Shown here: in pieces, positions 1 through 64,000 of the stretch
Position numbering within the stretch: position 1 is the stretch's first letter
Layout of the letters: every line of letters begins with the position of its first letter
Source of the DNA: an uncultured Candidatus Micrarchaeota archaeon
GTDB lineage: Archaea; Micrarchaeota; Micrarchaeia; Burarchaeales; Fermentimicrarchaeaceae
Reading direction: 5' to 3'
Assembly (NCBI GenBank): GCA_963760615.1
Contig: CAVXDX010000013.1
Location: 19,826 to 83,825, forward strand
Length of the DNA: 64,000 bases
Notes under the pieces: model-generated
The model's input: the letters and a program-made list of their open reading frames with translations, nothing else
The model's database searches: none
What the model was told of the DNA's origin: nothing
Position numbers and translations under genes: made by a program

Positions 1-311
1 TCCCTGCTTGCCTCAGCGCACTTCATTGCTATCTCCGGGAAACCACCTGCACCCAACCCCCGGGTTATGCTCTTCCCGATAAGAAGCCTCTTGTCGGCTT
101 CAGTTATCTGGAGGTGCTTGTGGTCCGTGTTTATAGCTATTGTGTCTGCGCTCTTTATCCCCATCCTTGCTAGCCTGCTTATTGTGTTGCACCCTGCTCC
201 TCCTACTCCCACTACACAGATTCTAATCTTACTATCTTCTAGTTTGTCGTATTTTTGTTCCTCGGGCAGTTTGCCCGTATTCCTCAACGCCGATTCAATC
301 AAACTCTCCAT
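1..311 (-). CDS. ftsZ: FtsZ paralog, 5' part (truncated by window start; absent from ORF track)
   Basis: Manual minus-strand translation from ATG at 311: MESLIESALRNTGKLPEEQKYDKLEDSKIRICVVGVGGAGCNTISRL...AINTD...LIGKSITRGLGAGGFPEIAMKCAE; contains FtsZ GVGGAG, NTD and GLGAGG motifs; AGGTG SD upstream. Confidence 0.93.
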   Translation of the reverse strand, partial: MESLIESALRNTGKLPEEQKYDKLEDSKIRICVVGVGGAGCNTISRLARMGIKSADTIAINTDHKHLQITEADKRLLIGKSITRGLGAGGFPEIAMKCAEASR

Positions 312-349
312 AATAACACCTTTTCCCATAGATACTATACTAAAAAACA

Positions 350-442
350 TCACCCGCTGCCCTCGTCATCCTCCTCAAGCTCGCGGTTCATGCTTTCAAG
401 CATGCTTCTCAAAGCTATTCCTTTTCTTTCTTTTATGTCCAT
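350..442 (-). CDS. putative 30-aa micro-ORF between the two ftsZ genes (MDIKERKGIALRSMLESMNRELEEDDEGSG)
   Basis: ATG at 442 preceded by GGGTGA SD at typical spacing; open to TGA at 350; co-oriented with both ftsZ genes. Confidence 0.5.
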   Translation of the reverse strand: MDIKERKGIALRSMLESMNRELEEDDEGSG

Positions 443-470
443 CTGGTCACCCTTAATAAAAAACAAAAAA

Positions 471-1544
471 CTAACCGATTACCTCTATGTCTGAGTAGGG
501 CGCTGGCTCTTTTTCTTCTTCAAATGGCTTGCCCATTATGCTGGCTCCCTTCACCCCTGTCACTATTGCAACTATCTCCAGCTTTCCATCGTAGCCTGGC
601 ATCAGCCTTGCTCCCCACTTCACATTTGCATGCGGGTCCATTCTCTCCGTGACTATTTCTCCTGCCTTTATTGCGTCACCAAGAGTCAGGTCCGATCCAC
701 CGGAAATGTGTATCAAAGCACCGTTTGCACCCTCAAAGTCTACATCCAGCAGCCTGTTCTTCAGCACTCCCTCAGCTGCCGAGGTAACCTTGTCTGTGCC
801 TTTGCCCTCTCCCACTGCTATGAACCCCACTCCGCCTCCACCCATTATTGACCTCACATCGGCAAAGTCTATGTTTATCAGGCTTGGCTGGGTTATTGTC
901 CAGACCAGACCGCCAATTGCCTTTGCAAGTATCTCATCCGCAACGGAGAATGCTTCGTTCATGGGCAGGTTCGGGACTATCTTAACAAGTCTGTTGTTGT
1001 CCAGAATTATCACAGAATCTGTGACTCTTCTGAGCTTGGCAATTCCTTCATCTGCCTTCACCCTTCTTGCCCTCTCAAGGTTAAATGGATAGGTGACCAT
1101 GGCAACTGTTATTGCGCCCTGCTCCTTTGCTATCTCGGCAATCACTGGAGCTGCGCCTGTGCCTGTCCCTCCACCCATTCCTGCACATATGAAAACCAGA
1201 TGAGCACCAGAAAGCTCCTTCTCAAGCAGGGGCCTGTCAATCTCTGCGGCCTTTGTTCCTATCTCTGGGTATCCTCCAGCACCCAACCCTTTGGTAAGGG
1301 TTTTGCCGATGAGAATCTTCTTAGCCTTCTCATCTATCATATTGAGGTGCTGCTTGTCTGTGTTAACCGCTAACAGGTTACAGCCCTTTATGCCGGCTCT
1401 TATCAACCTGTTTATTGTGTTGTTGCCTGCTCCCCCTACTCCCACTGTTACAATTTTTATCTGTTCGCTTCCAAAATCTTCTAGGTTCGATGAGTCACGC
1501 TCACCTATAACGGAGTTTATTAAACCTTCCATACTGATCGCCAT
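471..1544 (-). CDS. ftsZ: cell division GTPase FtsZ
   Basis: [17 protein letters not shown], tubulin signature GMGGGTGTG and T7 loop NIDFAD. Confidence 0.97.
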
Positions 1545-1603
1545 TTTTACTTTTCATTCACACTTATTTAAATACCTTTCGGTTTTGAAATTTTTTGCTT
1601 TTT

Positions 1604-1628
1604 TTGCTGAAATTTTACGACGTGAATT
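1604..1628. promoter_or_regulatory. putative palindromic operator TTGCTGA-aa-TTTTACGACGTGAATT
   Basis: Imperfect inverted repeat in the ftsZ/hypothetical divergent intergenic region; near-identical element at 27562-27583 and core at 19083-19091. Confidence 0.4.
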
Positions 1629-1738
1629 CTGCATATTGAATTTTTTACAATGTTCGCCTCTTGCATAAGTGCGTTACGTCAGGTTAAAAACCAGAAAATT
1701 CAATCAAGCTTTTATATATAAAAATTCAAAAGAAAAGC

Positions 1739-2737
1739 ATGCATGATCTAGCCCTGAAGGAGCAGACTCCGTTAGCAGTGGTAGAAGAAAGACCTCCCTT
1801 TCACGAGATAAGCATAATCAAAGTGGAGAACGTCACGAAGGGGCGGCACATAGGAGTGATGGTCACCCACCACCCCGAATCCATGCAGGTCTTTGCGGAT
1901 GTGGTGAGTAGCAGCAAAGTGAAGACAATCATCCTTGAGGATTCTCCTGGACTCATGGATGTCATAGAAGGAAAGAAAACAATAAAATCCAACATAAACG
2001 AAATTTTCAAAGTTGACCTGGATAAGAATCCCGAGGCTCTCAGCATCCCCCGTATTGCTTCATATAAGCGTAGATGCGAGATTCTGATTGAGCTGAAGGA
2101 GCAGGATCCCGAGCTGAAGGTAATAATCCTAGACCCATACTACGATAAACAGGTACTTGGACCAAAGGGAGAAACCTATGGTGACAGGATGAGGCTTCAG
2201 GAGAGTATAAATGAAAACATGAGGCTGGTGGAGAGGGCTATTGAAATAAAGGATTTTGAGGGTGCAGTTGAAAATATGAAAGTAGTCGCAAAGGGTACAG
2301 GGAAGCAGATAGTAATGAGCGATGAGATGACAGGTGTTGCGGTAGCCAAGGGAAATTACTCAGGAGATGTTGCTATTGAACGTGGAGAAGGGCACTTCGC
2401 ATTGCAGACGAATTTGGAAGCAAATGTGAAAGATAGCAATGTCTCTGTGATATTCGCAAACAAAGAAATTATTGAGAAAGTCTTCAAAGAGGATGAGAAT
2501 TTTTATCCCCAGCTTCTGCAGCTTGCCCACAAATATATCGAAAAGGGAGAGGCTCTGGAAAAAGACGTTGCTGATTTGCTTGCGGCAAGGGCTTGCGCTG
2601 CAGCTGTGATGTTCACTCAAGAGTTCAACAGACTTTTGAAAGAGGGCAAGAGGATGACTGCCGAGAGGGATTACGAGATAATAAAGGCGGCAAATGACCT
2701 CTCCTTGGACGACTGCAAGAAGATAGTTATGAGCTAA
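1739..2737 (+). CDS. hypothetical protein (332 aa)
   Basis: Long ORF, TATA-like TTTATATATA upstream, stop overlaps ligase stop; no motif recognised with confidence. Confidence 0.8.
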   Translation: MHDLALKEQTPLAVVEERPPFHEISIIKVENVTKGRHIGVMVTHHPESMQVFADVVSSSKVKTIILEDSPGLMDVIEGKKTIKSNINEIFKVDLDKNPEALSIPRIASYKRRCEILIELKEQDPELKVIILDPYYDKQVLGPKGETYGDRMRLQESINENMRLVERAIEIKDFEGAVENMKVVAKGTGKQIVMSDEMTGVAVAKGNYSGDVAIERGEGHFALQTNLEANVKDSNVSVIFANKEIIEKVFKEDENFYPQLLQLAHKYIEKGEALEKDVADLLAARACAAAVMFTQEFNRLLKEGKRMTAERDYEIIKAANDLSLDDCKKIVMS

Positions 2738-4485
2738 GACTCCTCAAGCTGGATTCTCTTCTGCATCTTGTACATCTCAATTATCTCCTTAACAGTTGTG
2801 GCCTCCTCCGGGGATTTATCCTCGCGCAGCTCCATCATCCTGGGGAATCTCAAAGCGTACCCGCTGTCCTCCTTTGTTTTCCCAGCAGTATGCGTCGGGG
2901 AGCGCGTTATCTCATCTGCAGCAACCGCCACGACATATTTCAAGTCAACCCAGAAGTCCGGCTTTATATCTGAGTCAACTCTTGCAATCTTGTGCTCTAC
3001 CTTTATTTTTCCGAGCATCTCCTCAAACTGCTTCATCTGCTCCTCGGAGAAGCCTGTGCCTATCTTTGTTATGGACTTGAACATGTCCTCTTTCTCATCG
3101 TAAACAGCGCAGAGCAGCCCTCCGAACTTGAATTTAGCGCGCATGCCTTTCCCTAGGAAATACCCTATGATGACCAGATCAACAGTGTCAGCAAGCTCCC
3201 CCTTGTAGGACCTCTTCAGCTTTATCCAGGCAAATTTTCTAGCGCCTGCTTCGTATTGGGCATTCAAATCTTTTGCAACTATCCCCTCCATCCCCTTCTC
3301 TATTGACTCCTCAAAGAACTCCTCGAGCCTCTTGGGGTCGTCCGTGATTGTCATCTCAGAGAGTCTTATCACGCTGCCTGCTGCAATCAGCTTCTCAAGC
3401 CTCTTCCTCCTCTCATGGTAGGGATGTCTGGTGTAATCCTCTCCGTCAGCATAGAGAACGTCAAAGGCAAAAAGATTCAGTGGGTATTCCTCTGCTTTTT
3501 CTTTCACGCCATATTTCCTTTTTCTCTGCATTGTGAGCTGGAAAGGATAGTACTCCCCGGCCACTTCATTGTAAGCAAGCGCCTCACCCTCGAGAATTGC
3601 ATCCTTTGCCTTCACCTGCTTTCTCACCCCTGCAACTATTTCAGGGAACATCTGCGTCATCCTCTCCAGCCTTCTTGAGAATATCTCAACTTTGTCATTC
3701 TGCTTGTGCAACTGCATCCTTAGCCCGTCGTATTTTCTTTCCACAGCGCACTTTCCGAGCTTCTCAATTATCTCTTCCGCACTGGGCAGTCTCTCGGCAA
3801 GCGCTGGTCTTATCGGATTGAAGACTTTAACCTTGAATCTTCTTATCCCCTCAATTCCATCTGAAAAAAGAGTTCTGGCCACGAGCCCCAGGTCCGAGCA
3901 TAGGTTGTATGCTCTCTCAAGCTCCTCCCTCATGCTCTTGTCGCCAGCCTTGTAAGCCGAGAGCGCATCCAGTATTGTTGGGTCTCCTATGCCAAGCCTC
4001 AGCCTTCCAAGCGGGAAGCGTGTGATGTATCTTACTTCCTTTGGACTGGAATTGTTCAGCAATTCAACCAGCCCCTTTATCTTCATTTCCTGGCTTCCTG
4101 CTCCGCTCGTCTTCGCCATTTTCATGAAGTTGTCAAATACCTTCTGTACTGAGAGAGGGTGAGAAAAAAGAGACATCTGCTGCTTTGAGGAGAGCAGCTC
4201 CTCGGCAGTCTTCCCCAAGTCTCCTGTCTTCCTGTAGCTATCCTCCACCTTCTTTTTCGGGTAGCCTGTTGCAAGTGAAATTGCCGCCTCAACAAATTTC
4301 TCGCCGAGCCCAACTTCAATTCCCTCAAAAGGCGGAGCGACAACTCCCTGGCTGAGGTAGATTATCTTGTCAATCTCATCCGGCTTGGCCTTCTTGAAAA
4401 GCTCTGAGAGTATGGCCATCATCTCCAGCCTTCCTTTGGTTGCCTCGAGCTTCTCATATGCCTCTGCAAGCACGCTGAACTCCAT
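2734..4485 (-). CDS. lig: ATP-dependent DNA ligase (archaeal type)
   Basis: Motif I ERKYDG, EGIVAK, WIKLK, LRFPR; likely start MEFSVLAEAYEKLE at 4485 rather than 4536. Confidence 0.97.
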   Translation of the reverse strand: MEFSVLAEAYEKLEATKGRLEMMAILSELFKKAKPDEIDKIIYLSQGVVAPPFEGIEVGLGEKFVEAAISLATGYPKKKVEDSYRKTGDLGKTAEELLSSKQQMSLFSHPLSVQKVFDNFMKMAKTSGAGSQEMKIKGLVELLNNSSPKEVRYITRFPLGRLRLGIGDPTILDALSAYKAGDKSMREELERAYNLCSDLGLVARTLFSDGIEGIRRFKVKVFNPIRPALAERLPSAEEIIEKLGKCAVERKYDGLRMQLHKQNDKVEIFSRRLERMTQMFPEIVAGVRKQVKAKDAILEGEALAYNEVAGEYYPFQLTMQRKRKYGVKEKAEEYPLNLFAFDVLYADGEDYTRHPYHERRKRLEKLIAAGSVIRLSEMTITDDPKRLEEFFEESIEKGMEGIVAKDLNAQYEAGARKFAWIKLKRSYKGELADTVDLVIIGYFLGKGMRAKFKFGGLLCAVYDEKEDMFKSITKIGTGFSEEQMKQFEEMLGKIKVEHKIARVDSDIKPDFWVDLKYVVAVAADEITRSPTHTAGKTKEDSGYALRFPRMMELREDKSPEEATTVKEIIEMYKMQKRIQLEES

Positions 4486-4512
4486 GAAAGAATATTGTTT
4501 GGGGAGGTTTAA

Positions 4513-5800
4513 AAGAGTGAGCGGAGAATGTTGCATCCTCTAAAGTTGAGGTGAAAGCGAGTCATATCCAATTTCATCGGAAAGCTACCCCTCCCAGAGG
4601 TTTATAAAGGGAGAAATAGACGTAAATAACGTCTATGAAAGCCTACAAATTCAGGATATATCCCTCGAAGAAGCAGGAGGAGCTTTTGAATAAGCATTTG
4701 TGGTTAGCAAAGAACCTCTGGAATGAACTACTTGAGGACTGTAAACAAATGTATAGCGATTTTGGCTGCTTCCCAACAAAGAATACCCTTCAGTTGATGG
4801 TAAAAGATTATGGTTTATATTCCCAGACACAGCAAGAAGTTGCTCACAGGGTTTACAATTCACTGATGAGGGTTTTCAAGCTGAGGAAGAAAGGAGTGGA
4901 ATGTGGCTTTCCAAGATTTAAGTCTATGGAAAGAATGAAAAGTATACACTATCCAGAGTATGGGTTTGATTTTTCTTTAAATAAGGAACTCAAAGTAACT
5001 CCTTTTGGTGAGATTGCAATAAAAAAACATAGGGAGATAAAAGGAAAGATAAAAACTCTCACTCTGAAAAGAGAATCTTCTGGAAAGTGGTTCGCAATTT
5101 TCACTGCTGAGGAAGAGAAATCTATATCGAAAGAAAACAAAAAAGAGTCAGTAGGCATAGATTTAGGATTGATGAGATTTGCAACACTCTCAAACGGAAT
5201 GAAGATAGACAACCCAAGGCATTTCAAAAGATATGAGGAGAGGCTTACTTTTATACAAAGAAAGTTCAGCTTCCATAAAAAGAAAAAAACCAAGAACTAC
5301 AAAAAGGCAAAGGTGAGAGTAGCAAAGTTGCATGAAAAGATTTCAGATTGCAGGAAAGACTTCTTGCACAAAATTTCAACTGAACTGGTGAATGATTATT
5401 CCATCATTGCATTGGAGAAACTTAATTCACGACAAATGGCAGAAAAGAGATACGGGAAGCAAATCAACGATGCGGGATGGAGTATGTTTGCAAACATGCT
5501 TGCATACAAGGCGGAAGGTGCTGGATGCAGAGTGGTGTTTGTGAACCCTGAAGATACTTCAAAGATGTGCAGCAACTGCGGAAGCATCAGAGATCACCTG
5601 AGTCTCCGGGACAGGGAATACGCCTGCCCCAATTGTGGTTTGTTAATAGACAGAGACTTGAATGCTGCACGCAATATACTCATCAGAGCTACCCCTGGGC
5701 AAGGGGGAAGTAACGCCTGCAATTCCGTAAAGGAGAGAGATGTTGCATTGGCAACGTCTATGAAGCAGGAAGCCAAGCCTTTAAAGGCAAAGCATGTCAC
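4513..5800 (+). mobile_element. IS200/IS605-family element carrying tnpB only (IS1341-like)
   Basis: Left-end-like GAGTGAGCGGAGAATG with hairpin CCTC/GAGG (4537-4551) just 3' of TTTAA; right end GAAGCCAAGCCTTTAAAGGCAAAGCATGTCAC with hairpin 5777-5788 and terminal TCAC at 5797-5800; no tnpA; left boundary uncertain by a few nt. Confidence 0.8.
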
Positions 5801-5816
5801 ATATTTATCAAACTAA
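4635..5816 (+). CDS. tnpB: RNA-guided endonuclease TnpB
   Basis: N-terminal KAYKFRIYP HTH, RuvC-I GIDLG, RuvC-II ALEKL, zinc finger CSNCG...CPNC, RuvC-III DRDLNAARNI; all three catalytic acidic residues present. Confidence 0.96.
   Translation: MKAYKFRIYPSKKQEELLNKHLWLAKNLWNELLEDCKQMYSDFGCFPTKNTLQLMVKDYGLYSQTQQEVAHRVYNSLMRVFKLRKKGVECGFPRFKSMERMKSIHYPEYGFDFSLNKELKVTPFGEIAIKKHREIKGKIKTLTLKRESSGKWFAIFTAEEEKSISKENKKESVGIDLGLMRFATLSNGMKIDNPRHFKRYEERLTFIQRKFSFHKKKKTKNYKKAKVRVAKLHEKISDCRKDFLHKISTELVNDYSIIALEKLNSRQMAEKRYGKQINDAGWSMFANMLAYKAEGAGCRVVFVNPEDTSKMCSNCGSIRDHLSLRDREYACPNCGLLIDRDLNAARNILIRATPGQGGSNACNSVKERDVALATSMKQEAKPLKAKHVTYLSN
5690..5816 (+). ncRNA. predicted TnpB omega/reRNA scaffold plus about 16-nt guide (ATATTTATCAAACTAA)
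   Basis: Hairpins CCCCT/AGGGG (5692-5706), GATGTTGC/GCAACGTC (5739-5758) and GCCT/AGGC (5777-5788) end at TCAC; TnpB reRNAs are known to overlap the tnpB 3' end and right end; 5' boundary approximate. Confidence 0.6.
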
Positions 5817-5834
5817 ATAGTCTCAAGTGGTTGC

Positions 5835-6305
5835 GTGAAGAATAAAACCGTGCTTGTCTCCGCGATTATCCTGTGCGAGCTGGCGGGAGTCATAGGCTCA
5901 TTTTTCACAATTCCCTCAATTGACAGCTGGTACTACAAGCTCATAAAGCCCAGCTTCAGCCCCCCAAATTGGCTTTTCGGCCTGGTGTGGGTTATCCTAT
6001 ATTTTCTGATGGGCATATCCGCCTATATTGTGTGGGAGAAAGGAGTGAAAAAGAAGAATGTGAAAAATTCTCTGCTGATTTTCGGAGTGCAGCTGGCTCT
6101 CAACATTCTCTGGTCCATCCTCTTCTTCGGCCTGCATTCCCCGCTCTATGGGTTCATATGCATAATTCTGCTCTGGGTTGCAATTGCGGTCACAATCACA
6201 AAGTTCTACAGAGTTTCAAAAACTGCCGGACTTCTGCAGGTTCCCTACCTGCTGTGGGTGACCTTTGCTGCACTGCTGAACTTCTTCGTATGGAGGCTGA
6301 ACTGA
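5835..6305 (+). CDS. tspO: TspO/MBR family tryptophan-rich sensory protein
   Basis: WYYKLIKPSFSPPNWLFGLVW, QLALNILWSILFFG, PYLLWVTFAALLN. Confidence 0.95.
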   Translation: MKNKTVLVSAIILCELAGVIGSFFTIPSIDSWYYKLIKPSFSPPNWLFGLVWVILYFLMGISAYIVWEKGVKKKNVKNSLLIFGVQLALNILWSILFFGLHSPLYGFICIILLWVAIAVTITKFYRVSKTAGLLQVPYLLWVTFAALLNFFVWRLN

Positions 6306-6354
6306 GAGGTAATAAGCCGCATATGATTTAATACATCATCTTCGTAAAAATAGC

Positions 6355-7209
6355 ATGCCGAAAACAACCTACAAGCGCATACAGGAAGAACTGATGAAGC
6401 TGCATTCGTCCAGCATGAAGGATTCTCTGGAAGACCTCTCCCCTGCTGAGAGGAAAGATGCTAGAGAGACTATCAAGAATTCAATTGCAGAGTTGGCAAG
6501 GAAGAATGCAAAGATAGAAGTTTTAAAATTAGCCGAATACCCGGAGTTCGTCGGGAGGGAAGGTACGGGCAGGGAAAAACGGATTCATGAGAAAGTAATG
6601 AAGTTCCTCCCTAAGCTTGAAGAAACATCAGAATTGCTGCTGGGGGATGAGCATATAGCAATATACCTTGTTGGAACTCATGCGAAAGGGACTGCTGGCG
6701 TAGAGAGCGATGTTGATATAACCCTGCTGACAAGGCATATCAATCTAATAGATAGGGAGTTCCGCAAATTAGAAAAAATTGCTGAGAAAACCAGAAAGTT
6801 TAGAGTTGAATTTGACTGCTGCTCTCTAGAGGATGCAAAGAAATCAATAAGAGAGGTTACACAGGATATACTACTCCAATACTCCGGTCATAAGAGTGCG
6901 GCGTTAGACATTTTTCCTTTTTTCTATGGTAAAACATTTGGGAATGATAATAAAATTCAAGCTGCGAGAAAGGAGATTATTCAGGAGCTGGCAAAACACC
7001 CTTATGGAGAGCAGATCTGGGAAGTTGTCAGAAATAAATTTCACTCGCGTCAGGTGCTGGGACTTGCGAAACAGGGCTGGCCGGTTGACGACTATGCAGA
7101 GAAAAAGCTTAGAGTAAGCAAGGAAGATTATCATGAGATTGTTGACACGAGGAAAGAATTTGCCCTTCCTACTTTTGATGAGATGAAAAAGCGGTACGGA
7201 GTTGCCTAG
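6355..7209 (+). CDS. nucleotidyltransferase (Pol beta superfamily) domain protein
   Basis: IYLVGTHAKG...SDVDITLL resembles the hG[ST]...DhD NTase signature. Confidence 0.65.
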   Translation: MPKTTYKRIQEELMKLHSSSMKDSLEDLSPAERKDARETIKNSIAELARKNAKIEVLKLAEYPEFVGREGTGREKRIHEKVMKFLPKLEETSELLLGDEHIAIYLVGTHAKGTAGVESDVDITLLTRHINLIDREFRKLEKIAEKTRKFRVEFDCCSLEDAKKSIREVTQDILLQYSGHKSAALDIFPFFYGKTFGNDNKIQAARKEIIQELAKHPYGEQIWEVVRNKFHSRQVLGLAKQGWPVDDYAEKKLRVSKEDYHEIVDTRKEFALPTFDEMKKRYGVA

Positions 7210-7655
7210 TCTATCTTTCCCCTCAGCATCCCTGAATCCGTATGCGATCCCCCGCCGAGTATCGTGAAGTTGAACTCAATCTTGTTGTTATAGAACGTAT
7301 CCCCCCTGTTGCCGCTGATTGTTGAGTTGCCTGTTATATTGAACGTCGATCCAGGGCTCATGAGCTTTGGAAGGGATGGATTCAAGTCTGTGAGTGATGC
7401 GCCCTGGATTTTTATATCCATGAGGTTAACTGAGGATTGCGCGTTATTCACCAGGTACAATGTTATCACACCAGTTCCATTGACTGTGAAGTCGGTTACG
7501 CCAAAGGTGCTCAGCCCCACAGCCTCATCTCTCACTGGAACCCATGCCGTGGGGTTGAAGGCCCCCAGGTAGAACAGCAGCATTATTATCACAGATATGG
7601 CAACAATCGCCCAGCCGTATGTTATAAGATATTCCAGAGCTGTTTGACCTCGCAT
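7206..7655 (-). CDS. archaeal type IV pilin-like protein
   Basis: Class III signal peptide MRG/QTALEYLITYGW followed by hydrophobic helix. Confidence 0.88.
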   Translation of the reverse strand: MRGQTALEYLITYGWAIVAISVIIMLLFYLGAFNPTAWVPVRDEAVGLSTFGVTDFTVNGTGVITLYLVNNAQSSVNLMDIKIQGASLTDLNPSLPKLMSPGSTFNITGNSTISGNRGDTFYNNKIEFNFTILGGGSHTDSGMLRGKID

Positions 7656-7702
7656 TCCATCACCATCCTATTTTCGTCTTTTAGTTTATTTAGTTTAAAT
7701 AC

Positions 7703-8716
7703 TTATCTTGCCAGAACGCCGCTGAATGCTGTTTGGAATACCGCGTGCGCCAGGAAGAATATCATCAAAGCGCATATAACGAATATTGGCACCAGCTTCA
7801 GCCCTCCAGTGATTCTGCCGTACCTTATCTGGGCCAATGTAAATGCACCGCATACTGTGGTGAGAATTATGCAGGCAATGGCGAATAGGTTAATCTGGTC
7901 AGTACTTATAGACGGCCCTTCACCTCCCCCTCTCATAAAAGCGCTGAAGCCCCCGCTCATGGGGATGGTCGAAGGCATCGCAACCCTGTTCTTCATTATG
8001 CTGAGACTCATCTCGGAGTAGAAAAGCGATGATGCGAAGAGCACTGGAGCCGCTATGACAGAACTGAAGATTATGAATATAGTGTACATGAGCGTTGCGT
8101 TAAGCACCTCCTTCTTCAGCCTGCTGGTGCTCCTTATGTCATGGGCAACCTCATCGAGCAGAGGAGCCATCTCACCGCCCATCTCGATTCCACCCACCAG
8201 CAGCTTCACCGCCCTCTCAAGGGTTGATGACTTGACCCTGTCGGACATTTCCAGCAGTGCCTGCGATATGGGTTTGCCTCCAAAGCACTTGCTGCTCACG
8301 ATTTTTATCTCATCCTCCAGGGGTCCGAACTCCGGCCTCGCCCCCATCCATATCGCGTTCTCGGTTGTCATTCCAGCTCGAACGTTTGCCGATATCGTCT
8401 GCAGGGCGTCCGGAAGTACCTCCTCTATTTTCACCGCCCTGCTGTCAGCAGTGGCAGTAAGGATGAGGTAGAATATGAACTCAACAGCTGCCCAGACAAA
8501 AACACCGGCTATCCAGGCAAACCTCGACTCAATAAACGTGAGTGCAACTTCGAATGCTGCAAGTGCGAATACCACCGACCAAAAGAAGCCGGCACCGATG
8601 TATGCTCTGGGCTTCATCTTCATCCCGCCCTGTGTCATGACCTTGGTCACCCTCTTGACAAAGACTGAAGGAAATACCAGTGAGAGTGATGTGAAGAATT
8701 TGTCCGTTATTTTCAT
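7703..8716 (-). CDS. type II/IV secretion system F-family (TadC/PilC-like) membrane platform protein
   Basis: LPDALQTISANVRAG, GPLEDEI, GGEMAPLLDEVA; multiple TM helices; downstream of ATPase. Confidence 0.92.
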   Translation of the reverse strand: MKITDKFFTSLSLVFPSVFVKRVTKVMTQGGMKMKPRAYIGAGFFWSVVFALAAFEVALTFIESRFAWIAGVFVWAAVEFIFYLILTATADSRAVKIEEVLPDALQTISANVRAGMTTENAIWMGARPEFGPLEDEIKIVSSKCFGGKPISQALLEMSDRVKSSTLERAVKLLVGGIEMGGEMAPLLDEVAHDIRSTSRLKKEVLNATLMYTIFIIFSSVIAAPVLFASSLFYSEMSLSIMKNRVAMPSTIPMSGGFSAFMRGGGEGPSISTDQINLFAIACIILTTVCGAFTLAQIRYGRITGGLKLVPIFVICALMIFFLAHAVFQTAFSGVLAR

Positions 8717-8717
8717 A

Positions 8718-9587
8718 TCAATCCACCTGCGGCCTCCTGCTCTTTACAAAGCTTATGAAGAAAAGCTGGAATACCAGGAGGAATAGGAAGACTGCTGGAA
8801 AGACTGTTATAGGTACGAGCACATTCATGAACGACATTATTATTATCATCATAGTTATCCCAAGTGAAGGCAGCACAACAGCAAGCACCATGTATATCAT
8901 CACCCATGGGTTGAGCTCCTGCCCGTACCTCTGTATCTCAGCTACCCTCTCGTTTGTGAGTTCGTTTATCATCTCCTCAATGGCGCTCCCCACATCGGAG
9001 CCAACCTTCAGTGCGTTGGATATCTGCCATAGCACTCTTCGGAAACGGAATGAGGGGTTCCTCTTGCTCGCCTCACTGAGCACATCAGCCTGTGCCACTC
9101 CCGCGTTCATCTGCTCAACCATCTTGGCGAACTCCCTTGAAACTGGCCCGTACCCAGTGCTGACGCTTGTCATTGCCTGGAAGAGCGGCACTCCTGACTT
9201 GATGTTTATCAGGAGCTGCCTCAGGGCCGGTATGAGGTTGGCTTCAAGCTTCCTTGTTCTTCTTCTCGCCACCACTGCGGGGTAGAATAGTATCGTTAGG
9301 AATGAGGCAACCCAGACAAGAAGACCGGCGAAAACCCCAAGCAGCACTATCTGTCTTTTAGTGGCAAAACCTGCAACTATTACAAGCACTGCTATGAAAA
9401 TAAAGTTGAAAGTCGCTGAGATGAATGATACGGCAGCATACCTTCTTGGGGGCATGTCCACATCTGCCTGCATGAGCTCCAGCCTCAGGTTCGGAAGCAG
9501 TGACGATATGAACTCCCCTAGCCCCTCCGCATGCTTTGAGAGGCTCAGCAGCGCATTTGGCGGAAGAAGGCTCAGCGGTATCCTCAT
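8718..9587 (-). CDS. type II/IV secretion system F-family (TadB/PilC-like) membrane platform protein
   Basis: LIPALRQLLINIKSGVPLFQAM, YGPVSREF; TM helices. Confidence 0.92.
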   Translation of the reverse strand: MRIPLSLLPPNALLSLSKHAEGLGEFISSLLPNLRLELMQADVDMPPRRYAAVSFISATFNFIFIAVLVIVAGFATKRQIVLLGVFAGLLVWVASFLTILFYPAVVARRRTRKLEANLIPALRQLLINIKSGVPLFQAMTSVSTGYGPVSREFAKMVEQMNAGVAQADVLSEASKRNPSFRFRRVLWQISNALKVGSDVGSAIEEMINELTNERVAEIQRYGQELNPWVMIYMVLAVVLPSLGITMMIIIMSFMNVLVPITVFPAVFLFLLVFQLFFISFVKSRRPQVD

Positions 9588-11098
9588 CCGACCACTCCTA
9601 TTTTTATAACCTTCGACGGCTCTGTATTCTTCTTAACCATGTCCATCAGCCTTTCCTTGTCCCTGTAAAAGGCAGCAACAACCCTGCCAACGTCATTTAC
9701 ATCGTATATCTTGTTCTTGAGCATATAGTTGAGCACCTTTTTCCTCTCATCCAAATCTGCATTTATCTCCTTGTTGTTCATCCCTGCGAAAAGGCTGAGC
9801 TCGTCCATTATTCTGACATAATCGCCAACTTTTTCAATGGTGTCAGTCCTCGCATTCCATGCAAATATCCTGTTGATGAACGTTTTGTTCTCCTGCGGAA
9901 CAACCTCTGCAACCTCAAAAGTCCTCCTTATGCCTGTTCTTCTCTGCCTGTACTGCACAACAATGAGGTGCAGCGCACCAAGCATGCTCTCCGGCAGGCA
10001 TATAGGCGGGGTTGTCAGTCTGTTCTTTGTCTGTCTGGCATCATCCGCATGGATGGTTGCGTAAACTGCATGGCCCGTGTGCATGGCCTCAAACAAAACT
10101 TCAGCCTCGTTCTGCCTCCTCATCTCTCCCAGGACAATTCTGTCAGGCCTCATTCTCAGGGAGTTCACCATAAGGTCAAGCATTGTAACCTCTCCCTTCC
10201 CCTCGGGGTTTGGCAGTCTTGTTGTCAAGGGAGTCCAGTGCAGGAACTCGGGGAGGTACAGCTCCCTTGTGTCCTCTATGGATATCACTCTCTGGTTGGG
10301 AGGGGTGAAAACAAGTATTGCATTCAGGAATGAAGTCTTGCCGCTTGCAGTGCCTCCGCTTATCAGAGTGTTCATCTCATACTGCACACACATCCAGAGC
10401 AGGGCTGCCACATCTATATTCAGCGTTTTTAACGACGGGTCCAGCATGTGGATGATGGTCCACGGGTTCTTTGCAAACTTTCTTATTGTTATGCAGTTTC
10501 CTTTCGTGGATATGGGGAACACTACTGCGTTAACCCTGTCCCCAGTACCAAGATGCGCATCCATGAGCGGGTTGAGGTTGGTTATCTGCCTGCCGACCCT
10601 CCTTGCTATTATTGATGCATAGTTGGCTATCTGCTCCTCGCTCTTCATGGCGAGGTTTGTCTTGAGCCAGCCGAACCTCTTGTGGTACACCCACACAGGC
10701 TCTTTTGATGAGTTTACAACAATCTCCTCAAGCTCATTGTCCGCGAGCAGCAGCTCCAGCTCCCCAAGCCCGAGCATATCCTGTATGAGCTTCCCTATCA
10801 GCACCTCCTTATCCTTGGGACTCGCGTCCGTTATCTCCTTATCCACAAACTCCTGCGCCTTCTCCTTGAATTTTTTCTTTATGTTCTCAACTTCATTGGG
10901 GTCAAGGATTTCCGAAACCTTTATCTCCACATTGCCAATCACCATCTCCTTCAGATGCTGGAGCATGAGCTCGGTTGCTTTGCTGACCTTTATCTGCTTG
11001 ATCTCATAGGTATTGACATACTCATCAAAACTCTCGCTTATTGTCACCTCAGCAGGAACCTTCTCGCTTGTTACCGTATACTTATCCAGAATTTTCAT
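9584..11098 (-). CDS. VirB11/CpaF/TadA-like pilus assembly ATPase
   Basis: Walker A GGTASGKT, SIEDTRE Asp box, LRMRPDRIVLGE Walker B, MHTGH His box. Confidence 0.96.
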   Translation of the reverse strand: MKILDKYTVTSEKVPAEVTISESFDEYVNTYEIKQIKVSKATELMLQHLKEMVIGNVEIKVSEILDPNEVENIKKKFKEKAQEFVDKEITDASPKDKEVLIGKLIQDMLGLGELELLLADNELEEIVVNSSKEPVWVYHKRFGWLKTNLAMKSEEQIANYASIIARRVGRQITNLNPLMDAHLGTGDRVNAVVFPISTKGNCITIRKFAKNPWTIIHMLDPSLKTLNIDVAALLWMCVQYEMNTLISGGTASGKTSFLNAILVFTPPNQRVISIEDTRELYLPEFLHWTPLTTRLPNPEGKGEVTMLDLMVNSLRMRPDRIVLGEMRRQNEAEVLFEAMHTGHAVYATIHADDARQTKNRLTTPPICLPESMLGALHLIVVQYRQRRTGIRRTFEVAEVVPQENKTFINRIFAWNARTDTIEKVGDYVRIMDELSLFAGMNNKEINADLDERKKVLNYMLKNKIYDVNDVGRVVAAFYRDKERLMDMVKKNTEPSKVIKIGVVG

Positions 11099-11099
11099 A

Positions 11100-11840
11100 T
11101 TACCCCCTCTTGAACGTGTTTTTTAACCTAGTGAAAAACATGGATATGGGATGGTACCAAGGCTTGCGCGGGCCGAGCCTCTCCTGCTCCGCCTTAATTG
11201 TTTCAACCTCCAACTTCTTCACCTTTTCGTGGAATTTCTTGACGTTCTCCCTCAAGTCCTTGATATCCTTCCTGAAATGCTTCGTGACAACCCTCAGTTC
11301 CCTGGCTTCCCTGAGGAGGTATTCCATGTCTGCAATGGAAACATCGCGCACTTTTCCTTCCAGCTCATTCACTATGCTCTCATCCTTGTCCAATCTTTTT
11401 CTTATATTCTGCTCAACAAATTCGAAACTCTTATGCGAGTCCCTCAAATCCTTATCCAGAGCAACCATCATGCTCGCCATCTGGCTTCGCTCCTTTTTCT
11501 CCTCCACCTTCGCCTTCTCTTTCGGGAGCTCTTTTGCAATGAGGAATGTCCCCAGCAGGGTGTAGTTAACGTCCATCATTCCGCTCTCTTTCAGAACCTC
11601 GGCCAGCTCTTCAACCTGGTCCTTCTCAAGAGCCATAGCATTTGCAGCTTCCTTCACATCGACCTTGCCCTTCTTCTGCACGTACTCAACAAGCCTGTCT
11701 ATAACAGTCTCAACCCTCTCTGAAACCTCCTTTTCCTCGGCATTCTCTGGTATTTCTTTTAATTTTTTTTCAGCTGTTTTCTCCGGAACTCCTCTTACCC
11801 CAGCAGGCTCGGTTTTCTCCTTCAGCTTTTTCTCCGCCAT
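11100..11840 (-). CDS. hypothetical protein with wHTH-like segment and coiled coil, first gene of pilus operon
   Basis: IDRLVEYVQKKGKVDVKEAANAMALEKDQVEELAEVLKESG is wHTH-like; long heptad-rich C-terminal half; start probably MAEKK at 11840. Confidence 0.7.
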   Translation of the reverse strand: MAEKKLKEKTEPAGVRGVPEKTAEKKLKEIPENAEEKEVSERVETVIDRLVEYVQKKGKVDVKEAANAMALEKDQVEELAEVLKESGMMDVNYTLLGTFLIAKELPKEKAKVEEKKERSQMASMMVALDKDLRDSHKSFEFVEQNIRKRLDKDESIVNELEGKVRDVSIADMEYLLREARELRVVTKHFRKDIKDLRENVKKFHEKVKKLEVETIKAEQERLGPRKPWYHPISMFFTRLKNTFKRG

Positions 11841-11949
11841 AAACATCACATTACAATGCTTCTTTGGCATATCTGCTTTATATCTCTAACTTTGCTAAAG
11901 CTGGCATAAAAAAGCATCGGTTTCTGCGAGTATACCGCTAAAGTCCATA

Positions 11950-12381
11950 TCAGCACCCAACAATGCTTCTGTTGTTTATGACAACCCTATCCTGCGTGTT
12001 ATTTATGTAAAAATCCCCGCCGCATAGGCTGAAAGGGGCTAGCTGGCTCCTGAAGCTTATGTTCGTCACTGCTATCCCGTATATGCAGCTATGTCCGTTG
12101 TAATCCACCATTACGCTGCCATTTGTTATGCTCAGGTTGTAGCTCGAGCCATCTATTGTCGCAGGAAGGCTGAACTCGGCATAATATCCTTTGGCATACA
12201 TCGCAGTGTTTATGAGGTTGGATATCTGCCAGCATATCTTTTCAGATTCCAGCTTTGACTTGACATTGGACTCCTCGGTCTGCTTGCTTCCAGAGTATAT
12301 CGTTAAAACTATCAGAATGGTAATCAAAAAAATTACGCAGATTATAAACTCAATTCCCGCCTGCGCTCTCCCAGCCCTCAT
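11950..12381 (-). CDS. type IV pilin-like protein
   Basis: Class III signal RA/QAGIEF plus hydrophobic helix. Confidence 0.85.
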   Translation of the reverse strand: MRAGRAQAGIEFIICVIFLITILIVLTIYSGSKQTEESNVKSKLESEKICWQISNLINTAMYAKGYYAEFSLPATIDGSSYNLSITNGSVMVDYNGHSCIYGIAVTNISFRSQLAPFSLCGGDFYINNTQDRVVINNRSIVGC

Positions 12382-12797
12382 GAAGTGGCCTCCATTATAG
12401 TGACATAACCACTTTCGTTCATCCCGACAACTAGAACATGCCTGCCCGGCACAGTCGGCATTGTGCCAGTGAGGTTCCCTCGTGCAATTGCATACACATC
12501 AGTAGTATCGCCAGTTGGCAGGTTCAGGTTTATGTCTACCTCATGATTGGTGAAGCTGGCATAGTTTATTCCCGCAGGCAGATACACCTCTACAGTGGTT
12601 ATCGTGCCGGCTCCCTGGGCATAAACTCTATCCGCGGTGTCTGCTATGGAATCAACCGCCACTCTTGCCTGTGAGGTCTGGCCCTGTATCTGTATATCCA
12701 TTATCCCTATGTACATGACGGGAATGAGTATGATGAGAAATAGCACAAGGATTGCCATGTACTCAATCCCAACCTGCCCCCTCTGATTTTTTAGCAT
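12378..12797 (-). CDS. type IV pilin-like protein
   Basis: Class III signal RG/QVGIEY plus hydrophobic helix; start MLKNQRG at 12797. Confidence 0.85.
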   Translation of the reverse strand: MLKNQRGQVGIEYMAILVLFLIILIPVMYIGIMDIQIQGQTSQARVAVDSIADTADRVYAQGAGTITTVEVYLPAGINYASFTNHEVDINLNLPTGDTTDVYAIARGNLTGTMPTVPGRHVLVVGMNESGYVTIMEATS

Positions 12798-12896
12798 AAA
12801 TATAGATAAACTGCCCACCACTTAAAAATATATCTGAATGCAGCTCTAACCATGACTGCCAAAAAGTAAAATAAGTCGAACCGGTATCCAGCCAGT

Positions 12897-13163
12897 TCAC
12901 TCGCTCAGAAGATAAACTGCATCTCCTTCCTTTACCCTGGAATCAACCTTGAGGCCTATTGATTGACCTCGGCCTGCCCTGGCAACAGTTTCCTTGTTTA
13001 TCTGCATGGATTCCACGAGCTGTTCTACAACTCCTCCAGGTCCCTCTATCGATATCCTGTCCCCGTCTCTCAGCTCGTCGTCCAGGTCAACTACAGCTAC
13101 GTTTATCTTGCTGAAGAAATGCATAATCTTTCCCACGAGTTTCTTTCCCATAAAGTCCACCAT
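12897..13163 (-). CDS. small EF-Tu domain II-like beta-barrel protein (translation elongation factor-like)
   Basis: VGKIMHFFSKINVAVV...GDRISIEG...VESMQI...GQSIGLKV...EGDAVY pattern. Confidence 0.8.
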   Translation of the reverse strand: MVDFMGKKLVGKIMHFFSKINVAVVDLDDELRDGDRISIEGPGGVVEQLVESMQINKETVARAGRGQSIGLKVDSRVKEGDAVYLLSE

Positions 13164-13259
13164 TTATCAATTAGCCCAATCCAGTATAAAAACATTCCCA
13201 TGAAGGGGCAACAGCAAAGTTTAAATTCTCGAAGGCATAAAAGACTTAAGGGTGGTTGA

Positions 13260-13700
13260 ATGTTCTGGGTACTCTGGCTAAGTCTGGTTATGATATTCAT
13301 ATCCTCCATTATGGGGGTATACTCTTGGAATGGAATACTGCTTGAGCTCGTCAAGATAAAAACTGCAAAGAAACTGTGGCTGCTATCCGCGGTTTTGGTT
13401 TTAATCGGCTTGCTCCTCTTCATCTGGAGCATAGCGACTATTGCGAATACTCCTGCCCTTATAAGTAAATTTTCAAACTTCTACCAAACCTCCCCGCCGG
13501 TTTGGGTTTGGACCGCAGTCTTCCTTCTCCTACTCGGCGGGTTCATAATAGGAGTACCGACTCAGCTCTATCAGCTCAAGCTCGCAAAGCTATCGAGAGA
13601 TATGAGGAAGAATCTATTCTACCTCGGTATGCTGCTCCTGGTGCTGAGTATTCTAATCCTGATATGGCTCCTAGTGCCAGGGAACCAGCTGCCGGCCTGA
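13260..13700 (+). CDS. hypothetical 4-TM membrane protein
   Basis: Four hydrophobic segments; TATA-like TTTAAA and GGGTGG SD upstream. Confidence 0.75.
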   Translation: MFWVLWLSLVMIFISSIMGVYSWNGILLELVKIKTAKKLWLLSAVLVLIGLLLFIWSIATIANTPALISKFSNFYQTSPPVWVWTAVFLLLLGGFIIGVPTQLYQLKLAKLSRDMRKNLFYLGMLLLVLSILILIWLLVPGNQLPA

Positions 13701-13702
13701 TT

Positions 13703-14107
13703 CTACATTTTATTTTTCAGCTCCCTCAATGCTTCGTATAGCTCAAGGGAGGTTATAACCTCACCGTCAGAAGGTTTAAATCTGTCCAAATCTACAAGCA
13801 GATGTTTGCCAAGCGGTTTTATCACGGCGCTGTTCACTCCTTCCATCACTCTCTTCTCCTTCCTTCCGATTGCCTTAATCTTCCTTTCGATATCTTTTGC
13901 AGGATTCTTTTTCCCAGCGCAGACGTACTTCCATACTCCGCTTTTCCCCCCGCTCCTGTACCAGTATTCTCCTGAGCCAACCTTCTTCTTGTGGAATCTT
14001 GATGCTTCCTTCTCCAGCATCTTCCTCTCAGCCTCCAGTACCGAAACCAGTCTACCCAGCTCTGCTCTCAGCTTCTCATTTCCATTGATCCATATAGCTA
14101 GGTCCAC
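13703..14107 (-). CDS. hypothetical basic protein
   Basis: 134-aa Lys-rich ORF with GEYWY...WKYVCAG beta-hairpin. Confidence 0.7.
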   Translation of the reverse strand: MDLAIWINGNEKLRAELGRLVSVLEAERKMLEKEASRFHKKKVGSGEYWYRSGGKSGVWKYVCAGKKNPAKDIERKIKAIGRKEKRVMEGVNSAVIKPLGKHLLVDLDRFKPSDGEVITSLELYEALRELKNKM

Positions 14108-14170
14108 TAGTCATACTTATCCATTATTATTTATATACTTAACTATAATGGATATCTCTCACTTCTAGAA

Positions 14171-14776
14171 TCAGATTTGATAGTTGTTATCGCAGATTGT
14201 TCTTATCAGATTCCCCAGCGCTTCATCCTTCTCCATTATTATTGCCATGTATATGTGGAAAGACCTAGCCCTTATGCTCAAATCGTGAAGGAATTTACCA
14301 AGTGATGTGGGGTCGTTGTACAGTCCGAGTGATGCCAGTCCGTCAACTAAGAGGAAGTTTTTGCCTCCCTTTGAAGCAGTAATCAATCTCTTCGCAACTT
14401 CGTATATCTCTATCTGCAGGAAGCTCAGGTCCGAGATATCCCTCACGAACCAAACATTCCTCTCAGGCTTGTCCGTATCAAGGAAGAAAGCCTCAGAAGG
14501 AGTGTGGAGGAGCGGGCTGCATGCATCAACGTAGTACAGCTCATCCGGGTTCATACCGTTTGCGCTCAACAGTTTTGCATAGTACGTGTGCGGTCTGTTT
14601 ATGCAGGTTATTATCCCCTTCATTCCCTTGTCCTGTATGAAGAATTTGAAGAGCGCAAGGTCGAGCTTTGGCAGGTCAGCCTGAGTGGTTATGGAAACAG
14701 TCTCCTCTAGCTCGCTCTTCATGAGCTTCTCCTTCAGGATGTTGTACAGCTCCTCTGTCTCCGCCATTGTTACCAC
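14171..14776 (-). CDS. KaiC/RecA-like inactive ATPase-fold protein (DUF835/DUF7504-like)
   Basis: KGIITCINRP, YYVDACS, FLLVDGLASLGLYND; no Walker A GKT. Confidence 0.65.
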   Translation of the reverse strand: MVTMAETEELYNILKEKLMKSELEETVSITTQADLPKLDLALFKFFIQDKGMKGIITCINRPHTYYAKLLSANGMNPDELYYVDACSPLLHTPSEAFFLDTDKPERNVWFVRDISDLSFLQIEIYEVAKRLITASKGGKNFLLVDGLASLGLYNDPTSLGKFLHDLSIRARSFHIYMAIIMEKDEALGNLIRTICDNNYQI

Positions 14777-14777
14777 A

Positions 14778-15488
14778 TCACCTGCTCCTCACGCTGTAGT
14801 ATGTTAATGAAGTTATAAATATCGTCGAGAAACTTCCAAGGCTAGGTATCTCAAATCCGATTGGGAAAAGACCCAGCGGCACAAGGAATTCAGTTATGAA
14901 AGTGACTATGGCAGTTATAGACGCGCCAATCAACAGGTACCGTATCCTCTTTTTCACCATCTCATTATCGCATGTTCTGTAGAAGCTTATCAAGCGGTAT
15001 ATCACATAGGAGGTGAAGACCACAAGGTAAACCGTGAAGTAAACATAAGCGTTGTAGATGCTTGCCGGCATAGCTGGCGTCATGTAAACATCAAAGCCAT
15101 TCCTTATTTCCACTGGTCTGTTAACAAGCAGTCCAGTCAAATCCAGAGCAATGAATATGAGAGAGCCAAGCACCATGATGGCAAGCTGTTTTTTTGAAGG
15201 GGTCTTGTTCTCAAGAGCCAATACAAATGCAAATGCAATTGCAGGTATACAGGGTGTTGCTATATTCGTGAACTTCAGCATGAGCATTGCAGAGCTCTTT
15301 GTTTGGGTGAGCCTCATTCCGAAGTCCCCGATGCTCCACCAGCAGAAAGCCAGCATGAGAAGCGTGAATAGCCTGTTGACAAATATCCTCTTCCTTCGGA
15401 ATATGAACACCCCGAAGGAGAGATTGACTATGAATGCAAGGAGAGGCAGAGCTGCCAGCACTATCTGCCAATAGACTATCTCTGCCAT
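14778..15488 (-). CDS. HisKA_7TM-like membrane sensor domain without kinase domain
   Basis: Seven hydrophobic helices with pattern NRLFTLLMLAFCWWSIGDF...IPAIAFAFV; ends after last TM. Confidence 0.75.
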   Translation of the reverse strand: MAEIVYWQIVLAALPLLAFIVNLSFGVFIFRRKRIFVNRLFTLLMLAFCWWSIGDFGMRLTQTKSSAMLMLKFTNIATPCIPAIAFAFVLALENKTPSKKQLAIMVLGSLIFIALDLTGLLVNRPVEIRNGFDVYMTPAMPASIYNAYVYFTVYLVVFTSYVIYRLISFYRTCDNEMVKKRIRYLLIGASITAIVTFITEFLVPLGLFPIGFEIPSLGSFSTIFITSLTYYSVRSR

Positions 15489-15580
15489 ATAATCATTTTT
15501 AGTTTAATTAGCGCACTATTTATAGATTTCTGCTTGGAGCCATAGATATTTTTTTAAACCCCCCATTCCAAAAGCACATC

Positions 15581-16708
15581 ATGAGAAACTATCTCGTCGT
15601 AATCATCATTGCATCACTCATTCTGTTCGGATGCTACTCTACGCCCATTACAGGTGGGGAAGCACCAGTTATAACAACCTCAAAGAATTTCACAATGAAG
15701 GAAGGCTGGAAGGACAGCTTCAGGCTCGTCGAATCAAGTTCGACAACCACCCACACAATACTCGTGAGCAAGGTGGAGCCCAAGGCAGCAATGCTGAAAA
15801 TTGATTCGCTCTCTCTTCTCATGCAGCTGGGTGACGCTCGCTCCATCTCACTTGGGGAAAAAACAGTTGTGGTCACGCTGGATTCTATAGCAGATGGATA
15901 CGCGAGGTTCAGCATATCGCTGTCCCCGCAGGGACAACAGGGTGGAACACAGCAAGGCGGAACGCAGGGGCAGCAGAATGGAACGCAGCCAACTTTAAAG
16001 CAGAATGGTGCCACGTGCATTTCTAATGCCGAGTGCCAATCCAACCACTGCAGTAACAGCTACTGCTGTGCCTTAGGTTCATGTTGCCTATCAGACTCAA
16101 ACTGCTCTGCCGGAGGAAAGTGCAACACAACAACATATTCCTGCTTCTCTCTTGCTCTACATTATAATGGAGACTCTTGCAACTCCAACTCAGACTGTCA
16201 ATCCAACCACTGCAACAACGGCCACTGCTGCAACTCAGGCAAGTGCTGTCTCTCCAGCTCAAACTGCGCATCTGGAGAGATTTGCAATATAACTACTTCC
16301 TCATGCGTTTCAACCGGGCCAACTTACACTCCGCTTGATGCTGAGAGGAAGGCAAACTCAACATCGGCTGGTGCCCTGATTAGCAATTTCTCCGAAATAT
16401 TCAACACTGCAGCGCAGTGCTCGAGCGCCTCAGCTGCATACAAATTATGCATTCCCCAGGTAGTTACACAAGAGGACCAAAATTCGCCCTCGAACTTCAC
16501 TGTGACGTACTCCTACTCATTCAACGACGCATCCTGCTGCCCAACCCTGCCCATCCTTGCCATAAGTGTTGACCTTAGCACAAACTTGACTGGTGCGAAC
16601 TGGCTCGATACAACGCAAACTTCAAGTCTAGCCTATTCAATGCGCTCAGCCCTTAATTCTGACTGCGCGCAGGCAGTCCGGAATATGATAGCATGCAAGA
16701 TTTCATAG
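15581..16708 (+). CDS. secreted/lipoprotein, Cys-rich repeats
   Basis: Signal ending LFGC (lipobox-like), Q/G linker, two copies of C-x-SNxxCxSNHCxNxxCC..G.CC..SNC..G..CN.TT.SC. Confidence 0.85.
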   Translation: MRNYLVVIIIASLILFGCYSTPITGGEAPVITTSKNFTMKEGWKDSFRLVESSSTTTHTILVSKVEPKAAMLKIDSLSLLMQLGDARSISLGEKTVVVTLDSIADGYARFSISLSPQGQQGGTQQGGTQGQQNGTQPTLKQNGATCISNAECQSNHCSNSYCCALGSCCLSDSNCSAGGKCNTTTYSCFSLALHYNGDSCNSNSDCQSNHCNNGHCCNSGKCCLSSSNCASGEICNITTSSCVSTGPTYTPLDAERKANSTSAGALISNFSEIFNTAAQCSSASAAYKLCIPQVVTQEDQNSPSNFTVTYSYSFNDASCCPTLPILAISVDLSTNLTGANWLDTTQTSSLAYSMRSALNSDCAQAVRNMIACKIS

Positions 16709-16721
16709 CGCGCAAGCAGGC

Positions 16722-16868
16722 TCATATGCTTTTTATACCTGCATAAGCGTCATCCTTCTCTTCTTGCAACAGCCTCTCAACCCTCATTATCACCTTATCA
16801 TTCTTGAACTCAAATCCAAGGGAGAAGTGCTTGCCGTCAAATATCTCCGAAATATTTTTATATAACAT
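16722..16868 (-). CDS. putative 48-aa ORF (MLYKNISEIFDGKHFSLGFEFKNDKVIMRVERLLQEEKDDAYAGIKSI)
   Basis: Manual translation; ATG at 16868 with GGGG SD-like element; protein-like composition; below ORF-track cutoff. Confidence 0.5.
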   Translation of the reverse strand: MLYKNISEIFDGKHFSLGFEFKNDKVIMRVERLLQEEKDDAYAGIKSI

Positions 16869-16901
16869 ATCCCCAATCTCCATATTAATCAACTCCGTTT
16901 T

Positions 16902-16945
16902 GAGGAGCTCGGGTCATCGGCGATCAAACTGGTCCGAGCTTCCTC
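16902..16945. other. GC-rich stem-loop GAGGAGCTCGG...CCGAGCTTCCTC
   Basis: 11-bp stem with one bulged T in an AT-rich intergenic region. Confidence 0.6.
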
Positions 16946-16963
16946 CTATTTTTTACTTGAGCA

Positions 16964-17566
16964 TCACCTGTTAATTGAGTAATATCGTATATAGCTTGGT
17001 CCCTCACCTTGTGGATATGATTTCTCACTCATCACAACTGCCCCCTCTCTTTTCAATTGCTCGCAAGCTAAATGGATCTTATCATACCATTCCCGCCTAT
17101 CTTTTTTACTCATTACATTCAAGTCCATACCTGCAAAAATTCCGAGAATTGAGAGTTGCTTGTCAGACTGTGCCAGCACATCCAAAATCATTTTCCTGAG
17201 ATTCTTTGAAACATCAACACATCTTCCTCCATCTTCCCTACATATTACTTCGATTGGTATATTCACTCTGTCTTTTCTTTTCTCTATCTGCTTTGCTGTT
17301 GCAAGTCTTTTACAATCGAAAATAATTTTTGTAGGTTTTAGATGCAGTCCCTTTGTCATATTTTTAAAAGTCTGGCTCCCGAACCCGGAGTTTTCAACTT
17401 CAATGAATATCTTCTCTTCTCCTCTCTCCAAAACACAGTCAATAGAATCAGTTGTTTTGTCATCCACTTTAAATTCTTTTGTGCACTTGTAACCCAGTGC
17501 GATGCCTTTCTCGTACCAGTCCTGCACAATTGCTGTGTGCTCGTCGCTCATCAGTTTCAACTCCAT
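16964..17566 (-). CDS. putative PD-(D/E)xK-like nuclease with C-terminal wHTH-like domain
   Basis: GYKCTKEFKV...SIDCVLERGEEKIFIEVE resembles restriction-fold motifs I-III (E in place of K); C-terminal ILDVL...LACEQLKREG...YYSI is wHTH-like. Confidence 0.6.
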   Translation of the reverse strand: MELKLMSDEHTAIVQDWYEKGIALGYKCTKEFKVDDKTTDSIDCVLERGEEKIFIEVENSGFGSQTFKNMTKGLHLKPTKIIFDCKRLATAKQIEKRKDRVNIPIEVICREDGGRCVDVSKNLRKMILDVLAQSDKQLSILGIFAGMDLNVMSKKDRREWYDKIHLACEQLKREGAVVMSEKSYPQGEGPSYIRYYSINR

Positions 17567-17790
17567 ACCTACACATCTAGCAACACATTGCCTACATGTA
17601 GGGTTATAGAGGTGCTTATATATAAAGTTTTCGTTTTGTGTGTATCTAATGTGTAGTCTTTTATGTAGTAGTTCAGGTCCGTGTGTAAGTTTTCCATTAT
17701 ATCATACAATTTACAATACACAGTACCTATTTAATCGAAGGCAAACATTTATAAATTTCCATACACATATACCTACACGTGTGATACACA
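17567..17790. repeat. cluster of TACACA/TGTGTA short repeats and palindromes in divergent promoter region
   Basis: Exact hexamers at 17570(+), 17639(-), 17650(-), 17682(-), 17717(+), 17762(+), 17785(+); perfect palindrome CCTACATGTAGG 17591-17602; ACACGTGT 17775-17782. Confidence 0.7.
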
Positions 17791-18683
17791 TGACGGACAA
17801 TCCATTCAGCATGACGCCGATTGACAAGCCTGAGGAGTTCATCGGCTATGCAAAGGAGAAGGAGGAGCTTGAGAATTCCTTAACTGAGGCAGGCGTTACT
17901 CTTGTGCTTTCTGACATGGGCTTTGGAAAGTCCTCCCTTGTCCGGGTTCTTGGGCATGATGGGAAAGGAATTTATGTTGAGAGATGCACGAAGGACAAGC
18001 TTTACTCTGCACTTAGGCAACATATGAATGCTTTTGACCGGCTGCTGGGCAAGGATCCTACTGATGTTGTGAGCAGGCCGGTTTTCGTTGATGAGTGCGC
18101 AGCTATGGTGCCCGAGCTCGCCTCAACGTTCAATAACATGCATGACAGAGGAGTCAAGATTGTGCTCTCGCTCACGCATGACGAAAGGGCGGAGCTCGAG
18201 AAGCACCCAGTAAACAAAACTCTTTTTGATAGGGTTACAAAAACTATAATCCTTAACGGGCTGACGAAGGAAGAAGTTGTCGAGCTGATTAAGCAGAGGG
18301 CTGATGCTAAATTCACTGATAAGGCAGTTGAATTTATCTCTGGAAAATTCAGGAAGCCCAGGGATATTGTGAGAGTATGCCACAACCTCTGGAATGAGAT
18401 GGAGAAAAATGGAAAAGAAAAAGTAACCGAGGATATGCTTGGCTTCGTTCTTCCTGAAATTAAAACTAGAGAAGTAGTTGGTGGAGAGAAATCCCAGAGA
18501 ATACTCGATTATATTAAAAATAACCCCGGGGCTAAGAGAGGGGAAATTGCCGATGCACTGAAGATGAATCCAAACAGCGTAACGAATTTGCTGAAATTGT
18601 TAATGGAGAAGCATTTGGTTACGAGAACTGCCGACTTCAAGCACTATGCGGCTGGGTCGGGCGGTGAAGGGAAGAAAGAATGA
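17790..18683 (+). CDS. AAA+/archaeal ATPase with C-terminal HTH
   Basis: NPF...P...FIG start, Walker A SDMGFGKS, Walker B VFVDE, sensor-2-like KPRDIVRVC, C-terminal ILDYIKNNPGAKRGEIADALKMNPNSVTNLLKLL HTH; start MTDNPF at 17790. Confidence 0.85.
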   Translation: MTDNPFSMTPIDKPEEFIGYAKEKEELENSLTEAGVTLVLSDMGFGKSSLVRVLGHDGKGIYVERCTKDKLYSALRQHMNAFDRLLGKDPTDVVSRPVFVDECAAMVPELASTFNNMHDRGVKIVLSLTHDERAELEKHPVNKTLFDRVTKTIILNGLTKEEVVELIKQRADAKFTDKAVEFISGKFRKPRDIVRVCHNLWNEMEKNGKEKVTEDMLGFVLPEIKTREVVGGEKSQRILDYIKNNPGAKRGEIADALKMNPNSVTNLLKLLMEKHLVTRTADFKHYAAGSGGEGKKE

Positions 18684-18800
18684 GATAGAAGTCTAGACTA
18701 CAATGTTCAAGTGCTGATGCAAAAGACAGTAAAAACATATGTATGGTCTACCATACAAATCATAAGGAATAAGTTGTACTGAATCTAGGTCATTGCCGCA

Positions 18801-19034
18801 TCACTTAATCTTCAGCTCTCTTTTTATGGCGTCCCTGTCAAACCCAACTATAATCTTGCCGTTTATATCCAAAACAGGCACACCCATTTGCCCGCTCTTG
18901 TTGAACATCTCGCTGACGGCTTTCTTATCCTTTGATACATCCATATCTTCAAACTGTATATTATTCTGCTTGAGGAATTGCTTCGCCATCATGCAGTACG
19001 GGCATGTGGGAGTGGAATAAACTTTAACAACCAT
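18801..19034 (-). CDS. grx: glutaredoxin-like protein (NrdH/YruB type)
   Basis: VYSTPTCPYC, GVPV, GFD; GAGGTG SD before ATG at 19034. Confidence 0.93.
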   Translation of the reverse strand: MVVKVYSTPTCPYCMMAKQFLKQNNIQFEDMDVSKDKKAVSEMFNKSGQMGVPVLDINGKIIVGFDRDAIKRELKIK

Positions 19035-19170
19035 CTGAACACCTCGTACTTCATTCACAGTAAAAATATAAAAATGTATTGATACGTCGTAGAAGCCCTA
19101 GCTGCTTTGGGATTGCTTAAAACAGCCCCAGACGCCTCGATTTTTCAAATCCGCCCCTCAGCTAAAGAAT

Positions 19171-19926
19171 CTATTTTTTGTACGCCTTTACTTTGACACT
19201 TGTAATTTTTCCACGCAGTATGCCAGTTAACTCAGACTCATGAAATGCATTCTGGGAAACGATTTTTACATTTCTGAACCCTGCTTTTCTTATTGTCCCT
19301 ATATATTTCCTTTTCTCTAATGCTCCAGCAATGCACCCCGCCCAGGCAGCAGAGCTTCTCCTGAGTTTTTCAGGCAGTTCTCCCTCACTAACGAGGTCGG
19401 AAATCAAAACCCTTCCGCCCGGCTTTAAAACCCGGTAAGCTTCTTTGTATGTCCGCAGTTTGTCTGGAGAAAGATTGATGACGCAATTGCTGATGATTAC
19501 ATCAACAGAATTATCTTCAACAGGCAAATTTTCAATTTCCCCGACTCTAAATTCGACATTTTTGTATCCGTATTTTTTTGCTGTTTTATTGGCCTTTTTT
19601 ATCATTTCTTCCGTCATGTCAACCCCAATGACATAACCTCTTGGCCCTACTTTATTTGCAGCCAAAAATACATCAATTCCTGCACCTGCTCCCAAATCCA
19701 AGACAGTTTCTCCCTTCCTTAAATCTGCCAGTGCTGTTGGGTTTCCGCAACCCAAGCCCATAACTGCTTCTTTCGGTATTTTTCCTAGCTCTTCCTCAGA
19801 ATAGCCTATTCTCTTTGCTTGTTCGGTTGCATCATAACCGCATGGGCCGCAAGTCGGGCAACAGCTAGTGCCCTCCTTAGCAATTCGGGAATATCTCTCC
19901 TTTACAATTTCTTTTATTTTTTCCAT
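19171..19926 (-). CDS. arsM: arsenite S-adenosylmethionine methyltransferase
   Basis: SCC N-terminus, LGCGNP, VLDLGAGAGID, SNCVINL, WAGCIAGAL. Confidence 0.93.
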   Translation of the reverse strand: MEKIKEIVKERYSRIAKEGTSCCPTCGPCGYDATEQAKRIGYSEEELGKIPKEAVMGLGCGNPTALADLRKGETVLDLGAGAGIDVFLAANKVGPRGYVIGVDMTEEMIKKANKTAKKYGYKNVEFRVGEIENLPVEDNSVDVIISNCVINLSPDKLRTYKEAYRVLKPGGRVLISDLVSEGELPEKLRRSSAAWAGCIAGALEKRKYIGTIRKAGFRNVKIVSQNAFHESELTGILRGKITSVKVKAYKK

Positions 19927-20042
19927 GATTTATCCTTTATTCTAAAAATATATTAAACTTGCTCGAGACACCGAGGCATTCCCCCCTGGTTTCTTGGACT
20001 TCCGACTTCCATAAGAACTAGAGAGTATTTACGAGGTGAGAA

Positions 20043-20062
20043 GGGGGCTCTTACGAGCCCCC
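20043..20062 (-). terminator. perfect 8-bp GC hairpin just downstream of hsp20
   Basis: GGGGGCTC-TTAC-GAGCCCCC, 6 nt after the hsp20 stop, followed on the minus strand by TTCTC. Confidence 0.55.
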
Positions 20063-20068
20063 AGTGCC

Positions 20069-20491
20069 TCACTCTACTTTTATCGCCTTGCCTCCTTCCG
20101 TCTTAACTTTCTTCTTCATCCTCACTTCCAGCACGCCGTTCTTGTAGCTTGCCTTGACTTTGTCCGGGATTACCTCGCTCGGCAAAGAAAGAGCCCTATA
20201 GTAACCTCCGTACTTTCTCTCCCTGTAACAATAGTTCTCATTGCTCTCCTCCTTCTCCTCTCTCTTGTCAACCCTCACCTTGAGCATGTCTGTCGTTGTG
20301 CTTACCTTTATTTCATCCTTGCCAACTCCAGGCAGCTCCATCAAGGCCACAAGGTCCTCCCCCTCATCCATTATGTCTGTGAGAGGCTCTCTTGCTTCTT
20401 CACCAATTCCTTCCCTCTCCATGGGCTGGCATCCCCTCATCATTCTCCTCAGCCTTCTCATCTCCCCAAAAGGTCCAAAGAACTCATCCAT
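20069..20491 (-). CDS. hsp20: small heat shock protein (Hsp20/alpha-crystallin)
   Basis: EPLTDI, ELPGV, LPSEV...ASYKNGVLEV. Confidence 0.95.
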   Translation of the reverse strand: MDEFFGPFGEMRRLRRMMRGCQPMEREGIGEEAREPLTDIMDEGEDLVALMELPGVGKDEIKVSTTTDMLKVRVDKREEKEESNENYCYRERKYGGYYRALSLPSEVIPDKVKASYKNGVLEVRMKKKVKTEGGKAIKVE

Positions 20492-20506
20492 ATGTTCACC
20501 CCATAT

Positions 20507-20538
20507 TTTGTTAACAAATTATTAATCTATTAATAATT
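20507..20538. promoter_or_regulatory. two adjacent palindromes in hsp20/regulator divergent promoter
   Basis: TTTGTTAACAAA (20507-20518) and AATTATTAAT-CT-ATTAATAATT (20517-20538). Confidence 0.5.
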
Positions 20539-20581
20539 ATATAACAAAACATTTAAATACCTAACTGGTTAAAAGACAATT

Positions 20582-20989
20582 ATGCAATTTGGACGCAGGC
20601 CGACAATAATCATACGAAGAATCCAGATCCCTCTGCAGCACGATACAGAAAGATATGTTGAATGGCTCTGCGACTGCCTGGGCTTTGGTGGGGATGAGCT
20701 TGCCATAGAGATATTCAAGGATCTGCTGAAGGCGAACTACGAGGGCAAATCCCAGTCCAGCACTGAATTGTGCAAAGGAAAGGAAGTTACAAGGGCAGCG
20801 GTCATATACCACTTAAACAAGTTTATAGAGCGCGGCCTTATCGAAAGAAGAGGCAGAGCCTACTCTCTGAGAGATGCAACGCTCGCGAGCACAATTGAAG
20901 AAATAGAAGAGGATGTTCTGAGATATTTCAAGAGGCTGAAGGAAGTTGCAAAGAAGATAGATGACGAGCGTAGTATTCCTGTTGAATGA
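20582..20989 (+). CDS. winged-HTH transcriptional regulator
   Basis: SSTELC...TRAAVIYHLNKFIERGLIERRG HTH-wing pattern. Confidence 0.85.
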   Translation: MQFGRRPTIIIRRIQIPLQHDTERYVEWLCDCLGFGGDELAIEIFKDLLKANYEGKSQSSTELCKGKEVTRAAVIYHLNKFIERGLIERRGRAYSLRDATLASTIEEIEEDVLRYFKRLKEVAKKIDDERSIPVE

Positions 20990-21008
20990 CCTATTGGAGG
21001 TGGGTCAG

Positions 21009-21506
21009 ATGAATATCGAAGAGAAGCTGGAGAATTCAAAATCCATACCAGATGTCTTTGAAGTAGTCAAAGAAGTAGTGAGAAAGGTTACCAAATCCCA
21101 AAGGGCTGGGCTCATGCTGGGGCTTGCTGAGATGGGCGGGAATGAGGGCTTCTGGATAGGCGCTTTCTACCCTGTAGGTACAAACATGATAGTCATGAAC
21201 AAAACCCCGCTTAGGAAAATAGCAGAGACAAATCCGGGCCTTTTCAACTCATACTGCTTCCACATTCTTCTCCATGAATACCTGCACAGCCTAGGAATTC
21301 TCGATGAGGCAACAACGAGGAGAGCGACATATGAGATAAGCAAGGCAGTTTTCGGGGAAGGACATACTATAACTGAAATGGCGAGGGACATAAGAAAATT
21401 CCTTCCTTACATCATGCACCCAGAGCCATCTTGGACCCCTCCAGATGAGATGTACATAGAGCTTGTTGAGGGGTTTGATAGGTCAAGCGTGACATACATA
21501 ATGTGA
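21009..21506 (+). CDS. putative zinc metallopeptidase-like protein (HExxH)
   Basis: ILLHEYLHSLG motif; GGAGGTG SD before ATG at 21009. Confidence 0.7.
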   Translation: MNIEEKLENSKSIPDVFEVVKEVVRKVTKSQRAGLMLGLAEMGGNEGFWIGAFYPVGTNMIVMNKTPLRKIAETNPGLFNSYCFHILLHEYLHSLGILDEATTRRATYEISKAVFGEGHTITEMARDIRKFLPYIMHPEPSWTPPDEMYIELVEGFDRSSVTYIM

Positions 21507-21570
21507 ATTCATTCGGAATTCACCAAATAAAACCATTAAATTTTTTAAGCAGCTCAGTTAAACCACTCTT

Positions 21571-22437
21571 ATGAGAAACATATTCATAATTCCAATTTTT
21601 TTATTGTTACTGGCAGGATGCACTGCACCATGGTCTGAATGCTCCAAGGACTCGGACTGCCCGCAGGCTCTCTGCCCCGGAGCTATTGCAAAATGCGATT
21701 TTGGTAAATGCATCAATATTTACTCCAATGGAACTCTCGCAAACTGCACAAATAAGAACTGCAAGGAGTATTGCGAGGGGCTGCCGCATATTGAATGCGT
21801 GGGTTACTGGAACATATCCGGGGAATATCCAAACTGCAAATGCCAGTATAAATGCTCAACCGCGAATGTCTGCAGCTCAGACTCTGACTGCCCCAACGGT
21901 TATGCATGCTACAACTCACGTTTCTGTGGAATGGCCGAAAGTGGAGTAGCATGTGGAGATCAGGAAGGAGATTTGCTCTGCCATAAACTTTGCAACAGCA
22001 GTTCCTCCTGTCCTTCGGATATGCCATACTGCAGGAGTGTTACAATAGCACAAGGAGATGTGCTGACATTGGAGAAAATGTGCATGAAAGATGAGTGCAC
22101 TAAAGATTCAGACTGCCCGCAAGTAAGATGCATCGGGATGAGAAGCAAATGCGTTGATGGAAAATGCAGAGTTGTTGACTCCAATGGAAATTCCGGGAGA
22201 TGCAACAATGCAAGTGTAATGGACAAAGAGCTCTGCGAGGAATACGGAGGGCACTGGAATGAGTGCGGCTCTGCATGCACTGGCCAGCCTCCAGGGAACG
22301 TCTGCCCAATGGTGTGCATATCGCAGTGTGAATGTGGAGGAATAGCTGGCTGGCAGTGCCCACCAGGTTATCATTGCATGCTCTCAGGAGAAGTAGCCGA
22401 TGAGCTGGGAGTTTGCAAGGAAATTTTATACCAATAA
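21571..22437 (+). CDS. Cys-rich lipoprotein with repeated CxxDSDCP modules
   Basis: Lipobox LAGC; CSKDSDCPQ...C, CSSDSDCP, CTKDSDCPQ repeats. Confidence 0.85.
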   Translation: MRNIFIIPIFLLLLAGCTAPWSECSKDSDCPQALCPGAIAKCDFGKCINIYSNGTLANCTNKNCKEYCEGLPHIECVGYWNISGEYPNCKCQYKCSTANVCSSDSDCPNGYACYNSRFCGMAESGVACGDQEGDLLCHKLCNSSSSCPSDMPYCRSVTIAQGDVLTLEKMCMKDECTKDSDCPQVRCIGMRSKCVDGKCRVVDSNGNSGRCNNASVMDKELCEEYGGHWNECGSACTGQPPGNVCPMVCISQCECGGIAGWQCPPGYHCMLSGEVADELGVCKEILYQ

Positions 22438-22441
22438 GCGG

Positions 22442-23353
22442 TTATGATGCAAAGTGAACTATAGCAGTTTTGCTGGTTCCGCATGTACTTGCGTTTATTA
22501 AAATATCTCCAATAGAATTCGTAATATACTTTACACTTGCCTCCCCAGTTGAGTTAGTAATCTCAGATGTGCTCGGAGCGAACATTCCAGTATTAGGAGT
22601 GTCGGTAAATTTTACTGTTGCACCTGAAGCAGGGCTCCCGTCAGCATATTTGGCTGTTACATTCACATCAATCTCTGTAAATGGCGAGCCTGAAGATGGA
22701 ACTTTAAGAATAAGAGTGGAAACAGGGCAGTCAGCGCAACAGTTAGTCGGATTCTCGCCAAGAATATAATCGCACACCCTTCCCCCACAGCCATACAGTT
22801 TTGTCACATTTGGCTCAAGCTGCGCTCTTATCTGCCCGCTCACAGTATGATTTGGAGCTCCTGTGCAATCGTGATTCGTTGAGTAACCTGGAATTGCATT
22901 GCAATCGCTGTATGTAAAAGTCAGCGTGAACTCAGATTTTCTATTTCCCGTGGGGATTGTATCATTGCCAAGTATCATAACTGTGCACGAGATTGCGTCC
23001 CCTTGCCGTACTATGGTCAGATTAGGGTAGCAGTACCCAGTGTAGTTGTTCCTGCCAAGCCTGCCGACATTCTCCACTGTCGCCGTGGCGGCATTGGCGT
23101 CAATCCAAATGTCGTAACCAAGCCCGTTTATGAGCTTGTAGTTAAGTGCCATTGTTTTTCCATCAGGAGCATAACCGAATTTGAAGGTGCTGCAGCTCAG
23201 TGTTGGACTGAAGTTGCAGTAGGGTGGAAACATATTCACTATGCTGAGATAGCCTGAGTAGTACGCCATAATAAGCACGATCAGTATTATGAGCACAACC
23301 CAGCCGTATATGCCAAGGAGCTCTACTGCAGTCTGAGCTTTTTTACAATGCAT
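22442..23353 (-). CDS. large pilin-like protein with C-terminal Ig-like domain
   Basis: Class III signal KA/QTAVELLGIYGW; C-terminal VNVTAKYADGSPASGATVKFT...TNSTGEASV Big-1-like segment. Confidence 0.82.
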   Translation of the reverse strand: MHCKKAQTAVELLGIYGWVVLIILIVLIMAYYSGYLSIVNMFPPYCNFSPTLSCSTFKFGYAPDGKTMALNYKLINGLGYDIWIDANAATATVENVGRLGRNNYTGYCYPNLTIVRQGDAISCTVMILGNDTIPTGNRKSEFTLTFTYSDCNAIPGYSTNHDCTGAPNHTVSGQIRAQLEPNVTKLYGCGGRVCDYILGENPTNCCADCPVSTLILKVPSSGSPFTEIDVNVTAKYADGSPASGATVKFTDTPNTGMFAPSTSEITNSTGEASVKYITNSIGDILINASTCGTSKTAIVHFAS

Positions 23354-23385
23354 AAGGTATTTGGAATTAACTCACTATTTAAGCC

Positions 23386-23898
23386 TTATTGGTCTCTTGC
23401 TATCACACCGAATTTGGCATAGGGTTTGCTGGTGCCGCTCCTCAGCTCCTCAAATATAACCTGGCTGACTCGCATGCCAGCCTTGACTAGTATCCTCTTT
23501 CTGGAGAGGTTCACTATCTCCAGAATCTGGTGGTTTCTCGAGCCCGGCTGTATGAAACTGCTTGTTATATGAATTGCCAGCCCCAGCCTGGCAAAACTGC
23601 TTCTTCCCTCAAGCCTCCCGGAGATGTTTGGAGGTAGCTCTATCCTCTCAACGGTTTTTCCAAGAATCATGTCCCCGGGCTTCAGCTCCACGGAATCTGC
23701 TGTGAAGTGCTCCATAACATCGTTGAAGCCGACCTTTGAAATATCAATTCTTTTTGCTGTCTTTTTTTGCTTCCAGAATTCATTACTCAGTGTAAGGTCA
23801 ACCGAAGCAGGCCCCATCTGCTCCTTTCCCGGAGTCGGGGTTATCCTTATGATCCCTCTTTTCATGTACTTGGCTATGTCCCTGTCAGACAGAATCAT
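23386..23898 (-). CDS. dcd: dCTP deaminase
   Basis: MILSDRDI, GPASVDLTL, EGRSSFARLG, IQPG, QVIFE. Confidence 0.95.
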   Translation of the reverse strand: MILSDRDIAKYMKRGIIRITPTPGKEQMGPASVDLTLSNEFWKQKKTAKRIDISKVGFNDVMEHFTADSVELKPGDMILGKTVERIELPPNISGRLEGRSSFARLGLAIHITSSFIQPGSRNHQILEIVNLSRKRILVKAGMRVSQVIFEELRSGTSKPYAKFGVIARDQ

Positions 23899-23980
23899 AC
23901 AAACACCGCATTCTATTTGCATGGGATAAGTTTTAATACCATAATACTAAATCTCTATTGACAAATACAGGTATGTCAAC

Positions 23981-24454
23981 ATGGCAAGGGCACAGGCGGC
24001 AATGGAGTTTATAATGACATACGGATGGATGCTCGTCATACTAGTTGTCGTGCTCGCAGCCCTGGGTTACTTGGGCATATTCACAATCCAAAGGCCCATA
24101 GGGTGCAGCTTCCCGGGAAATTTTGTCTGCAAAGCAGTGAAGCTCACAGCAGACGGCAACCTGACAATGGACCTATCCCAAGATACGGGCCATGACATAA
24201 ATATTTTGGGGCTGAACTGCACAAAAAATCCAGGCACTAACCCGTCATTGACTACAATTAATGCATTCATAAGAAACAGTGACCATAACATTACTGCCAA
24301 TGGCACCAATATAAAGTGCCTCGACACTTCTGGGAAAAGCGCAACTGGGAGGATCGGCGGGACGTATACGGGGCAAATTCTCGTGTACTACATAGAGAAT
24401 GACACGGGGATGACGCACCTAGTTACAGGAGATATAACTGCTACTTATGAATAA
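23981..24454 (+). CDS. type IV pilin-like protein
   Basis: Class III signal RA/QAAMEFIMTYGW. Confidence 0.88.
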   Translation: MARAQAAMEFIMTYGWMLVILVVVLAALGYLGIFTIQRPIGCSFPGNFVCKAVKLTADGNLTMDLSQDTGHDINILGLNCTKNPGTNPSLTTINAFIRNSDHNITANGTNIKCLDTSGKSATGRIGGTYTGQILVYYIENDTGMTHLVTGDITATYE

Positions 24455-24475
24455 GCTTGGTTCGCTCCTCAGCTG

Positions 24476-27436
24476 CTAACCCTTGGCAACTCCGAGGGGC
24501 GTCAGCCTCGCAACTATTTTGGATATACCGGCGAGCTCAACTCCCTTCACCACTGTATCTATATCCTTGTATGCCCCTGGAGCCTCCTCGGATATCACAT
24601 CCCAGCCTGTTGCCCTGAGGTGTATCCCTCTGCTCTCTAGATTCTGCTTCACGTCACTTCCTCTATACGTCCTTATTGCCTCGTGCCTGCTCATTGTTCT
24701 GCCGGCTCCATGACATGTTGAGTAGAAGCATTCCTTGCCGCTCTCCTCCCCAACAAGAACGTATGAGGCAGTCCCCATGCTCCCCGGTATTATGACGGGC
24801 TGCCCCACCTCCCGGTATATGGACGGAATCTCTTTCCTGCCTGCAGGAAATGCCCTTGTTGCTCCTTTCCTGTGAACGCACAGCTTTGTCTTTTTACCGT
24901 CCACATCATGCTCCTCCACCTTGGCTATGTTGTGGCAGACATCGTAAACAAGCTTCATGCCAAGAGCTTCCGCACTCCTCTTGAACACGTCCTCAAAAGT
25001 CTCCCTTATCCAGTGCATCATGACCTGCCTGTTGCAGAATGCATAGTTAACAGCTGAATACATGGCGCCGAAATAATCAGCTGCCTCTTTGGAGTTCAGT
25101 GGCGCGCAGCACAGCTCAGGATCAGGCAGCTTTATACCGTATTTCTTCGATGCGTCGAGCATAACGCGTATATAATCATCGCAGACTTGATGTCCGAATC
25201 CTCTAGAGCCGCAGTGCAGCATCACAACAACCTTGCCTTCCTCCAAGCCAAATGATTTTGCAGTATGAGCATCCATAACTTTTTCAACTTTCTGAACCTC
25301 CAGGAAGTGATTTCCAGCTCCAAGTGTTCCGAACTGCGGAGCTCCCCTGCTCTTCGCCTTCTCGCTGACCTTTGAGGGGTCAGCCTCTTTCACGCAGCCG
25401 TTTTCTTCCTGCCTCTGGGAATCCTCCGCCCAGCCGTATCCCTTTTCAATTGCCCACTGGGCGCCTCCTCTAACCGCCTCATCCAGCTCCTTTATGCTCA
25501 GTTTTATCTTGCCCTTGCTGCCAACTCCTGAGGGGACATTCCTGAAGAGCTTGTCCATAAGCTCATTGATTTTCGGCCTCACATCTGCCTCCGAGAGGTT
25601 TGTGAGAATGAGCCTGACGCCGCAGTTGGAAACTATAATGTTGTTTGCTATAAAATTATGGTTGTCTCTGAGAGTGAGGTCATAAACTTCCGCCGCCTCA
25701 TCTAACTTATCAATCTCGTCTATTCCATCAAATAGAACACCATAAGAATCAAGCTCCTTCTCTCTTTTTAAAACAAATTCATCAAAAGATATGAAATCCA
25801 AAGTTATCCTCTGCTTGGATTTCACGTTATCCCACAAGCATCTCTCGATAAATCTTTCATTGCTTATGTTGGATATTAGAAGTTCCTTTATCTCTCTTGC
25901 CGTTAGTCCTATCCTCTTATACTCCTTAACTTTCTCTGCTATCTCGATTCTTTGTTTTGTCAATCTTTTCTTTTCCAGAATATACAACATTGCAATATTG
26001 GCTAACCGCTTCCTAGCATTGTTGTATTCAAAACCTACTCTGCCCCATAGTTTTAGTAGATTCTCCTCATCAGCTGATAGAAGCAGCCTGATTCTGTAGG
26101 TATCTCCAAACTTATTTATGTGCTCCTTCCTCACGCTTATCTTTGTTGCTTTGATATCAAAATCACCCAGTATATCTATAATTTGCGCAAAGAATTTTCT
26201 GCAACTTTCTACATATCTTTCATTCTTGTTCTGTGATATTATTGGAGAATAAAAACCTGTCTTGCTAAGAGTTGAGGGACTTGACATCTCAGCGCCGAAG
26301 AAACCCGCTAAGAACAGCCTTTTTATGAACTTAGGTGCTTCTCTAACCCATCTCGGGACTTCAAAGTCATTGACTGTTTTCTTCCCAGTAGGCATCCCGA
26401 GTGTGATGAATAGCTTGGAAAGTGATAAGGCATGTAGGCCTAGCTCCGCGATCTTACTTCTGAATTTGTATTCGCCATACTGCGTTTTTATCCTGTAATT
26501 CCTATCCCTCATTTTCACGAAAGATTTGAAACCTACGGCGAGGAAGTCCTCTCTTAGTTCAACCATATCCCCTAGTTTACCGTAAACACGGAATACTCCC
26601 TCATTATTTAGATAGCCGTCCCCTAGCATATACCCCAGTATTTTCGCAATAACTGGTAAAGCCTTACTATCCTCACTAAGAGGCAGCAAGCCCTTGTCTC
26701 TTAACACCTTTATCCCTTCTTCTGATAAGCCCAATAATCGTAAATTTTCCTCATCTACAATAACTTTGTTGGATGGGTTGCTATAACACACACCGCTAAA
26801 TGGATAAACTGCTATTTCCGTTCCTCTCTCTAACTCCGATGCCTTGCGCATTCCAGTCCTAGTTAAGATTTTATGATTTCCTGTTACCTTCAACTCAAAT
26901 CCATTCTGTGTCTTTATTTTCAAAACTTTGCTTTTTGAGTTAGATTTTATAAAGGCCAATACCTCCTTTTCTTCGATAATTTTATTGGTACTATTAAGCG
27001 TCATGACCTTAGTCGAAGAGATATTGAGCATTCTTGCGGTTAGGTCGCCAGAACTTACTGAGTTTTGCGAAAAATCATCCGCTATCTCGCTTATAGCTCT
27101 AAAATAGCCGAGATCAGTCAATATCTTCGAGTCCCCGGTTAAGCAGTTGATATCGTAACCCACTCCCCCAGGCGAAACCACCCCATTCTCAAAATTGAAT
27201 GCAGCAACGCCTCCAATCGGAAATCCATAACCTTCATGTCCGTCGGGCATCACAAACGAGTTGCCGACTATCCCGGGGAGGCACGCCACGTTGGTTGCCT
27301 GGTCGAAAGTTCTATCCCTTCTCATCCTTTCAGCAAGCTCCTTTGTGCCGTACACCCTCACGGGAACATTCATGCCTGCTTTTGCACCTTTTTTTATCTC
27401 CCATTTTCCATTCGAAACTTCGCTAAGCTCGTACAT
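24476..27436 (-). CDS. rtcB: RNA-splicing ligase RtcB, interrupted by an intein
   Basis: MPDGHEGYGFPIGG, GVGYDIN/CGVR, GTLGAGNHFLE, HRKGATRAF, HGAGR, EEAPGAYK; start MYEL at 27436; extein about 479 aa. Confidence 0.97.
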   Translation of the reverse strand: MYELSEVSNGKWEIKKGAKAGMNVPVRVYGTKELAERMRRDRTFDQATNVACLPGIVGNSFVMPDGHEGYGFPIGGVAAFNFENGVVSPGGVGYDINCLTGDSKILTDLGYFRAISEIADDFSQNSVSSGDLTARMLNISSTKVMTLNSTNKIIEEKEVLAFIKSNSKSKVLKIKTQNGFELKVTGNHKILTRTGMRKASELERGTEIAVYPFSGVCYSNPSNKVIVDEENLRLLGLSEEGIKVLRDKGLLPLSEDSKALPVIAKILGYMLGDGYLNNEGVFRVYGKLGDMVELREDFLAVGFKSFVKMRDRNYRIKTQYGEYKFRSKIAELGLHALSLSKLFITLGMPTGKKTVNDFEVPRWVREAPKFIKRLFLAGFFGAEMSSPSTLSKTGFYSPIISQNKNERYVESCRKFFAQIIDILGDFDIKATKISVRKEHINKFGDTYRIRLLLSADEENLLKLWGRVGFEYNNARKRLANIAMLYILEKKRLTKQRIEIAEKVKEYKRIGLTAREIKELLISNISNERFIERCLWDNVKSKQRITLDFISFDEFVLKREKELDSYGVLFDGIDEIDKLDEAAEVYDLTLRDNHNFIANNIIVSNCGVRLILTNLSEADVRPKINELMDKLFRNVPSGVGSKGKIKLSIKELDEAVRGGAQWAIEKGYGWAEDSQRQEENGCVKEADPSKVSEKAKSRGAPQFGTLGAGNHFLEVQKVEKVMDAHTAKSFGLEEGKVVVMLHCGSRGFGHQVCDDYIRVMLDASKKYGIKLPDPELCCAPLNSKEAADYFGAMYSAVNYAFCNRQVMMHWIRETFEDVFKRSAEALGMKLVYDVCHNIAKVEEHDVDGKKTKLCVHRKGATRAFPAGRKEIPSIYREVGQPVIIPGSMGTASYVLVGEESGKECFYSTCHGAGRTMSRHEAIRTYRGSDVKQNLESRGIHLRATGWDVISEEAPGAYKDIDTVVKGVELAGISKIVARLTPLGVAKG
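25625..27145 (-). mobile_element. 507-aa intein with LAGLIDADG homing endonuclease in rtcB
   Basis: Starts CLTGDSKIL, block B TGNHKILT, LAGLIDADG-like LGYMLGDG and LAGFFGAE, ends VYDLT...HNFIANNIIVSN followed by Cys+1; visibly AT-richer than the exteins. Confidence 0.95.
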
Positions 27437-27638
27437 AAACAATCTCCCGAAATTATAATTGGATATTGCAGCTTTTAATACTTTATTTACTGCAGCTGCA
27501 CGCCTTTGCCGGATTCCGGAGGCATCCGAAAGACATGATAAGGTCAACAGCGTCCGAGGCCTTGCTGATTTTACGACGTAAAAATGGACTAAATTAAGAT
27601 TGCTTTGGCTTGATCAACTTCTCCAGTTCACTTATCCT

Positions 27639-28061
27639 TCATACTTTACTTTTTAAACTATAAGCTTGCTCCAACCATGAGAGCAACTCGCTATCGATTT
27701 CCTTTTCATTCCGTATATCTACACTATGCATGTAGCGGTTTGCTGAAATCTGCGCTGATTTGTCTATCCTGGAGCTTCCCAATTCATGACCCAAACCAAA
27801 GTGTATCCTTACCCTGTCCTTCAGAGCATATACTGCGGCAAAGGTATATGCTGGCGAAGTCACAAAGTGGATGCAGCAGGGTAATGACTCAACCCAGAAT
27901 GAACCGATATTCTTCTTAATTTCATCTTTTAACTTCTCGTACAGCGGCTTCATCGCTTCCTTGCCTTTGAAGTGTCTATCCAAAGGATAAATTGTACAAG
28001 AATGCACCTGGTTCTTCTTCTCAAATTTTCTCTTGCATTTTGGACATGCCCATAGTTTCAT
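27639..28061 (-). CDS. DUF5655-like protein with N-terminal zinc-knuckle
   Basis: WACPKCKRKF...HSC, F...EIDSELLSWLEQAY. Confidence 0.75.
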   Translation of the reverse strand: MKLWACPKCKRKFEKKNQVHSCTIYPLDRHFKGKEAMKPLYEKLKDEIKKNIGSFWVESLPCCIHFVTSPAYTFAAVYALKDRVRIHFGLGHELGSSRIDKSAQISANRYMHSVDIRNEKEIDSELLSWLEQAYSLKSKV

Positions 28062-28265
28062 TCTAACTACCTATTTGTTATTATCCAAGATTCTTATTAT
28101 AACTTAGCTTTAATCATAGTCTGTTTCAGGGGTATACTTGCTTTGGCTTCAGTATAAATCTTCTTATCTACTCACTCAAACCCCGCCTTTTCATACGCCT
28201 CCTTCACGAGCTTTGGAGTAATCTATTTAAATTTGTGAGTATAAAATGGATTTGGAGGGGTCGAC

Positions 28266-28838
28266 ATGATACTTCAAATACTAGAACTTGGTATCTGCAT
28301 ATTCGCATTAGTTGTTTTCATACTCCTGATTGCTGCCTATTACTATAACAGGATAATTGTTCTGAGCAACCAGGTTGACAACGCCTGGTCCCAAATAGAC
28401 GTGCAGCTTAAGAAAAGGGTCGACCTTGTGCCCAACCTTGTTGCGACTGTGAAGGGTTACATGAAGCATGAGCAGAAGGCGATTCAGATGGTGACGGACG
28501 CAAGGGCCAAGATGATGGGCGCCGGGACAGTTGACGAGAAGATGAAGGCGCATGGCGATCTGACCAAGGCGCTCAAAACTATTCTCGCTCTCGCCGAGAA
28601 TTACCCAGACCTAAAGGCAAGCGAGAACTTCAAGCTTCTCCAAGAGCAACTCGAAGGGATTGAGAGCAAGATTGCCTATGCAAGGCAGTTCTACAATGAC
28701 TCAGTGCTGGGCTACAACAATATCATCTCCATGATTCCAGGAGTCTGGTTTGCCGGCGTGATGGGAAAAACCGCAAAACACTACTTTGAAATAGAAGAGG
28801 CAGAGAGGCAGCCAGTCAAGGTGAACTTCGAGGCATAG
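28266..28838 (+). CDS. lemA: LemA family protein
   Basis: N-terminal TM, AWSQIDVQLKKRVDLVPNLV, ENYPDLKASENF, RQFYND. Confidence 0.96.
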   Translation: MILQILELGICIFALVVFILLIAAYYYNRIIVLSNQVDNAWSQIDVQLKKRVDLVPNLVATVKGYMKHEQKAIQMVTDARAKMMGAGTVDEKMKAHGDLTKALKTILALAENYPDLKASENFKLLQEQLEGIESKIAYARQFYNDSVLGYNNIISMIPGVWFAGVMGKTAKHYFEIEEAERQPVKVNFEA

Positions 28839-28839
28839 A

Positions 28840-29730
28840 ATGGAGAAGACAAGCTTTTACGACCAAATCTCCAAGAATAAGAGAGATTCAATACTGCTAA
28901 TCATAGCTCTTTTCTTTATTATAGCAGTTGTGGTTTATACCCTAAGTGAAATCTACGCCCCGGGCTCGGGCTTAGTTATACTCATCATTGCATTAGTATT
29001 AACTCTCGTCTATACACTTCTCTCATACTATTATGGAGACTGGGTTGTACGCAAGAGTGTCAATGCCCGAGAGCCCAACCCAAAGGAGAATGCCTATCTC
29101 ATAAACACCGTTGAAGGGCTTGCAATAGCCGCCGGAGTTCCAACTCCTAAAATCTATATTATGGACTCGCCAGAGATGAATGCTTTTGCCGCAGGCAGGG
29201 ATCCGCAGCATTCTTCGATTACTGTTACAACTGCACTTCTGCAAAACCTCAACAGGAGCGAACTTGAAGGTGTTATTGGGCATGAGATGTCGCACATCAG
29301 GAATTATGACATAAGGTTTGCAACCCTTGTTGCAGTTCTCGTTGGTCTTGTTGCAATAATTGCAGAGCTGTTCCTCAGAAACTTATGGTGGGGTGGAAGA
29401 GGCAGGGACGACCGGAGGGACATGGGATGGCTTATACTGGTCGGTATCCTAATCAGCGTCATTGCCATGGTATTCAGCAAAATAGTGCAGGCAATGATAT
29501 CAAGGAGGAGAGAATACCTTGCAGATGCAAGCTCTGCCCAGCTAACAAGGTATCCCGAGGGGCTGGCGAGCGCTTTGGAAAAAATATCCAAAGTAAATGA
29601 AGGGAAATCGATTGGCAGCGGGGCGATTGCTCACATCTTCTTTGTTGACCCTTTCAAGAGCCCCTTAGACGCCCTATTTGACACACACCCGCCAATCAAG
29701 GAGAGGATAAAAATCCTGAGAGAAATGTAA
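28840..29730 (+). CDS. htpX: HtpX-like M48 membrane zinc protease
   Basis: NAFAAG, HEMSH, EYLAD, THPP; follows lemA. Confidence 0.95.
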   Translation: MEKTSFYDQISKNKRDSILLIIALFFIIAVVVYTLSEIYAPGSGLVILIIALVLTLVYTLLSYYYGDWVVRKSVNAREPNPKENAYLINTVEGLAIAAGVPTPKIYIMDSPEMNAFAAGRDPQHSSITVTTALLQNLNRSELEGVIGHEMSHIRNYDIRFATLVAVLVGLVAIIAELFLRNLWWGGRGRDDRRDMGWLILVGILISVIAMVFSKIVQAMISRRREYLADASSAQLTRYPEGLASALEKISKVNEGKSIGSGAIAHIFFVDPFKSPLDALFDTHPPIKERIKILREM

Positions 29731-29739
29731 GGCGCTTAT

Positions 29740-30231
29740 ATGGCAGATCAAGATAAATCAGCAATTGTCTGGGTGCTTGGCGGGGCGATTCTCCTGCTTT
29801 TGGCCATAGTGTTTTTCGTAATGCCATCCTTGGGTCCCAGGGAAACTCCACTTAGCTTTGTTTTAGGTGGAGTTTCACCAAACAATACTACAAATGCAGT
29901 ACCTTCAAATGTAACGCAAAATGGATCCTGCGTAGTTATTGAGTTCTACGGCGCCGAATGCCCCCACTGCAAGAATATGGTTCCAATAGTTTCACAGGTT
30001 GAGAATGAAACTGGAATCCAATTCACGCGGCTTGAGATATGGCACAATAGCACCAATCAGCAGATATTCCAGGGATATTCTGACAGCATACAAAAAGACT
30101 GCGGGATGCTAGGAGTGCCAACCTTCACAATCCTCGGGGTTAACAACTCTTCGGCCAGCACCTCTAGATGCGGCGAGATGGTTGAATCTGACCTGAGATA
30201 TTTCGTGACTTCCAACTGCAATGTAAGCTAA
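29740..30231 (+). CDS. membrane-anchored thioredoxin-family protein
   Basis: N-terminal TM, EFYGAECPHC, GVPT. Confidence 0.88.
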   Translation: MADQDKSAIVWVLGGAILLLLAIVFFVMPSLGPRETPLSFVLGGVSPNNTTNAVPSNVTQNGSCVVIEFYGAECPHCKNMVPIVSQVENETGIQFTRLEIWHNSTNQQIFQGYSDSIQKDCGMLGVPTFTILGVNNSSASTSRCGEMVESDLRYFVTSNCNVS

Positions 30232-30737
30232 GGCATGTCTGCGCTCTCAACTCTGACCTCTGAAGCTTCAAGAATTCCGTTGAACAAATCATAGTGGGTC
30301 TGCTCAAACTCCGAGAGTCTCTTGAAGAAAATGCTGCCCTCCTTGTCTGTTATTTTCTGTGATAATTCCTCGTAGAAGTCCCTTGCCTCGGCCTCGGCTC
30401 TTGAGGCTGCAAGCAGTATGCTGAAATCGCCGGAGCCTTCTTCTATCTTCGGCTCCACTCCGTTCGAATACAGTTTTGGCCCTTGAGGCTTGCCTAGCTT
30501 CTCAGCGCTCACCCACCCCTTTTTCTTTGCCAGATTCTGCTTAAGCTTCTCAAGCTGCTTGAGGTGGTTTACCTCCTCGCTTTCAATAAATTTGAGAAGT
30601 CCTGCAGCAGCCTTATTCTCCAGTTTCGCTGACTTCTCACCGTAGAATGCTATGCTCTTCTTCTCAAGCTCTATGCCAACTTCGACTCCTTTCATAACGT
30701 CAATGCTTCCTGATGTGAAGAATTCCTCAAACATCAT
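30228..30737 (-). CDS. ferritin/rubrerythrin-like di-iron protein
   Basis: EKKSIAFY...EEVNH and EAEARDFY...EQTH paired motifs; start MMFEEF at 30737. Confidence 0.88.
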   Translation of the reverse strand: MMFEEFFTSGSIDVMKGVEVGIELEKKSIAFYGEKSAKLENKAAAGLLKFIESEEVNHLKQLEKLKQNLAKKKGWVSAEKLGKPQGPKLYSNGVEPKIEEGSGDFSILLAASRAEAEARDFYEELSQKITDKEGSIFFKRLSEFEQTHYDLFNGILEASEVRVESADMP

Positions 30738-30738
30738 T

Positions 30739-32583
30739 TCACCTCCTCCTCTTTTCTCCCCATGCCGCAAGCACCAGCAGCATCCCAATCATTGCGGTTG
30801 AACCGCAGCAGGTGTTCTTGAGCTGTGAAGTTATGCCACTTAAGTCCGGCGTAGTATTGCTACTGCCGTTTGCATTAGCATTCTCCTCTGCAGGCGGTTC
30901 AGGAATTCTGAGATACCAGTCCCCAACATCGCTTGCGGTGAAGTTTGTCGGAGTGCTCACTGAACCTGCGCTTACAGTGACCTTCATGCCTTTATTCACA
31001 GTTGTGTTTTTCCCTTTGTACTCAACTACTGGCTCTCCTTCAAGCGTGTATACGTTAACGGCACTTACCGATTGATTGATTATAATGTTACTTTTTACAT
31101 AAACTTTAACAGTGTCCTTTCCCCCAGCAGTTGAAGAGCCCCATGAGAGGGCTGCGCTAGGAACAGAGGTGCCTACACTTCTTACTATACCGAAGATTCT
31201 CCAGAGCAATCCTCCAACTCCCTTAACCCCAATACCGGCAGGCCAGCCACTACTAACAGCATCCTTCTCTATATTGACAATACCCGATGGGAGCTCTTCA
31301 AGCATCATCATGCCACGCACATCACCCCATTGCAAGGTTATATATGGCTTATTACAGAGCACTCTTTCGCTCTCTCCAACCTTGCTGAGAGTTATGGTAT
31401 CGCCTACTGCTAATTTTGTTCCTCTCTGCCCTCTAATCTGTGCATCACCAGGCTGGTTTTCTCTGTGCACATATACCGGTGGAACCCCAGAACCATCCGC
31501 GCATCCTATGTCAACAATCTCTGCAATGGTGTTTACGCACCCATTTAATATTCCGTAACTTTCTTCATATGTTATCGCGTGTTTCGGATTGCAAATCTGA
31601 CCCGGTTCGCAACTGCAATCCTCCGGGCAGGAGTAGCAGTTTTCCAAATACTGTGGATCGACCTTTGTATCGCACGTTTTATTTCCGCAGAATTTGGGTT
31701 TGCTAAGGGGAACGCATAGCCCATCAACAAGTTCCATATAAAATCCCTGATCGCAGAGACATTTACCCTTCTCCTCGTTAAAGGATGAATTCCTAGGGCA
31801 CTTGATTTTTTCGCAAACAACCTTCCACTCCTTGTCATAGACATTATGTTTTGTATAACCTCCCTTGCAATCGCACCTGCAGTTGGGGTATGTTCCAAGT
31901 GCCAATGCGCCCTCCCCAATTGTTTTATTGCATACCTCTTGGCATGTTAGGTTCTTCTGGGGCTTGGTTGGAATTTTCACGCAGACGAGTGTCGCATCAG
32001 CGTAATAACCTGTACTACAGTGGCAGTCGCAGTCCATTCCCATAACGGTTCCATATGCAGAATCACCGTGTATCTTATCCCCTCCGTGGTACTCTTTGCA
32101 GTATTTGTCGCAGGTTGCTTTGCTTGGCTGGCAAAGCAGAATTTCATTATTTTTATCCGTATACCCCTCCTTGCACCCGCAGTTGCAGCTGTCTGAAAGA
32201 ACTTCAGCTTTTGCATACGGCCCGTGGTAGCTTTTGCAGTAGCTGTCGCAGTACTCCTGCGTTGGCTTGACTGGTTTGACAGGTTGGTCATTCGGGCACT
32301 TTCCATTTGCATCCGCGCATCCAATAAATTTTGAAACCGGGCAGAAGGGCTTGCAAAGGTTCGCGTCAAAACCGCTATAATTTACTGCTTCAAAGCATGC
32401 TCTTGTCCTCTCTCCGCACCAACACTCCTGGGTGTAGGTGTAACCTCCGCCTTTAGCTGCGCAGTCATCCTGAACGCAGCCTACCCCGGACATCCTCTGC
32501 CAGTTGAATCCTGGCGGGCACTCAACTGCAAAAACAGGCAGAATAAACACCAGCAGAGCAAATAGCGTGACCACCCTCCTCAT
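30739..32583 (-). CDS. secreted Cys-rich (EGF/TNFR-like repeat) surface protein with C-terminal CCG-TM anchor
   Basis: Signal peptide; repeats CxxYCxxYHG...CxCxCxxGY; ends NTCCGSTAMIGMLLVLAAWGEKRRR. Confidence 0.85.
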   Translation of the reverse strand: MRRVVTLFALLVFILPVFAVECPPGFNWQRMSGVGCVQDDCAAKGGGYTYTQECWCGERTRACFEAVNYSGFDANLCKPFCPVSKFIGCADANGKCPNDQPVKPVKPTQEYCDSYCKSYHGPYAKAEVLSDSCNCGCKEGYTDKNNEILLCQPSKATCDKYCKEYHGGDKIHGDSAYGTVMGMDCDCHCSTGYYADATLVCVKIPTKPQKNLTCQEVCNKTIGEGALALGTYPNCRCDCKGGYTKHNVYDKEWKVVCEKIKCPRNSSFNEEKGKCLCDQGFYMELVDGLCVPLSKPKFCGNKTCDTKVDPQYLENCYSCPEDCSCEPGQICNPKHAITYEESYGILNGCVNTIAEIVDIGCADGSGVPPVYVHRENQPGDAQIRGQRGTKLAVGDTITLSKVGESERVLCNKPYITLQWGDVRGMMMLEELPSGIVNIEKDAVSSGWPAGIGVKGVGGLLWRIFGIVRSVGTSVPSAALSWGSSTAGGKDTVKVYVKSNIIINQSVSAVNVYTLEGEPVVEYKGKNTTVNKGMKVTVSAGSVSTPTNFTASDVGDWYLRIPEPPAEENANANGSSNTTPDLSGITSQLKNTCCGSTAMIGMLLVLAAWGEKRRR

Positions 32584-32694
32584 ACATACTAACCTCCATT
32601 TCTGAGTTTCTCCAAGCGGGTTTATATAACCTACTCTGACTGGCCAAATGATAAAGTTTTATAATATCCCTTGCCAAATCTTTATCTGGTATAC

Positions 32695-34569
32695 ATGAGG
32701 CTGCTGACAATACACTCGGATTTCCTGGAATACAAGCCTCTTCAGAAGGCGATTCCGAAGCCGGAGGAAGCGGAGCTTGCAGCCAAAAGAATTGACGACT
32801 GCCTTGTTACATTCATTTCTGTTGAGAAGGAGGATGAGTCAAACCAGGCAGCAATTGCTGAGAAAGCAGTCTTAGAGATAGAAGGTGTGGCTAGGCAAGT
32901 TTCTGCAAAGAGACTGGTTGTGTACCCATGGGTGCACCTCACCTCAAACCCTTCCTCACCTGATGCCGCTCTCTCAATATTGAAAGATATAGAAGTCAAG
33001 CTGAAGGAGAAGGGCAAGTATGAAGTCACAAGAGCTCCATTTGGCTACTACAAGCAGTTCACTATAAAATGCAAGGGTCATCCTCTGAGCGAGCTGTCAA
33101 GAGAGATAAGAGCAGAAGAACTTGAGAAAAAGCCCATGAAGAAGGAGGAGAATGTTTCAGAGTCATTAAAGCTTGAGGAGAAGACAAAGAGGGAATACTT
33201 CATTCTCACTCCCGAAGGCGAGCTTATCGCACCAGAAAAGTTCGATTACACTGGTTTGGATGACTTCAAGAGCTTTGTGAAGTATGAGACTGAGAAGGTC
33301 CGCGCGTATGATGTCGAACCGCCTCACATAAAGATAATGAAAGAGCACGGTATAGCGCAGTATGAACCTGGAAGTGACGCCGGGAACTTCAGGTGGCCCC
33401 CCAAGGGCAGACTCGTAAAGAAGCTGCTTGAGAAGGCAATAACCGACTACTGCGTGAGCTATGGCGCGATGGAAGTTGAAACCCCGATAATGTATGACTA
33501 TGAGCACCCTGCTCTTAAGAAATACATGAACAGGTTTCCAGCCAGGCAGTATTCAGTGAAGTCTGATGACAAGGAGTTCTTCCTGAGATTCGCAGCATGC
33601 TTCGGGCAATTCCTCATGACGCACGACATGGTAATCTCCTACAAGGACTTGCCTCTCAAGATGTTCGAACTCACAAAATACAGCTTCAGAAGAGAGCAGT
33701 CCGGGGAGCTTGCAGGCTTGAAGAGGCTGAGGGCTTTCACCATGCCCGATATGCACACCCTCTGCGGTGACATGGACCAGGCAAAGGGAGAGTTCAGCAG
33801 CCAATATATGAAATGCTATGAGTGGATGAGGATGCTGGAACTTGAGTTTGAAACAACATTCCGAGCTCAGAATGACTTCTTCAAGGAGAATAAGGACTGG
33901 TACCTGGGGATGATAAAGAAGGTTGGCAAGCCAGTCCTCCTAGAGCTGTTTGACTTGAGGTATGCTTACTTCATAACAAAGTTTGAGTTCAATTTTGTAG
34001 ACTCGGCAAACAAGGCTTCGGCCCTTTCAACAGTGCAGATAGATGTTGAGAATTCAGAGACATACGATTTGGGTTATACCACAAAGGATGGGAAGAAGGA
34101 GAGGCTTCTCATACTCCACACATCCATAAGCGGTAGCATAGAGCGCGTCATATATGCATTGCTTGAGAGAGAGGCCAAGAGGATAGCAAGCAAAAAAGTA
34201 CCGATGCTTCCAATCTGGCTCTCGCCAACACAGGTCAGAGTAGTTCCCATAACTGACAAGCACTTGGAATACGCTGATGAGATAGCTGGCCAGCTTGAGC
34301 TCGAGGCTGTGCGGGTTGACATAGATGACCGGTCAGAAACCCTTGAGAAGAAGATAAGGGATGCGGAGAGGGAGTGGGTGCCTTACATACTTGTAGTTGG
34401 AGATAAGGAAATTGAGAGCAAGAAGTTCAGCGTGAGAATGCGGGAGAGCGGAGAGAAGAAGATGTTGAGCATGGAGGAGCTTGAAGTGATACTGAGAAGC
34501 AAGCTGAAGGGCAAGCCTTTTGATAAACTCTCTCTACCACGCTCCTTGAGCAAAAGGCCGGTAATATAG
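32695..34569 (+). CDS. thrS: threonyl-tRNA synthetase (archaeal type with N-terminal editing domain)
   Basis: MRLLTIHSD, YPWVHL, LRFAACFG, FRREQSGEL, MPDMH, HTSISGSIER, anticodon-binding domain. Confidence 0.97.
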   Translation: MRLLTIHSDFLEYKPLQKAIPKPEEAELAAKRIDDCLVTFISVEKEDESNQAAIAEKAVLEIEGVARQVSAKRLVVYPWVHLTSNPSSPDAALSILKDIEVKLKEKGKYEVTRAPFGYYKQFTIKCKGHPLSELSREIRAEELEKKPMKKEENVSESLKLEEKTKREYFILTPEGELIAPEKFDYTGLDDFKSFVKYETEKVRAYDVEPPHIKIMKEHGIAQYEPGSDAGNFRWPPKGRLVKKLLEKAITDYCVSYGAMEVETPIMYDYEHPALKKYMNRFPARQYSVKSDDKEFFLRFAACFGQFLMTHDMVISYKDLPLKMFELTKYSFRREQSGELAGLKRLRAFTMPDMHTLCGDMDQAKGEFSSQYMKCYEWMRMLELEFETTFRAQNDFFKENKDWYLGMIKKVGKPVLLELFDLRYAYFITKFEFNFVDSANKASALSTVQIDVENSETYDLGYTTKDGKKERLLILHTSISGSIERVIYALLEREAKRIASKKVPMLPIWLSPTQVRVVPITDKHLEYADEIAGQLELEAVRVDIDDRSETLEKKIRDAEREWVPYILVVGDKEIESKKFSVRMRESGEKKMLSMEELEVILRSKLKGKPFDKLSLPRSLSKRPVI

Positions 34570-34578
34570 GGTGGTGTT

Positions 34579-36372
34579 ATGAAGAATGAAGTCATTGCCA
34601 TAATCCTTTTCGTAGTCCTGCTTTTCGCAATAATCCTATTTTTTGGCAGGGGCGGACCAGTAAACCCCGGTGGGAATAACACAACGTCATGTCCCTCAAC
34701 GTGCCAATTCGGCTGCATGCCGAACAATGTTACCTGCAAAACGCCACCCAACCTATGCGAGAATGTGACATGCAGCGACAAGTGCGAGGACAGCAACACT
34801 TTGGATACCAATGGAGAATGCAAATCTCAAACAGGAGTCTGCAGCTATAAAAAAATGGTATGCATATTCGGATGCGCGAATGACAGCTGCAGGTCAGAGC
34901 CGCTCTGCCCCCCGAACTGCCCCTTTGGATGCGAGCCAGGGACAGATATATGCATAAACCCCACCTGCCCGTCTGACTGTATCTATGGCTGCATAGCAGG
35001 GACACTGCAGTGCAACTCGGTGCCTCCAAGCAGCGGAATAAAAAACGGTGATTTTGAAGCGGGTTACATGGGCTGGAATACCACTGGAAACGCCTTCGGT
35101 TCTGAGCCCACAAATGCAGCTTTTATAAACGCGCAAACGCTTTACCGCAATGTCCCCTACTCGGGCTACAGCGGTGCCTACTTCGCCTCCAGCTACTTCC
35201 CCCAAATGGATAAGAGAGCGATGGGGAACCTCACGTCCGAGCCATTCTTCATAAACAAGAACTATCTTGAATTTCTGATCGTGGCTGACTACTCTGGGCA
35301 GGTCTACGTTGACCTTATAGTGAACGGGACAGTCGTTAGCCACATCAATCCGGATAACTCCTACCCGCCGTTCGAAAGAATCACGTGGAACGTGTCTGAA
35401 TACAGGGGACAGAGTGGAATCATAAACGTGGTGGATGCATCCAACCTTGCTTCAATAGACGTCGATGATTTTATGCTTGTCGATAAGCTCTCGATGCAAC
35501 CTGGCCAGCCATACGTCGACCTCTACAGCAACTTCTCCATAGTGCCTCCAAGAAACTGGCTCATAGTTAGCGGTGGCACCCATGGCGAAGTTCTCATCTA
35601 CGGGTCAAAGGATAACAACTTCACAACCCAGATCATAGTAATTGGCGAGAGAGTCAGTGCAAATGAGACGACTGAAACCTATTTCGCAAAAGGTAAGACC
35701 GGACTCAGGCTGCTTCTCCAGAATTACTCAATGGAATCCGAAAGCAATGTAACCCTCGGGGGCATTGACGCAAGACAGGTAGACTACGCATACACTTCAC
35801 TTGCCGCACAGCTGAAAAGCCGGGAGGTTTTCCTGGTTCATAGTGGAGTGGGTTATAGGATAAGCGCGACTGCGGCTGAAAGCTCATTCACCAGGTATCT
35901 GGATGACTTCAACAGTTCAATAAACAGTTTCAGACTAGTTTATACAAACGCCAAGTATAAATTAACTATAACCTACCCGCCTACTTGGCAGGTTTCAGAA
36001 GGGGTGCTTGGGACAACTGTTATGTTCGTAGGGCCAAAGGATGCGAATTCCACGCCAAACTGCAATGTTGTTGAGGAAGCTATCCCGCCAACCGCTACCC
36101 TTGCCGAATACGTGAACGACTCCAAAACTGCTCTCTCAAATACGTTTCCTGACTACATGCTCCTTTCAGAGAGGGACAGGTTGATAGGTCCGGAGCCGGC
36201 GCATGAGCTAGTTTCAACTTACAGCATGCTTGGAGAGCACAACGAGGTTCAGCGGGTGATAATCCTAAAAAATGGAATAGCACATGTAATCTCTTGCACT
36301 TCACCTGCAGAGCTGTTTGACAAATACGAGCCCACGTTTGAGGGTATAATAACAAGCTTTAAGGTTGGATGA
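34579..36372 (+). CDS. membrane-anchored Cys-rich protein with carbohydrate-binding-like and two PsbP-like domains
   Basis: N-terminal TM; CPxxCxFGC repeats; KNGDFEAG..GW; FSIVPPRNW and ITYPPTW PsbP/DcrB-like repeats. Confidence 0.75.
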   Translation: MKNEVIAIILFVVLLFAIILFFGRGGPVNPGGNNTTSCPSTCQFGCMPNNVTCKTPPNLCENVTCSDKCEDSNTLDTNGECKSQTGVCSYKKMVCIFGCANDSCRSEPLCPPNCPFGCEPGTDICINPTCPSDCIYGCIAGTLQCNSVPPSSGIKNGDFEAGYMGWNTTGNAFGSEPTNAAFINAQTLYRNVPYSGYSGAYFASSYFPQMDKRAMGNLTSEPFFINKNYLEFLIVADYSGQVYVDLIVNGTVVSHINPDNSYPPFERITWNVSEYRGQSGIINVVDASNLASIDVDDFMLVDKLSMQPGQPYVDLYSNFSIVPPRNWLIVSGGTHGEVLIYGSKDNNFTTQIIVIGERVSANETTETYFAKGKTGLRLLLQNYSMESESNVTLGGIDARQVDYAYTSLAAQLKSREVFLVHSGVGYRISATAAESSFTRYLDDFNSSINSFRLVYTNAKYKLTITYPPTWQVSEGVLGTTVMFVGPKDANSTPNCNVVEEAIPPTATLAEYVNDSKTALSNTFPDYMLLSERDRLIGPEPAHELVSTYSMLGEHNEVQRVIILKNGIAHVISCTSPAELFDKYEPTFEGIITSFKVG

Positions 36373-36374
36373 GG

Positions 36375-37043
36375 CTACTTTCTTGCTGCATTGGCCATAT
36401 CAAGCAGCACAGCCTTCGGGTTGCCTGCCTTCACAAATGCAGAGGCGAGCAGAACCCCGTCAGCTCCAAGCTCCACCGCCTTCCTCACATCCTCCCCGTT
36501 TGAAATGCCTGCGCCGCAGAGGACAGGAATATTCTGTATCCTCTTGACCTCTTCTACGGTGTTTCTCACCACTTCCGGCTTTGCTTTGGAGACAGATATT
36601 CCAGAGCCTATGAGCTCAGGTGGTTCCACTGCTATGAAATCAGGCTTCAAAGGTGCAATTCTCTTCGCCTCGTCAACGGAATCCGCGCAGAGAAGCGTTT
36701 TTATCCCCGCCTTCCTTGCAAGCTCTATGGTCACCTGTATCCTCTCAAGCGGTATCTTCCTCTCCGAGTGGTTGAGCAGCGTACCCTGGCAGCCTGCCTC
36801 CTTGACTGCATCTGCGGTTATGCTGCCTGTGAATGCGCCGGCTGCATTTGAATCTATGTGCTGCGCAAACACCGGTATGCTGACTGCTTTTGCAATCAGG
36901 GATAGATCCACATTCTGTGGGGCGACAATTATCCATGCGCCTGTCTCCTTTGCAACCTCCTCGGCAATCCTACAAAGCGCTAGGCCCCGCTCCCCTGTGG
37001 ATTCTTTGTAAGCTTTGAGGTTGAGCGCAATCAATGGATTCAT
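36375..37043 (-). CDS. tpiA: triosephosphate isomerase (archaeal type)
   Basis: LNLKAY, AQH, NHSER, AVEPPELIG, CGAGI, LLAS. Confidence 0.97.
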   Translation of the reverse strand: MNPLIALNLKAYKESTGERGLALCRIAEEVAKETGAWIIVAPQNVDLSLIAKAVSIPVFAQHIDSNAAGAFTGSITADAVKEAGCQGTLLNHSERKIPLERIQVTIELARKAGIKTLLCADSVDEAKRIAPLKPDFIAVEPPELIGSGISVSKAKPEVVRNTVEEVKRIQNIPVLCGAGISNGEDVRKAVELGADGVLLASAFVKAGNPKAVLLDMANAARK

Positions 37044-37151
37044 GACAACTTTTTTAAACTCCCGATATAAAAGGCTTGCGTTCCTTTAAAACTTTACTAA
37101 TTCTTGTGGATTTATAAATCAGGGCTGGGAGTTGTTTAATCTGTCAGATGT

Positions 37152-37359
37152 CATGCCAAACAGGAAGATAGTCGGAAGCTTGGTGGGTGGAACTGGGAAA
37201 GGGAAGAGAATTCCAAAGAAAATTCTTCGGAGAATGGTGTGGAAAAGGGACAAAAGTACATGTAAGCTTTGCGGGATTAAAATACGCGCTGGGGAAGATT
37301 GGGATTTGGCAGGAAGGATTACGGGGGGAGGAGTGCGGTGTGAAAATAGGAGTCACTAG
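37152..37359 (+). pseudogene. degenerate HNH endonuclease fragment
   Basis: LRRMVWKRDKSTCKLCG matches the N-terminal half of HNHc domains, but DH, N and the second CxxC are missing before an early stop. Confidence 0.5.
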
Positions 37360-37389
37360 GGCGTTCTTCATCGTCCTTGTTGGCGCATA

Positions 37390-40300
37390 CTACTTTCTCT
37401 TCTTTTTTCTTGTAGTGCTTACGATCAATATACCCCTGAGGATGAAGTAGCTTATAACTAAGCCAATTATTGCTATGAGAACCACTGCCATGGTCCACGT
37501 GTTTCCTACCGGCATCTGCTGTGTTGGTGCCATAAGAGCTGTTGTCTGGACTTGAGTGCTTGGTTTGGTTGCAGCTGCGAGGTTGATTAATGTTGAGCTT
37601 TTGTAGAATGTCGCCAGAGCCATCACTGGCTTTGTTCCGTTGTAAACAGTGAAGTTCACAGCACCTGAAGGAATCTGTATGTATCCGTATGCATCGGGCA
37701 TCTTGTAGCCTGGGTCATTGTTAAAAAGAACCTTTATATTTGCCAAATCTGATGAGTAGGCTCCACCAGTTGCTCCATATCTGTAGGTTGCACCGGAGTA
37801 ATCCAGCAGGTTAACTTTCCTGTCTGGCACGCAGTCAGCCATATAAATCCAGTTTGCATCCCCTTCAGATGTGCCAAACTTCAGGCTTTCAAAGAATGCG
37901 TCCTGAGCGTTAATCCTGCCATCTGGCCAGTTTGTTATTGTTGGGTATGGTAGGTCTTTCGCAGTGGCTCCTATCTGGTCGCACTGCATGCGTGTGCAGC
38001 CGCAGTATTGCCTGCCGCCAATAAACTGGCAGTTCGTGTCGCTCATGTTGCACCATAAATCCACTTTGAGGTAGTTCATGTTGGGTATGTTAGGGACATA
38101 AAGCTGGCCGTTTGGACCTCCTTTGAGTGCTGCTGCTGGAATTGGCGGTGTAGTGTTGTAAAATGTTATGAGAGACATAACCTCCGCCCCACCATCGCCA
38201 ATGTAGTATCCCCAAACATTGATGTGTGATGCACCTGGCGGTATTAGTATGTACCCATTTGCATCTGGAATGAATGGGTTGGAAATGTCATCGAACCACA
38301 CCATGATACGGCTTAGATTAGAGGAATATGTGCCATTCAGCCCAAGACGTCTGGTGGCAGTGGTGTTGTCGCTTTCATCAATGATCCTGTCAGGATTGAC
38401 ATCTGCCATGTAGTTGAAGTTGGACATGCCTTCGCTGCTCCCTAAAGCTCTAAGTATAATGATCATGTCACTTGAATCCACGTTCCCATCAGGCCAGTTC
38501 TTAATGCTGGGGTATGGGCTGGTTCCTCCTGCCTGGTCGCCCAAGATACGACCACAACCGTCGGTGACGGGATCCCAGCCGTTGCCCATGTTGCACCATT
38601 CCTCTATCTTCAAGCGCTTGATATTGGGAATGTTCGGAATATATGTATATCCAGTAATGTCAGTTTTAATTGCAGCCACTGGAATCCCAAATCTAGCAGG
38701 TGCGGACCAGTTTTTGCTATATGGGAGTCCGTCAGTCTGCGTTGGTGGTGTATGATCAATGAAATGTGTGGGAGTTTCGTTATAAATAAAGTAAGGAGTA
38801 TCGCAGAATCCGGTTGCTTGCGCATCTGTGCATATGTCAGAATATCCATTTCCTGATGGGTTTGTCCAGTAGTTGCCCCCCACATAATCCCCTGGCGTAT
38901 ACATCCTCCTTCCTTGCGTGAAAGCAGTATTCCAAGAGTTGTCCTGGACAAATCCTGTAAAAAGCGTGTTATTGGTGTTGTTCAGAAGGTTATTAAAGAT
39001 GGAATTCTGTACTGACGGAAAGATATATGTTGGATTTACTAATGCATCCAGTTCCGTAAGATACACGCCATACGCATTATTCTGAATTCTTGAGCCAGTG
39101 ACTGTATTGTAACCCGAACCGCTGAAAGTGATGCCGTAAGTATTTGAAGTTATGGTGTCATTGGTTATCAGATTGTAGTATGACTTCGAAAGATATATTC
39201 CATGAGTAAAATTGGTGATTACGCAGTTTTTTAACGTACCTGACATTGACTGCCAGCGGAAGTCTACTCCAATACCGGAGCCATTACCGCGTATCGTGAA
39301 CCCTCGGCAGTCCAGAGTTACATTTGAGGCAAAACCCTGTACAAACTTTACAACCGAACCTAGCTGGGATACTGTAATATTGGACATAAGGCAATAGATT
39401 ACATTGGGCTGGTTTAATGGAACTGGCATAACGGACGTATCCACCGGGATGTCACATCCTGGCGCCACAGCTGCCTTTGTTTTGCCAGAAACAACATTTG
39501 AGATGTTGGAAGCACTCCCAAAGTCATCAAAAGCTTTTATCGCAGCATAGTAGGTTGTGTTAAGTCTCAGCCCGCTTAATGCGTAGGTTTCTCCTGTTCC
39601 AGCTGGGTCTCCACTGGAATAAAAAGTTTGAGAAGTTACAGAATCGAAATTATCTTTGTTTATCGGAGACGTACTATATTTTATGAGGTAGTAGTTCACA
39701 ACTAGCCCAGCTGTTGAAACATTGGCAGCAGTCCAGTGTAGACCCATAGTGGTCCATGTGGTGTTAGCTACTGAGAGGTCCGTCACAGTGGTTGGCGGAT
39801 AAGCAGGCTGAGTAGATGACAATAAAACATACATATAATTCCCGATGTTGCAGTCGTTATAGTACAGGTTGAAGTAACCGTCACCATTCCAGTCACTGCT
39901 CCAGCTGTTCTTTATAATCCAGTATCCGCCTGTGTCGTTGTAACCTACAATCACTACTGCATGATCCTGAGCCGGGCTGACACCACCACATGTGAAGATT
40001 CCATTGCTATCAGGGTCTCCATCCATGGCAAGGTACACTGCAAGTGGTCCATAGGTTGTAAGATACTGTTTTACCATGTTAGGGGGTACGTATCCCCATG
40101 CGCTAATATTGAATAATCGGCTTCTCCAGTTTGAACATCTGTCTGAACAGAGAACTGGTGTAAACCCGCCACCAAAAAAATTGTTGCCATTAGCGTCAAC
40201 AGCTTGATATGGGAAACATCCCTCATCCACGGTGCCACTATTTTTAATATAATCAAGAGCAGGTTCGGAATTACCACCGTTGGGACAGTCACCAGCCCCG

Positions 40301-40938
40301 CTGCATGACAGAACATCCTGCTCGGAAAGGTCCGGAGTGATGGAAGAGCTGTTGTATTCTTGTATTTTCATATTCGCCTCAACAGCCCCAACTGCGGCAA
40401 AATCCCAGCAGCTGCCGCAGTCACCCTGGTCTTTAACCGGGGTCATCCAGTTGTAACCATTCACATTCCTCCAGTCAAAGTATGTGGGAAGAGTCACCTC
40501 AGAAACTGATTGTGTTGAGAATCCTGTTGCAGAAATTTTAGGTATTACGCCATGGTTCTTGGGAGTGTTTATCTGATGCGCTTTGACATCTGTAGTGAGG
40601 TTGATGAAGTAAGTCACTGGTATTCCTTTACTCTGCATCGCATGAACGCCTTTGGGGATGCAGATTGCGTTTTCGCTTTTGCCGCGGATGACTGTTTGGA
40701 TGTCATAGCCATTCTTCACGCAGTAGGAGTAGTTAGCCCCGCATTTTCCACTTAAGAAATCCCACCCGCCACATTTCTCATTGTCGGGAAGGGTGCACTG
40801 GCCAGTTTCACCTTTGGGTGTTTTTATGATGTTGTAGGTGTAGCCCATCTGCGTGCAGTAAACAGCAGCAGGGTTGGGCAGCGCAAAAGAGAGGTTTATC
40901 AATATAAGAAATACTGCAATAAGGATTAGTTTATTCAT
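37390..40938 (-). CDS. large modular secreted papain-like (C1A) cysteine protease
   Basis: Signal peptide, two DUF333-like NPAAVYC modules, QGDCGSCW / DHAVVIVGY / KNSW triad, FN3-like, NosD-like beta-helix, two dockerin-like repeats, C-terminal TM plus basic tail; start MNKLI at 40938. Confidence 0.9.
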   Translation of the reverse strand: MNKLILIAVFLILINLSFALPNPAAVYCTQMGYTYNIIKTPKGETGQCTLPDNEKCGGWDFLSGKCGANYSYCVKNGYDIQTVIRGKSENAICIPKGVHAMQSKGIPVTYFINLTTDVKAHQINTPKNHGVIPKISATGFSTQSVSEVTLPTYFDWRNVNGYNWMTPVKDQGDCGSCWDFAAVGAVEANMKIQEYNSSSITPDLSEQDVLSCSGAGDCPNGGNSEPALDYIKNSGTVDEGCFPYQAVDANGNNFFGGGFTPVLCSDRCSNWRSRLFNISAWGYVPPNMVKQYLTTYGPLAVYLAMDGDPDSNGIFTCGGVSPAQDHAVVIVGYNDTGGYWIIKNSWSSDWNGDGYFNLYYNDCNIGNYMYVLLSSTQPAYPPTTVTDLSVANTTWTTMGLHWTAANVSTAGLVVNYYLIKYSTSPINKDNFDSVTSQTFYSSGDPAGTGETYALSGLRLNTTYYAAIKAFDDFGSASNISNVVSGKTKAAVAPGCDIPVDTSVMPVPLNQPNVIYCLMSNITVSQLGSVVKFVQGFASNVTLDCRGFTIRGNGSGIGVDFRWQSMSGTLKNCVITNFTHGIYLSKSYYNLITNDTITSNTYGITFSGSGYNTVTGSRIQNNAYGVYLTELDALVNPTYIFPSVQNSIFNNLLNNTNNTLFTGFVQDNSWNTAFTQGRRMYTPGDYVGGNYWTNPSGNGYSDICTDAQATGFCDTPYFIYNETPTHFIDHTPPTQTDGLPYSKNWSAPARFGIPVAAIKTDITGYTYIPNIPNIKRLKIEEWCNMGNGWDPVTDGCGRILGDQAGGTSPYPSIKNWPDGNVDSSDMIIILRALGSSEGMSNFNYMADVNPDRIIDESDNTTATRRLGLNGTYSSNLSRIMVWFDDISNPFIPDANGYILIPPGASHINVWGYYIGDGGAEVMSLITFYNTTPPIPAAALKGGPNGQLYVPNIPNMNYLKVDLWCNMSDTNCQFIGGRQYCGCTRMQCDQIGATAKDLPYPTITNWPDGRINAQDAFFESLKFGTSEGDANWIYMADCVPDRKVNLLDYSGATYRYGATGGAYSSDLANIKVLFNNDPGYKMPDAYGYIQIPSGAVNFTVYNGTKPVMALATFYKSSTLINLAAATKPSTQVQTTALMAPTQQMPVGNTWTMAVVLIAIIGLVISYFILRGILIVSTTRKKKRK

Positions 40939-41064
40939 TGAACCACCCCTAATTGAATTGTTTATGGTTACCGTTGGATATATATCTATCTTTTGGTGGG
41001 CATATGGATTGGAAAGAGAAATAAAGAGCAAAGTGTTTTATTCTCACGATATATAAAGTTAATT

Positions 41065-42873
41065 ATGGAGGTACTGGAGAGGGAGCCTACAGAAGGAGTG
41101 GATTTTCTGCTGAGCAACGGGCAGGGCATGTTCCTCCTCCTGCCTGCGAAGCAGTGCAGGAATGAGAAGCACAGGGAGAAGGAAGTTCAGAACCCATCCA
41201 AATGGCACGGGCTCTTTCTGAGAAGCACAAAGATTGTCGAGGGATGGAACACGCGAGTTGGCGAGGTTGTGCTCTCCCCGGAAAACCAGCTCTCCTTTGC
41301 GACGGACCTCACCACAATTACAAGAAGCTTTGAGGTTGACGGAACTGAGATTCGTGAGGAGATATTCCTGCCCAATGACCTATTCTCACTGAGCATAAAG
41401 TATTCAACCAACAAACCTGTTTTAATACAACCTGAGTTTGACATACGGTTCAAGTACAGCGAGAAGGGCGGACCGTATGAGTACGCTCAGGTTGGAGGAG
41501 ATGTGCTTGTGAGTGGGCCGCTCTATGCAATGGTTGGAGGCGGCCATGCGAGGATAAATGAACATTACAGATACAAGTTCTACCCAGAGGATTGGAAGAG
41601 GAAGGACACAAGCGAAAGATGGACCTATGCCCCAGCAGAGTTTGAAACAAGCCAGCTTTTCATGGGGTTCGGAGAGAGCAAGGAAGAGGCAATCTCAAAT
41701 TTCGCCAAGATAAAAAACTACTACCTGCAACTGAAGCTTGACCGGGAAAGTGATGTTTTCTCTGTCTTTGAGAGGCACAAGCCAGAGTCTGTGAACAGGC
41801 AGCTGGCACTTGCTTACAGGCTCGCTGTGTACCAGCTTCTGAAGATGCAGCACGGCTCATTGCTCCCGGCCTCGGGGGACAGGTGGTTCGCAGGTGACGA
41901 GGGATGGGCAAGGGATGCAGCAGTATCGCTTGAAGCCTTCTTCGAACTGGGGCTATTCGACACCGCCAAAAAAATACTGGACTACTGGATTGACGAGGGC
42001 AAGCAGAGGGGTGACGGGAGGCTGCCGAACAGGATAGAGCCGCTTCTCTACAACTCAAGCGACTGCACTCTCTGGCTGCTCAGAAGGCTTGCCGAATACA
42101 TTGAGCTTACTGGCGATATGGATTTTTTCAAGCTCAAGAAACGCACCGTGAGGAAAGCCCTTGAGGGAATTGCAAGCGAATATCTCAACGTGGATGGGTT
42201 CGTCAGAAGCAATGCGTTCGAATCCTGGATGGACACCCAGTTCACACCCAGGGAGGGATTTCCCGTTGAGCTTCAGGCCCTTTTCATAAAGGACTGCATG
42301 CTTTACTCAAAGCTCTTCGAGGGAGAGTTCTCAAGCAAACTCGCAGCTCTTGGAGAGCATGCACTTGCTTCATTCAACAAGTTCAAGGTGAAATACGTCC
42401 TTGCGGGTGTTGAGAAGTCCTTCATGCTTGCGGATCTCATCAACCTTGATGGGGTGAGGGTAAACAAGCTGATGCCGAACCAGCTTATAGCAGTTGACTG
42501 CGGAATTGTTGAGAGGGAGCTTGAGAGGAGCATACTGGATATTGTGAGGGAGCACCTCGCCGGGATTGGGATAAGGTCGCTCTCTCCAGGAGAGGTTGAT
42601 TATTTTGATGAGTTCAGCGGTGACCAGAGCTACCACAGAGGTGCTCAGTGGCCCTGGCTGAACTACCTTGCCGTGAAGGCAGAGCTGCGAAACGGAAATA
42701 AAGAGCAAGCCCGTAAAATATATGTTGAGCCGCTTGCTAATGTAATACTCAACAACAACTGGGGGGGAATAAGCGAGGTGTACTCCGGGAATGGCAAGCA
42801 GTGCGCATGCCCCCACTACCAGACATGGAGCCTCGCATCGTTCATAATATCTGTGAAACAGCTCAGCAAATGA
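41065..42873 (+). CDS. amylo-alpha-1,6-glucosidase / archaeal glycogen debranching enzyme (GH133-like)
   Basis: LLSNGQG N-terminus, WARDAAVSLE, YNSSDCTLW, WMDT, PVELQAL, YHRGAQWPWL, ISEVY, QTWS. Confidence 0.88.
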   Translation: MEVLEREPTEGVDFLLSNGQGMFLLLPAKQCRNEKHREKEVQNPSKWHGLFLRSTKIVEGWNTRVGEVVLSPENQLSFATDLTTITRSFEVDGTEIREEIFLPNDLFSLSIKYSTNKPVLIQPEFDIRFKYSEKGGPYEYAQVGGDVLVSGPLYAMVGGGHARINEHYRYKFYPEDWKRKDTSERWTYAPAEFETSQLFMGFGESKEEAISNFAKIKNYYLQLKLDRESDVFSVFERHKPESVNRQLALAYRLAVYQLLKMQHGSLLPASGDRWFAGDEGWARDAAVSLEAFFELGLFDTAKKILDYWIDEGKQRGDGRLPNRIEPLLYNSSDCTLWLLRRLAEYIELTGDMDFFKLKKRTVRKALEGIASEYLNVDGFVRSNAFESWMDTQFTPREGFPVELQALFIKDCMLYSKLFEGEFSSKLAALGEHALASFNKFKVKYVLAGVEKSFMLADLINLDGVRVNKLMPNQLIAVDCGIVERELERSILDIVREHLAGIGIRSLSPGEVDYFDEFSGDQSYHRGAQWPWLNYLAVKAELRNGNKEQARKIYVEPLANVILNNNWGGISEVYSGNGKQCACPHYQTWSLASFIISVKQLSK

Positions 42874-42881
42874 ATTTTTAT

Positions 42882-42986
42882 GCCGGGGTGGCGGAATCTG
42901 GCAACGCGCCAGACTCGAGATCTGGTTGCCCTTCCGGGCAGTATGGGTTCAAACCTTAAGGTTGCCCAAAAATCCCATCCCCGGCG
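42882..42986 (+). tRNA. tRNA-Ser(CGA) with 19-nt intron in the T-loop (56/57)
   Basis: Acceptor GCCGGGG/CCCCGGC, G73, anticodon arm CCAGA-CT-CGA-GA-TCTGG, long variable arm TGCCC-TTCC-GGGCA, T-stem ATGGG/CCCAT; removing 42951-42969 restores TTCAAAT; no encoded CCA. Confidence 0.92.
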
Positions 42987-43043
42987 TTTTTGACCTTATG
43001 CTATTTATACCACTTCGCACAAAGCTCCTGCATAGGTGGGAAT

Positions 43044-43190
43044 GTGCAGAGAATATGCCCCAAATGCAACATGGAAGATGCAATAAGCATTAAGCTGCGT
43101 CTGGATGAGAAAAGCGGAGAGTACATCTGCCCTCACAACCAGGCGCATCGGTTCAGACTTAACTCCGACGGCTGGCTTGAGTCTATCTGA
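43044..43190 (+). CDS. 48-aa zinc-ribbon microprotein
   Basis: GTG start after GGTGG SD; CPKC...CPHNQAH. Confidence 0.7.
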   Translation: MQRICPKCNMEDAISIKLRLDEKSGEYICPHNQAHRFRLNSDGWLESI

Positions 43191-43860
43191 GAACCAGCTG
43201 CGTGCTGTACTGGACTACTGCATTTTTCCTTGAGTAATACTCATGGAGCTTGCGTATCAGCTCAGAACACTGTCTAACCCGCTTTTCAACATCCTCCTCC
43301 TTTTTTGGGAATAGCTCTATGGATACAAAAAACGTCCTCTTCTTCAGGTATCCTCTGAGCTCCCTCAGTCTTTCGTTAAGCTCGACTCTTCCTACGCTCG
43401 CATCGCGGAGGCTCAGCAGCACGGAGTCCATGGATACGCTGTCCGCTATCCTTTTCTGAATCTCTCTTGCAATAACAGTCACCTCGGCCTCCTCATCACC
43501 CGGAAACGCCACTGCAGAAGCCATCTCTCCACACAGACAACTTACCTCTTTCAGCTCATGGGCGCGGACCTTCACAATAGGCTTGCGGGCTTCCGATGCA
43601 TCTGGTTTAAACTGTGGGATAGGCTCGTGGCAGTTTATGCGGACTATCACGTCTGCCTTTATGTGTGAGGCGTAACTTACAAGCAGGCCCAAGGTTGCAA
43701 CCCTGTCATCAGCATCAGTCGCATAGTGCAGCGAGAACCTATCATCGTCCCTCACATCCTCGCTGAGTTTTTTTATGAATTCCTCATTACCTCCGCTGGA
43801 AACTAGGCTAATCAATGTTCTGAAATCGCGAGTGCCAACCCTAAGGGGTCTTTCGAACAC
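43183..43860 (-). CDS. hypothetical protein
   Basis: 225-aa ORF, GTG start after GGTGA SD. Confidence 0.75.
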   Translation of the reverse strand: MFERPLRVGTRDFRTLISLVSSGGNEEFIKKLSEDVRDDDRFSLHYATDADDRVATLGLLVSYASHIKADVIVRINCHEPIPQFKPDASEARKPIVKVRAHELKEVSCLCGEMASAVAFPGDEEAEVTVIAREIQKRIADSVSMDSVLLSLRDASVGRVELNERLRELRGYLKKRTFFVSIELFPKKEEDVEKRVRQCSELIRKLHEYYSRKNAVVQYSTQLVLR

Positions 43861-43950
43861 TTCAGGTCACCACCGCATTATTTAGGGAGTTCCAAGTATA
43901 AAATGGTTTACTTTACATATTGGAAGTTAGTTTCTTGCCAGATACCAGTA

Positions 43951-44448
43951 TCACTTTTTAGCTATACTACTCTTAAAGATTTTAAACTCCTCAAACGCAA
44001 CTGGGCTGAACTTCACCCACGATTTACTTGATACAAACTCTTTATAGAGGGTATAAATCAATGCAAACCAATTCAGGTCCGATGCAATGAATGTTGGAGT
44101 CATATCGCTCCTCACCAATGCGGGCTCAGCGGCTACTGCGAACTGCGCCTTGCCGCCGGAGTACACTACGAAGATTGACCTGAAAGAGCTAATGCCGTCA
44201 AACTCAGATTCCTGCTTCAGTATCACTCCGTAGCAGCGCAGCTCATCTTTCTCGCTTCTAAACGTCCCCAACTCCCATATGTGGAGAACATCCCCCCTGA
44301 ATCTCTCATTGATGCCCGCTACGACTTCGGCGTGGTTTACGCCAAGGTTGGGTTGCACAGCAGGCTCCTTCTTTGCAATTTTGTCTTCCACTGTCTTGAT
44401 AACGCCCTGCGCCGCTTTCTTCCACCAGGGTTGTTCAGTTTCCCCCAA
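43951..44448 (-). CDS. hypothetical protein
   Basis: 165-aa ORF, TTG start after GGTGGT SD. Confidence 0.7.
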   Translation of the reverse strand: MGETEQPWWKKAAQGVIKTVEDKIAKKEPAVQPNLGVNHAEVVAGINERFRGDVLHIWELGTFRSEKDELRCYGVILKQESEFDGISSFRSIFVVYSGGKAQFAVAAEPALVRSDMTPTFIASDLNWFALIYTLYKEFVSSKSWVKFSPVAFEEFKIFKSSIAKK

Positions 44449-44545
44449 ATAACCACCTTACGTGTTTACTCCACAAGGTATATAATTTATATACCATGGC
44501 ACTTATGTTCTAATAGCCGTTAATATAATCTGTGAGGTGGTCCGG

Positions 44546-45235
44546 ATGGGTGTAGTCGACGAGGCAACGATAAATTTTGACAGCGCTATTAAGAGTAGTG
44601 TTGAGAAAATAGTTATGGATACTGTAGTATTCCTGCCAAGACTGCTGATAGCAATACTCATCTTTGTAGCTGGATGGGTTATTGCATCAGTCTTCAGCTG
44701 GGTTGTAGACAGAGTGCTCTACCATCTAGGTTTTGAAAAATTTATGAAGAAGAATAAGCTGGAGGATTCTCTCGGCAGTGTGAAGCTGAGCGTACTGCTT
44801 GTGAAATTGAGCAAATACTACATAATGCTGGTATTCCTGCAGGCATCTGTTGCAATGCTTACTCTTGGGACGATAACAGACTTCATAACTTCTGTGCTCT
44901 TCTACGCCCCAATCTTCATAGGCGCATTGCTGATTGTTGCTGCAGCAGCGGTTCTTGGAGAGCTTTTGAAGGAGAAAGTGGTGGAGATACAGCCCAAATC
45001 AAGGACTCTCAAGTGGCTGGCTGACGTGCTAAAAATAGTCGTGGTGTTCATGGGCATCGTTGTTGGGCTGAGCACAATGGGGTTCAACACAGCCATAGTA
45101 ACAAACTCTTTCATAGCAATACTCCAAGGAATCGTATACGGGATAGCCCTTGCTTTCGGTCTGGCATTCGGCCTGGGTGGGCAGGATGATGCCAAGGACA
45201 TAATAAAGAATGTCAGAAAGAAAACAGGCGTGTGA
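44546..45235 (+). CDS. CmpX/mechanosensitive-channel-like TM-helix repeat protein
   Basis: FLPRLLIAILIFVAGWVIA and GIALAFGLAFGLGGQD motifs. Confidence 0.85.
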   Translation: MGVVDEATINFDSAIKSSVEKIVMDTVVFLPRLLIAILIFVAGWVIASVFSWVVDRVLYHLGFEKFMKKNKLEDSLGSVKLSVLLVKLSKYYIMLVFLQASVAMLTLGTITDFITSVLFYAPIFIGALLIVAAAAVLGELLKEKVVEIQPKSRTLKWLADVLKIVVVFMGIVVGLSTMGFNTAIVTNSFIAILQGIVYGIALAFGLAFGLGGQDDAKDIIKNVRKKTGV

Positions 45236-45326
45236 TTTTCCCCAATGCATTTGTCTCGGTTCTTAATGGGAGAGGATTCTAGGTCACGAGATGAACCTAT
45301 GTCACGATAATGAAGGTATATGCGCT

Positions 45327-46256
45327 TCAGGCATCCCCGATGTGCTCAATTTTCTTGCTTTTCAGGTATGTATAAGCAGAATACGCAGCCTTCACCCCAT
45401 CTCCTGCCCCAACTATAATCTGCTTGAATGAGGAGTTGCTCACGTCTCCGGCTGCAAAAACTCCTGTAACATTCGTCTGTGAGCTCTTGTCGGTGATTAT
45501 CTCCCCCTTCTCATTCAGCTTCACCCCTAGTTTTGCAGCGAGCTGGGAGGCTGGAACCCTACCTATGTATACGAAAACCGCATCAACTTTGAGCTCTTTC
45601 TTTCCGTTGTATGCCTTGTCCAGCAGTATGCTCTTCACAAGCTTGTCCCCCTTCATCTCAACAACATTTGTGTTGTTTATCACTTTTATCTTTGGGGTTG
45701 AAAGAACCTTCTCAACATTGTGCTGTTCTGCTCTCATCGTATCGGTTCTGTTTATGATGTAAACAGCACCCGCATAACCAGCAAGGAGAAGAGCCTCCTT
45801 CGCAGCCCCATCGCTCCCCCCGACTACTGCCACAACCTTGTCATGGTAGATAGGTCCGTCGCAAAGCGCGCAGTAGTGCACTCCCTTTCCGTCAAACTCC
45901 TTCTCCCCCTTAACCCCAAGTTTCCTCCACTCCCCTCCAGTTGCGAGTATCAGAGTTCTGCCCTCGTAAACTGCCCCTGCCGTGAAAACTTTGAATCCGT
46001 CTGGAGTCTTTTCGACATTCTCGACTTTCTCCTCCCTGAATTCAACGTTGTATTTAGCTGCATGGGATTTGAACTTCTCAGCTAGGTCAACTCCGGTTGT
46101 GCTCTCGACCCCAGGGTAGTTCTCGACAAGGTTGGCGAAGTTCATCACTCCACCCATCATTTCGCCTATGAGCAGCGTCTTCAGCCCCAGCCTCCCTCCG
46201 TACATCGCAGCCGACAAGCCTGAGACTCCGCCTCCAATGGCAATCAAATCGAACAT
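45327..46256 (-). CDS. trxB: thioredoxin reductase
   Basis: IGGGVSG FAD motif, ATG, HYCALCDG, VGGSDGA, TNVTGVFAAGD. Confidence 0.94.
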   Translation of the reverse strand: MFDLIAIGGGVSGLSAAMYGGRLGLKTLLIGEMMGGVMNFANLVENYPGVESTTGVDLAEKFKSHAAKYNVEFREEKVENVEKTPDGFKVFTAGAVYEGRTLILATGGEWRKLGVKGEKEFDGKGVHYCALCDGPIYHDKVVAVVGGSDGAAKEALLLAGYAGAVYIINRTDTMRAEQHNVEKVLSTPKIKVINNTNVVEMKGDKLVKSILLDKAYNGKKELKVDAVFVYIGRVPASQLAAKLGVKLNEKGEIITDKSSQTNVTGVFAAGDVSNSSFKQIIVGAGDGVKAAYSAYTYLKSKKIEHIGDA

Positions 46257-46312
46257 GTAAGTATAATTGATGATTACTTTATTATTCTTTTCTGCATAAA
46301 AAATGTGATAAT

Positions 46313-46666
46313 ATGTACGTCTGTCCGCAGTGCGGCAAGTTCCATCTTGTAACCCCAGTAGAGTGCGAATGCGGTTATGTATTCAAGAAGGGCTACGTGA
46401 AGTGCAAGGAATGCGGCACTCCCATTGCCCCTGAGAGGGAGTACTGCCCAGGCTGCAAGAAATCAGTCTGGGAGATGTTTGTATTCGTATGCCCCAAGTG
46501 CAAGACAAAAGTGGAGAAAGGGCAGAGAGTCTGCACGAAGTGCGGGGAGCTCCTTGTCCGGGAGAGGGAGCAGGTTAAGATAAAAACAACAACGAAATAT
46601 GTGTGCGCAAGATGCGGCTATGAGCTGCCAACAATGAACACTCCTTGCCCGATATGCAAGAAGTGA
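46313..46666 (+). CDS. multi-zinc-ribbon protein
   Basis: Repeated CxxC pairs across 117 aa. Confidence 0.85.
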   Translation: MYVCPQCGKFHLVTPVECECGYVFKKGYVKCKECGTPIAPEREYCPGCKKSVWEMFVFVCPKCKTKVEKGQRVCTKCGELLVREREQVKIKTTTKYVCARCGYELPTMNTPCPICKK

Positions 46667-46709
46667 CAGCCTTTAATATTCTAGCTGAGTAATTTTTAGA
46701 GGCGTTTTA

Positions 46710-47420
46710 ATGTCTTCATATGCTTTCAAGAAGCCAGAAACTTACCGAGATACAATTTTGGGAGATGTCAAGCTGAGGGATGACGATAAGGGCAGCTGGA
46801 TGAGTGAGCATGTAAAAATCACTGCAGATAAAGGCAGGATTGTTGTCATTTGCAAGGCAGATGAGTCAAATCGTGTTATCCAATTCAGCACCCAAAAAAC
46901 TGTCCTAGGTGAAAATGAGAAATGGAGAGAGAAGCTTGAGCTGTTTCGTACCAAAGACAACAAAGCAAAAGTTGAGGTTGAAGTCAGGGTCAAAGATGAG
47001 GAAAAATTGATGAAGGAGTTCGGGGATAGAATCGGAGAGGGAAAGGGTAGAGTCAAGTACAAGGATGTCCTGATGGAAAGAATGAAGAATGCCCCGGGGA
47101 TATGGACTTTCGAGAAAGCTGGAAGAAGGATAACAATAGAAATGAGCGAAGTCGATAAGGAAATAGCGGTTGTCGAGTCTATCACGACCAAGTCAGGTGA
47201 GAGGACGGATACTAAGATATTCAACATGGATAACGAGCTTCTCACATTTGACTCGGCCACTAGGCACGGTTGGACTGCTAAAATAAATGTGAAAAAGGAG
47301 GAGCAGCAGGTTGGCGAATTCCTCTCCAACCCTCCAGTTAAGCAGTTGAGGGATGCAGCTCTGGAGCAGAGTGAAATCTATAAAATAATTATTCGTGACA
47401 GAACAAAGTTAAGAGAGTAG
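46710..47420 (+). CDS. hypothetical protein
   Basis: 236-aa Lys/Glu-rich ORF. Confidence 0.75.
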   Translation: MSSYAFKKPETYRDTILGDVKLRDDDKGSWMSEHVKITADKGRIVVICKADESNRVIQFSTQKTVLGENEKWREKLELFRTKDNKAKVEVEVRVKDEEKLMKEFGDRIGEGKGRVKYKDVLMERMKNAPGIWTFEKAGRRITIEMSEVDKEIAVVESITTKSGERTDTKIFNMDNELLTFDSATRHGWTAKINVKKEEQQVGEFLSNPPVKQLRDAALEQSEIYKIIIRDRTKLRE

Positions 47421-47510
47421 CCCCAGGAGGGATTTGGACCCCCGGCCTACTGTTTTCGCCTTTGATAAGTTTACGAAACAGTCGCTCTAACCAGGCTGAG
47501 CTACTGGGGC
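47419..47510 (-). tRNA. tRNA-Thr(CGT) with 17-nt intron at canonical 37/38
   Basis: Minus strand GCCCCAG-TA-GCTC-AGCCTGGTTA-GAGC-G-ACTGT-TT-CGT-A-[47471-47455]-A-ACAGT-AGGCC-GGGGG-TCCAAAT-CCCTC-CTGGGGC-T; U73 as in archaeal tRNA-Thr. Confidence 0.9.
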
Positions 47511-47533
47511 TTGCTATATCTTATGTAGCTCAG

Positions 47534-48766
47534 CTATTTTAACTTTCCCTGAAACAGCTTTGCAGACTGCTTCAGAACCTCAATGCCTGGCAGAGGCTCG
47601 CCACTCATGAACGCCAGCACAGCTCCTCCTGCGGTTGATATGTGATCCACCCTTATACCCAAGTCAAAAGCTATGCTGCCCATGTGGCCTCCTCCTATGA
47701 GAGAATAAGCAGGAGAGTTCTCCATGTTTATAAGCGTTCTGACAGTCCCCTTCAGAAATATGGGGTTCTCGTACGCCCCCATTGGTCCTTTGCTTATTAT
47801 TGCCTTGGCGTTTTTCATCACTTCGGTGAACTCGGCGATTGTGCTTTCACCAATGTCAAGCGGGATGTATCTCCCCAGCCTAGAATCGCCAATGGGCGCC
47901 TCCTCCCTTCCTCCGAAAGAAATTGCTATGTCGCTTGGGAGTATTATCTTGTCCCTGAACTTATCATCAAGCTTCTTGGCTCTGTCGATGAGTTTTGTGA
48001 GGTCATCCCCTTTCTCCTCCATGACGCTGAGGCATTCCTTTGGAACAAGCCCCCTGGCGTAGAGGAATGCATGCGCCACTGCACCTCCCACAAGAGCTTT
48101 CTCAATTGTGTTGTTGTTGAGCGTGACCTCCATGACCTTTATAACCTCCTTGAACTTCTTCCCCCCTATGCAATACACGGCAGGCTTCTTGTCAGGCTTG
48201 ACTGCCTCGTACATGGCATCCATCTCCTTGGCAACAACAAGCCCAGCGCAGGATGGAAGAACAATTGGAAAACCAACAACCGATGCCTGTGATCGGTGGG
48301 AAACGGAAAAAGCATCATTTATGAAATAATCGAAATGCGGAGCCAGAGTCCTCACAATGTCGCTCTTGCTGTGCTGCTCCGGAGTTGCATTCTCATTGTC
48401 CTCTTGCTGGAAGCGGGTATTCTCAAGCACGACAACCTCTCCAACATTCACCTCGTCAATAGCCTTCTTGGCCTTGTCGCCAAGCAGGTCGTTTATAAAT
48501 GTCACCTTCTGGTCTATTGTCTCTGCAAGTATCTTGGCATGGTTTGCAAGGGAAACGCAGTCGGAGTTGCCCAGTCTTCCTTGGTGGCTTATGGCGACAA
48601 CCTTTGAATTCTTCAGCCTGTCAAAGGTTTTCTTGTACACCTTTATCCTCATGAACTCCAGTATCTCTCCATTCTCTCCAAGGGGTGAGTTGAAGTCGCA
48701 CCTCACTAGAACCTTCTTTCCTGAGAAATCGAAATCGTCCATTACGCAAAACCCTGTCTCGTTCAT
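47534..48766 (-). CDS. pgk: phosphoglycerate kinase
   Basis: VRCDFNSP, SHQGR, LENTRF, INDAFSVSHR, STAGGA. Confidence 0.97.
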   Translation of the reverse strand: MNETGFCVMDDFDFSGKKVLVRCDFNSPLGENGEILEFMRIKVYKKTFDRLKNSKVVAISHQGRLGNSDCVSLANHAKILAETIDQKVTFINDLLGDKAKKAIDEVNVGEVVVLENTRFQQEDNENATPEQHSKSDIVRTLAPHFDYFINDAFSVSHRSQASVVGFPIVLPSCAGLVVAKEMDAMYEAVKPDKKPAVYCIGGKKFKEVIKVMEVTLNNNTIEKALVGGAVAHAFLYARGLVPKECLSVMEEKGDDLTKLIDRAKKLDDKFRDKIILPSDIAISFGGREEAPIGDSRLGRYIPLDIGESTIAEFTEVMKNAKAIISKGPMGAYENPIFLKGTVRTLINMENSPAYSLIGGGHMGSIAFDLGIRVDHISTAGGAVLAFMSGEPLPGIEVLKQSAKLFQGKLK

Positions 48767-48778
48767 GAAAACTCACCT

Positions 48779-49789
48779 CTATTTTATCCCAAACGACTTA
48801 TTCGTCTTCTCAATTGAAGTCTTGGCGTCGCAGAGGTTGAACATTGCTCTGATGGCATCAACATTCTCGGGGACAACATTTGCCTCGTTGTGCACTGCCT
48901 GTATGTAAGCAAGCTCATTTCCATCTACGTATATGGAGTCCTCCCACACTATTATCTCCTGCATGTCATATCTGTACCTTCCCAAATCTCTGGCGTAGTC
49001 TATGAGTTGAGCTGTGGATTCAAACCCGTCTGCTGCATTGAACAGAGCAATTCTCGTTGTGTTTGCAAACACATTCTTGACGTCCTGCGCCGTTGCCGCT
49101 TTCTTCAGCTTCGCAAAAACAACATGCACATGCATAAGTGTTGTTGGAACTTTGAGGGCAACAGTCTCTATTGGGATGGGAAGCACCGTCTGGACGTCAG
49201 GCCCTTGGTGCGAGGGTATCTTCGTTTCTGGCACAATTGCATTGATAGGACCTGTCTTTATGTCGTTGGGGTCTGCCGCCCTCCTTATGAGCACAACCTT
49301 GGAGCTCTCAATTCCAAATGCATTATTTATGGCACCCATAGTCCTACAGAGGCCTGTGGTGTTGCAGGAGACGACCCTAACGTAATTCTTATTCACAGCC
49401 TTTTCGTAGTTGCATTGCGCAACGAATGAGACATCCGCAACAGTCTCCTTCTCGCCCCCCTCGAATATCGCCTTGAGCTTCCTTGGGAGGTAGATATTCT
49501 TCTTGTTGTCCGCACCCATCTTCGCGGGAGTGCAGTCAACAACAACATCGCAGTTCGAGAAAAGGTTGTCATAGAGCCCCTCGCATTGCACATTGGCTTT
49601 CTTGAACAGATCCAAGCTGGCATTGTCAGGGACGTATATCTTATAGCCTTTCTTTATTGCCAGCTTAGCCTCATAGTTTGGCGTTGTTTTCACAACACCC
49701 ATAAGCTGCATGTCATCCTGCTTAGCAACAGCATCCGCCACTCTCTTCCCGATAACCCCGTAACCGTTCAGAGCAACTCTCACTACCAT
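48779..49789 (-). CDS. gap: glyceraldehyde-3-phosphate dehydrogenase (archaeal type II)
   Basis: NGYGVIGKRVADA, VSCNTTGL, RRAADP, SHQGPDV, VPENVDAIRAM; start at 49789. Confidence 0.97.
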   Translation of the reverse strand: MVVRVALNGYGVIGKRVADAVAKQDDMQLMGVVKTTPNYEAKLAIKKGYKIYVPDNASLDLFKKANVQCEGLYDNLFSNCDVVVDCTPAKMGADNKKNIYLPRKLKAIFEGGEKETVADVSFVAQCNYEKAVNKNYVRVVSCNTTGLCRTMGAINNAFGIESSKVVLIRRAADPNDIKTGPINAIVPETKIPSHQGPDVQTVLPIPIETVALKVPTTLMHVHVVFAKLKKAATAQDVKNVFANTTRIALFNAADGFESTAQLIDYARDLGRYRYDMQEIIVWEDSIYVDGNELAYIQAVHNEANVVPENVDAIRAMFNLCDAKTSIEKTNKSFGIK

Positions 49790-49902
49790 ACACCCCACCC
49801 CCTTTAAATTAATTATTGCTAGATACATTTTTAAATATACTCACTGAACAATTTTAAGGAGATAATTCTTGCGAAGGTATTAAAAATATCTGGGGTGAGT
49901 TA

Positions 49903-50124
49903 ATGGGAAAGTCGGAGGATTTGGAGATGACGAGGCAGTCGATGATTGAGGAGCTCGAAGTGATAAACAGGTACCAGCCAAGGATGGGGCTGGTAGCAGA
50001 CCCTGAGCTGAAGAAAGTTCTGCAGCACAACATGGATGCGGGGAAGAAGCATATGGCTATTCTCATGGAGTGGCTGAGGAAGAACGACCCGGCCCAGGAT
50101 GCGGCTTTCGGGAAGCATGACTGA
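49903..50124 (+). CDS. encapsulin-associated-type ferritin-like protein (degenerate)
   Basis: SMIEELEVINRYQ...HNMD..K.H..ILMEWLRKND matches the short EncFtn pattern. Confidence 0.8.
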   Translation: MGKSEDLEMTRQSMIEELEVINRYQPRMGLVADPELKKVLQHNMDAGKKHMAILMEWLRKNDPAQDAAFGKHD

Positions 50125-50184
50125 AATGCGCCAGAATAAGAACACGTCAACACGCAAGATCTAAAATTAGAGGAGGTTGGTTTT

Positions 50185-50436
50185 ATGGCAATATATTTTG
50201 AAATTGGGGCGGTTCTAGTTGCATTATTCTTAGTCTACTTGCTTTTAAGATTCCTCTTCAAGCCGATGCACATTATCGCCAACTCGATTTTAGGCATAGT
50301 GATCTTCTTTCTAATGAACATGTTTTTCGGCGTAGGCATCCCAATAACGATCTTGTCTGTAGGAATAGTAGCAGTAGGAGGAATATTAGGGGTAATACTT
50401 GTCGTTTTGCTCCACGTAACAGGCTTGGGCTTCTAA
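50185..50436 (+). CDS. BofA-like small 3-TM membrane protein
   Basis: IANSILGIVIFFLMN...GIPITILSVGIVAVGGILG. Confidence 0.8.
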   Translation: MAIYFEIGAVLVALFLVYLLLRFLFKPMHIIANSILGIVIFFLMNMFFGVGIPITILSVGIVAVGGILGVILVVLLHVTGLGF

Positions 50437-50487
50437 GCCCCAACCTAAACGCGCCGAGTGCTTCAAGAAACTGTGAGGTGTACACAT

Positions 50488-50550
50488 ATGGCAAAAAGAA
50501 GCAGGTGCGGAGGAATGACTGCAGCTAAAAGACGTGCAAAAAGTTTATAA
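50488..50550 (+). CDS. putative 20-aa basic micropeptide (MAKRSRCGGMTAAKRRAKSL)
   Basis: GAGGTG SD 7 nt before ATG; open to TAA at 50550. Confidence 0.45.
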   Translation: MAKRSRCGGMTAAKRRAKSL

Positions 50551-50571
50551 ATCGGTTTTGGGTATTATTAA

Positions 50572-51141
50572 GTGATATTCTTGCCATACGATCTTAAGGA
50601 AAATGCAACTTCAAATATCCTGAGGCTTAGCAGGTGGAAGATAATCAAGAAGAGCCTGGCGGCGAATGTCGTAATTTTGATACTTCTTATCTTGCTGTGG
50701 GCAGCTTACCCCCTGTCGCCAGCAACCTACTCTCAGGCTATATCTCCATTTTTAACAACCGACACAACGATTGTAATGCTTATGCTCTCCGCTCTGGTCC
50801 TGATTGTCTTGGGCATTAATCTACTGTATCAATATCTGTACTTCAAAACGTATTACTACAACCTAAAATCGGATATAATCGTAATAAGAAAAGGGGTTTT
50901 CAGACCGAACGAGATAGCCATCCCATACAACAGGATTCAGGATGTTTTTGTGGACCGTGACTTGTTTGACTTGATTTTTGGTCTGTACGATGTGCACATA
51001 TCCAGCGCAACCGTAATATCCGGACTTGAGGCTCACATTGACGGAGTTGCAAACGCAAACGCGCTCAAAATCAAGGATATGATTCTGGATAATATGAAGG
51101 CAGTTTCCCCGCGCGTTTCCGAGGATACTACTCCACTTTGA
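50572..51141 (+). CDS. membrane protein with bacterial PH (bPH_2/DUF304-like) domain
   Basis: Two TMs then IRKGVF...IPYNRIQDV...DLIFGL. Confidence 0.85.
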   Translation: MIFLPYDLKENATSNILRLSRWKIIKKSLAANVVILILLILLWAAYPLSPATYSQAISPFLTTDTTIVMLMLSALVLIVLGINLLYQYLYFKTYYYNLKSDIIVIRKGVFRPNEIAIPYNRIQDVFVDRDLFDLIFGLYDVHISSATVISGLEAHIDGVANANALKIKDMILDNMKAVSPRVSEDTTPL

Positions 51142-51160
51142 TTCAGCAGAGGTGTAAAAC

Positions 51161-51478
51161 ATGGAAAGCAGAGTGTATGAGTGCGATTCACAGCAGATTG
51201 GGAATCTAAAAACGTTATTGGAAAGCGACCCCTACGGGGAGAAAAGCTTCGCAAGACAGGGCTACAAGCTCAAGGAGGGCAAGGTCATAGGAGGCGAGCA
51301 GAGCAAGTACTACCTTTACATAAAGGCTGATGCTGATTTCTATAGGACTGCGGAGGAGAAGCTCAAGAGCATAAGCAGTTTGAAGAGGAGTGAAAAGAAG
51401 ATTGAGGAGAACATAGTGAAAAAAATTGAGGAGGAGGAAGGGTCGGCAGAGCAGGGATTCGGGGCGATTTTTGGCTGA
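51161..51478 (+). CDS. conserved-looking small hypothetical protein
   Basis: GAGGTG SD; ends AEQGFGAIFG. Confidence 0.8.
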   Translation: MESRVYECDSQQIGNLKTLLESDPYGEKSFARQGYKLKEGKVIGGEQSKYYLYIKADADFYRTAEEKLKSISSLKRSEKKIEENIVKKIEEEEGSAEQGFGAIFG

Positions 51479-51518
51479 AGTCCGCATAAATTTAAATACC
51501 GCCATTCCAACTAAACTC

Positions 51519-53678
51519 ATGGCGAATAAAACTCACATTATGCTCGTGATTCTATTACTAATCCTGCTCCCAAGTGGGATGACTCCGAGGCTAGTTGAAA
51601 AGTCGAGCCTGAATGTTGTCCAGCAGGGCTATGTGCGGGCTGTGGGTGGTGAGCTCACCTACCTCAACATGAATCTGTCAGTCCCGTCAAACACAGATTA
51701 CCAGATTTCTGTTACAGACATGCCGGTCACCAAGATAGATGCGGTAAACTCCATTGTAAACATTGTGAGCAGAACCCCCAGCAATCCCTTCAACTATAAG
51801 GTAACTTCATCAGTTTCCCTGAATGCGCGGCACACAAAACAACTCCCCGGAACATACCAGATTGACTACAGTCAGATGCTTTACACCCGCCCCACTGCAA
51901 GAATCCAGAGCAATGACGCCGAAATAAGCGGGCTGGCCCGTAGCATAACGGCAAACTCGTCAGATGATTTTGAAAGAATCACAAAGCTTGCTCTCTGGGT
52001 TAACAAACAGATTACCTATGACGCGAGCATGGCGGGTGCGCTTAAAGATGCAAAATGGATTCTCCAAAACAGGAGAGGTGTTTGCAGTGAGTACTCGACT
52101 CTGTTCGTGGCTCTCGCCCGCTCCATTGGCATACCTGCAAGAATTGTGGATGGGATGGCCTATGACGATACAAAAGGTGAATGGGCCGGGCACGCTTGGG
52201 CTGAGGTATACGTAGGCGCATGGGTGCCAGTTGACCCCACATGGAGCCCCCCCGAGGTTGGCTATCTCGACGCCATGCACCTAGAGATTTCAAAAGTGTT
52301 TGACAATGAAACCTTTGACAATGTCTTCGCCTATTCGAGCCAGAATGCCCGTCTGGACTGGTCAAAGCCAAACCCGCAGAATGCAGCCGACATCAAGATA
52401 GTCTCATTCAAGGAGAATGAAAGGAATCAGAACTATAAACTGGAAGGGCCTGCCAGCACCATTGGATTTGGTGTTAAGACGATGGTTTTTGCAGTGATAT
52501 CTTCTGATGAATACCGGCTGGTCACCCTTAACCTGAGTCCCTGCACAGGCAATATAATAAATGTTGAAGACGAAGAGAGGGATGTAGTTTTTGAACCCCA
52601 TCAGACTAAGGTGGTCAGCTGGGTGATCTATCCCACCTCCGGCCTTTCGAGCAGCTATGAGTACACCTGCCCACTCATAATAAATTCGGAGTATTTCAGC
52701 GCAAAGAGATTTGACATTAAGGTAGCTCCTGACGCAGGCACACTCAGTTTCAATGGTTTTGCTGAAAAAGGCGTGCTGCAGCCCGGGGAGAACCAGACAA
52801 TATATGTTGATATGGGAGTTACCAAAACCTATTCAGGAAATCTTTACCTGACAACAGACGACTCCTCCTACTCCCAGCCGATAAGTAGGAGCGGAAGGTA
52901 CTCATTCAGCCTGCAGCCCAAGAGGGTTGGCCTGAATACGGTATACCTCGCAACAAGCTTCGGAGGAGTTAAAGAGCTGCAATTCCAGGTGACTCCGTCA
53001 GGTGGCATAGGCGTTGATGTGAATGCACCCCAGATAGTGGCATTGGATTCTGATAATAAAATATACGTAAACCTCACAAGCAATAAGACCGGCAACATCC
53101 GCATAACAGTAAGCGCTGGAGCATATAAGGAGGCAAGGCAGATTAGCCTGAGTGGCAACCAAACCGTTGAGTTCTCCCTCAACTTTAACGATTCCAGCGT
53201 GCAGAATGTAACAGTTACTGTGGAGTCAGATGGATTCACAAAGGAGGTTGTCGAACCGATTACGGTATATGCAACTCCAACTATAACTTTCACAAAGAAA
53301 CTATCTGATGTGGGGAACGGTTCAGTGAGGACAGACCTGGTTTTTTCAGGAATTCAGGATGCCAAGGATATAGTCCTAACCATTGACTCCGAGCATGTAT
53401 TACTGACAGATGGAACCGCTTCACTGGTGCTCTCTCCAGGAATGCATAAGCTGAGATTGGACTACAGCGATATGGGGGGCACAAAAAGCTCCTACACGGC
53501 GGACCTCGAGATTCCGGCAGGCCAGTATCTTGCAATGAATGAATCGACACTGGGAAGTTACATCCCTGGAGGAACCACAATTCTGCCAGTGGTGCTGTAT
53601 TTCGGCGCAGTCTTCATCCTAGTTGTTGCTGTGCTTATACTTAGAAAAACCGAAAGAATTGAGAAGAAATCTCAATAA
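51519..53678 (+). CDS. secreted transglutaminase-like (Cys-His-Asp) protein with C-terminal TM
   Basis: GVCSEYS, GHAWAEV, VPVDPTW; signal peptide and C-terminal hydrophobic anchor; start MANK at 51519. Confidence 0.88.
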   Translation: MANKTHIMLVILLLILLPSGMTPRLVEKSSLNVVQQGYVRAVGGELTYLNMNLSVPSNTDYQISVTDMPVTKIDAVNSIVNIVSRTPSNPFNYKVTSSVSLNARHTKQLPGTYQIDYSQMLYTRPTARIQSNDAEISGLARSITANSSDDFERITKLALWVNKQITYDASMAGALKDAKWILQNRRGVCSEYSTLFVALARSIGIPARIVDGMAYDDTKGEWAGHAWAEVYVGAWVPVDPTWSPPEVGYLDAMHLEISKVFDNETFDNVFAYSSQNARLDWSKPNPQNAADIKIVSFKENERNQNYKLEGPASTIGFGVKTMVFAVISSDEYRLVTLNLSPCTGNIINVEDEERDVVFEPHQTKVVSWVIYPTSGLSSSYEYTCPLIINSEYFSAKRFDIKVAPDAGTLSFNGFAEKGVLQPGENQTIYVDMGVTKTYSGNLYLTTDDSSYSQPISRSGRYSFSLQPKRVGLNTVYLATSFGGVKELQFQVTPSGGIGVDVNAPQIVALDSDNKIYVNLTSNKTGNIRITVSAGAYKEARQISLSGNQTVEFSLNFNDSSVQNVTVTVESDGFTKEVVEPITVYATPTITFTKKLSDVGNGSVRTDLVFSGIQDAKDIVLTIDSEHVLLTDGTASLVLSPGMHKLRLDYSDMGGTKSSYTADLEIPAGQYLAMNESTLGSYIPGGTTILPVVLYFGAVFILVVAVLILRKTERIEKKSQ

Positions 53679-53751
53679 CGGTAGTAGTCGAATCATCGCA
53701 AATGCGGCAGTATTTAAAATTTGATGTTCAATTATTTATCTGGTGTTGCGA

Positions 53752-55164
53752 ATGCATGAGGAGATTGCTGATTTTGCTGTGAACTACGCTGTCAAGAAGG
53801 GGGCGGACTATGCAGAGGCAAGGGCTGAGCACTCCGAGGGCACTGCATTCTCAATGAAGAATGGGATTCTCTATGCTGCAGGCTTTCAGAAGGAAGATGG
53901 GATAGGAGTGCGCTTGATTAAAGGCGGGGTTATGCAGTTCCTCTCAACAAATGAGCTCAGCAAAAGCGTGCTGAAAAAGATGATAGACAAGGCGCTCAAG
54001 GCAGCCAAGAGCTCTTCCAGAATCGCTTCAAAAATCCAGATGGTTGACGCTCCAGTTGAGAGAGTTTCCTATGAAGTGAAGCAGAGGGTCAGGAGCAGTG
54101 ATGTGGACTCCGGGGGCAAGATTAATGAGCTTTTTGACGTTGAGGCTGAGTTGAAGGAAACCAAGTTCAGCATCCCCGGGAGGTTTCTGTCGCTCTCAGA
54201 TGAGGTAGTCCATAAGTTCTTCGTGAATTCTGAAGGAAGTCGGATAAGCTCAGTCATTCCCTACGTTGGTTTCTATTCGCTCATCACAGTAAATGAGGGC
54301 GCGCAGACAGCCCAGAGAAGTATACAGCTCGATGAAACGGGAGGATGGGAGATAGTGAAGGGTTGGGACCTCCCTTCCAAGGTTGCAGGTGAGGCAAAGG
54401 TGCTGCTCAACAACCTCAGGTACGGCAAGCCGGCTCCCAAGGGAAAGGTTGATGTTGTTGCTGCGCCGGAAGTTGTAGGCATAGCGATGCACGAGAGCGT
54501 GGGCCATCCCTATGAGGCAGACAGAATACTTGGGCGTGAGGCTGCCCAGGCCGGGGAGTCGTTCATGACGCCAGATATGATTGGGGGAACGATAGCCAAG
54601 GAGTTTGTGAATGTTGTTGATGACCCCGCAGTTCCTGGCAGTGCAGGGTATTTCCTCTTTGATGATGAGGGGGTTAGGGCAAGGAAGAAGTATCTAATAA
54701 AAGATGGTGCCATTCATGAGCTTCTCCACAACAGGGAGACGGCATTCTCCTTGAACACTCAAAGCAACGGCTCTGCAAGGGCAATGGACTACGAATGCGA
54801 GCCAATAGTGAGAATGTCAAACACCTTCCTGCTCCCTGGGGAGCTTTCTGAGGAGGAGATAATCGAGGACGTCAAGCTTGGAGTTTACATGAAGAGCTTC
54901 ATGGAGTGGAATATAGATGACAAGAGGATGAATGAGAGGTATGTTGGTAGCGAAGCATACCTCATAGAGAAAGGAGAGATAACGCACCCAGTGAAAAGAC
55001 CTGTGCTTGAGACAACGACATTGAGCTTTTTCTCCTCAATAGAGGCCGTGGGTGACAAAGTCGGTTATCACGCAGGCACCTGTGGAAAGGGAGAGCCATC
55101 CCAAGGAGTGCCTGTGTGGATGGGAGGTCCAACTGTGAAGCTTGGTGGAGTGAGACTCGGGTGA
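53752..55164 (+). CDS. tldD: TldD metalloprotease
   Basis: GADYAEAR, HESVGHPYEADR, FDDEG, RMSNT, CGKG. Confidence 0.95.
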   Translation: MHEEIADFAVNYAVKKGADYAEARAEHSEGTAFSMKNGILYAAGFQKEDGIGVRLIKGGVMQFLSTNELSKSVLKKMIDKALKAAKSSSRIASKIQMVDAPVERVSYEVKQRVRSSDVDSGGKINELFDVEAELKETKFSIPGRFLSLSDEVVHKFFVNSEGSRISSVIPYVGFYSLITVNEGAQTAQRSIQLDETGGWEIVKGWDLPSKVAGEAKVLLNNLRYGKPAPKGKVDVVAAPEVVGIAMHESVGHPYEADRILGREAAQAGESFMTPDMIGGTIAKEFVNVVDDPAVPGSAGYFLFDDEGVRARKKYLIKDGAIHELLHNRETAFSLNTQSNGSARAMDYECEPIVRMSNTFLLPGELSEEEIIEDVKLGVYMKSFMEWNIDDKRMNERYVGSEAYLIEKGEITHPVKRPVLETTTLSFFSSIEAVGDKVGYHAGTCGKGEPSQGVPVWMGGPTVKLGGVRLG

Positions 55165-55168
55165 ACTA

Positions 55169-56500
55169 ATGAACTTTGATTTGCTTAACAAAATTGTCAA
55201 GAGGGCAGAGGAGCTTGGAGCTGACGATGTTGTCGCAAGCGGAGATGAAACCAGAAGTTGGGAGGTAAAGTTCGTGGATAATAGAATAGCAACGGCAATG
55301 AGCAACTATAGTGAGGAGATTTCCCTCTTAATCTCAAAGGACAAGAGGCTTGGTCTGACAACAGTAAAGGACTTCTCAAAAAAGAATATAGAGGACTCCA
55401 TCTCCAAGCTTATGAGGTTCACAAAGAAGATGCAGCCCAACCCTGAATATGGTGGAATAGCCCACGGACCGTTCAGATACGAACCTCTGGAAGGCGCCTA
55501 CGACGGGAGGGTTGCGAGGCTTGATGAGAGGGCGGCAGATTTTGTTGAGGGGGGCATAAATTCAGCCCTTGGAGAGGGCGCAACAAGAGCTTCAGGAGTG
55601 CTCAAGTATAACCTCAGTGAAGACTTTCTCGTTACCTCCAATGCCACTGAGGCAAGCGAGAGGAGCACCGGTATCTACTTCTCCATAAGGGCTCTTTTTG
55701 ACAAGGATGCATCCGGACATAAAGTGTGCTGCTCAACAAATATGAAAGATTTCAAACCTGAGGATGCTGGAGAGAGAGCCGGCCAGGTTGCGAAGAGGGC
55801 AGCCAACCCAGTTAAAGGCAACGTTGGGAAGTATGACATTGTTTTTGACCCCTACCCATTTGCCAACCTTCTCAACATAGCAATGGACTCTGCTTCCATA
55901 TTCTCAGTTGAAGCAGGCTTCTCATTCCTTGGCGGAAAGCTCAACAAGAGAGTTGCGAGCAAAGAAGTTACATTCATAGATGATGGAAGAATGCCCCACG
56001 GCCTCAGCTCATCAAAGTTTGACGCTGAAGGCGTGCCAACTAGAAGGAATGTGGTGATAGACAGGGGTGTGCTCAAGACATACTTGCATAACACGTCAAC
56101 TGCAAAGAAGTATGGGGTGAAAACTACTGCAAACGCAGGGTTGCTTGCCCCCAAGCCCTGGAATGCTGTGCTCGCGAAAGGTAATTATAGTGAGAATGAA
56201 TTGTTCAAGGAAGTGAGAAGAGGGCTGTACATAACCAATATATGGTATACGCGATTCCAGAACTATGAGAAGGGCGATTTCTCAACAATACCCCGGGATG
56301 GCATATTCCTCATTGAGAAAGGAGAGCTCACAAAGTCATTGAAGGAGATAAGGCTGAGCGACAACATGCTGAGGATGCTCCAGAATGTGGCGGGAGTCTC
56401 TAAAAAGCAGGAGCAGATACTGGGCTGGGAGGTTGAGATTCCTGTGATAACCCCGCATGCGCTTGTTAGACAGGTACAGGTGACCCGTCCCATCTCATGA
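55169..56500 (+). CDS. pmbA: TldE/PmbA partner subunit
   Basis: FDAEGVP, YLHN, GDFS; directly follows tldD. Confidence 0.93.
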   Translation: MNFDLLNKIVKRAEELGADDVVASGDETRSWEVKFVDNRIATAMSNYSEEISLLISKDKRLGLTTVKDFSKKNIEDSISKLMRFTKKMQPNPEYGGIAHGPFRYEPLEGAYDGRVARLDERAADFVEGGINSALGEGATRASGVLKYNLSEDFLVTSNATEASERSTGIYFSIRALFDKDASGHKVCCSTNMKDFKPEDAGERAGQVAKRAANPVKGNVGKYDIVFDPYPFANLLNIAMDSASIFSVEAGFSFLGGKLNKRVASKEVTFIDDGRMPHGLSSSKFDAEGVPTRRNVVIDRGVLKTYLHNTSTAKKYGVKTTANAGLLAPKPWNAVLAKGNYSENELFKEVRRGLYITNIWYTRFQNYEKGDFSTIPRDGIFLIEKGELTKSLKEIRLSDNMLRMLQNVAGVSKKQEQILGWEVEIPVITPHALVRQVQVTRPIS

Positions 56501-56645
56501 GCCTAACAAAAACATGCATATTTTAATGTAATTGCTCAAAAAAATTGTCGAGGTGACATTTTGAAATTATACGCTTTGGTGCAGAGAATCTACTTTCAAA
56601 ATTATGCAAAAGATATTTAAGCGTTATCATGTTAAATTGAGTTGT

Positions 56646-57179
56646 ATGATTGAGGTAACATTCTGGGGTAGGGGCGGCCAAGGTGCTGTGACTGCGGCGG
56701 AACTTCTTGCAGTTGCTGCTTCCGCAGGCGGCAAGTATGCTCAGGCTTTTCCATATTTCGGAGTTGAGAGGAGGGGCGCTCCGGTAAGGAGCTTCTGCAG
56801 GATAGATGACAAGCCTATAAGAGTGCACCAACAGGTGTACACCCCGGATTATATTGTGATACTCGATGCATCACTCATAGCAAGGCCGGATATACTTGGG
56901 GGGTTCAAAAAGGATGGGATTGTCGTTGTTAACACTGGCAAGCCGAAGAAGCAGATAAAGCTGAAGGCAAAGAACCTTTTCACCGTGGATGCAACCGCAA
57001 TTGCAATTAGAAATATTGGAAGGCCAATTGTGAACACCGCAATGCTGGGGGCGTTCATAAAGGCGACTAACCTTGTTCCGCTTGATGCTTTGAAGGAGGC
57101 TATAAAGGAGAGGTTCAACCCGCAGCTTGCGGAGAAGAACATAAAAGCAATTGAGGAGTGCCATAGCGGTTGCGCGTGA
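56646..57179 (+). CDS. porG: pyruvate:ferredoxin oxidoreductase gamma subunit
   Basis: GRGGQG, YFGVERRGAPV, NTAMLGA; start MIEV at 56646. Confidence 0.94.
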   Translation: MIEVTFWGRGGQGAVTAAELLAVAASAGGKYAQAFPYFGVERRGAPVRSFCRIDDKPIRVHQQVYTPDYIVILDASLIARPDILGGFKKDGIVVVNTGKPKKQIKLKAKNLFTVDATAIAIRNIGRPIVNTAMLGAFIKATNLVPLDALKEAIKERFNPQLAEKNIKAIEECHSGCA

Positions 57180-57188
57180 AGTGATGTT

Positions 57189-57461
57189 ATGAAACCACCG
57201 GTAGCAAATCCAAGGACAAGCCGAGAGAACAAGACAGGAGACTGGAGGTCGTCCAGACCTATCACAGATACCGCGAAGTGCATAAAGTGCGGCATATGCG
57301 TAAGCGTATGCCCTGAGGGCTGCATAAGCGGGGCGGATGTTAAAAAAAGCCTGCAGGAAAGGGAATTTCCGAAAACAGACTACGATTACTGCAAGGGATG
57401 CGGCATATGCGCAAATGAATGCCCTGTGAAGTGCATTGCAATGGTACCGGAGGAGAAGTAG
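57189..57461 (+). CDS. porD: pyruvate:ferredoxin oxidoreductase delta (2x4Fe-4S) subunit
   Basis: TGDWR, CIKCGICVSVCP, YCKGCGICANECP. Confidence 0.94.
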   Translation: MKPPVANPRTSRENKTGDWRSSRPITDTAKCIKCGICVSVCPEGCISGADVKKSLQEREFPKTDYDYCKGCGICANECPVKCIAMVPEEK

Positions 57462-58598
57462 ATGGTCAGGAAAACTGAAGAAGCTTCAATTGCAATTGCT
57501 GAGGCAGTTAAGAACTGCGAGCCAGATGTGGTGGCATGCTACCCCATAACTCCTTCAACGCACATAGCAGAAACGCTTGCAAAGTTCTATGCTGACGGGG
57601 AGCTGAAGAACTTCATAGCTACCGAATCAGAGTTCGGCTCCATATCATGCATATGCGGGGCTTCTGCCGCAGGAGGAAGGGCTTTCAGCACAACAAGCAG
57701 CCAGGGGCTTGCCCTGATGCACGAGGTTGTTTACGCAGCTGCGGGGATGAGGCTGCCTATTGTGATGGTCGTTGGGAACAGGGCGCTGAGTGCTCCTCTA
57801 AACATATGGTGCGACCACCAGGACTCCATAGCTGAAAGAGACTCTGGATGGATTCAACTCTACTGCGAGACCGCCCAGGAAGGGCTTGACACGGCAATTC
57901 AGGCATTCAAAATTGCGGAGAGCGTGATGCTCCCTGCCATGGTTTGTGTCGACGGGTTCTACCTCACCCACACAGTTGAGCCTGTGGACGTTCCCACAAT
58001 GGAGGAGGTGAGGAGATTCCTTCCAAAATTCCAGCCCCAAATGAAGCTTGATACTGAGAATCCAATAAGCATGGGCGAGTACGCCCTTCCTACCGATTAC
58101 CAGGGGTTCAGGGAGGATGTTCACAAGGATACTTTGGCTGCAAAGGGCAAAATTGTTGAAGTCCATAACGAGTTCCAGCAGATGTTCGGCAGGGGGTACG
58201 GCGGGCTTGTCGAGAGCTACAAGAGCGAGGATGCGGATTATATTTTCGTCGGCATGGGAAGCGTTGTGGGAAACGCAAAGGAAGCTGTTGACGAGTTGAG
58301 GGCGAAGGGGAAGAAAGTCGGCGTTGTGAGGATAAGGAGCTTCAGGCCCTTCCCAGAGGATGAGGTAAGGAAGCTGCTTGAGGGCAAGAAGCACATTGCT
58401 GTCTTCGAGAAGTCCTACAGCATGGGAAGCTTCGCTCCGGTATACGCTGATGTTATCAATTCACTCTACCCCCTCAAGAAAAAGCCAATGGTTTCAAGCT
58501 TCATAGGCGGGCTTGGGGGCAAGGATGTGACTGTGAGTAATATAGCCGATATATTCAAGATGATAAGGAAAAAAGAGCACAGGAGGATATGGGTCTGA
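57462..58598 (+). CDS. porA: pyruvate:ferredoxin oxidoreductase alpha subunit
   Basis: YPITPST, ESEFGS, TTSSQGL, NRALSAP. Confidence 0.95.
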   Translation: MVRKTEEASIAIAEAVKNCEPDVVACYPITPSTHIAETLAKFYADGELKNFIATESEFGSISCICGASAAGGRAFSTTSSQGLALMHEVVYAAAGMRLPIVMVVGNRALSAPLNIWCDHQDSIAERDSGWIQLYCETAQEGLDTAIQAFKIAESVMLPAMVCVDGFYLTHTVEPVDVPTMEEVRRFLPKFQPQMKLDTENPISMGEYALPTDYQGFREDVHKDTLAAKGKIVEVHNEFQQMFGRGYGGLVESYKSEDADYIFVGMGSVVGNAKEAVDELRAKGKKVGVVRIRSFRPFPEDEVRKLLEGKKHIAVFEKSYSMGSFAPVYADVINSLYPLKKKPMVSSFIGGLGGKDVTVSNIADIFKMIRKKEHRRIWV

Positions 58599-58607
58599 GG
58601 TGTGGTG

Positions 58608-59459
58608 ATGGAGGAGTATTTTGCATCTGGCCATACGGCCTGCGGGGGTTGTGGCATGCCCATTGTGTTCAGGCACGCCCTTGGCATAATGGGCAAGGAT
58701 GTCATAGTCGTGAACGCAACCAGCTGCTCTGAAATAGTTTCTTCAGCCTATCCGAGGAGCGCCTGGGGAGTTCCTTACATACACAGCCTCTTCGAGAATG
58801 CCGCTGCAGTAGCCGCAGGAGTGGTTGCCTCTCTGCGCTCTCAGGGAAACAACCACACGAAGGTTGTCGTATTCGCGGGAGACGGCTCAACCTACGATAT
58901 TGGGTTCGGGGTTCTCTCAGGGATGCTGGAGAGGAATGACGATGTCCTCTACATCTGCTATGACAATGAGGCTTACATGAACACTGGAAACCAGAGAAGC
59001 GGTTCAACTCCTTTCGGTGCCGCAACAATGACAAGCCAGGTTGGGAAGGTGAGGCACGGGAAGCTCCAGTGGAAGAAGCCTATAACGGAGATAATTGCAG
59101 CCCACAAGATACCCTACGTTGCAACTGCAAGCATCGGCTACATGGCTGATTTTGAGAACAAAGTGAGGAAAGCCAAGGATGTGAGTGGAGCGCGCTTCAT
59201 ACTCGTGATGGCTCCCTGCGTGACAGGGTGGAATTATGACTCTGCAAAGACTATTGAAGTTGCAAAGCTCGCAGTCGACACAGGTTTGTGGATGCTGTAC
59301 GAGGTTGAGGACGGAAAATTCAAGCTGAGCCTCAGGCCAGCGCAGTTCAAGCCTGTTGGCGATTATCTTAAGATGCAGAGCAGGTTCAGGCACCTCAATG
59401 AGGATGAGATAAAGTTCATACAAGAGCATGTCAACAAGAGCTGGAGTGAAGTGAAATAG
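58608..59459 (+). CDS. porB: pyruvate:ferredoxin oxidoreductase beta subunit
   Basis: GHTACGGC, FENAAA, GDGS TPP motif, DNEAYMNTG; start could be GTG at 58602. Confidence 0.95.
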   Translation: MEEYFASGHTACGGCGMPIVFRHALGIMGKDVIVVNATSCSEIVSSAYPRSAWGVPYIHSLFENAAAVAAGVVASLRSQGNNHTKVVVFAGDGSTYDIGFGVLSGMLERNDDVLYICYDNEAYMNTGNQRSGSTPFGAATMTSQVGKVRHGKLQWKKPITEIIAAHKIPYVATASIGYMADFENKVRKAKDVSGARFILVMAPCVTGWNYDSAKTIEVAKLAVDTGLWMLYEVEDGKFKLSLRPAQFKPVGDYLKMQSRFRHLNEDEIKFIQEHVNKSWSEVK

Positions 59460-59464
59460 AACTG

Positions 59465-60817
59465 CTATTTTCTAGTTTTATAAAAAGCTGCAGCCAGGAG
59501 CAGCATGAGAACGAATACTGGTAAACAATAGCCAATCTTCTGCTGCGTCTGGCTCTCATTCAGAGGTTTGACGCTTCCATTAGCAATTTGCACAACCTGC
59601 TGTCCTGCCCTGTTAATGGTCAGCGAGAGGTTTTTCCCTTCCAGATAATCTGAAGTAAAGTAGAGCTCGCAGGTACTCACATCCTCACTCACATCCCCGC
59701 TTGCCCTCACAACCCACGTTGCCCTCACTGTTTTGCCCGGCTCGACTATGAGCGTTCTGTTAAAATCACCATCAACTACAAGCTTTTCGCAGGCAGGTAT
59801 AAGATTTGCACTTGCCACTCTGTAATCAGTGCCATTAAAAGTCAACTCAACTTTTGTTGGGCTGCCTGCCGTAATGTTTGTTGACTCCGGTTCTAGAGTG
59901 TAATCATTGTTTTCTTCTAAGAATGAGATGGTATAAAAAGTAGGTTTAGCTTTGTAGGTGGGGTCAGAGGTCGAAGTTTTGAAGTGTGCCTCGGCAGCAC
60001 CCCAATCACTCCACGTGAGATATGAATGATCTGGTGTTTCATTATCGATTATTCTGGCTGTTTCCACATGCCCTCCATCAAGGTAACCAATTTCGCCCCA
60101 CAGGGGGTCCACGGGAACCCACTTTCCTACATAGACTTCATTCCAGGCGTGGCCAATCATTGCATTCTCTGAACTATCATAGGCGTAACCAATAAGTATC
60201 CTGGCGGGTATGCCTATGGAGCGGACCATTGCGGCATACAGTGTCGCATATTCCAGGCATACTCCCTTCTTATTTTTCAATATCCAAAGAGCATCCTTCC
60301 AGGTGCCGACATAGGAGAGGTCGTACTGCACCAGATTCTGAACATACATTGAAAGCTTAGCAACTCTCTCAAAATTGTCTGTGGAGTTGGCAGTGATGTT
60401 CAATGCAAGATTCTGGATGTCGGGAGAGTTGCTCTGAACCCTGTCCGTCACCATGGTATATTTCAACACATCATCTGGCACTGTGTAATAAGAAGGAAGC
60501 TCTTTTGTTGTCCTGCCCGTTGTCATTACGTTTGTGGTAATAGAGAGGGTGTATGGGTTGGATGGATTCATAACTTGTATTGCTGCAAATAAATTCCCAT
60601 TCTGGTCAAATTTATGCCTGCCTGTATAATTTATAATCTGGTATTCCGTATTCTGGGGGACTGACATATTAACGGCTAGCGAGAGTATATTACCACGGTT
60701 TATTTCTACCGTGGCCTTCACTGTGAAAGAAACATTCATGCTCTTTATTCTGCTTGTGTCTATTGCCTCAGAGAAGGAGACTGTTGCAAAGAGCAGCAGT
60801 ATCAGTAATTTTTTCAT
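59465..60817 (-). CDS. secreted transglutaminase-like protein, paralog of 51519-53678
   Basis: GVCLEYA, GHAWNEV, VPVDPLW; C-terminal YCLP-TM-basic tail. Confidence 0.88.
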   Translation of the reverse strand: MKKLLILLLFATVSFSEAIDTSRIKSMNVSFTVKATVEINRGNILSLAVNMSVPQNTEYQIINYTGRHKFDQNGNLFAAIQVMNPSNPYTLSITTNVMTTGRTTKELPSYYTVPDDVLKYTMVTDRVQSNSPDIQNLALNITANSTDNFERVAKLSMYVQNLVQYDLSYVGTWKDALWILKNKKGVCLEYATLYAAMVRSIGIPARILIGYAYDSSENAMIGHAWNEVYVGKWVPVDPLWGEIGYLDGGHVETARIIDNETPDHSYLTWSDWGAAEAHFKTSTSDPTYKAKPTFYTISFLEENNDYTLEPESTNITAGSPTKVELTFNGTDYRVASANLIPACEKLVVDGDFNRTLIVEPGKTVRATWVVRASGDVSEDVSTCELYFTSDYLEGKNLSLTINRAGQQVVQIANGSVKPLNESQTQQKIGYCLPVFVLMLLLAAAFYKTRK

Positions 60818-60902
60818 ATTTCAACAATATTCTTACCTATATTTAAAATTGTTCCCACCTATGTTTTAATATATCCCCAAAGATAGTGTATACAGTGTTG
60901 AT

Positions 60903-61562
60903 ATGGCAAAAAAAGAGGCAAAAAAAACAAAATGGAGAGGTAATGCTGATGATGAGTGGGGAGAGAAATTTGGAAGAAAAATGGAAAGGCTAGGGAAGAA
61001 ATTCGGGACGAGAATGGAAAAACAAGGCAGGAATTTCGGGGAAGAAGTTGGAGAGCTTGGCGAAAGATTCGGCGGGCATATGAAGCATAAGGGAAAAATG
61101 TGGGAGAGGGAGTGGGATGACAGGAGTTTTGGAACCTTTGGGCTGCTCTGGCCGATCATCGGCAGCATTTTCACGCTTATATTTTTTGCAGTGGGCGTAT
61201 GGATTCTTAATTTTATCAACCTGTCAGTGAAAAGCTATCTCATTTTCCAGGTGTCAAGTTTTCTCTTCTCAAACCTTTATATATTCTTCGCATTTTCTCT
61301 TTTCTTTGGATATGCAAGATATTTCCGCAGGAGATTCCGCAGTGCCTATTGGCTGCTTTCGCCTGTTGTCAGTTCTCTGATGATAATCTTCCTAGTCTGG
61401 ATTTCCATATTCATACTTGATTTAATGAACTTCTATGTTGAGAGCATCTTTATACAATCCATAGCGGGCTTCCTTCGCGCAAACTTTGCAGGGATATTCT
61501 TTTTCTTCGCTGTGGTCGGCTACGCCTTTGAGATTATGAAAAGGGCTCTATGCTTGTACTAG
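60903..61562 (+). CDS. membrane protein with N-terminal amphipathic repeats and four TMs
   Basis: FGRKMERLGKK/FGTRMEKQGRN/FGEEVGELGER 11-mer periodicity, then TMs. Confidence 0.75.
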   Translation: MAKKEAKKTKWRGNADDEWGEKFGRKMERLGKKFGTRMEKQGRNFGEEVGELGERFGGHMKHKGKMWEREWDDRSFGTFGLLWPIIGSIFTLIFFAVGVWILNFINLSVKSYLIFQVSSFLFSNLYIFFAFSLFFGYARYFRRRFRSAYWLLSPVVSSLMIIFLVWISIFILDLMNFYVESIFIQSIAGFLRANFAGIFFFFAVVGYAFEIMKRALCLY

Positions 61563-61772
61563 ATGTTCAATATGGCAAAAATAAAAAAATTATACCGCTC
61601 AGGGAAGGACAAAATTCTTGGAGGCGTGTGCGGAGGGATAGCTGAATACCTAGAGGTGGACCCAACGCTTGTCAGGCTTGTCTGGATTCTGCTTGCATTG
61701 AACGGCGCAGGTCTACTGGCTTATCTCATAGCGTGGGTAGTAATACCGAGAAATCCAAAGCACAAGTGGTGA
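61563..61772 (+). CDS. pspC: PspC domain protein
   Basis: [20 protein letters not shown]...DPTLVRL...YLIAWVVIP. Confidence 0.93.
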
Positions 61773-61778
61773 AGGCGC

Positions 61779-62267
61779 TTATTTTACTATAGATCTTCTT
61801 TGTGCGTAAACAGCTCCGAGTAGGACAGCTGACAGTATCATAAAAAACGGACAATAAGGCCCTAGCATGCTTTCAATTCCTGTGAGATCCAACCCGCCGC
61901 CGCAGTCCTGCACGGCTTTCTCCACGCATTGGTCGGATTCTTTGAAGCACGATTCTACTAGGAAGTTCTTGCAGTCCACGCTATCATTCCCTGTTTCATA
62001 CGTGCTTTTGCATGACTGAAGCTGTGAGGCGCAGGTGTCAACTTGCGGGCATTTTCCTGCCTTGTAGTTGCTTGCGAGAATGGGATGGCTTACGGCTACG
62101 CAGTCCTTCCCATCTTGCTGGTATAGGTCGTAGCACGTCTCGTTCATCTTGCCGCTTGCGTCGAATCGGCAGTGGTTACATGCGTTTATGTATGCATCAT
62201 AGGAGCATGTAGATGCATATGCAACTCCGCAGATAAGTAGTGCAATTAACAATATTTTTAGTTTCAT
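61779..62267 (-). CDS. small secreted Cys-rich protein with C-terminal CP-TM anchor
   Basis: Signal peptide, about 10 Cys, ends GPYCPFFMILSAVLLGAVYAQRR. Confidence 0.8.
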   Translation of the reverse strand: MKLKILLIALLICGVAYASTCSYDAYINACNHCRFDASGKMNETCYDLYQQDGKDCVAVSHPILASNYKAGKCPQVDTCASQLQSCKSTYETGNDSVDCKNFLVESCFKESDQCVEKAVQDCGGGLDLTGIESMLGPYCPFFMILSAVLLGAVYAQRRSIVK

Positions 62268-62361
62268 GGTTGGAATACATCACGGGATAATAAAAAGGTA
62301 TCTGTCGACTGCGATAGTAAAGTTTAAAAAAACGCTCTTCTATAAAAATTGGGGTGAAACT

Positions 62362-63285
62362 GTGCAACATCTTCTTACCATGAAAGAATTGGATGGAAAA
62401 CAAATTGAAACCTTGATTGACAAGGCGATTGAGATAAAGAAGAACCAGCAGAAGTGGTGGAATGCACTTGACCACAAGACTCTCGCAATGGTCTTCCAGA
62501 AAACATCAACCAGGACAAGGGTTTCTTTTGAAGTTGGCATGACTCAACTTGGGGGGCATGCAATATACATGGACTGGAGGACAACGCAGTTCGCAATGTC
62601 AGACATAAAGGATGAGAGCAAATGCCTCTCAAGATTCGTGGACATAATAATGGCAAGGCTGCTGAAGCACGCGGATTTGGAGAGGATGGCCGAAGCGTCA
62701 GAAGTCCCTGTGATAAACGGCCTCTGCGAGAAATACCACCCCTGCCAGTCTCTTGGAGACTTGATGACAATAAAGGAACACAGGAGGAAGCTGAAGGGCT
62801 TGAAAGTTGTCTACCTGGGAATCGGCAACAATGTAAGCAATACCCTCAGCCTTGGATGCGTGAGAGCTGGTATTAACTTCACTCTATGCGTTCCTGAGAG
62901 GCATCCAATAAGTGTTGACCAGAACCTTCTTGACGAGGTGAAAGCAACAGGCTTGTACCAAGAGGAAAAAGACCCCCAGAAAGCAGTTCAGGGTGCAGAT
63001 GTAGTTTATACTGATACCTGGGTTGACATGGAACTCTTCCTCGACCCAAAGTTTGAGAAGGAGAAAGAGAGGAGGCTGAAGACGTTCATGCCCTACCAGC
63101 TGAATAGGAAGCTTGTTGAAGGGACAAACGCCCTGATAATGCACGACATGCCAATACACAGGGGGTATGAGATAGATGACTGGGCGATATATACTCCCAA
63201 CTCGATAATATTCGACCAGGCTGAGAACAGGCTGCACATACAGAAAGCAATAATGCTGTGGCTGCTTGGCAAGATAAAGCTATAG
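62362..63285 (+). CDS. argF: ornithine carbamoyltransferase family
   Basis: FQKTSTRTRVSFE, NGL...HPCQ, YTDTW, HDMP, QAENRLH; GTG start after GGGGTGA SD. Confidence 0.9.
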   Translation: MQHLLTMKELDGKQIETLIDKAIEIKKNQQKWWNALDHKTLAMVFQKTSTRTRVSFEVGMTQLGGHAIYMDWRTTQFAMSDIKDESKCLSRFVDIIMARLLKHADLERMAEASEVPVINGLCEKYHPCQSLGDLMTIKEHRRKLKGLKVVYLGIGNNVSNTLSLGCVRAGINFTLCVPERHPISVDQNLLDEVKATGLYQEEKDPQKAVQGADVVYTDTWVDMELFLDPKFEKEKERRLKTFMPYQLNRKLVEGTNALIMHDMPIHRGYEIDDWAIYTPNSIIFDQAENRLHIQKAIMLWLLGKIKL

Positions 63286-63915
63286 AATGCCGAAAATTTC
63301 ATTAACTGAATTCAGGATGTAATCAGGTTTAGCCGGGCTCAGCCTTTCAATAGAATGCGCCCCCCATGTCACTGCAGCAGTACCTGTTCCTGCATTCCTC
63401 CCAGCCTCGATATCCTCGTTCATGTCTCCAACATACAGCGCTTCCGAGCTGCCAACACCGATTATTTCAAGTGCTTTTTTCACTCCTTTCGGGTTGGGCT
63501 TGAAGTCGCTGATCTCATCATCGGTTATCACAGCAGCGAAATACTCTGAAATTCCATTCTTCTTCATCTCTTTCTTTATCCTGTCGCCTGTTCCATTGGA
63601 GACGAGCCCGATTTTTATTTTTCTCTCATTGAGCCTGCGAAGCATCTCCTTCACTCCCGGGAATAGATGAATTTCTCTTTCCATCTCATGAAATCTCTTC
63701 AGCCAGTGGGTGTCGATCTCCTCCCACTTGTTTTCAGGTATGCCGTGCATAGAATAATATTTGTGATAATCCACTATGAAAGTTTCTCTGAAGTAGTCGC
63801 ATGTCAAATCCAAATTTGCATACTTCTTGAAAAGCTCCTCATATATTTTGAAGGATGCATCTATTGAATCGTACAGGGTTCCATCCCAGTCAAAAAGCAC
63901 TGCCTTGAAATGCAT
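63280..63915 (-). CDS. HAD-superfamily hydrolase (subfamily IA)
   Basis: LFDWDGTL, VSN, KPNP, YVGD...DIEAG. Confidence 0.94.
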   Translation of the reverse strand: MHFKAVLFDWDGTLYDSIDASFKIYEELFKKYANLDLTCDYFRETFIVDYHKYYSMHGIPENKWEEIDTHWLKRFHEMEREIHLFPGVKEMLRRLNERKIKIGLVSNGTGDRIKKEMKKNGISEYFAAVITDDEISDFKPNPKGVKKALEIIGVGSSEALYVGDMNEDIEAGRNAGTGTAAVTWGAHSIERLSPAKPDYILNSVNEIFGIL

Positions 63916-63949
63916 AAAGCATTTAAGCAGTTGCTATTATAAATTATTA

Positions 63950-64000
63950 GATGATGACGAAGGTGATCTCTGAGCTCCTAGGGCTGTGAAGATAGACGGA
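63950..64000 (+). ncRNA. probable C/D-box sRNA, truncated by window end
   Basis: Box C ATGATGA 63951-63957, 12-nt guide CGAAGGTGATCT, box D' CTGA 63970-63973, short stem GCTC/GGGC, box C'-like GTGAAGA 63986-63992; TTTAAG TATA about 25 nt upstream; ATG frame stops after 12 codons. Confidence 0.65.

Follow-up and report, generated by a model that had tools for sequence, protein, structure and literature searches.

A three-gene cassette in the chromosome of an uncultured Candidatus Micrarchaeota archaeon looks like a module of archaeal mobile elements that is apparently undescribed, and not like a known defence system. In our reading, to which we assign a probability of about one half, it serves maintenance or replication as an autoregulated module of the iteron type, the nuclease being an accessory. 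The window that we analyzed is a stretch of 64,000 nucleotides. A sequence-only reading of the locus had proposed either a defence or a replication function. The genomic context favors replication or maintenance, because the ATPase genes of this family are preceded by lineage-specific repeat arrays, relatives have type IV secretion system (T4SS) or integrase genes as neighbors or lie on virus-like contigs, and there is no defence island at the window; the defence half of the proposal is less favored. Below, L-numbers denote homologous loci or elements and G-numbers denote genomes, G000 (1.14 Mb) being that of the window.

The cassette contains only the genes for s56, for the nuclease-like protein P1, and for the ATPase P2 (Table 1). 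In two genomes of the same genus, G004 and G005, the site is empty, with about 50 bp between the genes for the Cys-rich secreted protein and glutaredoxin, and the cassette is therefore an accessory insertion. In G002, the same site holds a different gene, encoding an AAA_22-wHTH protein of 399 aa. The P2 gene was found in three of the six genomes of the genus (G000 counted) and in none of 55 further relatives. The AT-richer island noticed from the letters is real, with a GC content of 0.37-0.40 at 16750-17750 versus 0.45-0.51 on the flanks. Inspection of the open reading frames likewise agreed with the earlier reading that the cassette encodes no methyltransferase or integrase, and no att-like direct repeats were noticed when the junction sequences were read beside the empty sites. 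Around the cassette, neither Rfam (searched at E up to 1) nor a tRNA scan returned anything relevant, and we therefore see no tRNA attachment site. The neighboring genes in the window are not defence genes, no defence island surrounds this copy, and no other mobile-element genes accompany it.

Table 1. Features of the cassette and its surroundings (positions in the window)
Feature	Position	Strand	Remarks
Accessory cassette	16709..18800	none	about 2.1 kb; bounded by the stops of the Cys-rich secreted-protein gene (16708) and the glutaredoxin gene (18801)
s56	16722..16892	-	small conserved protein, 56 aa; downstream of P1; ATG 16883 is the likelier start
44-nt hairpin element	16902..16945	none	GAGGAGCTCGG...CCGAGCTTCCTC; between P1 stop and s56 start
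P1	16964..17566	-	200 aa; PD-(D/E)xK domain (residues 1-112) and C-terminal winged-helix-like domain (118-200)
Divergent promoter region and repeat array	17567..17789	none	about 224 bp; between P1 and P2
TACACA boxes	17570, 17639, 17650, 17682, 17717, 17762, 17785		P1-P2 spacer
Palindrome	17591-17602		CCTACATGTAGG; P1-P2 spacer
TATA-like box for P1	17615-17627		
TATA-like box for P2	17748-17758		
Shine-Dalgarno-like motif			GTGAT; before the P2 ATG
P2	17790..18683	+	297 aa; AAA+ ATPase (N-terminal NPF, Walker A/B, arginine finger, sensor 2), lid and MarR-type winged helix
Palindrome	18740..18757	none	TGTATGGTCTACCATACA; downstream of P2

Purifying selection acts on all three genes: dN/dS was 0.055-0.083 for P2 and 0.086 for s56 (against G001), in comparisons spanning dS values of 0.65-0.9, and 0.24-0.28 for P1. 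Strong selection on a copy without element genes would fit a function beneficial to the host, such as defence, equally well. The palindrome TGTATGGTCTACCATACA is probably a relic of cassette replacement; a near-identical palindrome, TGTATGGTCAACCATACA, belongs to a set of TTGTATGG repeats in the promoter of the 399-aa AAA+ gene that occupies the cassette's site in G002. We read the cassette as a self-contained accessory unit derived from a mobile element and the copy in the window as a captured one still under selection, not as the remnant of a whole element.

For P2, a start at GTG 17640 (open reading frame 17640-18683, 347 aa) was considered and rejected. Every homologue begins at MTDNPF, which places the true start at ATG 17790; the spurious 50-codon GTG extension crosses the promoter and repeat region. 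The description of P2 as a divergently transcribed NPF-type AAA+ protein with an atypical Walker A and a C-terminal HTH held up. Its NPF motif, Walker A (SDMGFGKSS), Walker B (VFVDEC), FDRV arginine, and RKPRD motif are invariant, and residues 235-282 form a MarR/HTH_24 winged helix. Operonic relatives carry a fuller N-terminal motif, W(Y/H)xx(F/Y)(G/N)(F/W)xxxxPF. The structural model (pLDDT 80) matched RuvB, Orc1/Cdc6, and the archaeal ATPases 2qen and 2fna with TM scores of about 0.6, and the sequence profile also matched 2qen (E 1e-4). Neither the AAA_22 nor the Cdc6_C Pfam model matched P2 significantly. In precomputed Pfam lists, AAA_22 was weak or faint for all three operonic relatives; the only gene to pass its cut-off was the 399-aa gene of G002, which has no P1 partner. 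Members of the ExeA-like AAA_22 group (COG3267) carry an N-terminal FG(L/F)xxxPF motif ahead of an AAA_22 domain, and one P2 homologue is named ExeA by JGI. A role for P2 as the replication initiator of the cell was rejected, because the genome carries four canonical Orc1/Cdc6 genes.

The spacer between P1 and P2 contains 7 of the 18 TACACA matches of the window. These seven boxes fall within 216 bp, while the next-best cluster in the 1.14-Mb genome has three. Repeat boxes stand between each TATA-like box and the matching start codon, and the boxes are kept while the spacer varies among six aligned relatives. At L004 and L008, whose ATPases are 59% identical to P2, about eight TGTGTAG repeats lie upstream at a spacing of 9-13 bp (about 11 bp). 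Each of the six compared P2-family lineages has its own repeats upstream of the ATPase gene, including ATGTGTGC at L039, GTCAGTT at L046, ATATACCAAT at L045, TAAGAC at L042, and TTGTATGG in G002; obvious arrays are absent at the more distant homologues L005 and L040. As in an iteron module, short repeats in helical register adjoin the P2 gene, and the boxes overlap its promoter. We regard the TACACA/TGTGTAG repeats as presumptive P2 binding sites. GC skew along the contig (C13) shows no inflection at the cassette, which is weak evidence against an origin because archaeal GC skew is often flat. The operators of a simple autorepressor would also occupy the positions of the boxes, and the data therefore do not demand a maintenance or replication role.

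The N-terminal domain of P1 is confidently modelled as a PD-(D/E)xK nuclease fold: in the AlphaFold model, residues 1-110 form an alpha-beta-beta-beta-alpha-beta core with a pLDDT of about 96. The top structural matches were AF1548 (1y88, VIA Z 11.0), NucS (2vld, Z 9.0), Can2/Card1, McrC (Z 7.6), and BglII/OkrAI/BamHI; the Avs4 nuclease domain is also among the structural neighbors, and the leading fold matches are mostly nucleases. Model and matches bear out the nuclease-like gene that had been recognized by its D...ExE motif. The motif residues are E31, D43, E56xE58, and K72; among the 24 family members compared, D43 is invariant and the others are nearly so. In this BamHI-like D43..E56xE58 arrangement, E58 takes the third active-site position, where the canonical catalytic lysine is expected. 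The active site of BamHI consists of D94/E111/E113, with a glutamate at the third position. This type of site is illustrated among the variations of the PD-(D/E)xK active site (PMC3424549), and by analogy with BamHI the glutamate of P1 would be compatible with the predicted nuclease activity.

The wHTH-like tail that had also been proposed for P1 fared less evenly. It is clear in one family member, which has an HTH_24/MarR_2 tail, but P1's own tail is weakly modelled (pLDDT 50-78), and the match of residues 118-200 to the Scc1-C winged helix (Z 6.4) falls under the tool's meaningful level. Upstream of the gene for the member with the clear wHTH, which has no AAA+ neighbor, GAACCAAT occurs four times at a spacing of 11 bp. 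P1 itself matched no Pfam family at E up to 1 and thus did not reach the gathering score of NucS_C (PF01939). The P1 family numbers 26 representatives among 1.84 billion. In the close relatives L001, L036, L037, and L038, P1 is cut to 154 or 102 aa, and one solo homologue lies between HEPN/NTase and ParE/MazE toxin-antitoxin pairs.

Co-occurrence of the two genes, as implied by the sequence-only reading, was confirmed: a P1-family gene adjoins an AAA+ gene in five of seven informative lineages. At three independent virus- or plasmid-like loci, the P1-family gene lies 1-2 nt behind a full-length P2 homologue. These three partner ATPases were compared with P2 by hhalign and aligned over the full length (probability 82-97%); at a fourth locus, an AAA+ gene is likewise adjacent. 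The divergent orientation, however, is not kept, the usual form elsewhere being a co-directional and apparently translationally coupled operon. P2 and its repeats occur without P1 at L002, L004, and L039, a P2 homologue occurs without P1 at L005, and a NucS_C-type nuclease stands in place of P1 at L008/L041. The L008 nuclease, partner of one of the 59%-identical ATPases, scores 34.7 bits for NucS_C against a cut-off of 24 bits; its C-terminal domain aligns with that of P1 and its catalytic core with the P1 family profile. Since P2 and repeats are found without the nuclease, and close relatives have a shortened P1, the repeat array and the ATPase together form the conserved core, and P1 is a recurrent but dispensable partner of the P2 ATPase family.

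L002 and the window share exactly the repeats and P2, at 78% nucleotide identity and with a breakpoint inside the P1 start, and repeats and P2 have been co-transferred as one unit into other elements. The surroundings of the relatives are diverse. L004 neighbors the T4SS genes TraC, VirB4/TraG, and pilin; L002 is surrounded by HerA-like ATPase, restriction-modification, integrase, and Kiwa genes; L042 lies on a co-directional contig that resembles a virus or plasmid and carries Mom and endonuclease VII-like genes; and L005 sits among chromosomal genes beside another AAA+ gene. A tblastn search with P1 and P2 gave no match among PLSDB plasmids and INPHARED phages, and scans of IMG/VR with A2 and A1 found nothing.

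The third gene, s56, is present in G001, G002, G003, L001, L037, and L038, and the element L002 encodes a homologue (37% identity) directly divergent from P2. It matched no family. Small proteins of 51-61 aa at L004, L008, and L039 are positional analogues of s56 only, homology between the two types not being demonstrated (E 0.0064, probability 6%). The 44-nt hairpin beside s56 is 100% identical in G000, G001, G002, L001, L036, and L038, against an identity of 75-90% in the flanking genes. It has a single copy in the genome, a fold energy of -21 kcal/mol (z about -1.7 to -2.0), and no Rfam match.

In the maintenance or replication module that we favor, P2 would be a sequence-specific DNA-binding AAA+ protein encoded beside its own array, the boxes standing roughly one helical turn apart. 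Its C-terminal winged helix would bind the boxes, P2 would oligomerize on the array with ATP, and its binding would repress both divergent promoters. In plasmid and integrative-conjugative relatives, P2 may mark the maintenance locus; its most likely role would be iteron-type replication initiation, with partition and copy control as close alternatives. P1 would cut or resolve DNA at or near the ATPase-bound locus. A bolder version, which we put forward tentatively and consider rather doubtful, is that P2-type proteins constitute a new family of AAA+ replication initiators, distinct from Orc, for plasmids, viruses, and integrative-conjugative elements in DPANN and other archaea. Each would have a co-evolving iteron array, and many would be coupled to an origin-processing restriction-fold nuclease. 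The window copy would then be an origin-initiator cassette captured by the chromosome and swapped at one hot spot (compare the AAA+ gene of G002).

Several other explanations have to be weighed. As the main alternative, the cassette might be an ATPase-nuclease conflict system for defence or addiction, resembling McrBC or AAA+/STAND-nuclease systems, in which P2 senses or translocates on foreign DNA, P1 is the effector, and the repeats are only an autoregulatory operator. We consider this possible although unlikely. It would account for the adjacency of ATPase and PD-(D/E)xK nuclease genes with gaps of 1-2 nt at four independent loci, for the structural proximity of P1 to the McrC, Can2/Card1, and Avs4 nuclease domains, and for the small size and AT-richness of the island, which lies at a variable hot spot. 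The toxin-antitoxin pairs around the solo P1 homologue, the restriction-modification and Kiwa genes near L002, and the strong selection on P2 in a chromosome without other element genes point the same way. However, the would-be effector is the dispensable part, which is missing, replaced, or shortened beside an intact P2; long repeat-rich regions upstream of the ATPase genes are atypical of defence operons; and the genes beside the window copy are not defence genes. Moreover, no PADLOC model was significant for P1, P2, or the operonic nucleases, only generic AAA models being hit, and the glutamate in place of the canonical catalytic lysine leaves P1 BamHI-like, with an activity that is only predicted.

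The MarR-type winged helix of P2 and the overlap of the boxes with both promoters would also suit an ordinary autoregulated transcription-factor locus, in which P2, and perhaps P1, regulates s56 or other host genes and has no role in replication, maintenance, or conflict; the repeats upstream of the wHTH-bearing P1-family member without an AAA+ neighbor fit the same idea. We find it improbable. The TACACA cluster is unique in the genome and hence there is no regulon, a repressor would not need a full AAA+ motor equipped with an arginine finger and sensor 2, and the patchy distribution is tied to mobile elements. A relic of a Tn7-like transposon, with P1 as a TnsA-like nuclease and P2 as a TnsC/TniB-like regulator, is highly improbable. 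The architectures are analogous, since in both a nuclease of restriction fold has a winged-helix tail and is combined with an AAA_22-like ATPase whose N-terminal NPF is of the ExeA/TniB style, and Tn7-family elements are reported in archaea (bioRxiv 10.1101/2025.07.27.667033). Yet no DDE transposase (TnsB), TniQ, or terminal repeats occur in or beside the cassette, TnsA_N, TnsA_C, TnsC, and TniB gave no Pfam match even at E up to 1, and TnsA is not in the top 50 structural matches of P1. A decaying, functionless remnant of an integrated element might be expected to show truncated P1 genes, as in the four close relatives, and a tiny cassette without an integrase, but it is contradicted by the dN/dS values of all three genes, by the intact ATPase motifs, and by the conserved promoter boxes, and we regard it as scarcely credible.

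To our knowledge, hardly anything has been charted of how DPANN mobile elements replicate and are maintained, and Micrarchaeota have no genetic system that we know of. The unit described here is compact and testable, with about 220 bp of repeats and one 297-aa protein, and the places between which it has moved include a chromosome, an integrase-bearing element, and a conjugative element. Should its role be that of a replicon or maintenance module, it would define a new family of initiators partnered by a nuclease and would be a candidate for the backbone of the first vectors for DPANN; should its role be defence, it would represent a new ATPase-nuclease type. Either way, it offers a functional lead for a large uncharacterized class, the archaeal AAA+-winged-helix proteins that recur with PD-(D/E)xK domains.

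The expectation that the architecture fits no named system was upheld: no model of Pfam, NCBIfam, PHROG, or PADLOC names P1, P2, or the pair. In PADLOC-DB 2.0, the best matches of P1 and P2 had E values of at least 0.0017, and for the operonic pairs PADLOC gave only generic AAA hits for the ATPase (mad8, AbiO, IetA; best E 7.6e-8) and none for the nuclease. As a two-gene pair of an AAA+ protein and a restriction-fold nuclease, with McrC a structural neighbor of P1, the cassette resembles McrBC. Unlike McrBC, it has no McrB/McrC family match, its nuclease is dispensable, its predicted DNA binding is through the C-terminal winged helix of P2 and not an N-terminal reader domain, and the compared ATPase genes of its family have their own upstream repeats (L005 and L040 excepted). 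The closest structural neighbors of the N-terminal domain of P1 are the NucS/EndoMS C-terminal domain (PF01939) and AF1548 (1y88), but P1 differs from NucS in having no NucS N-terminal domain, E58 in place of the ExK lysine, and no Pfam match.

The search tool labels 2qen as a Walker-type ATPase from Pyrococcus and 2fna as an AAA+ ATPase from Sulfolobus; both structures presumably belong to the "archaeal ATPase" group of ATPase_2-DUF234 and AAA_14-DUF4143 proteins. Those fusions (COG1672 and COG1373) share with the cassette the combination of an Orc-like AAA+ domain, a winged helix, and a PD-(D/E)xK domain, DUF234 and DUF4143 being PD-(D/E)xK families (PMC3424549). In the cassette, by contrast, the nuclease is encoded separately and has a putative winged helix of its own. 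Kinship to ATPase_2-DUF234 was rejected after hhalign of the P1 and P2 profiles against one such fusion gave no relationship.

Like P2, Orc1/Cdc6 proteins have an AAA+ core, a lid, and a C-terminal winged helix (Foldseek matches 2qby_A, 1w5t, 1fnn, and 2v1u; E about 1e-9 to 1e-10, TM 0.51-0.62), although RuvB scores equally as a fold match. P2 is about 100 aa shorter than Orc1/Cdc6, without their Cdc6_C or AAA_22 Pfam match, and bears an N-terminal NPF motif where the four Orc1/Cdc6 proteins of the genome have P(D/E)Y.P..L.HRE. The repeats of the cassette family (6-8 bp, spaced by about 11 bp) also differ from ORB elements of 20-35 bp. In common with Orc1/Cdc6 origins and iteron Rep modules, however, the P2 gene lies beside short repeats of mixed orientation and an AT-rich spacer, and, as in autoregulated Rep genes, the boxes overlap the gene's own promoter.

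We found no matches to the protein encoded by P1 in Pfam, NCBIfam, PHROGs, or PADLOC, and only 26 relatives turned up when 1.84 billion representatives were searched exhaustively by profile; these have the N-terminal 110 to 120 residues in common. In a family alignment of 24 sequences, D43 is invariant and H10, G21, E31, E56, E58, N69, K72, and P78 are near-invariant. AlphaFold modeled residues 1 to 110 (pLDDT ~96) with the topology alpha-beta-beta-beta-alpha-beta-alpha-beta, and structural searches returned mainly PD-(D/E)xK nucleases, among them AF1548 (1y88, Z 11.0), NucS (2vld, Z 9.0), VC1899, Can2, Card1, R.BspD6I, McrC, BglII, OkrAI, BamHI, and Hjc. In the motif D43...E56-x-E58, a glutamate occupies the canonical lysine position, as in BamHI. 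The restriction-type nuclease fold proposed by the sequence-only reading is therefore confirmed, and catalytic competence is plausible. A BamHI-type active site is pictured among the active-site variations in a survey of PD-(D/E)xK proteins (PMC3424549). The winged-helix-like tail also proposed for P1 fared less well: the C-terminal 80 residues were poorly modeled, and their similarity to the Scc1-C winged helix (Z 6.4) is under the search's meaningful level. One family member, P0033, has an unambiguous tail (HTH_24/MarR_2).

The plus-strand ORF of P2 opens at GTG 17640, a start that we rejected: its 50 extra codons cross the promoter and repeat region and are absent from homologs. Because every homolog begins with MTDNPF, we placed the start at ATG 17790, giving 297 aa. 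Matches in the same four collections were limited to a C-terminal MarR/HTH_24 winged helix and sub-threshold P-loop hits. The structural model (pLDDT 80) comprises an AAA+ core, a helical lid, and a winged helix; its best Foldseek matches were RuvB, archaeal Orc1/Cdc6 (2qby, 1w5t, 1fnn, and 2v1u), and the archaeal ATPases 2qen and 2fna, of which the sequence profile reached only 2qen (E 1e-4). Walker A GxGKSS, Walker B FxDEC, the FDRV arginine, and RKPRD do not vary among seven homologs, with identities as low as 49%. The earlier description of P2 as an AAA+ ATPase with a C-terminal HTH thus stands, and from its conserved residues it looks like a working, oligomerizing ATPase. P2 as the cell's own initiator was ruled out by four canonical Orc1/Cdc6 genes in the 1.14-Mb genome carrying the window (G000), which have the usual N-terminal motif that P2 does not. 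One of these, the C8 copy, adjoins a restriction-modification pair with 76% DNA identity to the pair in the mobile element L002, and may therefore belong to an integrated element. Elsewhere, in a chromosomal setting (L005:8001-10437, GCA_040960315.1), a 413-aa P2 homolog (50% identical, with a long C-terminal extension) is followed, stop and start overlapping, by a 400-aa ORC-CDC6-like/ATPase_2 gene; upstream of this homolog, we saw no array of the TACACA type.

Seven of the window's 18 TACACA hexamers fall within the 224-bp spacer between the divergent genes; the rest of the genome has at most three per 250-bp stretch. Alignment of the spacer with five relatives showed the boxes and two TATA-like elements to be invariant and the AT-rich spacer variable. 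Some of them sit between each TATA-like box and the corresponding start codon, so that, judging from the sequence, protein bound there would keep transcription from starting. At L004 and L008, whose P2 homologs are 59% identical, TGTGTAG is repeated about eight times, 9-13 bp apart, and five more distant lineages each have a repeat of their own upstream of the ATPase gene. Such lineage-specific sites, changing with the winged-helix protein, would be expected of own-locus binding. The P0033 gene, which has no AAA+ neighbor, lies downstream of four GAACCAAT repeats at 11-bp spacing (L050:520-570); because it has its own repeats, nuclease-wHTH proteins may themselves bind repeat arrays.

Features of the cassette, its surroundings, and related loci
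Feature	Coordinates	Strand	Details
P1 nuclease gene	16964-17566	minus	200-aa ORF
44-nt hairpin	16902-16945		GAGGAGCTCGG...CCGAGCTTCCTC, then T-run on plus strand; between P1 stop and s56 start
Palindrome downstream of P2	18740-18757		TGTATGGTC(T/A)ACCATACA
SAM-dependent methyltransferase gene	19171-19926		between glutaredoxin and HSP20
Orc1/Cdc6 paralogs in G000	C3:111237-112451, C4:36515-37603, C8:58238-59365, C14:69465-70595
Upstream repeat, L039			ATGTGTGC
Upstream repeat, L046			GTCAGTT
Upstream repeat, L045			ATATACCAAT
Upstream repeat, L042			TAAGAC
Upstream repeat, G002			TTGTATGG

The sequence-only reading had asked whether the two genes co-occur and stay divergent. Co-occurrence was recovered, an AAA+ gene adjoining the P1-family gene in five of seven informative lineages; divergence is confined to the window clade, as the AAA+ gene is co-directional and 1-2 nt upstream for P0005, P0015 (L042), P0016 (L045), and P0017 (L046). 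Three of the four co-directional ATPases were compared with P2, and all three align with it end to end, NPF motif and winged helix included (hhalign probabilities 97%, 95%, and 82%). The exceptions to adjacency are L050 and L006; in L006, a P1 homolog lies between toxin-antitoxin pairs. P1 itself is shortened to 154 or 102 aa in L001, L036, L037, and L038; its place is taken by a 51-61-aa gene in L004 and L039, and in L008 and L041 by a NucS_C-type nuclease that can be aligned with P1 at the C-terminal domain (E 9e-5) and with the P1 profile at the catalytic core. In L002 and L003 (P2 85% identity), the divergent side holds only a homolog of s56, which in the window encodes a 56-aa protein, and a relic of the P1 start codon. 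DNA comparison showed that the window and L002 have exactly the repeats and P2 in common; thus, what is conserved and mobile is the array together with the ATPase. A nuclease of restriction fold with a DNA-binding tail often accompanies this core but is optional, and the pair forms a unit only in part. At L002:7766-7768, the P1 start position reads ATG TAG, an immediate stop, and homology to the window stops ~20 nt into P1; this footprint marks either the loss of P1 or a recombination event precisely where promoter and gene meet.

GC content is 0.37-0.40 at 16750-17750 versus 0.45-0.51 in the flanks, bearing out the AT-richer island noted earlier. Its relatives assign G000 to Candidatus Micrarchaeota. 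P2 is present in three of six genomes of the genus (G000 counted) and in none of 55 further relatives. A Cys-rich secreted-protein gene and glutaredoxin are ~50 bp apart in G004 and G005 and 2.1 kb apart in the window, with s56, P1, the spacer, and P2 between them; by this comparison, the cassette is accessory. G002 has at this site an s56 homolog and a different AAA_22-winged-helix gene, 399 aa long, with its own repeats (L033:2650-2727), which are operator-like and matched by the palindrome downstream of P2. The alternative gene and the surviving palindrome suggest a hot spot of AAA+-winged-helix cassette replacement. The 44-nt hairpin occurs once in the genome and matches nothing in Rfam. 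Its sequence is the same (100% identity) across G000, G001, G002, and three metagenome contigs, with flanking genes 10-25% different, and in G002 it follows the unrelated 399-aa gene; it may act as a terminator, as an RNA element, or as a joint for recombination. The cassette's neighbors in the window, with no defence genes among them, include a 7TM sensor, a KaiC-like protein, glutaredoxin, a SAM methyltransferase, and HSP20. The methyltransferase gene is a second insertion-deletion difference, missing there in L001 and G002, where HSP20 directly follows glutaredoxin; the closest G002 copy is ~290 kb off.

Among relatives, L004 adjoins TraC-like, VirB4/TraG-like, and T4SS pilin genes, and L002 neighbors a HerA-like ATPase, restriction-modification genes, a tyrosine integrase, and Kiwa. 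L042 comprises 18 co-directional genes, mostly unknown but including Mom, TRAM, and endonuclease VII-like genes, and its ATPase gene follows the contig's largest intergenic region. No relatives were found in curated plasmids, phages, or IMG/VR.

We favor, with a probability of about 0.5, a module of iteron type that regulates itself and serves the maintenance of archaeal mobile elements. In this reading, P2 would attach to the repeat array, oligomerize on it with ATP, shut off both promoters when bound, and most probably nucleate replication, or else serve maintenance in another way; P1 would have an accessory role as a nuclease. A new ATPase-nuclease conflict system is the main rival and would account for how tightly the genes pair in operons and how strongly the chromosomal copy is selected; however, the nuclease is dispensable, the upstream regions are repeat-rich, and PADLOC returned no defence-model match, in keeping with the earlier placement of the pair outside named systems, and we consider this rival rather unlikely. 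Against G001 (dS 0.45-0.9), dN/dS is 0.055 for P2, 0.086 for s56, and 0.24 for P1; the genes are not decaying, and a dead remnant is a less likely reading, as are a plain regulator and a Tn7-like relic.

The array-ATPase unit of the favored maintenance module is small, mobile, and directly testable. P2 resembles Orc1/Cdc6 and iteron Rep proteins in architecture and gene-site layout but fails sequence membership, and the fold of P1 puts it in the PD-(D/E)xK superfamily, though outside every described family. Orc-like AAA+, winged-helix, and PD-(D/E)xK domains are known from the uncharacterized single-chain fusions ATPase_2-DUF234 and AAA_14-DUF4143 (PMC3424549). In hhalign comparisons with an ATPase_2-DUF234 protein, no sequence relationship of P1 or P2 was demonstrable; the domain combination is the same, there joined in one chain.
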